A stretch of 33,607 bases of DNA from positions 88,725 to 122,331 of IMG/VR virus record IMGVR_UViG_3300036790_000261; one strand, 5' to 3'. Below the pieces are notes generated by a model. It made no database searches, was not told where the DNA came from, and saw nothing but the letters and a program-made list of their open reading frames with translations. Origin of the DNA: a virus. Its lineage: Duplodnaviria; Heunggongvirae; Uroviricota; Caudoviricetes. The translations under genes were made by a program, and so were the position numbers. Positions 1 through 33,607 of the stretch are shown here, in pieces (within the stretch, counting starts at the first letter, position 1; each line of letters begins with the position of its first letter).

Positions 1-7102: not shown

Positions 7103-7701
7103 GCTATTTCACCTCCTTTCTTTTGTGCTGCCTGCCAGCACTTGACGCACATGGTGCCGATGTAAACCGGGTTCGCCGTGCAGACGGAGCACGCGTCCTC
7201 TTCGCTGGCCATCCGGCTAACCTAGCGGCTACGCCTTGCACAGGCCGGTCAGGCAGTCCCCGTGCGCGCCGCGCCGGCACCACTGGCACGTGACGCCGCA
7301 CGCGCACTGCACCGCCCGCAGCATCTCGGTCAGCTTCTTCACGACTCCTCCTCTCCAGGGCCCTTCGGGGCGCCCATAGCCCGCAGCCGCCGGGTCACCT
7401 CGTCTACCGCGTTGGAGACGCGCTCCCGCTGCGGTACCGACATCCTGACCCCGGGGAAGAGCACGCCCAGGCTGTTTCCCTCAAGCAGGTCAGCTAGTTC
7501 CTCTGCGACCCACCGGAGGGCCTCGCCTTTCGTTTTCGGCCCCTCGTTGACCGCCATCCTTGCCTCCTTGCTTAGTGCACGATCGAGTGGATTCCGCTCA
7601 GGAACCCGGTGACCAGGTGCCCGGCCGCGTCCGGGTTCTGCACCGCCCAGAACGCGGCCAGGAACAGCAGGATGAACACCACCCACGTCGGCAGCTTCAC
7701 G

Positions 7702-8190
7702 TTAGCCCTCCCTCCGCCGCGCGGTACCGTTCTCGGCCAGCGTCACCAGCCGGTGCCAGTCGTCCAGGCTCAGCGTGAGGCCCGCTCCGGCCTGGTACGG
7801 CTCGGTCCCGAGCTTTTCCAGGCGCAGCCGGATGGTCAGGGCCCGCTGCAGCGCCTGCTCCGCGGCCTGTTCCTGCGTTGCCTGCGCCCCGTCGATCTCC
7901 TGTGCTCTCGCCGGGGTGTAGAACAGGACGTTCTGGTACTGCTTGCGCTTAACGAGCTGGCCGGACCGCACCGCGGTGTTCAGCTGGGTGAGGACCTGGC
8001 CGTTGAACTTCTTTTCCGATGCCTCCTGGTCCCACCGGCGCAGGCCGGAGTAGTCCATGTGCAGCCGCTCGCGCATGAGCTGGTACCAGGCGTACGTTTC
8101 GGCGACCGGCTCCTGGTTGTCTTTCGCGCACTCGTTCAGGTAATCGCTCAGCGCCGCCTTGATGATGTCTGCGTGCACGTGATCAGGCAT
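7702..8190 (-). CDS. Hypothetical protein
   Basis: SD present, high-GC3 codons, overlaps the stop of the ligase gene. Confidence 0.7.
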   Translation of the reverse strand: MPDHVHADIIKAALSDYLNECAKDNQEPVAETYAWYQLMRERLHMDYSGLRRWDQEASEKKFNGQVLTQLNTAVRSGQLVKRKQYQNVLFYTPARAQEIDGAQATQEQAAEQALQRALTIRLRLEKLGTEPYQAGAGLTLSLDDWHRLVTLAENGTARRREG

Positions 8191-8971
8191 GCTCTCTCTT
8201 TTCTTTCTTGCTCTTCTGCTCCGGCTGGAGCGCTCGCGCGTAATCCTGGAACCGCGCCTTGGCGATCAGGCTCCGGTCCGCGCTGCGCAGCACGATGCCC
8301 TCCGGCTGCCCGCCGGCCGAGTCGTCTAGCGCGACCAGGGTTTCCGGCAGCCAGCTAACGAGGAACCGCTCCGTGTCAGCTAGCCCCGCCGGCAGCTCGT
8401 TACCGGGGACGGTACCCAGGCGCGGGACAAGCGGGATGCCCCCGGCCAGGGCTGTTTCGGTCAGCTGCTCCTCGGAGAAGAAGTACTGCCCGCCCCGGTC
8501 CCGCCACCCGGCGATATCCGAGCGGACCAGGTCGAGCACTCTCAGCGGGACAGCTGCGACGTCGAGCAGCCGGTACCCGACGGCTTGCGCGTCCCGGGTG
8601 TACTGCTTAGCCGCCCCGCCGATCCGGTAGCCGTACACCTCCAGGAAGTACACCCGGATCATGGACCCGGACCCTGGCAGGGCGGGCGCCAGCGGCAGCA
8701 GCGCCGGGACGATACCCAGGCCCGGGTTCTCGATCCGGTCACCGCGGGCGTACAGCAGCTCCTCCCGCGAGCCGATGAACCAGTCGCCGTCCGGCATCAC
8801 CACGACCCGGCCGCTGGTGCCGTCGACCTTCTCAGTCAGGGTGACGGGGTACTTCCCGAAGAACATCGCCGGGGTACTCAGCTTGCCTGTTGCCGGGTCG
8901 AGCCGGTGGTAAGTCTCGATCGGCGGGTACTTGGTGGCGCTGTTCAGCCGCCCGAGCCAGTCGTCAGCCAT
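8183..8971 (-). CDS. RNA ligase family (Rnl2-like nucleotidyltransferase domain)
   Basis: Motif I TEKVDG, motif III FLEVYG, motif IV EGIVLR, motif V AKARF. Confidence 0.82.
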   Translation of the reverse strand: MADDWLGRLNSATKYPPIETYHRLDPATGKLSTPAMFFGKYPVTLTEKVDGTSGRVVVMPDGDWFIGSREELLYARGDRIENPGLGIVPALLPLAPALPGSGSMIRVYFLEVYGYRIGGAAKQYTRDAQAVGYRLLDVAAVPLRVLDLVRSDIAGWRDRGGQYFFSEEQLTETALAGGIPLVPRLGTVPGNELPAGLADTERFLVSWLPETLVALDDSAGGQPEGIVLRSADRSLIAKARFQDYARALQPEQKSKKEKREHA

Positions 8972-8981
8972 CCTTGCTCCC

Positions 8982-9113
8982 TCAGTTCCGGTGCTTATAG
9001 ACGATGTAGACGATCAGGGCTATGACCAGCCCGGTGCCGACAACGAGGAAGGCGCCCGGCCAGGTAACGCCGTCGTTAGCTGCTTGCGCGGCAGCCAGTA
9101 TTCCAGGGGTCAT
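8982..9113 (-). CDS. 43-aa membrane peptide
   Basis: MTPGILAA...WPGAFLVVGTGLVIALIVYIVYKHRN; SD directly after a palindrome. Confidence 0.6.
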   Translation of the reverse strand: MTPGILAAAQAANDGVTWPGAFLVVGTGLVIALIVYIVYKHRN

Positions 9114-9149
9114 TTCTTTTCCTTTTCTTGACTGCCACGTGGCAGTTGG

Positions 9150-9223
9150 GTGCCGGGCGCGGGCCGCAGGCGCATACGCATTGGCGCGCGTAACATCGAT
9201 GTCCCGGCTCCCGCGCCCGGCAC
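9150..9223 (-). ncRNA. Solo TIGR-like unit in a long stem
   Basis: A 14-bp inverted repeat (9150-9163/9210-9223) encloses ACA-TCGATGTTA-CG-cgcg-CCA-ATGCGTATG-CG (minus strand). Confidence 0.6.
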
Positions 9224-9232
9224 GATCTTGGG

Positions 9233-9637
9233 TCAGGCCTCGGCGGCCTGGTGCGCCTCGACTTCGGCGGAGGCCGGCACCTCGGGTACCCGCTCCCGCC
9301 TGACCTTGTCAGACCCGCAGTCTGTGCAGCGGAACGCGTAGGCGTAGTGCGCGATCTCGCTGTCGCTGGCCAGCCGGCCGACGTCGTAGGTGCCGACCGC
9401 GCGGGACACCTCCAGCAGCAGGTGCACGCTTGAGTACTTGCGGAACAGCCGCGCGTAGGTGCCGATCCCGTTGCCGGTCAGCCCGACGGCCTCGCCGAGC
9501 ACGGCATAGCTGTAGCCGGTGTCGTGCAGCTCGTTGACGACCCCGCCGAACTCGTGAGCCGCCCGGAGGCTGCCCTCGCCTGCCCGGGTGAGCTGCTGGT
9601 GCAGCTGGACCAGGCGGGTAAAGCTGTCGGTCTTCAC
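9233..9637 (-). CDS. Putative HTH DNA-binding protein with a C-terminal CxxC
   Basis: GYSYAVLGEAVGLTGNGIGTYARL is HTH-like; FRCTDCG. GTG start with SD. Confidence 0.55.
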   Translation of the reverse strand: MKTDSFTRLVQLHQQLTRAGEGSLRAAHEFGGVVNELHDTGYSYAVLGEAVGLTGNGIGTYARLFRKYSSVHLLLEVSRAVGTYDVGRLASDSEIAHYAYAFRCTDCGSDKVRRERVPEVPASAEVEAHQAAEA

Positions 9638-9654
9638 GTTCTTCCCTTCCTTGG

Positions 9655-9897
9655 TCAGGCCCACGGCCCGGGTACCTGCGTGCCCGCGGGCGGCGCCTCC
9701 GGCTGGGTGGTCATGACGACTTCCCCGTCCTTCCACACCGCTTCCACGTTCCCGAACGTACCCAGCCACTGCGCCTGGTCCTCGTCCGCGTACACCCGGA
9801 TTGCGAGCTCGCCGACTGGCGCCAGGCCCGCCAGGTTCGTGCTCACGCCGTTGGCCACCTCGTAGGTGTTTCCCGACGTGACGTACACCTTGATCAC
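9655..9897 (-). CDS. Hypothetical protein
   Basis: SD GGAGAGA; high-GC3 codons. Confidence 0.6.
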   Translation of the reverse strand: MIKVYVTSGNTYEVANGVSTNLAGLAPVGELAIRVYADEDQAQWLGTFGNVEAVWKDGEVVMTTQPEAPPAGTQVPGPWA

Positions 9898-10345
9898 AGT
9901 TCTCTCCTATCTCCGCTCGGCTAGTGTCAGCGTGTACGTGCCCGGCAGCATGCCCGCGCCCGTGTCGTAACTGCGGACTGCCGCCGTGCCCTTGGCGTCT
10001 ACGGCCCATTCCTCGAACGCGGTGTTCAGGCCGAACCTGTGCAGCTGTATGTTCACGGTGACGTTCCACCCGGGGGCGACGCTGACGTGATTCCAGCCGG
10101 GGAACAGCCGCCGCGCGGCGAGTGCGAACGGGCACCCCTGCGCGCTGTTCGGCTGCCCCTGGTCGATGTCTTGCTGCGTAACCTCAAGGGCCCTTGTCTC
10201 GGTCTCTGTCTCGTTTATGCTGCTCTCCTCTTTCACGTTGCCGCCCAGACTGCCAGCCCGATCGCGACGGCCCAGATCAGTACGTAAAGCGTTTTGCCCA
10301 GCGGGGTCATCCCCCGCCACCAGTCAGGCCCCTTCACGCGCCCCT

Positions 10346-10552
10346 TCACGCTTGCTCATTCCTTTCCTTGTAGAGCCAGAGGTCTTCCGGGGTGATCCTC
10401 AGCCGCAGGACCTCGTGCATGACCAGGCTGCGCCACTGCGCCTTGGTGACCCGGCGGGTAGTGACCGGGCCCGGTGCCTGCCCGGTCTTGACGACGACGT
10501 GCGAGCCCTCGTCCCTGAAGTCGAGGATGTCCTTGATGTCCCGCGTGGTCAC
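10346..10552 (-). CDS. Hypothetical protein
   Basis: Overlaps the Ku stop; operon context. Confidence 0.55.
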   Translation of the reverse strand: MTTRDIKDILDFRDEGSHVVVKTGQAPGPVTTRRVTKAQWRSLVMHEVLRLRITPEDLWLYKERNEQA

Positions 10553-11385
10553 GCCACTGCCTTCCTCGCCCGTGGCTTGCGTACGGGGGCCTTAGCCGCC
10601 CGCGCCTGCTGCGCCTGCTCGACGGACGCGGTCAGCACGGCCATGATGTCCTGCGGCGGGGTGACCGCCGACGGGACAGCCGGGGTGCCGAGCGCCTGCC
10701 CGGTTTCCAGCTTCGCCTGGATGACCGCGGCCAGGTTCTCCCGGCTCTGGTCGGTGTACTTCTCCCATTCCAGCGGCCTGGTGAACGTCTCGACGAACGT
10801 GTCCATCATCGCCGTTTCCGCGCTGGTGAACTCCGGCACCGGGACGGTGAAGTCCGGCCGCCTGACGTCCGCCGCCCACTGCAGCCGCTCCAGGACCAGG
10901 TAGCCCTCGCCGGTGGCGTATAGCACGCCCGTGGCCTCGCGCTGCCGCACCGCGAACGACACGACCGCTGCCTTGCCGGCCCGCAGCATCGCCTGCGCGA
11001 GCATCGCGTACGCCCGCTTCCCGCTCTCGCCCGGCTCTACGTAGTAGCTGGTCTCGTGCGCGGTGCGCGGCAGGCCGGACGCGTCGGTGAACATCTCGAC
11101 TTTCACCTGCTTGTCCTTCTCGCCGTACGCGCGGGCGAAGTCTTCCTTCTCCAGGATTACTGTCTGCCCGGTGCCGGTGTCGTAGCCGCGCGCCGTGTCT
11201 GCGAAGTCGACTTCCGGCCCGTCCGGGCCGTCGGCCTCCGCGTAGCGCTTCATCCTGATCCGGCTGCCGTCTTCCCGGCGGACCTGGTGCAGGCCGAGGT
11301 CGTCTTCCCGGCTGACCGCGTTGCCGAGGCTGACCGGGAAGGCCAGCGCCGCTACCGTCAGCGTGCCTGTCCAAATGTGGCGCAT
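10549..11385 (-). CDS. ku: Ku-like DNA end-binding protein
   Basis: MRHIWTGTLTV..FPVSL..A, GYD...VILEKED, YYVEP...AYAML..AM...GKAAVVSFAVRQRE and LERLQWAADVR match the prokaryotic/phage Ku core. The start is placed at 11385 by the SD (AAGGAGAACGGC). Confidence 0.9.
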   Translation of the reverse strand: MRHIWTGTLTVAALAFPVSLGNAVSREDDLGLHQVRREDGSRIRMKRYAEADGPDGPEVDFADTARGYDTGTGQTVILEKEDFARAYGEKDKQVKVEMFTDASGLPRTAHETSYYVEPGESGKRAYAMLAQAMLRAGKAAVVSFAVRQREATGVLYATGEGYLVLERLQWAADVRRPDFTVPVPEFTSAETAMMDTFVETFTRPLEWEKYTDQSRENLAAVIQAKLETGQALGTPAVPSAVTPPQDIMAVLTASVEQAQQARAAKAPVRKPRARKAVA

Positions 11386-11405
11386 GCCGTTCTCCTTGCT
11401 GTTGC

Positions 11406-11567
11406 CACGGGCGTGCCGCGCCTGGGTTGCGTATCTGTATTGGCCCGTGCTGCCTTGTGCGGGTCGGGCGTTCATACATTGGCGCTCGTCTAGATATTGG
11501 CCCGCTTTGCCTTGTGCAGGGCGGGCGCTGCCCTTGGGGGTTTCGCTTGTATCTTGGCCCGCCCTGC
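11406..11567 (-). ncRNA. Three-unit TIGR-like stem-loop array (57-nt period)
   Basis: Each unit is stem-CCA-N9-CG-N4-CC(A/C)-N9-CG-stem. Spacer pairs: AGATACAAG/CAAGGGCAG, ATATCTAGA/ATGTATGAA, ATACAGATA/GGCGCGGCA. Linker GCACAAGGCA. A TACAGT -10-like hexamer lies just upstream. Confidence 0.75.
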
Positions 11568-11595
11568 TCCTACTGTAAACCATTGTTACACGTGG

Positions 11596-11820
11596 CTATT
11601 CCTCGCGGGTGTACTTCCAGGTCAGCCGCCCGGATTCGTACACCTGCAGCGGCTGCCAGTCCCGCGCGTCCCGCACCAGGAACAGCACGTGCTGCCCCGG
11701 CGCCCGCGTGCTCGCCTGCTCGGTGTCCTGCACTGCCGCCGCCAGGTACCGCAGCGTGTACGGGTAAATGCACGGCACCTCTGTCCCGGTGCGCAGGTAG
11801 CGGCGGCCGTCAGGGGGCAT
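11596..11820 (-). CDS. Hypothetical protein
   Basis: Operon context, overlapping stop/start. Confidence 0.55.
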   Translation of the reverse strand: MPPDGRRYLRTGTEVPCIYPYTLRYLAAAVQDTEQASTRAPGQHVLFLVRDARDWQPLQVYESGRLTWKYTREE

Positions 11821-12145
11821 CCTCCGTGTCCCCCCGGAACTCGCCGTCCGTCCCGACGTACCGGGCGTAGATTGCCACCTTCTGCTGCCGGTCCTCCAGC
11901 ACGGTGCGGGTGACCGACTCGAACGCCCCGGCCGGCTGCAGCGCCGGGTACCGGCCCGTGCGGATCTGCGTCCCGATGGTCCGCGCCGTTCCCTCTTGCT
12001 GCCAGTGGTAGTCCCGCACCCGCAGCCACTCGCCGGGCTTAGCGCGCATCAGTGCCGCCTCAGCCTCGAACGTGCGAATACCAGGGCGCCGTCCAGGCCG
12101 CTTCGCCGCCGGCGGCGCTTCCCAGTTCTCGTCCGTATTCGTCAC
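11810..12145 (-). CDS. Hypothetical actinophage protein
   Basis: PGEWLRV...ARTIGTQIRTG...GAFES...IYARYVG; operon overlaps. Confidence 0.65.
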   Translation of the reverse strand: MTNTDENWEAPPAAKRPGRRPGIRTFEAEAALMRAKPGEWLRVRDYHWQQEGTARTIGTQIRTGRYPALQPAGAFESVTRTVLEDRQQKVAIYARYVGTDGEFRGDTEDAP

Positions 12146-12302
12146 CGCTCTCCTTCCAGCAGGACGCTCAGCTTTTGCGTAAACAGCACGCGTACCAGCG
12201 CCCTGCGCTCGATCTCCCTTCGCTCCGGCTCCGGGACGTGCACCCTCGCCAGCCTCGCGACCAGCTCACGGTGCCCCTCCGGGCTGCACGGGCACCTCTT
12301 GC

Positions 12303-12977
12303 TCACGCTGCTCCTTCCAGCCCGAACTGGGCCAGTACCTCGTCCGCGTCCGCTGTCCCTGACCGCACTGCCTCCAGCGCCCGCTCAACATGGCAGAACC
12401 GGATCTTCTCCCGGTCGACGATGATGAACGGCAGCCCGATGCCCATGATGCACGGCACCGTTTCCGGCGCCCGGCACGGGTTCTCGGGGCACGCTACCGC
12501 CAGCAGGGCGGCCATGCGGCGCATTCGCTCCAGCTCGTCCGGCAGTTCGCCCGGCAGTTCAGCGATTCCCGGCCCTGACTGCCACGCGGCAGTTGGCTCA
12601 GCCTCGGTAACCTCGCCGCGGCCCGCCTCCACGCGCAGCGCGGCCAGCTCCCGCAGCTCCGCCGCCCGCGCCCGCAGTACCTCCGGCGTGATGCCCGGCC
12701 TCGGCGCGTACCTGCGCTCAGCCTGGCGCGCGTACGACCGGCGGGTGAAGAACCCGGCTGATACCAGCACCAGCCAGGTCATGACTGCGTTAGCGCCGAG
12801 CAGCGGCCAGAACACCGCGCTGCCCTGAATAGCCGTGACCGCCATCCACAGCATGGTCATCGGCAGGATGCAGAACAGCACCGCGGTGAACGTCCACGGT
12901 CCGCCCGGCTGCTTCCTTGACTTGTTGTACGCGCGCACCTGCCAGCGGGCTGCGTCGTACGCAATGCGTCCTAGCAT
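12303..12977 (-). CDS. Membrane protein, possibly a fusion of two genes across a palindrome copy
   Basis: Two TM segments in the N-terminal half, the palindrome at 12578 in mid-ORF, and a Cys-containing C-terminal half. Confidence 0.55.
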   Translation of the reverse strand: MLGRIAYDAARWQVRAYNKSRKQPGGPWTFTAVLFCILPMTMLWMAVTAIQGSAVFWPLLGANAVMTWLVLVSAGFFTRRSYARQAERRYAPRPGITPEVLRARAAELRELAALRVEAGRGEVTEAEPTAAWQSGPGIAELPGELPDELERMRRMAALLAVACPENPCRAPETVPCIMGIGLPFIIVDREKIRFCHVERALEAVRSGTADADEVLAQFGLEGAA

Positions 12978-13149
12978 TTTCTATTCGGGTCATCTCCTTC
13001 TGTGACAGTGAAGTCGTACTCCGGAAAGTCGCCTTTCAGCATCTGGTCGGCGTATGCCTTCAGGTACCTGATCAGGTACCTGGCAAGGTTTTCCTCGTCC
13101 CAGCCGCCGGTTAGCTCCAGTTCATTGCGAGTAACGTCGATGACGACTT

Positions 13150-14310
13150 TCACCGCACTGCCGTTAGTGTTAGCGCTCGCTGCACCCGGTCCGGTCCTGA
13201 AGTAGCAGGCGCCGGGTTCAGCTCCTCCATCAGGTCAGCCGCAGCGTCCATGATGTCGGAGGCCAGCCACCCTTCGCCGCGGACGGTGCGTCCGTCCAGT
13301 GACCGGCCGCGCATCAGCTGCGGCTCGCCTAGTGCCTGCGGCAGCAGGTCCTCGACGAGGTACCGGGTGTCGACCTTGCGGTAGAACTCGTCCGGCAGCA
13401 GCTGCAGCGCGGGCACCAGGTCAGCGGTGAACAGCTGCTCACGGCCTGAGTCGGTCAGCACCTTCGCCGCGTCCAGCAGGGCCTGCTCGTCCCGCTGCCG
13501 CACCGGCCGCTCTGACTCGTCCAGCCCCAGCGACAGGAACGCGCTCATGCACAGCCCCGGCCAGTTACCGCCCGCCGCGTGCGCGACCGCGAACAGCGGC
13601 CCCCACAGTTGCAGCAGCCGGTTGTCCAGCAGCGGGTGGATGCGGTGCCCGTTCTCGATCAGCCAGGCCGCCATCTCCCGGCGGTTCGCCGTCGCCCAGC
13701 GGTGCAGCTCCTTCTTCAGCGGCTCAGCCTCCAGCCGGACCGGCACCGAGTTCGCCGGGCGCTTGCGTATCCCGGCTGGCTTGGCGACGGTCGGGAACTT
13801 GATGCACCTGGTCGCCACGTCACCGGGCAGCACGTCGCCCAGGCCGTTGAAGAACCCCACGCCGTAGGCTGGCGCCTCGACTGTGCTTCCCTGCCGGGAG
13901 ACCGCGACCCGGCCGGTGTCCGCGTACCCGTTGACGGCCAGCTGGGTGACCCCGGTGGTGCCCGAGCCCCGGCCGCTGGCCCCCCAGATCTTGGACGCGT
14001 CATCGAAGACGAACGAGTCCGGGGACACCCGCTCCAGGAACCGGTTCCGCAGCCCGTCGGAGGTAGTCAGCCGGTCGATGATGAACGGGTTACTCGCGAA
14101 CAGCAGCGGGATGTCCTTCGTCAGCGTGCTCTTGCCCGACTCAGCCGCGCCGGTCGCCAGCACGTACGGCACGTTCGGCGAGATGTGCTTGACGTGCGTC
14201 AGCGCCAGGATCAGCGCCATCGCGTCCAGCTGCTCGTCCGGCGCGTGCATGACCGTGCTGATGAACCTCCGCACCCGGTTGAGCGCGTAGTCCTGCTTGC
14301 GGTTGCTCAT
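13150..14310 (-). CDS. P-loop NTPase-like protein with a DUF3631-like C-terminus
   Basis: ATGAAESGKST Walker A, FVFDDA Walker B, NRLLQLWGPLFAVAHAAGGNWP. Confidence 0.7.
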   Translation of the reverse strand: MSNRKQDYALNRVRRFISTVMHAPDEQLDAMALILALTHVKHISPNVPYVLATGAAESGKSTLTKDIPLLFASNPFIIDRLTTSDGLRNRFLERVSPDSFVFDDASKIWGASGRGSGTTGVTQLAVNGYADTGRVAVSRQGSTVEAPAYGVGFFNGLGDVLPGDVATRCIKFPTVAKPAGIRKRPANSVPVRLEAEPLKKELHRWATANRREMAAWLIENGHRIHPLLDNRLLQLWGPLFAVAHAAGGNWPGLCMSAFLSLGLDESERPVRQRDEQALLDAAKVLTDSGREQLFTADLVPALQLLPDEFYRKVDTRYLVEDLLPQALGEPQLMRGRSLDGRTVRGEGWLASDIMDAAADLMEELNPAPATSGPDRVQRALTLTAVR

Positions 14311-14331
14311 GCTTTGCTTCTCTTCCTCGTT

Positions 14332-14375
14332 AGCGGGCGTGCGGTGTGTTGGTTTCGGTTGGACTGTGGCCCGCT
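14332..14375 (-). ncRNA. Solo TIGR-like stem-loop unit
   Basis: Minus strand: agcgggCCA-CAGTCCAAC-CG-aaac-CAA-CACACCGCA-CGcccgct. TACAGT lies 7 nt upstream. Confidence 0.65.
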
Positions 14376-14431
14376 GTTGTGTACTGTAACAGATGTGTCA
14401 AGTAGGGCATTCCGTAACTGCCACGTGGCAG

Positions 14432-14833
14432 TCAGGACGCCCGCGACTGGAACGTCTGGCCCGCGACCGGCATCCTCTGACGGCCGGTGTCGATGTCAGG
14501 CGTGCGCGGGTACAGGTAACGGACGAACTTGTCCTGCCAGATGTGGCCGAGCTTGTTGTCCATCGCGACCTGGCTCAGCCACGTGCTGGTCGCCTGGTGG
14601 CAGTCGCTCGCGCCGTTGACGGTGAACCGCACCCGGCCGTCTGCGTACAGGGTCGCGATCGTGGTGGCGTACAGCCGGACCATGATCAGCGCGCCCTCGT
14701 CCGGGTCGTCGTACCGGATCAGCATGACCGTGGTCCCGACAGGCTTCATCCGGTCTGCGCCCATGTAGGCGTCCAGCCCGGTCCATGTCAGCTCCGGCGT
14801 GTCCCGGGGCATGCGGAAGATGTACTCGTTCAC
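14432..14833 (-). CDS. Hypothetical phage protein
   Basis: GTG start with SD; the stop overlaps the palindrome at 14417-14432. Confidence 0.65.
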   Translation of the reverse strand: MNEYIFRMPRDTPELTWTGLDAYMGADRMKPVGTTVMLIRYDDPDEGALIMVRLYATTIATLYADGRVRFTVNGASDCHQATSTWLSQVAMDNKLGHIWQDKFVRYLYPRTPDIDTGRQRMPVAGQTFQSRAS

Positions 14834-15042
14834 GCTTCCTTCTTTCCCGCCGCCTGCGCGGCCGTGATGACCCTGGTGTGCAGCCCCCGGTTGAGCGCGT
14901 CGCTGATCAGCTGCGCCCGTGCCTGCGACTCCGGCCCGAACACTACCCGCTGCTCGCTGACCGGGATGGTGACCCCGTTCACCCGGATCAGGTAAACGAG
15001 GAACCGGCCGTCCCTCGGCCGCATCTGGAAGCTGAGCCTCAC
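14830..15042 (-). CDS. Hypothetical protein
   Basis: Overlapping stop/start. Confidence 0.55.
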   Translation of the reverse strand: MRLSFQMRPRDGRFLVYLIRVNGVTIPVSEQRVVFGPESQARAQLISDALNRGLHTRVITAAQAAGKKEA

Positions 15043-15437
15043 GCGTCCTCCTTGCAGAACTCGTTCTTGGTCTTCTCATTGAAGTCGCAGCGCCCGTCAT
15101 ACGGCCCGAACTTAGCGTCCGGGTCCGCGGTGAAAACCTCCGCCATGAACCAGCCGTACTCGCGCCAGGTTGCGGTGTACTCGGCGCCTGCCCCCCACTG
15201 ACCGCTGTTCTTGTACTTGCGGATAAGCATCTTGTGCCCCCGCTGGTCTGTGTGCCCGGCCGGCAGTGAGTCCCGCTCGTACGTGCCGAGCTGCACCTCG
15301 AACGCCCGCGCATGCGAGTTAGAGCGGTGCTCGCTCCAGCCAGTGAACGTCACGTCCGGTGTCACGTGCCCGGCCTCCTTCGCCTGCTGCAGCGCAGTGC
15401 GCACCTGCTGGCCGTCCAGCTTCGTGTGTAGTCTCAC
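15039..15437 (-). CDS. Hypothetical actinophage protein
   Basis: VRLHT...ATWREYGWFMAEVF..DPDAKFGPY; SD present. Confidence 0.65.
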   Translation of the reverse strand: MRLHTKLDGQQVRTALQQAKEAGHVTPDVTFTGWSEHRSNSHARAFEVQLGTYERDSLPAGHTDQRGHKMLIRKYKNSGQWGAGAEYTATWREYGWFMAEVFTADPDAKFGPYDGRCDFNEKTKNEFCKEDA

Positions 15438-15958
15438 TTCTTGTTCCTTTCTTGTAGCAGTGCCTCCCACAGCAGGACCGTGGGCAGGTCAGCGGTTGCG
15501 TTGCACAGCCGGCAGCGCGGCCCTGCTTGCGGGCGCCAGCCCAGCAGCGGCCTCTCGCACCGGCAGCCTGCCGCCCGGACCAGCCGGCTCGCGTAGCCGA
15601 TGCTGAAGGGCAGCCAGTGCCGCACGCTGTCCGCGTACAGCGCCTCGTCCAGTTCCCGCTCGGTCACGCCTCGTCCGGGATCTGGTTGACGATCATCGTC
15701 TTGAGCCCTAGCAGCCGGTCGATCACGCCGTCGCTGACCAGCTTCGAGTACACGCCGTACTCCGCCCTCTCCAGCGCGCTGAGCCCCCTGAGTGCCCTGC
15801 CCAGGGCGTCCACCACGCGGTCCGCGTCCTGCTGACTCAGCTCGACCGTGTACTTGATTTTCCGCTTCACCTTCACTGTTTTCTCCTCGTTCTCGTGCTC
15901 AGACTTGCCAGTACGCCTTGCGCATGTCGGTGCCGTCCTCGTCGACGATCGCCGGCGG

Positions 15959-16216
15959 TCAGTCAAGGGGCCTGCTGCCGATGCGCCCCGGGTACTGGGC
16001 GACCAGCCACGCGTCGAACACCGGGTACGTAGCCTTCGCAGTGCGGAGGTTAGTGCCCATATGCTCATTTGCGATAGCACGCGCGGACCGGCCACGCCGC
16101 TTCAGGCCCCTTACCTCCAGGCGCAGCGCACCCCGCAGGGCAATCAGGCTCGCTGCCCTGATGTTGTCCGCGCCGGTTACGGTGATAGACGCGGCCGGGT
16201 TGAATGCCTCACTCAT
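15959..16216 (-). CDS. Hypothetical protein
   Basis: Operon overlaps. Confidence 0.6.
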   Translation of the reverse strand: MSEAFNPAASITVTGADNIRAASLIALRGALRLEVRGLKRRGRSARAIANEHMGTNLRTAKATYPVFDAWLVAQYPGRIGSRPLD

Positions 16217-16677
16217 GCTGTCCCCTCGATCAGTTCGAAGTCGTCGTTCAGGTTGTCGGCGTCGTGATCCCAGTCACCGGCCCAGCGCCAGCGGTTCAGG
16301 TCGACGACGTACAGCGCGTTGTCGTCCGGCGGGCTGTCCAGGTACACGTTCGCCTCGTCTAGCAGCCGCTTTAGTTCGCAGGTGAGGAACTCGTACAGCG
16401 CAGGCCCGGCGAACTCGTCCGCGCTGTGCGCCCCGTTGTCCGCGGACCACACCAGCTCAGCGCCCGCGAAGCTGCGCAGCGGCGGCACGTAGCTGTTCCC
16501 GGTGACGTGCACGACCGGCGTGTTACTTTCGCGGGCAGCGTGCGTCACCAGCACTGCGATCTCATACGCGTACCGCCGCACCAGGCCGTACCCCATGATC
16601 CGCTCGCCGACGAACTGCTTATGGCGGCCGTACTGGTCGGCGCTGTAGCCCTTGCTTGTCAGGTCGTTGTAGCTCAC
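16213..16677 (-). CDS. Hypothetical protein
   Basis: SD AGGGGAAG; high-GC3 codons. Confidence 0.65.
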   Translation of the reverse strand: MSYNDLTSKGYSADQYGRHKQFVGERIMGYGLVRRYAYEIAVLVTHAARESNTPVVHVTGNSYVPPLRSFAGAELVWSADNGAHSADEFAGPALYEFLTCELKRLLDEANVYLDSPPDDNALYVVDLNRWRWAGDWDHDADNLNDDFELIEGTA

Positions 16678-17025
16678 GCGTCTTCCCCTTTCTGTTACAG
16701 GCCGAAGAGAGCCCGGAATTCGGATAGCAGTTCCGTCAGCCGCTCCGCCTCTGCGCTGTCTCCCCGCGCGACAGCCTTTTCTATCGCTGCCTCGTACCGG
16801 GCAGCTAGTTCTCCCGGGGTAGTCTTCCCGCTCACGCGTTCCTTTTTCCTAGGTAGTGGCGGATCAGCTCGCGCATGCTGTCCTTGGTGCCAGCGCGCAG
16901 CAGCGGGGGTACTGCGGTGCCGAACCTGCTGTCGCCGGAGATTCGCGCGTCCCACCGGATACCTGCTGAGTTGAAGCAGGCCGGGTAGACGCTGACTCCC
17001 TTGTACACCCAGGGGGCACGCGTGC

Positions 17026-17682
17026 TCACGCGAGGTCCTTTCGCGTCTTCTCTTCCGGGTAGTCGTCTTCTTCCGCGTGGTCCGGGCTGCCCCCCTGCTC
17101 GGCAAAACCCCCGGCCGCCCACGCCTCGCGTGCTGCCCCGCAGGCGTACTCGTGACCGTAGTAGCCGCCGACGGACTTCACGGTCTCCCACGTCTCGCGG
17201 TCCGGGTAGTCCAGGTAGTCGAGTTCTGTCGCCGTCCACGTGACCAGCTTCTCGATCGCGTAGGTGTACACCTCGCCCTCGACGTACGCCTTCCACGCGT
17301 CCAGCAAGTGCAGGTTTCCCGCCGACGACGCGTTGTCCGGCAGCCCGGCGGCGTAGTCGCGCCACGCCTTGCTGTCGTAGCTGGTGTACCAGTAGCTACC
17401 GGAATAGTAGGTGTCGATGACGGTGACACCGTAGAACGCTTGCAGGTACTTCTCGAACAGCTTCCAGCCTCGTGCCGAGGGTGCGCCGAACCGGCTGACT
17501 GCTTCCTCGACCCGCTCGTCATCCTCGTGCGGCCGGCTATTGCCGTCGATGTGCTTCACGCTTCCGCAGCCGATTCGCAGCAGCGGCGCCTGCCCGTCGT
17601 CGTACGGCTCCTTCGGGTACGGGTCCAGCGCGATGACCAGCCGCATCCCGTTGCACTCTTCCAGGACTTCCTTCTCGCTCAT
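17026..17682 (-). CDS. Hypothetical phage protein
   Basis: SD directly after the palindrome at 17710; WKAYVEGEVYTYAIE...SVGGYYG. Confidence 0.7.
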   Translation of the reverse strand: MSEKEVLEECNGMRLVIALDPYPKEPYDDGQAPLLRIGCGSVKHIDGNSRPHEDDERVEEAVSRFGAPSARGWKLFEKYLQAFYGVTVIDTYYSGSYWYTSYDSKAWRDYAAGLPDNASSAGNLHLLDAWKAYVEGEVYTYAIEKLVTWTATELDYLDYPDRETWETVKSVGGYYGHEYACGAAREAWAAGGFAEQGGSPDHAEEDDYPEEKTRKDLA

Positions 17683-17744
17683 GCCCTTGCCCCTTATCTC
17701 GGTTTGTCAACTGCCAGGTGGCAGTCAGGCGACCGTGCGCCGGC

Positions 17745-18113
17745 CTAGCCCTCTTCCACGGACGGCTGCTGCCAGTCGACCATGTCGAATTCGTCCGGGT
17801 CAGTCAGTTCCTGCGCTTCCTCGTACGCGTCTTCGCGCGTCTCGGCCTCGATCTGTACCGTGTACTCCGCGGTGCGCGTGACGGTCCACGTCCTCATGTC
17901 GCTCATGTCAGTCTCCGTAACTTGGCCGTCCTTGAGTCCTGCCTCGTACGCGTTGGCGAGTGCGTCAGCGACGGTGCCGGCCAGCTTCTGCGAGCTGAAC
18001 GGGCCGAGCATGTCCTCGGCCAGCCCTACTCCGATCGAGTCGCTCCCGCTGCCGCCGGCGCTGTGCAGCACCCACTTGCCGTGCGAGCCGCCTGACTTCC
18101 ACGTGTGCGTCAT
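17745..18113 (-). CDS. Hypothetical protein
   Basis: Acidic C-terminus; operon overlap. Confidence 0.6.
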   Translation of the reverse strand: MTHTWKSGGSHGKWVLHSAGGSGSDSIGVGLAEDMLGPFSSQKLAGTVADALANAYEAGLKDGQVTETDMSDMRTWTVTRTAEYTVQIEAETREDAYEEAQELTDPDEFDMVDWQQPSVEEG

Positions 18114-18409
18114 GCGTAGCTCCCTCGGTAAACGTCGCCCTCGACGTAGTGCATTGTCTCGCCGGTGACCCTGTTTTCCGCTTCCCACAGGTAGTCGTTC
18201 TCCAGGTAGCGCAGGTTCCAGCCTGCGTCGCGCAGCGCGTAAGACAGGTGGTCGTCTGCGTTGTTGCCGAAGAACGCTATCCCGCTAGACGGCTCCTGGA
18301 AGTCATTCAGGATCGCGGCGACGGCATCGACGGTGGACGGCCGCTCTGCGCGGACGCGGGCTAGCGTTGCTGCGTACATCGCCCAGAAGCTTTTGTTGTT
18401 CACGCTCAC
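18110..18409 (-). CDS. Hypothetical protein
   Basis: GTG start; operon overlap. Confidence 0.6.
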   Translation of the reverse strand: MSVNNKSFWAMYAATLARVRAERPSTVDAVAAILNDFQEPSSGIAFFGNNADDHLSYALRDAGWNLRYLENDYLWEAENRVTGETMHYVEGDVYRGSYA

Positions 18410-18654
18410 TCGCCTCCGCTTGGTGCCCAGCCGTGCCACGTCATCGGGTCCTCGGGGGTGCCCGGCTCGGCACTCCAGTTTTCCGCGATGAACTCCTCCC
18501 AGGTGAACTCGTCGTTCCCCCGGTCGTACGCGGTGCCCATCGCGTTCCCGGCGACGTTCAGCAGGTCGGCCTGCTCGTCGTCCAGGTTCAGCTGGGCCTT
18601 CACCCAGTCGATGCCCTGGTTGAGTGCCTGCAGGAACTTCTCTTTCTCGCTCAT
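18406..18654 (-). CDS. Hypothetical protein
   Basis: SD GAGGAAGC. Confidence 0.6.
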   Translation of the reverse strand: MSEKEKFLQALNQGIDWVKAQLNLDDEQADLLNVAGNAMGTAYDRGNDEFTWEEFIAENWSAEPGTPEDPMTWHGWAPSGGE

Positions 18655-18846
18655 GCTTCCTCGTTTCCCTCGCCGCAGGCGCACGGGCAGGGCGAGTCGT
18701 AGTTACGGCGGCCCGGTTCCAGCACCCGCAGCTCGTCACGGGTGTGAATGCCGTCCGGCCAGTACCAGCTGACATGCTGGATGTCCTTGATCGTGTCCTC
18801 GAAAGTCCACGGCATGCTGCTTTCCCCTCCAACTGCCACGCGGCAG

Positions 18847-19161
18847 TCAGGCGTCGTTTTTCTTGCCGGTTGTCACCAGCAGCCACAGCGTGGCGAATGC
18901 CTCGCTGACGTCCTCGTCGGTAGAGCGCTCTTCTCCGGTTACGTGCTGCTCCAGCAGGTTGAGCGCGGCGTTCGGTGTCATGTCAGTTCTCCTCTGTATG
19001 ATCCTGAGGCGGTGCGCCTCGTAGGTGATCAGTCCGCGCCACACAGCGTTGGTGCACGTGAACACCGGGGCGCCGTTAAGCAGGATGCGGACGCTCTCGC
19101 CGTCGTCGTCCACTTTGAACGTGTCGTTGCGCGGCATGCTGAACGGGTCTGTCCAGGCCAT
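18847..19161 (-). CDS. Hypothetical protein
   Basis: The stop overlaps the palindrome at 18832-18847. Confidence 0.6.
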   Translation of the reverse strand: MAWTDPFSMPRNDTFKVDDDGESVRILLNGAPVFTCTNAVWRGLITYEAHRLRIIQRRTDMTPNAALNLLEQHVTGEERSTDEDVSEAFATLWLLVTTGKKNDA

Positions 19162-19162
19162 G

Positions 19163-20677
19163 TCATCCCTCCAGCAGGTGCGAGCCGACGCGCAGCGCGT
19201 TAGCCATCGCGGTCAGCGCGGGGTTGACCGCGCCGATGCTCGGGAACACGGACGTGTCCGCGATGTACAGGTTGCCCAGGTCGTGGCTCTTGCAGTTCGC
19301 GTCCACGACGGAGGTCGCCGGGTCGTCGCCCATCCGCGCGGTCCCCGCCTGGTGCGCCACGCCGGCCAGCGGGACGCGCATCCCCGCGAACACGTTTCGG
19401 TCCATGACATGATGCGCCGCGATCCCGGTGTGGTTCATGATCGTGCGCAGCTCCCGGTAAAGCCCGTCCGCCGCCCGGTCGTTGTTCCGCGCGTAGGAGA
19501 GCCGGATGTCCCCCCCGGACGTCAAAGACACCCGGTTGTACGTCGCCGGGAAGTCCTCGGTGGTCAGCCAGAAGTCAACCGCGTGCGACGCGACCCACGC
19601 CAGCGTCTTGCCCGGGGCCAGTTTCGCCAGGGCGTCCTCGCCGCGCATCGCCTCCGCGCACGACTTGCCCACCATCTGTATCGAGCCGAGCGTGTCGATG
19701 AAGTCATGGAACGCGAGGGTCTTCTGGAAGACGGTGGTGTTCCGCTCCCGGTCGATGGCCAGCACCGCGCGGCTGTTGTGCATCATGAAGTTCGCGCCGA
19801 CCATGCCCGAGCTGTTCGCGATGCCGGAGGCCAGCAGGATCTTCGCGGTGTTCGCCGCGCCCGCCGCCAGGATCACCGTGTCAGCCGTAAAGCTGTCGGT
19901 CCCGCCGTCCTCGATCGCGTACTGGACGTCAACGCGGGTGACCCGCTGCCCGGTGATGTTCGTTCCCAGCTGCACGACTTCCGCGTTGGTGACCAGCGTG
20001 ACGTTCGGCAGGCCCAGGACCGGGCGGATGCCGATCACCTCCGCGTCCGCCTTGGCGTGCAACTGGCACGGGTGCCCGTCGCACGTGTTGCACCGCACGC
20101 ACGGCAGTTCCTTTCCGGGCCCGCTCTCGTTCAGCAGCACCGCGGACGGCGCGTGGAACGGGTGGTAGCCGGCAGCGGCCAGGTCGTCCGAGATCCGCTG
20201 GATATGCGGGCTGTGGCTGACCGCCGGGTACGGGTACTGCTGCGACCACCAGCCCTCGGTGGGGTCCTCGCCGTGGTTCCCGTGCACCTGGTACAGCTGC
20301 TCGGCGCGGGAGTAGAACGGCTCCATGTCGTCGTAGCTGACCGGCCAGGCGGGCGAGATGCCGTCAGCGCTGACGCGCAGCCGGAAGTCGGACGGGCGCA
20401 GCCGGAACAGTGCCGCCCCGTACCGCTTGGTCGCCCCCCCGACGTAGTAGCTCGCGTTCGGCGCGAACGCCTTCCCGTGCCGGTCGTACCAGGTGTCCTG
20501 GCTCACGTACCGGCCGTCGATGAACACCGACTTCGGGTCCCAGTTCTCTCGCTCCTGCGGCAGGAAGTCACCCCGCTCCAGGATCAGGATCTTGCGGCCG
20601 GCCTCCGCGAGCTGGCGGGCGATCGTGCCGCCCCCCGCCCCCGTGCCGATAATGATGAACTCGTACTCGTTGCTCAT
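19163..20677 (-). CDS. GMC-family FAD oxidoreductase
   Basis: IIIGTGAGGG dinucleotide-binding motif, ILILERG, VGGATKRYGA, VILAAGAANTAKILL, HQAGTARMG...VVD, NLYIADTSVFP..GAVNPALT. Confidence 0.92.
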   Translation of the reverse strand: MSNEYEFIIIGTGAGGGTIARQLAEAGRKILILERGDFLPQERENWDPKSVFIDGRYVSQDTWYDRHGKAFAPNASYYVGGATKRYGAALFRLRPSDFRLRVSADGISPAWPVSYDDMEPFYSRAEQLYQVHGNHGEDPTEGWWSQQYPYPAVSHSPHIQRISDDLAAAGYHPFHAPSAVLLNESGPGKELPCVRCNTCDGHPCQLHAKADAEVIGIRPVLGLPNVTLVTNAEVVQLGTNITGQRVTRVDVQYAIEDGGTDSFTADTVILAAGAANTAKILLASGIANSSGMVGANFMMHNSRAVLAIDRERNTTVFQKTLAFHDFIDTLGSIQMVGKSCAEAMRGEDALAKLAPGKTLAWVASHAVDFWLTTEDFPATYNRVSLTSGGDIRLSYARNNDRAADGLYRELRTIMNHTGIAAHHVMDRNVFAGMRVPLAGVAHQAGTARMGDDPATSVVDANCKSHDLGNLYIADTSVFPSIGAVNPALTAMANALRVGSHLLEG

Positions 20678-20820
20678 GCTCTGCCCTTTCGGATTCGCTC
20701 GGTAACGCTCTGCGCGGCCATGATGATGCCGCCCACGGCCGGGAGGAAAACAAGGCCGATGACGTAGCAGGCCAGCTGTGTGTAGTTCATGCCGTTCTCC
20801 TTTCAACTGCCACGCGGCAG

Positions 20821-21195
20821 TCAGCACTCGCCGGTGCTTCCGCCGTTTTGCACGGCCGTGGTCGTGGACACGGAGCCCGCGCCGCTCTCGGTGACGTAGA
20901 ACTGCACGCCTGCGTAGCAGAAGCTGGTGATGTACACCACGGTCCCGCCTGACTGGTACGGGCTGTCCGGGATCTTCGTCCACTGGATGTCCCGCATGTC
21001 CGTCGCCCCGTTCAGCGGGCGCACCGACGGGGCAGGCGGGGGAGGGGGCAACGGCGCGGCCCTGCGCGACGATGAATTCACCGGGGGCGGCGTGCTGCTA
21101 CCTGAGGTAAGGCTGAGGCAAACCGGAACTGTGACGCCTGCGGCAATGAGCAGGCCGGCCGCTACTCCCAGCGTGTTGACGGTGCTGCTTTTCAT
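20821..21195 (-). CDS. Secreted or membrane-anchored Pro-rich protein
   Basis: N-terminal hydrophobic segment; bounded by palindromes on both sides. Confidence 0.6.
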   Translation of the reverse strand: MKSSTVNTLGVAAGLLIAAGVTVPVCLSLTSGSSTPPPVNSSSRRAAPLPPPPPAPSVRPLNGATDMRDIQWTKIPDSPYQSGGTVVYITSFCYAGVQFYVTESGAGSVSTTTAVQNGGSTGEC

Positions 21196-21235
21196 GCTGT
21201 TTCCCTTTCACTTGCGGTCAACTGCCACGCGGCAG

Positions 21236-21544
21236 TTAGCTGGCGACGGACGTCCAGAACTGGCCGAGCTTGATGCTGTGGAAGGTGAATTCGTCTACGG
21301 CCACCCAGCTGCACGGGTTACTTAGCGCTGGCTTTCCGGGGCTAGTGCACAGGTTGATCTGGTACTCGACATCGTTAGCGTCGAACTCCGGTGTAGCGCC
21401 TGCGTAGTCCCACTGCGGGAAGTAATAAGCCTGGTAGACGTACCCGCTGGTTAGGGGCGGGGAGTCAGGGCCAATTGCGCACGCTGTTGCGCTCGCGAGC
21501 ACCCCGGCGATAACGACGGCAGCGGGCAGGATTCTCTTGTTCAT
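21236..21544 (-). CDS. Putative lipoprotein or secreted protein
   Basis: MNKR + hydrophobic stretch + ATAC lipobox-like Cys. Confidence 0.55.
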   Translation of the reverse strand: MNKRILPAAVVIAGVLASATACAIGPDSPPLTSGYVYQAYYFPQWDYAGATPEFDANDVEYQINLCTSPGKPALSNPCSWVAVDEFTFHSIKLGQFWTSVAS

Positions 21545-21627
21545 TCTCTTTCCTTTCACTTACGGTGGGTGAGGTAAGTACGCGACCGCCCAACTGCCAG
21601 CTGGCAGTCAGGCGACCGTGCGCCGGC

Positions 21628-21897
21628 CTACCCGACGGTGTGCGGGCCGTGCGAGTGCGGGAACCGCACCCCCTGCTCCGCCGCCATCTCGTCGACCTGG
21701 TGCCGGCTGAACGGCTCAGGCAGCGGTGCCGCGTCCGTGTCGTACTGCACCGCCCCCGCCTCAACCGTCGAGGCCCCGAGCTTGCGCAGCCACGTCATCA
21801 CGCGGCCGTGCGGCCTGGTGCGCAGCGCTGACGTCAGCCGCTCGCGGCGGTCCCGGTCCTGCTGCCGGGCAATCGCCCGGATCAACTCTGGGTGCAT
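21628..21897 (-). CDS. Hypothetical protein
   Basis: SD after the palindrome at 21920. Confidence 0.55.
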   Translation of the reverse strand: MHPELIRAIARQQDRDRRERLTSALRTRPHGRVMTWLRKLGASTVEAGAVQYDTDAAPLPEPFSRHQVDEMAAEQGVRFPHSHGPHTVG

Positions 21898-21934
21898 GCT
21901 GTTCCCCTTCTCTGTTGTGACTGCCACGTGGCAG

Positions 21935-22627
21935 TTAGAACCTCGCCCGCGGCGCGGCCAGCGCGGTCTCGTAGTTGGGGTGCAGCACCTTGTTGTCCTG
22001 CGCGATCCGCGCCTTCCACTGGTAGAAGCCGATCGGGGCGCCCTCCCACTCGGCGACGAAGCTGACGTAGGCCGGCGCCTTCATCTCGTGGTGGTCGTTG
22101 CGATCCGGCCCGATCTCGGCGACCTTGACGTCCCCCGCCATGAAGTGGAACTCCTCGGGCTCGCCGCTGGTCGGGTGCTTGTGGATGCTGACGGTGTCGG
22201 TCAGCATGACGGTCTCGCCCTCGGCGTGCTCCAGCCGCTCCGGTGACAGGACCTGGTGGCCGGTCAGGTGCGCGGTGTAGAAGCGGTTCAGGTCCGCCCA
22301 CGTCATCTTCAGGTCGGGCCGGTCCTGCGCCGGGTAGCCCGGGTCGTTCGGGTTGACGCACAGCGGCTCGACGGTCACCGTCATCCACGGGAAGAACGGG
22401 AACGAGGTGTACGCGTCGTGGACCGCCTGCACGTCCGCCACGTCCCACAGCGCGATGTGGTTCCTGGTGCCCGGAACACGCCACACCCGGGCGAACTCAC
22501 CCGACTCCAGGTACGGCCGGGCTGCCTCCGCCTCCGCCGCGTACATCTCCTGCTCCCACTGGTCATCCTTCACCAGGTCCCTGGCGGCCGGGAGCCTCAG
22601 GTTCATGCGGACGAGGAACATTGCCAT
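21935..22627 (-). CDS. Muconolactone delta-isomerase (CatC)-like domain plus a C-terminal extension
   Basis: MFLVRM...E...A..Y.ESG...RVWRVPG...IALWDVAD...H....SFPFFPWM.VTVEPL..NPND. Confidence 0.8.
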   Translation of the reverse strand: MAMFLVRMNLRLPAARDLVKDDQWEQEMYAAEAEAARPYLESGEFARVWRVPGTRNHIALWDVADVQAVHDAYTSFPFFPWMTVTVEPLCVNPNDPGYPAQDRPDLKMTWADLNRFYTAHLTGHQVLSPERLEHAEGETVMLTDTVSIHKHPTSGEPEEFHFMAGDVKVAEIGPDRNDHHEMKAPAYVSFVAEWEGAPIGFYQWKARIAQDNKVLHPNYETALAAPRARF

Positions 22628-22680
22628 TGCTTTCTCCTTCTGCTGACTGCCACGCGGCAGTTGGGTGATTGCTGTTTAAG

Positions 22681-22826
22681 GCAGTGCGGCCCGGCGCCTG
22701 TCTAGTAGGCATCGTTTCCGGGATAGCCGGGCCGCACTGCTGCTCTTTGGGCTTGCTGCGGTTAAGGCAGTGCGGCCCGGCGTTCCCAAACTGGGGGACG
22801 TATTAGGACTGGCCGGGCCGCACTGC
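22681..22826 (-). ncRNA. Two-unit TIGR-like stem-loop array (86-nt period)
   Basis: Identical 15-bp stems GCAGTGCGGCCCGGC enclose 30 nt. Minus strand: CCA-GTCCTAATA-CG-tccc-CCA-GTTTGGGAA-CG and CTA-TCCCGGAAA-CG-atgc-CTA-CTAGACAGG-CG. Confidence 0.7.
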
Positions 22827-22840
22827 TGTTCAGGGACGGG

Positions 22841-23119
22841 CTAGAAGCGCCCGACGTAATCGAGGAATTCCTGCACGGCCAGGGTGGTGAACGAAACGCC
22901 CCCCACCACGTCAGCCCCCAGGATCGGGCCGCCGACGAATGAGATCAGGCCGGAGCAGCCGAGCAGGCACATGTGAATGTGCAGCCGCCGCTGCATCTTC
23001 ACTGCCTCCTCCTCTTCCGACTTGACGAACTTGTGCAGCCCGACATCGAGCTTCGCCCGCGTCACGTGGTACCAGCGGGTCATCCGCTCCAGGCAGGACT
23101 TGCGGATCTCGACGATCAT
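22841..23119 (-). CDS. Small membrane protein
   Basis: Hydrophobic C-terminal half. Confidence 0.55.
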   Translation of the reverse strand: MIVEIRKSCLERMTRWYHVTRAKLDVGLHKFVKSEEEEAVKMQRRLHIHMCLLGCSGLISFVGGPILGADVVGGVSFTTLAVQEFLDYVGRF

Positions 23120-23472
23120 TCAATGACCTCGTACTTTCGCTGAGTCGCCATGTACGTAGCGACGATCGGGGCTTTCCCGCTCTGGTTCATGTACGCGAAC
23201 GCCGTCGCCCGGCTCGCGCCGAACAAGTCGAAGTCATCGCAGTACAGGTACCGCATGTCCGGCAGGCACTCGCCGATGGCGGTGATGTGCGACACCACGC
23301 ACGCGTGATCGCTTAGGCACACGATCAGCAGCGGCTTTCCCGTTGACGCCGCGATGATCGCCCCGATCGCGATTCCGTGGTGGTCGCCGGCGACGACGAT
23401 GGCGTCGAACTCGTCTACGTAGTCAGCCAGGTCATCGACGGCCTGGACCGAGTAGTCGTCCGGGGTCGCCAT
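23116..23472 (-). CDS. Phosphoribosyltransferase-like protein
   Basis: FDAIVV...GIAIGAIIAASTGKPLLIV...YLYCDDFDLFGAS (degenerate PRPP-binding loop). Confidence 0.55.
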   Translation of the reverse strand: MATPDDYSVQAVDDLADYVDEFDAIVVAGDHHGIAIGAIIAASTGKPLLIVCLSDHACVVSHITAIGECLPDMRYLYCDDFDLFGASRATAFAYMNQSGKAPIVATYMATQRKYEVIE

Positions 23473-23679
23473 GTCAGTAGCCGTCCTCGATCTGGTGGGC
23501 GCTGGTCATGAGCGCCGCGTACAAGCGCTTGCACCCGCACGCCTTTGCCGCGCTGCACAGCCGGTAGCGCCAGCGGACAGCCCGCAGCAGCCCCGGGGGG
23601 TAGGTGACCGTGATCTCTCCTGTTTGCATGCGGTTTTCCTTTCCTTGTTTTCCTTCAACTGCCGCGTGGCAGTCAGCTG

Positions 23680-24150
23680 TTACTTCCGGCCCGCGATGAG
23701 CATGTCGTGCGGGTCTCGGTACTGCGCTTGCCACTCCGGGGTCCGGCTCTGGTCTTCGTAGTAGCCGCGGTGCGGGTGAAACGGCGCGTACCAGGAACCG
23801 TCCGGCGCCTTGTACCGGGCGAACTCGCGGTTCTCGTGCTCGTCGCACCAATTGATCTTCTCCAGCACCCAGAACATGAGCGCGTCCTTGTTCTTCCTCG
23901 CAAATTCGGGTACGCCAAGCGGAAATTGCAGTGTCCACGGCTCCGGGTACGTGCCGTCCGGTGCCGTCACGGACGAGTTCCGGCCTTCCTTTTCCAGCGT
24001 GACGAGCAGCCTGGACGGGACGTCGTTGGCACCGTAGCCCGGCCAGGGGCTTGCGCTTGCTGACACCGACCAGCCGGGCGGCCAGGTGGTGTCCTCGTTG
24101 AGAAACCGCGCGGAATCCTCGGGGCTAAGCGGGGTACTGCTGTCAGTCAT
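23680..24150 (-). CDS. Hypothetical protein
   Basis: SD AGAAGGGA; high-GC3 codons. Confidence 0.65.
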   Translation of the reverse strand: MTDSSTPLSPEDSARFLNEDTTWPPGWSVSASASPWPGYGANDVPSRLLVTLEKEGRNSSVTAPDGTYPEPWTLQFPLGVPEFARKNKDALMFWVLEKINWCDEHENREFARYKAPDGSWYAPFHPHRGYYEDQSRTPEWQAQYRDPHDMLIAGRK

Positions 24151-24171
24151 GCGTGTGTCCCTTCTCGTTGA

Positions 24172-24258
24172 CCGTTCCGCCCGTTCGGGCACGGAAAAGG
24201 CCGGCGCCAACTGCCACGCGGCAGTCAGCCCCGGCCCCACCGTGAGCTAACGGGTCAG
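24172..24258. repeat. ~87-bp intergenic module, copy 1 (copy 2 at 26760-26846)
   Basis: Identical 31-mer CCGTTCCGCCCGTTCGGGCACGGAAAAGGCC, then the palindrome, then ACCGTGAGCTAACGG. Confidence 0.85.
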
Positions 24259-24431
24259 CTTTCCCCCGTTGTTTCGATCGACCCTTCTACGAAGGTATTG
24301 CGCGCGGTTTCCAGGAGAGCCCCGGCGCTTTCCGGGTCATTGTCTTCCAGGTAGTCGATGGCGTTGTCGATCATTGTCTTGAGGTACCACGCCCAGTAGA
24401 CCGGGCTTTCTTCGCGTATCTGCCTTGCCCC

Positions 24432-25367
24432 CTACTGAACCAGCGTCTTGCCCGACAGCGCGTGCCGCTTGTAGCACTGGCAGCCCTCGTCCTCGGGCAA
24501 GCAGCAGAAAACGCAGCTGAAGCAGTGTTCGCAGTAATCGTCGTCCGGGTACACGCCAACCTGGTCGCATACCGCGCACACCAGTCCGTACGCCTCGTCG
24601 TCCAGCTGGCCGGCGCTGTACGCGTCTTCCGGGTCGTGCGGCATCGTGACCCCTGCGTTCTGCTCGTGGAACAGCAGGTACTTCGCAGTCATCGCGAACG
24701 TGTCACTCAGGTGGGCGTAGCCGCGCTCGGAGTGATAGTCCCCCCGGTAGCCGGCCCCCCAGTTGAACGCCTTGACGCCGAGGTGGTCCAGGTAAGCGAT
24801 GTCGGAGAAGCTGCCCCGCCCGACCTCCGCGCCGCACGCCTCCACCCGCTGGCACGACTCGTCGTCCTCGTACTGGTACATGACGACGTCGGTGCCGCCC
24901 CGGTCGAACTCGATCACGTGGTCGTAGTCCTTGCCCGCCTTGAAGGACTCAGCGGTTGACTGGCCGTCTTCCTCCCCGACGGTGAGCAGCCAGTCGCAGG
25001 TGATCCCGAGTTTCGGCAGCAGGTCCAGGATCACGTACGCGCCTAGCCGGTCGTCGAGTGCCCCGGAAACAACCAGCGGTCCCCCCCGCGTGCGGGAGAA
25101 CCTGGGCGCGCGGCGGTCCGGGCGGACCACGGTGTCCAGGTGCGCGACGGCCAGCACGCTGCTTCCGTTGTCCCGGAAGTGGTAGTAGTCAGCCGCCGGC
25201 CTGCCGCGCCAACTGCCACGTGGCAGTTCACCGGCCCCGGTCTTGACCGTTTCCATCGTGAAGGCGGCCCCGAAGTCCTGCTCCGGCATGGTCAGGACGC
25301 GGGCCAGGTCGCGCTGCCGGTACGCCCCCTGGACTTGACGGGCGACTGAGTTCTTCTTACGCGACAT
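24432..25367 (-). CDS. Zn-dependent peptidase-like protein (M20/M28 clan)
   Basis: AHLDTV, GALDDRLG, GEEDG, EFDRGG, SFSDI and YHS form a metal-ligand pattern. Confidence 0.72.
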   Translation of the reverse strand: MSRKKNSVARQVQGAYRQRDLARVLTMPEQDFGAAFTMETVKTGAGELPRGSWRGRPAADYYHFRDNGSSVLAVAHLDTVVRPDRRAPRFSRTRGGPLVVSGALDDRLGAYVILDLLPKLGITCDWLLTVGEEDGQSTAESFKAGKDYDHVIEFDRGGTDVVMYQYEDDESCQRVEACGAEVGRGSFSDIAYLDHLGVKAFNWGAGYRGDYHSERGYAHLSDTFAMTAKYLLFHEQNAGVTMPHDPEDAYSAGQLDDEAYGLVCAVCDQVGVYPDDDYCEHCFSCVFCCLPEDEGCQCYKRHALSGKTLVQ

Positions 25368-26736
25368 GCACTGTCTCCTTTTCGGTTCGGGCGGCCTGCT
25401 CGTCACTGAACAGGTCAGCGTGCGCGGAGACGCCCGGGTATACGCCTTTGCTCTCGTACTCCCCGGCGATATCCTCGGGCGCGACCAGGTAGCCGTTTTT
25501 GCCGTTGATGTACATCGGCTCGCATTCGAAACTGGTTTTCCGGTACGTCCAGCCCGTCATGTGCGCCATGATCCGGGCGGCGGCGTACTCGCTCAGGTCG
25601 CCGTACCCGTTGAACACCATGAACGCGTCCGGGGTTTCCGTGTCGAAAGTCGGACCTAGCGGCATTCCGTAGTCCATCATTCGCCGCAAGGGCATGACCC
25701 ACGCGCGACCGGAAACAAACCCGTACTCGCTGCTGAACGTGCGCAGCCCGAACCCGCCGTTAGTCTTGAGCGCGCACCGGCTTTCCTTGTAGTCGGTCCA
25801 CCAGCATGAGCCCTCGTGGTAGAAGTCTTCCGCGCTTAGGTTCAGGTCCCGGGTGACTTCGACAACGTAACTAGACTGGCTGCCGCTGTTATCCCGCGCG
25901 ATGCAGCCAACCTGCGCCAGGATTTTCGGGGAAAGCCTCACCCCGTACACCGTGTAGGCAAACCGGCTGAGCCGCTTGGGGTAGTTGCCCCGCTTGTCCT
26001 GCCACAGGTCACCCAGGACGGCCAGGTCGTACACCAGGTTTGTACTTTCACCCTGTACGTTCAGTTCCTGCCGAAGGTAGCTCTTGATGGCGTCCAGCCC
26101 CGGCGCGGAGATGATCCCGGCCGGCAGCGTGACCGTCACCCGCGTGTCGTTAGCCAGCGGCGGCGCGCCGTCATTGCGGACGGTGAACGACTCTTGCGGC
26201 GACACGCAGCCGCAGCCGTCCTCGTCGTCGTGGTCGTGCTCGTCCTCGTACTCGTCGGCGTAATAGCCTTCGCAGTACTCGCAGTACGTGTAGTCCCGCC
26301 CCAGGCAGTTTGCGCAGGTGTCGTCACCGTTGAGCGCGGTGATCAGGTCACCGTCCGGGTACTTGCTTGCGCAGCCGGCGCAGCTAACCCAGCTGTCGGC
26401 GCACGGCTCGCAGAGACGGTCCGTGCTTATCTCCCCGGCCTGGCTCGTTTCATCTTCCCAGGCGGGTGCGCCGCAGCCTGAGTTGACGCAGAAGACCACG
26501 CTGTCGATCTCGGCCGGGTTACGGGTGATGCTGCGCAGGAACGCCCGGAACGCGGGCTTGGAGCTACTTTCGAAGTCGCCCCACAGGTCAGCCAGGTTCA
26601 GGTCCTCGGCGCAGACGTTCTTCGGGTTCCCGTCCCGGTCGTAGCCGTCCCGGTCAGCCCCGTTAGCGTCGTAGCCCTCGCCGTCGTAGCCGTCTGCCTC
26701 ACCGAACAGCGGCTCGAAGCAGTAGGTCACAGTCAT
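25357..26736 (-). CDS. Large hypothetical protein with DGYDxxG repeats and multiple CxxC motifs
   Basis: DGYDGEGYDANGADRDGYDRDG; CEPC, CAGC, CANC, CEYC. Confidence 0.75.
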   Translation of the reverse strand: MTVTYCFEPLFGEADGYDGEGYDANGADRDGYDRDGNPKNVCAEDLNLADLWGDFESSSKPAFRAFLRSITRNPAEIDSVVFCVNSGCGAPAWEDETSQAGEISTDRLCEPCADSWVSCAGCASKYPDGDLITALNGDDTCANCLGRDYTYCEYCEGYYADEYEDEHDHDDEDGCGCVSPQESFTVRNDGAPPLANDTRVTVTLPAGIISAPGLDAIKSYLRQELNVQGESTNLVYDLAVLGDLWQDKRGNYPKRLSRFAYTVYGVRLSPKILAQVGCIARDNSGSQSSYVVEVTRDLNLSAEDFYHEGSCWWTDYKESRCALKTNGGFGLRTFSSEYGFVSGRAWVMPLRRMMDYGMPLGPTFDTETPDAFMVFNGYGDLSEYAAARIMAHMTGWTYRKTSFECEPMYINGKNGYLVAPEDIAGEYESKGVYPGVSAHADLFSDEQAARTEKETVHVA

Positions 26737-26759
26737 TTCATGCCGTCCCCTTCTTGATT

Positions 26760-26846
26760 CCGTTCCGCCCGTTCGGGCACGGAAAAGGCCCGTGCCAACT
26801 GCCGCGTGGCAGTCAGGCGGGCCTCAACCGTGAGCTAACGGCTCAG
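26760..26846. repeat. ~87-bp intergenic module, copy 2
   Basis: See 24172-24258. Confidence 0.85.
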
Positions 26847-26850
26847 TCAG

Positions 26851-27057
26851 TTATTTGATCAGGGTCACCATGGTGAGGTTCTTGTACCGCACTGACAGGG
26901 TGACGCCGGCCGGCTTGTCCAGCTTGTTGATGTACCGCCCGTCATCGGGCGATGACATGTCGTTGATCTGGAAGTCCTTGCCGGCGTTCCAGTCCGCCAG
27001 CACGGCGGCCTTTGACTTGTAGTCGCGCCCGTACGCGGGGACCACGGTTAGGTACAT
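26851..27057 (-). CDS. Small conserved phage hypothetical protein
   Basis: PAYGRDYKSKAAVLADWNAGKDF; SD after a palindrome. Confidence 0.7.
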   Translation of the reverse strand: MYLTVVPAYGRDYKSKAAVLADWNAGKDFQINDMSSPDDGRYINKLDKPAGVTLSVRYKNLTMVTLIK

Positions 27058-27091
27058 GCCTTGCTCCGTTCTCTCAACTGCCACGTGGCAG

Positions 27092-27436
27092 TCAGTCTTG
27101 GCTCTTGTCCCGGTTGTCGTCCGGTGTGTGCCCGAAGGCGTCGATCTCGCCGCGCTCGTACGCCATCCGCATCTCGCCGATTGCTGAGTCCCGCTGGTCT
27201 TGCAGAGAGCGCGGCTGCCTGATGTACAGCGTCTGGTAGTTCGTGCGGATCAGCAGCCCCATGGTCTTGGCCAGTTCCGCGAACTTGATCAGCACGGCCG
27301 GCGCTACCTCGCTCTCGCCCAGGTTCAGGCTCGCCACGTCAGTGGCCCTGAAGTAGGTCGCCAGCTTCGTGCGCACCCACTCGTCAACTGCTTCCGGCGG
27401 GAAGAAGTCGTATGCTGCCTTGTGACTCATGCTCAT
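27092..27436 (-). CDS. Hypothetical protein
   Basis: Bounded by palindromes at 27457 and 27077. Confidence 0.65.
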   Translation of the reverse strand: MSMSHKAAYDFFPPEAVDEWVRTKLATYFRATDVASLNLGESEVAPAVLIKFAELAKTMGLLIRTNYQTLYIRQPRSLQDQRDSAIGEMRMAYERGEIDAFGHTPDDNRDKSQD

Positions 27437-28062
27437 GCCTTGCTCCGTTTCCCGTAACTGCCATGCGGCAGTCAGCTAGTGAACTGTGAGTTAGCGGTGT
27501 AGTGCGCGGAGCAATCTTGCTCTTACCCCCGTGGAGCCGCCGGGGCGGCGTGCGAGGGCAGCTGAACAACCCGCGCCCCTTGTGCCGTCACCGTAGATCG
27601 CGACGTAGCTACCGCTGGGCAGGTGCACGACTGCGTACTCTTGCGTGCTGTGCAGGGTGATTGCACCGCGGAATCTTCCTGGCTTGCTGTTCATGGTGCT
27701 CCGTTTTCTCTCAACTGCCACGTGGCAGTTACGCGATGTTGGCCAGTACCAGCAGCTCGATAGCGATAGCGATGACGCCTAGCCACCACGCCATGCCCCA
27801 CAGCAGGGTGACCAGCGCGGTGAACGCGACGACGATTACGCAGCCCATGTCCGGGCCCAGTTCCGCAGCCGGGCCAGGACAAGCCGCTTGTTCGCCTGCC
27901 TGCGCAGCGCCGTGCACTCCTCCAGGGAGAAGCTAGCTTCGATGACGCCGAGGAACCAGTCATCCCGCTCGGCCACCTCCGCGCGGAGGATCGTGTTTCG
28001 CATTGCCTGCCGTTCACGCTCTGTCATGCCCTTACTCCGTTCTCTCAACTGCCACGTGGCAG

Positions 28063-28302
28063 TCAGCGCCAGCCTCCGGTTACGAATGCGTGCAGCCCGT
28101 GCCCCAAGGCAGCGATGATCAGGAACATGATCATGAATGGCCACAGCCACGCGGTGAATAGGCGGTTGATGTGCGTGTTCCGCTCTGCTGTGTGCTGCCA
28201 GTTACTGTCCTCTTCAAGTAGCTGCTTCCAGGACAGGAATCCGTACATGCCGCGCACGGCCAGCAGGTACCCGGCGATAGCTATTGTCGGTATCCACCAC
28301 AT
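28063..28302 (-). CDS. Small membrane protein
   Basis: Two hydrophobic segments; palindrome-bounded. Confidence 0.6.
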   Translation of the reverse strand: MWWIPTIAIAGYLLAVRGMYGFLSWKQLLEEDSNWQHTAERNTHINRLFTAWLWPFMIMFLIIAALGHGLHAFVTGGWR

Positions 28303-28766
28303 GCCTTGCTCCGTTCTCTCAACTGCCACGTGGCAGTCATTAATGGACTGCTTAGTCGTTGGGATGCGGGATGGGGGTAATGACCGGGCCATGCCGTTGC
28401 CCGGCTCCTTCCTCTTCTTCGCGGCTGTCGTCGTTCTTGTCCTCAGTAGCGTTGTCCACGTCGACCAGGATGACCCCGCCCGCCCCCCGGCGCGAGTGAT
28501 AGCGCCAGTCAGGATGGGCGACCAGCAGCCGCGTGACCCGCCCCATGTCCTGCCGCGATGCGATCACCAGAGTCATGCGGGTACCTCGCTAGTCAGTGAG
28601 TCGATCACCCGCATGAGGTCCGCGAGTTCTTCCGCGAACTGCGCGTCTGTTTCTGCCTGCCATTCCTCCGGCCCCATAGCCGTTTCCTTTCCCTGTGTCC
28701 CGTGCCAGGTAAGCACGCGGCAAGCCAACTGCCACGCGGCAGTCAGCTCACCGTGCGCCGGCCCGC

Positions 28767-29111
28767 TTAGAACGGGGGAGTGTGACAGGGTTCGGTAACC
28801 GCGTCGCCCTGATTCGCCGGATTGTCGTAGAAGTCTCGGTTACCGTGCCCGGCAATCGGCGTGACACTGGCATCGCGCCACTCAGTTCCGTCCCACGTGC
28901 GAATGACGATGTGCGGCGTGTCTAGGAACACGTCACCGGGGGAGCGCCGGCTGTCCCCGCACGGGTACACGGCCACGATGAACTGCCCTGCCGTGCGCAG
29001 CGATTTGTCTTGCGTGACGTAGTGATTGCCGAACCCCGCCCCCATGGGGTAGGCGAACGGGATGTTCCGGATGCGCGCGTGAGCGTTGTCACTGCTGTCT
29101 GTGAATGTCAT
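28767..29111 (-). CDS. Hypothetical protein
   Basis: SD ACGGAGCAAGGGGC, as seen at neighbouring genes. Confidence 0.55.
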   Translation of the reverse strand: MTFTDSSDNAHARIRNIPFAYPMGAGFGNHYVTQDKSLRTAGQFIVAVYPCGDSRRSPGDVFLDTPHIVIRTWDGTEWRDASVTPIAGHGNRDFYDNPANQGDAVTEPCHTPPF

Positions 29112-29552
29112 GCCCCTTGCTCCGTTCGGTCAGACGGGGGTGAAAACAGAGATCGCGGTGGCCAGCAGCAATGCTGCCAGAATGAATATAAGCGCGCCTA
29201 TCACGCGCTTGAACTTGACCAGCGGCCGGCAGTAGGGCGCGTTCGCGTGTACCCCGACGCGCCGCGCGGGCAGGAACTTGACTCGCCCGTTGCTGTGTTT
29301 CATGACGAAATCCGCCCGTCCGGGCCACAGCCTACGTAGATCGGGCCGATCCAGCCGGCTACGTAGCCCTTCGGCAGGTCGAACGGGTGCCAGTAGTCGG
29401 TCGCGACGAATTCAACGCGGTACCGCGCGCACAACTCGCGCAACGCTGCCTCTTGCCCAGGGGTCATGCTGCTTTCCCTTCACTGTCTCGCGCTCACGGT
29501 AAGCACGCGGGAGGCAACTGCCACGTGGCAGTCACCTCCCGTACGCCGGCCC

Positions 29553-29873
29553 CTAGCAGGAGATCAAGCGTTCCGATGACTCGTCCCACGTCTGCAGGAG
29601 CGCGGTCGGCGCATCCGTGGCCGGCGCATCCGTGGCCGGCGCATGCCGCGCGTGCCACTTGTCGACTGCCCATCGCGCGAATTTGATCAGGGCTACGATG
29701 ACTATTTCGTCGGCCTGCCCTGGGAATATCAGTGCCACGACGAACACGGTCATCACGATGACTTTGACCCATACCGGCCCCGGTATCTGCCTCCACAACT
29801 CGCGGAGCATGTCCTTAGCCCACCACCACAGCCACGCCACGCGGAACTGCAGCCATTCGCTGTAGTCACTCAT
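29553..29873 (-). CDS. Small membrane protein
   Basis: TM segment; DAPAT x2 tandem repeat. Confidence 0.55.
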   Translation of the reverse strand: MSDYSEWLQFRVAWLWWWAKDMLRELWRQIPGPVWVKVIVMTVFVVALIFPGQADEIVIVALIKFARWAVDKWHARHAPATDAPATDAPTALLQTWDESSERLISC

Positions 29874-29949
29874 GCGCTCTTTCCCCTCTTGCTCACAGGC
29901 GACAGTTCAGGACTCACGCTTGCCATTCCCTTCAACTGCCACGTGGCAG

Positions 29950-30480
29950 TCAGTAGCGCGGGCTAGGGGAAAGCCTCCCGCTAGCCGTGGTCCCCGTTGG
30001 GTAGCTCTCGCCCGCGTCAAGAACGTCGCCGGCGTCGCGCGCTAGGTTCTGCCGCGCGCTAGCCCATCCCCGGTATCCCCCGTCGGTGCCGGCTGCCTCA
30101 GCCTCAGCAAGGGTTACCCCCGGGGCCACGCGCGTGCCGGCCACGCGGATACCGTGCGACGGTGTGACAGCCGGCGCTGTGGTGCGGGCCATGGCAGGCA
30201 CGGGATTGCCTGCAAAGTGCGCGGCGTTGGGCCGGAACGTGCCTCCGTACCGTCCGCCGTTGCGGCGGTTGGCGTTCGTGTTGACGCGCGGGCGCCGGCC
30301 AGTGCCTAGCCGCGTGCCGTCAAGTACCGACCCACGGTCTCCCGACGGTCCTCCGGTCATGGCCACGGTCGTGTCAGTAGCCTTGCGCGTCGCGGTGACC
30401 GGGGATACAGCGTGCGGTCGCATGCGCTCTTGCAGCCGCGCAATGACCTCGGCCAGTGGCTCACTCATGATGCGCTGCAC
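29950..30480 (-). CDS. Hypothetical protein
   Basis: The stop overlaps the palindrome at 29935-29950. Confidence 0.45.
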   Translation of the reverse strand: MQRIMSEPLAEVIARLQERMRPHAVSPVTATRKATDTTVAMTGGPSGDRGSVLDGTRLGTGRRPRVNTNANRRNGGRYGGTFRPNAAHFAGNPVPAMARTTAPAVTPSHGIRVAGTRVAPGVTLAEAEAAGTDGGYRGWASARQNLARDAGDVLDAGESYPTGTTASGRLSPSPRY

Positions 30481-30752
30481 TCATTCAGTGAGCCGTTGCC
30501 GTAACTGTCAACGTCCATGGTGCAGGTGAGCGTCTGGCCGCTGATCACGGCGTGCGTGCGGTAGCTGTAGGGAGTGACCGGGCCGGTAGCCGGCGTACGC
30601 ATCGCGTAGAACGCGAACCCGATGGCAACGGCACTGAGCGTCATGCAGGTGACCACGTAGCGTCCGTAGCCGCGCGGCATGTTCCGGGGAAGGAACAAGT
30701 AGCCACCGACAACAAGCGCAATGCCGGCTAGTGCGATCTCAGAGAGCGTCAT
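30465..30752 (-). CDS. Membrane protein
   Basis: Two TM segments; SD ACGGAGG. Confidence 0.6.
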   Translation of the reverse strand: MTLSEIALAGIALVVGGYLFLPRNMPRGYGRYVVTCMTLSAVAIGFAFYAMRTPATGPVTPYSYRTHAVISGQTLTCTMDVDSYGNGSLNECSAS

Positions 30753-30844
30753 GCGGTTACCTCCGTAGCTGTGTCCGTGCGGTAAGCACGTGGCACGGGC
30801 CGCGCGTCGTTTGCGCGGTCCGCACCATGCGCCGGCCGGCTAGG

Positions 30845-31693
30845 TCACTCACTCACGGCCAGTTCCGCCATGCGCGCCACGATCGCGGCCGACAGCTCAG
30901 ACAGCATGTCGGTGTTGTCTAGGTCCGCGATGAATTCAGCCACCGCCGCCATGCTGAGAACGGGAACCATGCGCGTGACCGGCGCGGCCGGTGTCTTGCT
31001 GGCAGGGGTCTTGTCGGACGTGCCGGCCTTGCTAGCCTGCCCGCCGGCGGAGCGTGCCTCACTCGCGATGCCTAGTTCCTTGCGGTCACGCGCGACGGAC
31101 CGCGCGCCGGCCCCGGTCATGTCCGCGATGACCTGAACTTCGACCGTGTTGCCCATCGCCTTGACGACAATCTGGCGCGCTTTGGCGGGGAGCGCGAAAC
31201 CCGTGTCATTGTTCACGCCGATGACGCCCGAGTAGTACGCCGCGAGAGTCATCGGGTGACCGTTCCGCAGCTTCTTTCCCTCCCACGGGGCCAGCGGGTA
31301 GAGACGCACGATCACGTCGGCGAGCTTCATGGCCGCGTCCTCACCCGCGAACACCAGCGTTTCGGCGGAGTTTTCCAGCGCCGTGATTTCCGCCAGTTCC
31401 TCCGGAGTGTGCGCAGCGGCGACGGCAGCCGCCTCGGCCGCCGCACGCTTGTCAGCGGGCTTGACATCGGCGGGGTTGACGTCCGTGCGGACCGGCGACA
31501 CCTTGGCCGGCGGGGTGGTGGCCGGCGTCTTGGCCGGCGGGGTGGTGGCCGGCGTCTTGGCCGTGAGGATTTCGGCGAGTTGCACTCGGGTGACGCCACG
31601 GGTCACGGTGAGTCCGTTCTGCTTGGCGATCTTTCGCAGGTCCGCCATTGACATCGCGTCGTTGACGACGGGGGTGGCGACAGGAGTAGTCAT
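30845..31693 (-). CDS. Putative nucleic-acid-binding protein (HeH/Rho-N-like N-terminus, KTPATTPPA repeats, HTH-like C-terminal part)
   Basis: MSMADLRKIAKQNGL...TRVQLAEIL; 27-bp tandem repeat at ~31503-31563; VIADMTGAGARSVARDRKEL. Confidence 0.55.
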   Translation of the reverse strand: MTTPVATPVVNDAMSMADLRKIAKQNGLTVTRGVTRVQLAEILTAKTPATTPPAKTPATTPPAKVSPVRTDVNPADVKPADKRAAAEAAAVAAAHTPEELAEITALENSAETLVFAGEDAAMKLADVIVRLYPLAPWEGKKLRNGHPMTLAAYYSGVIGVNNDTGFALPAKARQIVVKAMGNTVEVQVIADMTGAGARSVARDRKELGIASEARSAGGQASKAGTSDKTPASKTPAAPVTRMVPVLSMAAVAEFIADLDNTDMLSELSAAIVARMAELAVSE

Positions 31694-32819
31694 GTGAGTG
31701 CCTTTCTCGGATTCTGTTCGTGCGATGCGCACGTGGCCGGCGTCATTCGCGGGGAATGATTCCGACCATGCACGGACGTACGATGTCAGTCGACGTCGAC
31801 AGTAGGGGCGCGGGCAGTGTCCAATTCGTAGCCCATACTCGCGGCGTATTCTGTGGCGTAGTCAAGCGCGGATTCTGCGCTTTCGGTGATCACGGGGACG
31901 GTCACGACCGTAAGCGCGGGAAGATCGTTTGTAACAGGTAGCGTGACGAGAAAATGTGTCATTCGGTAACCTCCGTTACTCGTCAGGAAAAATCATTGAT
32001 GAATGCGGAAATACCGCCATCGTATTCGCGCTCAACGGCTAGATCGACGTCGTATGCGCCCATGGTGGACGCGTTACGGTATCCCCAATCGTGGAGAAGC
32101 TCACGCGCGTCATCCATTAGGACGATTGGGACGACAATGACAGATGGCATTCGGTAACCTCCGTTGTGAGGTGACTGCCAGGTGGCAGTTTCGCGCGGCC
32201 CGCTGGTCTGATACCAGTGACACCCGTTGCCAGCGCCGGCGGTAGGGGTAAGCAATCGGGCCGCACAACTGAATGTGACTGCCAATCGCGGAATCCTGCC
32301 TGTTAGCGCCGCTAGTGACGGACCGCTTAAAGCTATGTGCTACATGATGTGCTACTTGCGTAGGGTTCCTAGAGCGCGATGACACTCGGTTGGCTTTCAC
32401 TGGGAACCGGCTATGTGCATGCCGTGCAACGGATCTCAGAACGGATCAACGGTGCAGTTGCCAGAATGGCTAGAAGCTACCGGCAAACGGTTTGTCATCG
32501 TGAGCGCTTACGCGCTTGACTAGGTGTGATGTACCGATTCCATCGCTTGCCAGCGCGCGTTCCGTGCGGGCAATGCGTGAAGCTGAATCGATCGATACGG
32601 TTTCTACGAACCGTTTAAACGTGGCGCTTGTCGGGCGCACTCTCCGGTGTTGAGTTTTCAAGTTTCGCGCGGGCACCTGCTTGGCACGCTAGCGCTTTGC
32701 CGGGCCGATGTTGTCAACTAGACCAACTAGACACAAGCTATGCGACGCGTGGCAGTTAGGTCAAATGTCAGCCATGTGACGTAGGTCACACTGTGAACTA
32801 GCTTGCCTGCTAGAGATGA

Positions 32820-33570
32820 ACACGCACGTGTACGCGCGCCCGTGAGAGCCTGTGACCTGCACTGACTTGCTGTGCGCGCTGTGATCATGCCTGTGACCAG
32901 CGTAAACGCGTGTATGCCCCTGTACGGCTTGTACAGCCAATCTGAGCCACCTAGGCACGCCGGCGGGTGATTCCATGGGGCAGGCTAGTTCGGGGATTTC
33001 GTACGATATGTCCGGTTTGTGTATACGTACAGGTCACAGGATCAGACCACGGTGTGTGTTCTATAGACCAATCGTTATACGCGTATGTTCGTATTGTTGT
33101 TCGTATTGACGCTTCTAGCTGCATACATGTACCACGTACAGTATCCCTACCTGTACGGTGTGGTATGCCAGCAGACGTCACACACGTGTGTACCTGCGTA
33201 CCTATCACGGTCACGGTGCAGGTCAGGCGCATGCTGCACGCTCACGTGCGTTGTGCTCACAGCTTCACTGTCATGCACTGTCACCCGTACACGTGCATGC
33301 CTGTACGTGTACGTGTGTAGTCGACCATGCACGTGTGTATTCGTACATGCACGTGTGCATGCGTGGCACTGACAGCATGACCATTCACTAGTGACAGTGG
33401 TACGCATGTGCATACAGCATGACCATGCACTCATGCGTACATCCGTACCACTGCCCAACACTAGTACGCATGTGCGTACGTCATGACCATTAAACGACAG
33501 GTGACCATTCCTCCGTACATCCGTACCATTAAAGGGCACTCGTACGCATGACCGTACAGGTATGGTCATC
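32820..33570. repeat. Non-coding purine/pyrimidine-alternating region with short direct repeats
   Basis: Dense GTAC/CATG/TGCA/CACGTG. TGACCAT occurs ~4 times, GTACATCCGTACCA twice and GTACGCATG three times within 33375-33555. Confidence 0.6.
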
Positions 33571-33607
33571 AGGACCACCCGTTTTTTGTCCCACCAGTCC
33601 CAGGGAC

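Follow-up and report, generated by a model that had tools for sequence, protein, structure and literature searches.

TIGR-Tas systems were described only in 2025 (Faure et al. 2025, PMC12045711). The published TIGR unit consists of a box C, a 9-nt spacer, a box D, a 9-nt D-loop-C segment, a 9-nt spacer and a box D, and is closed by a stem (PMC12045711; bioRxiv 10.64898/2026.09.09.750476). The box motifs may diverge provided that their edge and loop copies co-vary (PMC12045711), and in stem-loop tigRNAs only the two stem pairs beside the boxes are conserved (bioRxiv 10.64898/2026.09.09.750476, section 7). In the published surveys, arrays are found within the tas gene or on either side of it (PMC12045711; bioRxiv 10.64898/2026.09.09.750476). 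The systems closest to the locus described here combine a stem-loop TIGR array with a nuclease-free TasA, i.e., PlTasA (from a Peromyscus leucopus gut contig), BlTasA, and MbTasA (PMC12045711; Xu et al. 2026). For other TasA RNPs, RNA-guided DNA binding and reversible repression of transcription have been reported (PMC12045711, section 9; bioRxiv 10.64898/2026.09.09.750476, sections 11–12).

Here, we analyzed the last 33.6 kb (hereafter “the window”) of a 122,331-bp IMG/VR record from a soil phage with a genome GC content of 66%. The gap upstream of its ku gene is best explained as a satellite mini-array of three stem-loop tigRNA genes from a TIGR-Tas system, serving the nuclease-free TasA of the same phage, a reading to which we assign a probability of about 0.85. 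The element in this slot is real, but the system type to which we refer it, TIGR-Tas, is already known (Faure 2025; Xu 2026).

Three hairpin units in the leader of ku

The three hairpin units occupy positions 11406–11567 of the window (genome 100130–100291) on the minus strand, with start-to-start spacings of 57 and 57 nt (11437, 11494, and 11551). Together they lie in a 210-nt gap between the stop codon of an upstream 74-aa ORF and ku, on the same strand (Table 1). Repeat and inverted-repeat analysis confirmed the initial annotation on this point, which had described three 57-nt-spaced minus-strand units, each with a GC stem around 30 nt. The stems are unit-specific and 4–10 bp long, and the linkers between units measure 8–11 nt. 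In unit 1, the two arms (11516–11526 and 11557–11567) are perfect, 11 nt each, and enclose a 30-nt interior.

Table 1 Features of the ku locus and further members of the unit family (window positions unless marked “genome”).
Feature	Position	Strand	Description
tas	genome 83103–84038 (L002:9104–10039)	−	311 aa; ~4.7 kb before the window start, ~16 kb from the ku array
Further unit	6900–6931	−	Same family
ku	10549–11385	−	278 aa; directly downstream of the array, same strand
Shine-Dalgarno of ku	11391–11397	−	AAGGAGA, 5 nt before the ATG; direct reading
Unit 3	11406–11449	−	6-bp stem CACGGG/CCCGTG
Unit 2	11463–11505	−	Stem of 4 bp, or 5 bp with one bulged A
Unit 1	11516–11567	−	10-bp stem plus box C:G pair; inverted repeat
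Conserved block	11572–11595	−	Lies after the stop of the 74-aa ORF, before the first stem; ends in TACAGT (11572–11577)
74-aa ORF upstream of the array	11596–11820	−	No family; syntenic in relatives
Further unit	14338–14369	−	TACAGT 10 nt before the stem, like the ku array
Further unit	22695–22726	−	CTA in place of CCA at both boxes
Further unit	22781–22812	−	Identical 14-bp stem in common with unit 22695–22726

Each unit holds two 9-nt spacers with a box C (CCA) on the 5′ side and a box D on the 3′ side, the exception being a CCC in unit 1. The layout CCA-N9-CG-N4-CCA-N9-CG, originally proposed for all three units, is matched exactly by unit 2 (core 11469–11500, CCA-ATATCTAGA-CG-AGCG-CCA-ATGTATGAA-CG) and unit 3 (core 11412–11443, CCA-ATACAGATA-CG-CAAC-CCA-GGCGCGGCA-CG). 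It does not hold for unit 1 (core 11526–11557, CCA-AGATACAAG-CG-AAAC-CCC-CAAGGGCAG-CG), where the second box C is degenerate, the total length being the same as in the other units. Box D reads CG (mostly ACG) and not UG as in the TasR consensus. The earlier proposal that this CG stands for a variant of a UG-type box D is borne out, as the edge and loop copies co-vary in the manner that the original paper allows. The four canonical 9-mers, i.e., those of units 2 and 3, are all different, and three of the four have a GC content of 22% against 66% for the genome, in line with the differing and partly AT-rich 9-mers noted from the outset.

The whole gap folds no better than shuffled sequences (z = −0.54), its minimum-energy fold pairing neighboring units instead. 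No Rfam family was matched in the gap, and megablast of the region against GenBank phages gave no match. Among contigs of four soil DNA runs, which yielded identical fragments or unrelated short matches, no strain variation was found in the array.

Downstream, the ku product matched the Pfam Ku family PF02735 (5.1e-34) as well as phrog_4873 (3.4e-42), the latter with an alignment starting at residue 1. Upstream, the hexamer TACAGT that the initial annotation had placed before the array was found 4 nt before the first stem. It has only 9 copies in the genome, 2 of which lie within ~10 nt upstream of a same-strand unit. The block that it terminates is conserved in four related phages including this one, with the hexamer reading TACAGT, TACAAT, TACACT, and TACAAT, and we regard it as a candidate for either an operator or a −10 element (TANNNT); a sigma-70 consensus scan found no promoter at the array. 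Within the same block, upstream of TACAGT (11580–11595, minus strand), we also observed a CACGTG palindrome in three of the four related phages, the fourth having CACGCG. This palindrome may represent an operator rather than part of a promoter.

A Tas homologue outside the window and the search for target sites

A Nop/Tas gene, the presence of which elsewhere in the genome had been proposed as a check on the TIGR reading, was located before the window start (Table 1). A profile of this Tas family, built from 23 homologues, matched the solved structures of TasR (9mty, E 2.7e-7) and TasH (21kl and others, E 9.9e-6). The AlphaFold model of the 311-aa protein (mean pLDDT 78.7) comprises two long helices followed by an HhH and Nop core, and the top 11 Foldseek matches in the PDB were all TasH or TasR chains (E 4e-7 to 9e-5, TM up to 0.69 by target), with IS110 recombinases next. 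The protein also matched phrog_4285, “transposase” (2.5e-25), and its Atlas neighbors are PF02371 clusters in viruses; Tas proteins are related to the PF02371-type family (PMC12045711). Since the Nop family PF01798 had no six-frame match in the phage genome at E ≤ 1, the Tas assignment rests on the profile-to-PDB and fold matches. Six-frame matches in the phage genome were likewise absent for PF21572 and for PF23667, which is an unrelated CUB family in the Pfam version used, and single-sequence PDB searches with the 340-aa and 346-aa ORFs found nothing.

A Pfam search with the 311-aa protein found no family, nuclease families included. The alignment to TasR begins at TasR residue 119, and ~20 residues precede that point in the phage protein. 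With ~20 residues before the TasR-matching part, no RuvC/HNH domain is present, so that the protein is predicted, from its sequence and model, to be a nuclease-free, TasA-type Tas. The 3′ side of tas is directly adjoined by a run of nine units and by a tenth, and the 5′ side has more units. Taken together, the Tas homologue in the genome and the match to the published unit geometry support the TIGR-like reading of the ku array made in the initial annotation.

Two further observations concern the Tas family and its neighborhood. In the alignment of Tas homologues, a His/Cys cluster (H200, C204, C216, and H254) is invariant, and a KCKT motif is followed by a hypervariable insert, 0 to ~60 residues long; judging from the alignment, this insert could be a zinc-binding module or a site of guide units within the gene. 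Beyond the main array from tasA, ~6.2–7.3 kb before the window start, a 346-aa gene (genome 81435–82475, minus strand; L002:7436–8476) encodes a protein that is ParB/DGQHR/DndB-like by Atlas features and structure (TM 0.71–0.75) and matches phrog_5931. It is possible that this gene encodes a TasParB-type partner, recalling the published tasA-tasParB loci, and we treat this as a lead only.

Targets were searched as 18-mers in both half-site orders, A+rc(B) and rc(B)+A, since the TasH paper leaves the target orientation unsettled. No 18-mer match at ≤2 mismatches was found in the phage's own genome, where the distribution equaled that of mispaired-spacer controls, and 32 kb of relatives' DNA gave the same result, with nothing above these controls. 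Exact 9+9 matches with a gap of 0–2 numbered 3, 13, 3, and 0 in IMG/VR for units 2 and 3, all in contigs of 27–51% GC. In GTDB (185,579 species genomes), the corresponding numbers were 14, 10, 44, and 69, scattered over phyla, against a rough chance expectation of ~50 calculated for an even-composition 18-mer and three gap lengths. The IMG/VR and GTDB matches are thus about the number expected by chance, fall in AT-rich or unrelated taxa, and include none in actinobacterial phages or hosts.

The unit family across the genome and in related phages

The exact 32-nt pattern occurs in 30 copies in the 122-kb genome, nearly all of them between inverted repeats, against 0.8 expected from 30 first-order Markov simulations, an excess that excludes chance as the source of the units. 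Slightly relaxed lengths yield 30 units with a stem of 4 bp or more, all of them intergenic and each in the same orientation as one or both of its neighboring genes. The main arrays, at genome 78.5–84.3 kb, are tandem runs of 3 to 9 units (one run of nine, others of three or four) with a period of 37–39 nt, and single or paired units are found elsewhere. A separate three-unit array was observed at the far left of the genome (4773–4883, plus strand; L003), at a distance of ~78 kb from tas. In two of these units the spacers are near-identical, with 1 base different in each, which looks like a recent unit duplication.

We evaluated covariation in an alignment of 24 units with 9-4-9 geometry, which were selected by the box pattern and, as paralogs of one genome, share common ancestry. 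Overall, 86% of the stem cells in these 24 units are paired, vs 62% in shuffles and at most 53% in slid controls, and the covariation score of 0.514 for these paralogous units (vs 0.120) was reached by none of 500 shuffles. CCA and CG are invariant at edge and loop positions in the 24 aligned units, as units picked by this pattern, and all 48 of their spacers are unique, with a mean GC content of 46% vs 66% for the genome. A covariance model of the 24 units matched unit 1, which lies outside the training set, at 34.7 bits (E about 1e-4). It scored units 2 and 3, both in the training set, at 37.6 and 41.5 bits, and matched more units in the window at 22687–22734 and 14330–14377.

Syntenic contigs of relatives were reached via look-ups of Ku homologues; a related-locus search in IMG/VR for the Ku region found none. 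Two units are present upstream of ku in L005 (Ku 87% identical) and in L009/L010 (71% identical), one in L168 (58% identical), and none in the more distant L008, L011, and L170. The stem of unit 1 is identical in L005 and L009 at 10 of 10 bases per arm and differs by a few bases in L168. The boxes are conserved in the relatives' slot except for the CCC variant of unit 1, which is shared by the ortholog in L005, a unit 2 nt shorter; the ortholog in L009 has the canonical CCA. Spacer A of unit 1 is identical at 5/9 positions with L005 and at 3/9 with L009; the spacers of this unit resemble their counterparts no more than random sequence would. In unit 2, spacer A is kept at 9/9 and spacer B at 8/9 positions relative to L005 (17/18), and the loop at 1/4. 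Unit 3 is found only in this phage and is missing from the orthologous slot in L005, L009, and L168. A conserved scaffold with exchanged or constrained spacers is the pattern of guide-RNA genes.

Beyond this slot, solo units of the same layout were observed 1.4–2.6 kb downstream of ku in two relatives (L005:6466–6497 and L168:4777–4807). This phage has no layout match at the corresponding distance downstream of ku, so that the slots holding guides differ between related phages.

Of the competing explanations, the one that survives best, although we regard it as improbable, is that the units are decayed TIGR relics and now only structured elements of the ku leader, e.g., hairpins that stabilize the mRNA or modulate translation. 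Decay would account for the CCC at the second box of unit 1, here and in L005, for the weak stems of units 2 and 3, for a gap that folds like its shuffles, and for searches in which targets were not found. It does not, however, fit the state of units 2 and 3, which keep every invariant position of the family and reach the above covariance scores (as members of the training set). In unit 2, moreover, 17/18 spacer positions are kept relative to L005 while 3/4 loop positions have changed, which is the reverse of the expectation under decay. Judging from these sequence comparisons, decay does not apply to units 2 and 3, whereas unit 1, with its degenerate second box C both here and in the L005 ortholog, may be a guide that has decayed.

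Still less probable is a second alternative, in which the repeats are not RNA genes but double-stranded DNA sites (iterons, a centromere, or operators) for a phage protein such as the ParB-like one encoded near tas. The regular spacing of the repeats, the conserved block upstream of them, and the ParB/DGQHR-like gene beside the main array would all be in keeping with such sites. Against such sites stand the stems: 7 of 9 pairs change on both sides, with only the two box-adjacent pairs (nearly) invariant, so that the arms differ between units and yet stay complementary. Such complementary changes indicate that it is the fold that is preserved and not a binding sequence. In addition, the asymmetric box order always follows the direction of the adjacent gene, and the 9-mers between the boxes all differ, neither of which is in keeping with protein-binding sites.

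We give very little credence to the hairpins as intrinsic terminators or attenuators that separate ku from the operon upstream: they are GC-rich and stand just after a stop codon, but they lack U tracts, a terminator consensus scan found none, and their 30-nt loops are atypical, with an interior that follows the fixed box layout common genome-wide. The least probable reading is that the repeats are coding and extend Ku at its N-terminus by 66 repetitive residues, as suggested by an open frame (10549–11583) running from an ATG at 11583 into ku and by a 57-nt period equal to 19 codons. Stops interrupt this frame in relatives, however, three times in L005 and once in L168, and GC3 drops from 0.92 in ku to 0.67 in the gap. 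Furthermore, the phage Ku profile aligns from the Met at 11385 behind a strong Shine-Dalgarno, the number of units varies among relatives, and the 2 nt missing from L005 unit 1 break the frame.

Proposed function and comparison with known systems

Under the preferred reading, i.e., a satellite mini-array of stem-loop tigRNA genes, each unit would follow the plan box C (CCA), spacer A, box D (CG, usually after an A), a 4-nt loop, box C, spacer B, and box D, closed by its own unit-specific GC stem. Transcription of the array would proceed on the gene strand, with the TACAGT block as its probable promoter and ku probably in the same transcript, and the leader would yield two or three hairpin guide RNAs. 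These RNAs would load a dimer of the phage TasA, the two spacers would each pair with a different DNA strand at an adjacent 9+9-bp site, and the bound complex would leave the DNA uncut but block its transcription or replication. The steps from transcription and processing through TasA and DNA binding to repression are those that we infer from the published systems. Several features count against this reading, among them the 16 kb between the array and tas, the short stems of units 2 and 3 (4–6 bp around 30 nt), the fold of the gap, no better than that of shuffles, and the lack of a CUU motif.

A broader and distinctly speculative possibility, which we consider unlikely on present evidence, is that the phage distributes its guides among at least a dozen intergenic sites, some of which would have a promoter-like block to themselves and lie in the leader of an unrelated gene, ku being one case. 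The guides of a site would then be made on the schedule of its host operon, and their excision from the leader could affect the ku mRNA. We found no mention of dispersed tigRNAs in the literature consulted. If this dispersed-guide reading were true, the ku slot, conserved in place and with turnover of its spacers, would provide a natural case for studying the renewal of TIGR spacers.

The locus can be compared with known systems at several distances. With the bridge RNAs of IS110/IS621 elements and with box C/D sRNAs, it shares a bipartite guide and an RNA-binding domain of the Nop/IS110 type. Unlike in IS110/IS621, the protein here is without a DEDD/RuvC recombinase domain, and the guides are arrayed hairpins rather than a single two-loop RNA beside a transposase. 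Unlike for box C/D sRNAs, we know of no K-turn, fibrillarin, or L7Ae partner.

Within the phage itself, the main arrays have the same box layout as the ku units, short constant edges, and a position flanking tasA and the ParB/DGQHR-like gene. Their neighboring edges are reverse-complementary and form one common stem, and their period is 37–39 nt vs 57 nt in the ku units. Given their 57-nt period, unit-specific stems, and linkers, the ku units are of the stem-loop rather than the dual-repeat kind.

The resemblance is closest to the PlTasA, BlTasA, and MbTasA systems, which likewise have two ~9-nt spacers with a box C (CCA) before and a box D after. As in published stem-loop TIGR, the D-loop-C segment is 9 nt long, and a variable palindromic stem is conserved only beside the boxes; tandem units with linkers, a nuclease-free Tas, and a phage origin are further common points. 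Unlike in published stem-loop TIGR, box D is CG (mostly ACG) vs UG, and the ku-slot units lack the CUU described as a processing motif at the base of the stem. Unlike published TIGR arrays, the ku mini-array is also separated from tas by 16 kb and belongs to the leader of an unrelated gene, behind its own conserved promoter-like block; that published arrays stand beside tas reflects the way in which these loci were discovered and is not something that the mechanism requires. The CG (ACG) box D, the distance from tas, and the conserved gene-leader slot with its own block go beyond the published descriptions, as far as the text of these was available. Array finders limited to the surroundings of tas would miss such satellite units, and guide repertoires would therefore be undercounted. 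Overall, the locus leaves the known mechanism unchanged and adds a clean case from nature in which guide units stand at a distance from tas, in a conserved slot where a fixed scaffold carries spacers that change between related soil phages.

Follow-up and report, generated by a model that had tools for sequence, protein, structure and literature searches.

The window, that is, the whole stretch of DNA analysed here, is 33,607 nt long and corresponds to bases 88725-122331 of a 122,331-bp virus record (IMGVR_UViG_3300036790_000261); its G+C content is about 65%. Two hairpins are located between two genes of this 122-kb soil phage, at genome positions 111405-111550, in a part of the window where the minus strand is the gene direction. 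The upstream neighbour is a 92-aa gene of unknown family (22841-23119, minus strand) that has a homologue in the same position in the related phage loci L004 and L090. The downstream neighbour (21935-22627, minus strand) encodes 230 amino acids with an N-terminal muconolactone-isomerase-like domain (Pfam PF02426, E 7.8e-19). This gene served as synteny anchor, and its homologues gave the syntenic loci of the relatives. It is unusual phage cargo, as is the GMC-family FAD oxidoreductase gene at 19163-20983 (minus strand), and the synteny of both genes is kept across relatives. The stop codon of the 92-aa gene lies 14 nt before the first hairpin on the same strand, which puts the hairpins in a 3'-UTR position. 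They end 20 nt before a palindrome and the ribosome-binding site of the next gene.

The palindrome, ACTGCCACGCGGCAGT (22646-22661), is one of 24 copies in the window. With up to two mismatches to the 16-bp form ACTGCCACGTGGCAGT, 24 sites are found where 0.35 would be expected, among them 5755, 9131, 14417, 21920, 22646, 25212 and 29517. Usually the palindrome stands a few bases upstream of a ribosome-binding site and start codon on the minus strand, and at the corresponding places the relatives have variants of it, e.g. GTGTCACGTGGCAC and GTGCCGGCTGGCAC. Probably a sequence-specific factor recognises it, or it acts as an RNA hairpin signal.

The arms of the two hairpins, GCAGTGCGGCCCGGC and GCCGGGCCGCACTGC, occupy 22681-22695 / 22726-22740 and 22767-22781 / 22812-22826. 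In both hairpins the arms are 100% complementary over 15 bp and enclose exactly 30 nt, and the distance from start to start is 86 nt. The stem consists of 14 bp plus a C:G pair, all of them Watson-Crick, well within the published minimum of at least 5 bp for the RNA class considered below. No exact copy of the stem 15-mer exists beyond these four arms, either in the window or in the whole 122-kb genome. Each unit folds by itself into the 15-bp stem with −41 to −44 kcal/mol and a z-score of −6 to −7. A minimum-free-energy fold of the two hairpins together, in which arms pair across units, was discarded as an artefact of the identical arms. Plus-strand open reading frames spanning the hairpins were also considered, and their coding potential was rejected.

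The upstream hairpin, unit 1, covers 22767-22826 on the minus strand (fold −43.6 kcal/mol), with the 5' arm at 22826-22812 and the 3' arm at 22781-22767. Read on the minus strand its interior is CCA GTCCTAATA CG TCCC CCA GTTTGGGAA CG. More specifically, a first CCA (box C, 22812-22810) is followed by spacer A (22809-22801) and CG (box D, 22800-22799), then by the loop TCCC (22798-22795), and a second CCA (box C', 22794-22792) is followed by spacer B (22791-22783) and CG (box D', 22782-22781). Unit 2 (22681-22740, minus strand, fold −41.3 kcal/mol) has its 5' arm at 22740-22726 and its 3' arm at 22695-22681, and its interior reads CTA TCCCGGAAA CG ATGC CTA CTAGACAGG CG. Here box C (CTA) is at 22726-22724, spacer A at 22723-22715, box D (CG) at 22714-22713, the loop ATGC at 22712-22709, box C' (CTA) at 22708-22706, spacer B at 22705-22697 and box D' (CG) at 22696-22695. 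The innermost stem pair joins the first C of box C with the last G of box D. Between the units lies a linker of 26 nt (22741-22766). CTTAA follows directly 3' of both units; for unit 2 this is the CUUAA at 22676-22680. The sequence-only reading had described two 86-nt units with identical long stems and unrelated 30-nt interiors. The identity is confined to the perfect 15-bp stems and their immediate flanks, and the linker falls outside the repeat. The interiors are indeed unrelated, since the two units agree at 4/9 and 1/9 spacer positions, which is the chance level.

The arrangement of boxes and spacers is that of the stem-loop tigRNAs. According to the authors of TIGRFinder (bioRxiv 10.64898/2026.09.09.750476), such an RNA has a box C (CCA, CGA, CTA or CAA), a 9-nt spacer and a box D (TG or CG); two such intervals are at most 15 nt apart and are enclosed by a stem of at least 5 bp. 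The same source gives a typical inter-spacer loop of 9 nt and reports CUU at the stem base as the processing boundary. Both units match the published grammar with an inter-spacer gap of 4, and they do so on the minus strand only, in agreement with the box-N9-CG-N4-box-N9-CG pattern that had been proposed for the interiors. The use of CTA at both boxes is likewise real and belongs to unit 2. CTA is one of the published box C variants, and further units of the phage lineage have it too; units with CTA at both boxes number 4/104 there, as compared to about 1 expected. YTT is found 3' of the stem in 5/5 versions of the unit at this site, and CUU at the stem base in only 3/11 dispersed units of this genome.

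Two GC-rich hairpins could resemble this grammar by chance, because high-GC genomes are rich in inverted repeats. One unrelated contig, L091, in fact carries a similar stem in which the grammar is absent; its context is unrelated and it was set aside. From base composition we estimate that a random 30-nt loop satisfies the six fixed interior positions with p of about 3e-4, and this holds per loop, yet the grammar is found in the two units here and in three more in relatives. When the published rule was applied to the entire genome, 40 matches were obtained, as compared to 2.9 on average in shuffled sequence (maximum 7). In most of the matches (35/40) the gap measures 4-5 nt, and the minus strand holds nearly all of them. 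Besides the two hairpins, the 122-kb genome contains about 35 further units of this kind, clustered around the candidate tasA gene described below. Without exception, the units of this genome are downstream of a same-strand gene.

Membership was also assessed with a covariance model, R1, from which the two hairpins were excluded. It was built from an alignment of 45 units adjoining the candidate tasA gene in this genome and in the related phage G002, none of them from the window. In this alignment the stem covaries strongly, with 91.6% of the cells paired, and 0/500 shuffles reach the observed score. When the window was searched with R1, the two hairpins ranked first and second on the minus strand with 36.9 bits (unit 1, E 4.7e-6) and 36.2 bits (unit 2, E 6.6e-6), E values of about 5e-6 and scores as high as those of the array units. 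The plus strand of the hairpins reaches only about 15 bits. Other matches in the window are the units at 11405-11564, 14331 and 6893. Taken with the excess in the genome scan, the alignment of five versions of the site described below and the presence of a Tas gene in the same genome, these scores effectively refute a chance likeness, to which we give almost no weight.

The candidate tasA is a 311-aa gene at genome positions 83103-84038 (L003:13103-14038) on the minus strand, 27.4 kb from the hairpins. Dense arrays, with tRNA genes between them, are found at genome 78.5, 79.9-80.1, 82.6-83.1 and 84.06-84.33 kb, and the gene itself sits between the arrays at 82.6-83.1 and 84.06-84.33 kb. Thus other arrays flank the gene and the hairpin pair does not. 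Neighbouring units in the arrays near tasA share stems. Genes for tRNA-Thr, tRNA-Gln and tRNA-Met are found among these arrays, and one unit with a 10-bp stem abuts tRNA-Thr. The 311-aa protein has 48 homologues, all labelled 'hypothetical'. It has no Pfam match, the Pfam Nop profile has no match across the whole genome, and a sequence search of the PDB with the protein gave no match. An AlphaFold2 model (pLDDT 83) shows a coiled-coil hairpin at the N-terminus and a helical domain at the C-terminus. Its top Foldseek matches in the PDB are TasH (9vzx, 21kl, 9w04) and TasR (9mty), with E of about 1e-6, probability 1.0 and target TM of 0.54-0.71; the next-best matches are IS621/ISCro4 recombinases. 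The NCBIfam profile NF052498 (TIGR_Tas_endo) matches the protein with E 2.7e-23 over profile positions 1-213 of 215, at a score of 83 bits that is below the curated cut-off of 100. There is no HNH or RuvC domain, which makes the protein TasA-like. On the modelled structure and the profile match it appears to be a nuclease-free, TasA-like protein with the Tas fold. Downstream of tasA, beyond an array, is a 346-aa gene (L003:11435-12475) with a DGQHR motif of the ParB/Srx kind that matches PHROG 5931 (function unknown). It may be TasParB-like, an assignment made from the motif and PHROG 5931 only.

Stem-loop TIGR arrays with a nuclease-free TasA have been described for PlTasA, from a Peromyscus leucopus gut contig, and for Bifidobacterium longum BlTasA (Faure et al. 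2025, PMC12045711; bioRxiv 10.64898/2026.09.09.750476, 10.64898/2026.08.11.744272). The units here have in common with those arrays two 9-nt spacers per unit, each between a box C (CCA/CTA) and a box D (CG), a 9-nt inter-spacer loop, a palindromic stem and CUU at the stem base. The systems also share an effector with the Tas fold without a nuclease domain and a stem length that varies within one system. There are differences, too. Described arrays are beside or inside tas, whereas 27 kb separate this hairpin pair from tasA, and the genes in whose 3'-UTR position it sits are unrelated. The stem here is identical between two units and across diverged phages, while published stems diverge even inside one array, and box D in this lineage is effectively RCG, unlike in the PlTasA/BlTasA type. 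The order of tasA, array and 346-aa DGQHR gene, with arrays upstream, downstream and between, resembles the TasA-TasParB operons of Faure et al., although the published examples of these have dual-repeat arrays and here the units are stem-loops with shared stems. Archaeal and eukaryotic box C/D guide RNAs (Nop5/Nop56/58) offer a further parallel in their dual guides, their C/D and C'/D' pairs and their Nop-domain dimer. Unlike them, the phage units have no K-turn and no L7Ae or fibrillarin partner, and a Pfam Nop match is missing from the genome.

The same site in related phages is informative. In L004 the flanks are 88-92% identical to those of the window, and a single unit with spacers CGGTAAAAC/TCAGATTAA is present. 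L090, which was obtained by searching metagenome contigs for the stem, is more diverged: its neighbouring muconolactone-isomerase-like gene is 72% identical in nucleotides and the product 58% in amino acids, and it also has one unit, with spacers ATTACATTA/ATCGAAGGG. In both L004 and L090 30/30 stem bases are identical to the window units and both spacers are new. The order of unit, palindrome, ribosome-binding site and start codon is repeated in these two loci. In the metagenome collection the stem occurs at one other place only, which is the same syntenic site. In a comparison of a soil contig with the window, a joint from 22670 to 22760 corresponds to the removal of one unit, and substitutions are crowded in the loop; this one-unit form is the same as in L004. 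The number of units at the site is therefore one or two. In L006 the stem is slightly diverged and the whole module including CTT is antisense to the flanking genes and tasA. The single non-Watson-Crick position of its stem is G.U on the gene-sense strand and an A.C mismatch on the guide-sense strand. More distant relatives have no unit at the site but a different hairpin, wrapped round their own version of the palindrome, and it may be that the site needs a hairpin as such.

When the five versions are aligned (alignment A3), stems and boxes show no variation at any position, and 0/18 spacer columns are invariant. Spacer turnover among relatives had been named by the sequence-only reading as the outcome expected of guides, and conserved interiors as the outcome that would speak against them. 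The comparison gives the former, with identical stems, retained boxes and complete replacement of the spacers in L004 and L090. Spacer-pair replacement together with gain or loss of a unit at one site appears here as direct comparative evidence at the level of sequence. Further searches for relatives of the locus returned little. The full-stem pattern had no match in the viral contig collection, nor did the neighbouring gene in that collection and in five related virus records. Megablast against GenBank phages gave no match, and Rfam gave sub-threshold noise only (SCARNA21, mir-504).

The sequence of the stem is invariant even though its structure would allow compensatory change, and this points to sequence-specific recognition or to module exchange between phages. 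One form of exchange would be a small mobile or invertible cassette, consisting of the stem and YTT, that moves by phage-to-phage recombination and is kept by its own propagation and not by a guide benefit. The 15-bp stem is identical even where the neighbouring coding sequence is only 72% identical, the unit count is one or two, the whole L006 module is inverted including its CTT, and the site is empty in other relatives, all of which would suit such a cassette. Against it, the stem is confined to this locus in the genome and to one other place in the metagenome, which is syntenic; neither a transposase nor a target-site duplication nor further copies came to light. A dispersed repeat of the REP or MITE kind would have many copies in the genome, and only four arms exist. 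Moreover, selfish spread would leave the retention of the boxes with changing spacers unexplained. We regard a cassette of this kind as highly improbable. A reading that keeps the guide function is that the invariant 15-bp stem is a fixed docking scaffold on which spacer pairs are swapped by recombination within the arms, the module being also duplicated, lost and inverted. This we put forward tentatively, as a possibility with the odds against it.

In the wider lineage, the related phages G001 and G002 have 24 and 51 matches to the tigRNA rule, many of them dispersed single units, with stems of 9-19 bp. In the set of 104 units from G000, G001, G002 and the loci L004-L009 no spacer pair is common to two genomes. 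Position 9 of the spacer is a purine in 93% of the units (A 75%, G 18%, both spacers), which makes box D effectively RCG, and spacer G+C is 47% as compared to 65% for the genome. In most cases the 4-nt loop reads AAAC, GAAC or AGAC. Inside one genome, certain half-spacers reappear next to another partner, which hints at recombination between half-units. Dispersed units of the relatives score equally well with R1 in either orientation. Several high-scoring ones (27-45 bits) are antisense to all flanking genes, namely L006:2878-2923, L006:6430-6475, L009:5581-5626 and L007:4082-4127; the antisense units of L006 and L009 are at the same site after the GMC oxidoreductase gene and have different spacers. 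Units opposite to all flanking genes would imply antisense transcription or promoters of their own. At 9150-9223 (minus strand) of the window there is also a 14-bp outer stem round a degenerate unit, with ACA instead of box C and a broken inner stem. It is located between a stop codon and the palindrome at 9131, placed like the hairpin pair, and R1 misses it at E up to 1.

A rival reading is that the hairpins, placed between two gene cassettes, act mainly as a transcript-end, insulator or RNA-stability element, with the TIGR grammar a relic or passenger that is not used as a guide. Their position argues for this, as a stop codon precedes them by 14 nt and the palindrome and ribosome-binding site follow 20 nt after them, and so do the very stable stems. 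Distant relatives have another hairpin at the same site, the L006 module is in the opposite orientation with a wobble pair that favours the gene-sense fold, and UUUU follows the L090 stem. A GC-rich hairpin directly after a stop codon is also what a Rho-independent terminator looks like. Such terminators, however, have a short loop (3-8 nt), and their GC-rich stem runs straight into a U-tract of about 7-9 nt, whereas here the loop is 30 nt with conserved letters inside it, and the tails after the stems, CUUAACCG and CUUAAACA (CUUAACC / CUUAAAC), contain no U-tract. A consensus scan found no terminator-like site and no sigma-70-like promoter at the locus. Mycobacterial RNA polymerase does not terminate at hairpins without a U-tract (PMC3993855), and the need of the actinobacterial enzyme for a U-tract counts against simple termination at the hairpins. 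If the grammar were a relic, its box letters would decay, yet the six fixed interior positions survive in five versions with the spacers fully replaced, and the R1 scores match those of array units. A transcript-end element with an unused grammar is thus in our view unlikely. The proposal of programmed TIGR-like guides rather than terminators fares better: a Tas-fold protein appears to be encoded, the hairpins lead the R1 ranking, CTA is in the published set and the spacers are replaced between phages. Note that the guide and transcript-end roles can coexist. A secondary role as 3'-end stabiliser is plausible in view of the position, the inversion in L006 and the UUUU after the L090 stem.

Target searches had also been suggested by the sequence-only reading, and they yielded no credible DNA target in either geometry. 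The likelier geometry has the reverse complement of spacer B after spacer A on the same strand; we infer this from the cleavage rule in the literature and from where box C sits, namely at the unwinding junction. In the phage's own genome, 18-mers of all units in four A/B arrangements gave only chance-level matches, at 3 mismatches. Comparison of 94 units with 722 kb of DNA of this phage and related phages gave no match with 2 or fewer mismatches, and the two true geometries showed no excess over control arrangements. No exact 18-mer of either unit, in either geometry, was found in the viral contig collection. In the genome contig collection unit 1 had 8 matches, in Prevotella, Bacteroidota, Lachnospiraceae and Saccharibacteria, which is the chance level, and 0 in Actinomycetota; an 18-mer is too short for specificity in database-wide searches. 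With 16-mer cores that omit spacer position 9, one 15/16 match for unit 1 was obtained at window 32116-32131 (plus strand). Over its full length (32116-32133) it is 15/18, in the less likely geometry, where spacer B comes after the reverse complement of spacer A. Given the number of arrangements tried, the match lacks significance, and we make no claim for it as a target. The site corresponds to codons 5-10 of a small minus-strand gene starting at 32145, just downstream of a palindrome copy.

Our results indicate that the two hairpins are, with high probability, a satellite two-unit array of stem-loop tigRNA genes that belongs to the phage's own TIGR-TasA system. It is important to note that some facts run counter to a guide reading. 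The tasA gene is about 27 kb away, the stems have double the length seen in tasA-adjacent units (5-7 bp), and the L006 module is antisense to its flanking genes and to tasA. The system is of a known kind, stem-loop TIGR-TasA, and is not a new kind of system; what is notable is the distance from tasA, the long sequence-invariant stem and the replacement of spacer pairs.

How such units would work can be outlined as follows. The units would be transcribed by read-through from the upstream small genes, which is suggested by the absence of a sigma-70-like promoter in our scan, and each unit would fold co-transcriptionally into its own hairpin. A TasA dimer could then bind both box C/D pairs, of which one is at the stem and the other at the 9-nt loop, and an RNase may trim the RNA near YUU at the stem base. 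With a TasA that has no nuclease domain, the outcome would be binding, i.e. a block of transcription or replication, and not cutting. By analogy with characterised Tas systems, the targets would be DNA and not rRNA. In addition, the upstream mRNA is probably shielded at its 3' end by the GC-rich 15-bp stem.

TIGR-Tas systems were described in 2025 (PMC12045711), and the origin of spacer pairs, the natural targets and the role of TIGR-Tas in phages are stated open questions (PMC12045711; bioRxiv 10.64898/2026.09.09.750476). Since published surveys annotate arrays in the vicinity of tas loci, they would miss units tens of kb away. If our assignment of the hairpins is right, the genome of an actinobacterial soil phage has guides dispersed throughout it, a long stem of conserved sequence in a terminator-like position can hold a guide, and on one syntenic scaffold a spacer pair has been replaced wholesale between phages otherwise about 90% identical. 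The value of the locus is that it would document how spacers are exchanged in nature while the scaffold stays fixed, within a clonable stretch of 250 bp. Should the stem indeed be a docking scaffold, the locus and its L004, L090 and L006 counterparts would form a natural time series of TIGR spacer acquisition, and phages would scatter single guides as 3'-UTR hairpins that double as transcript ends.
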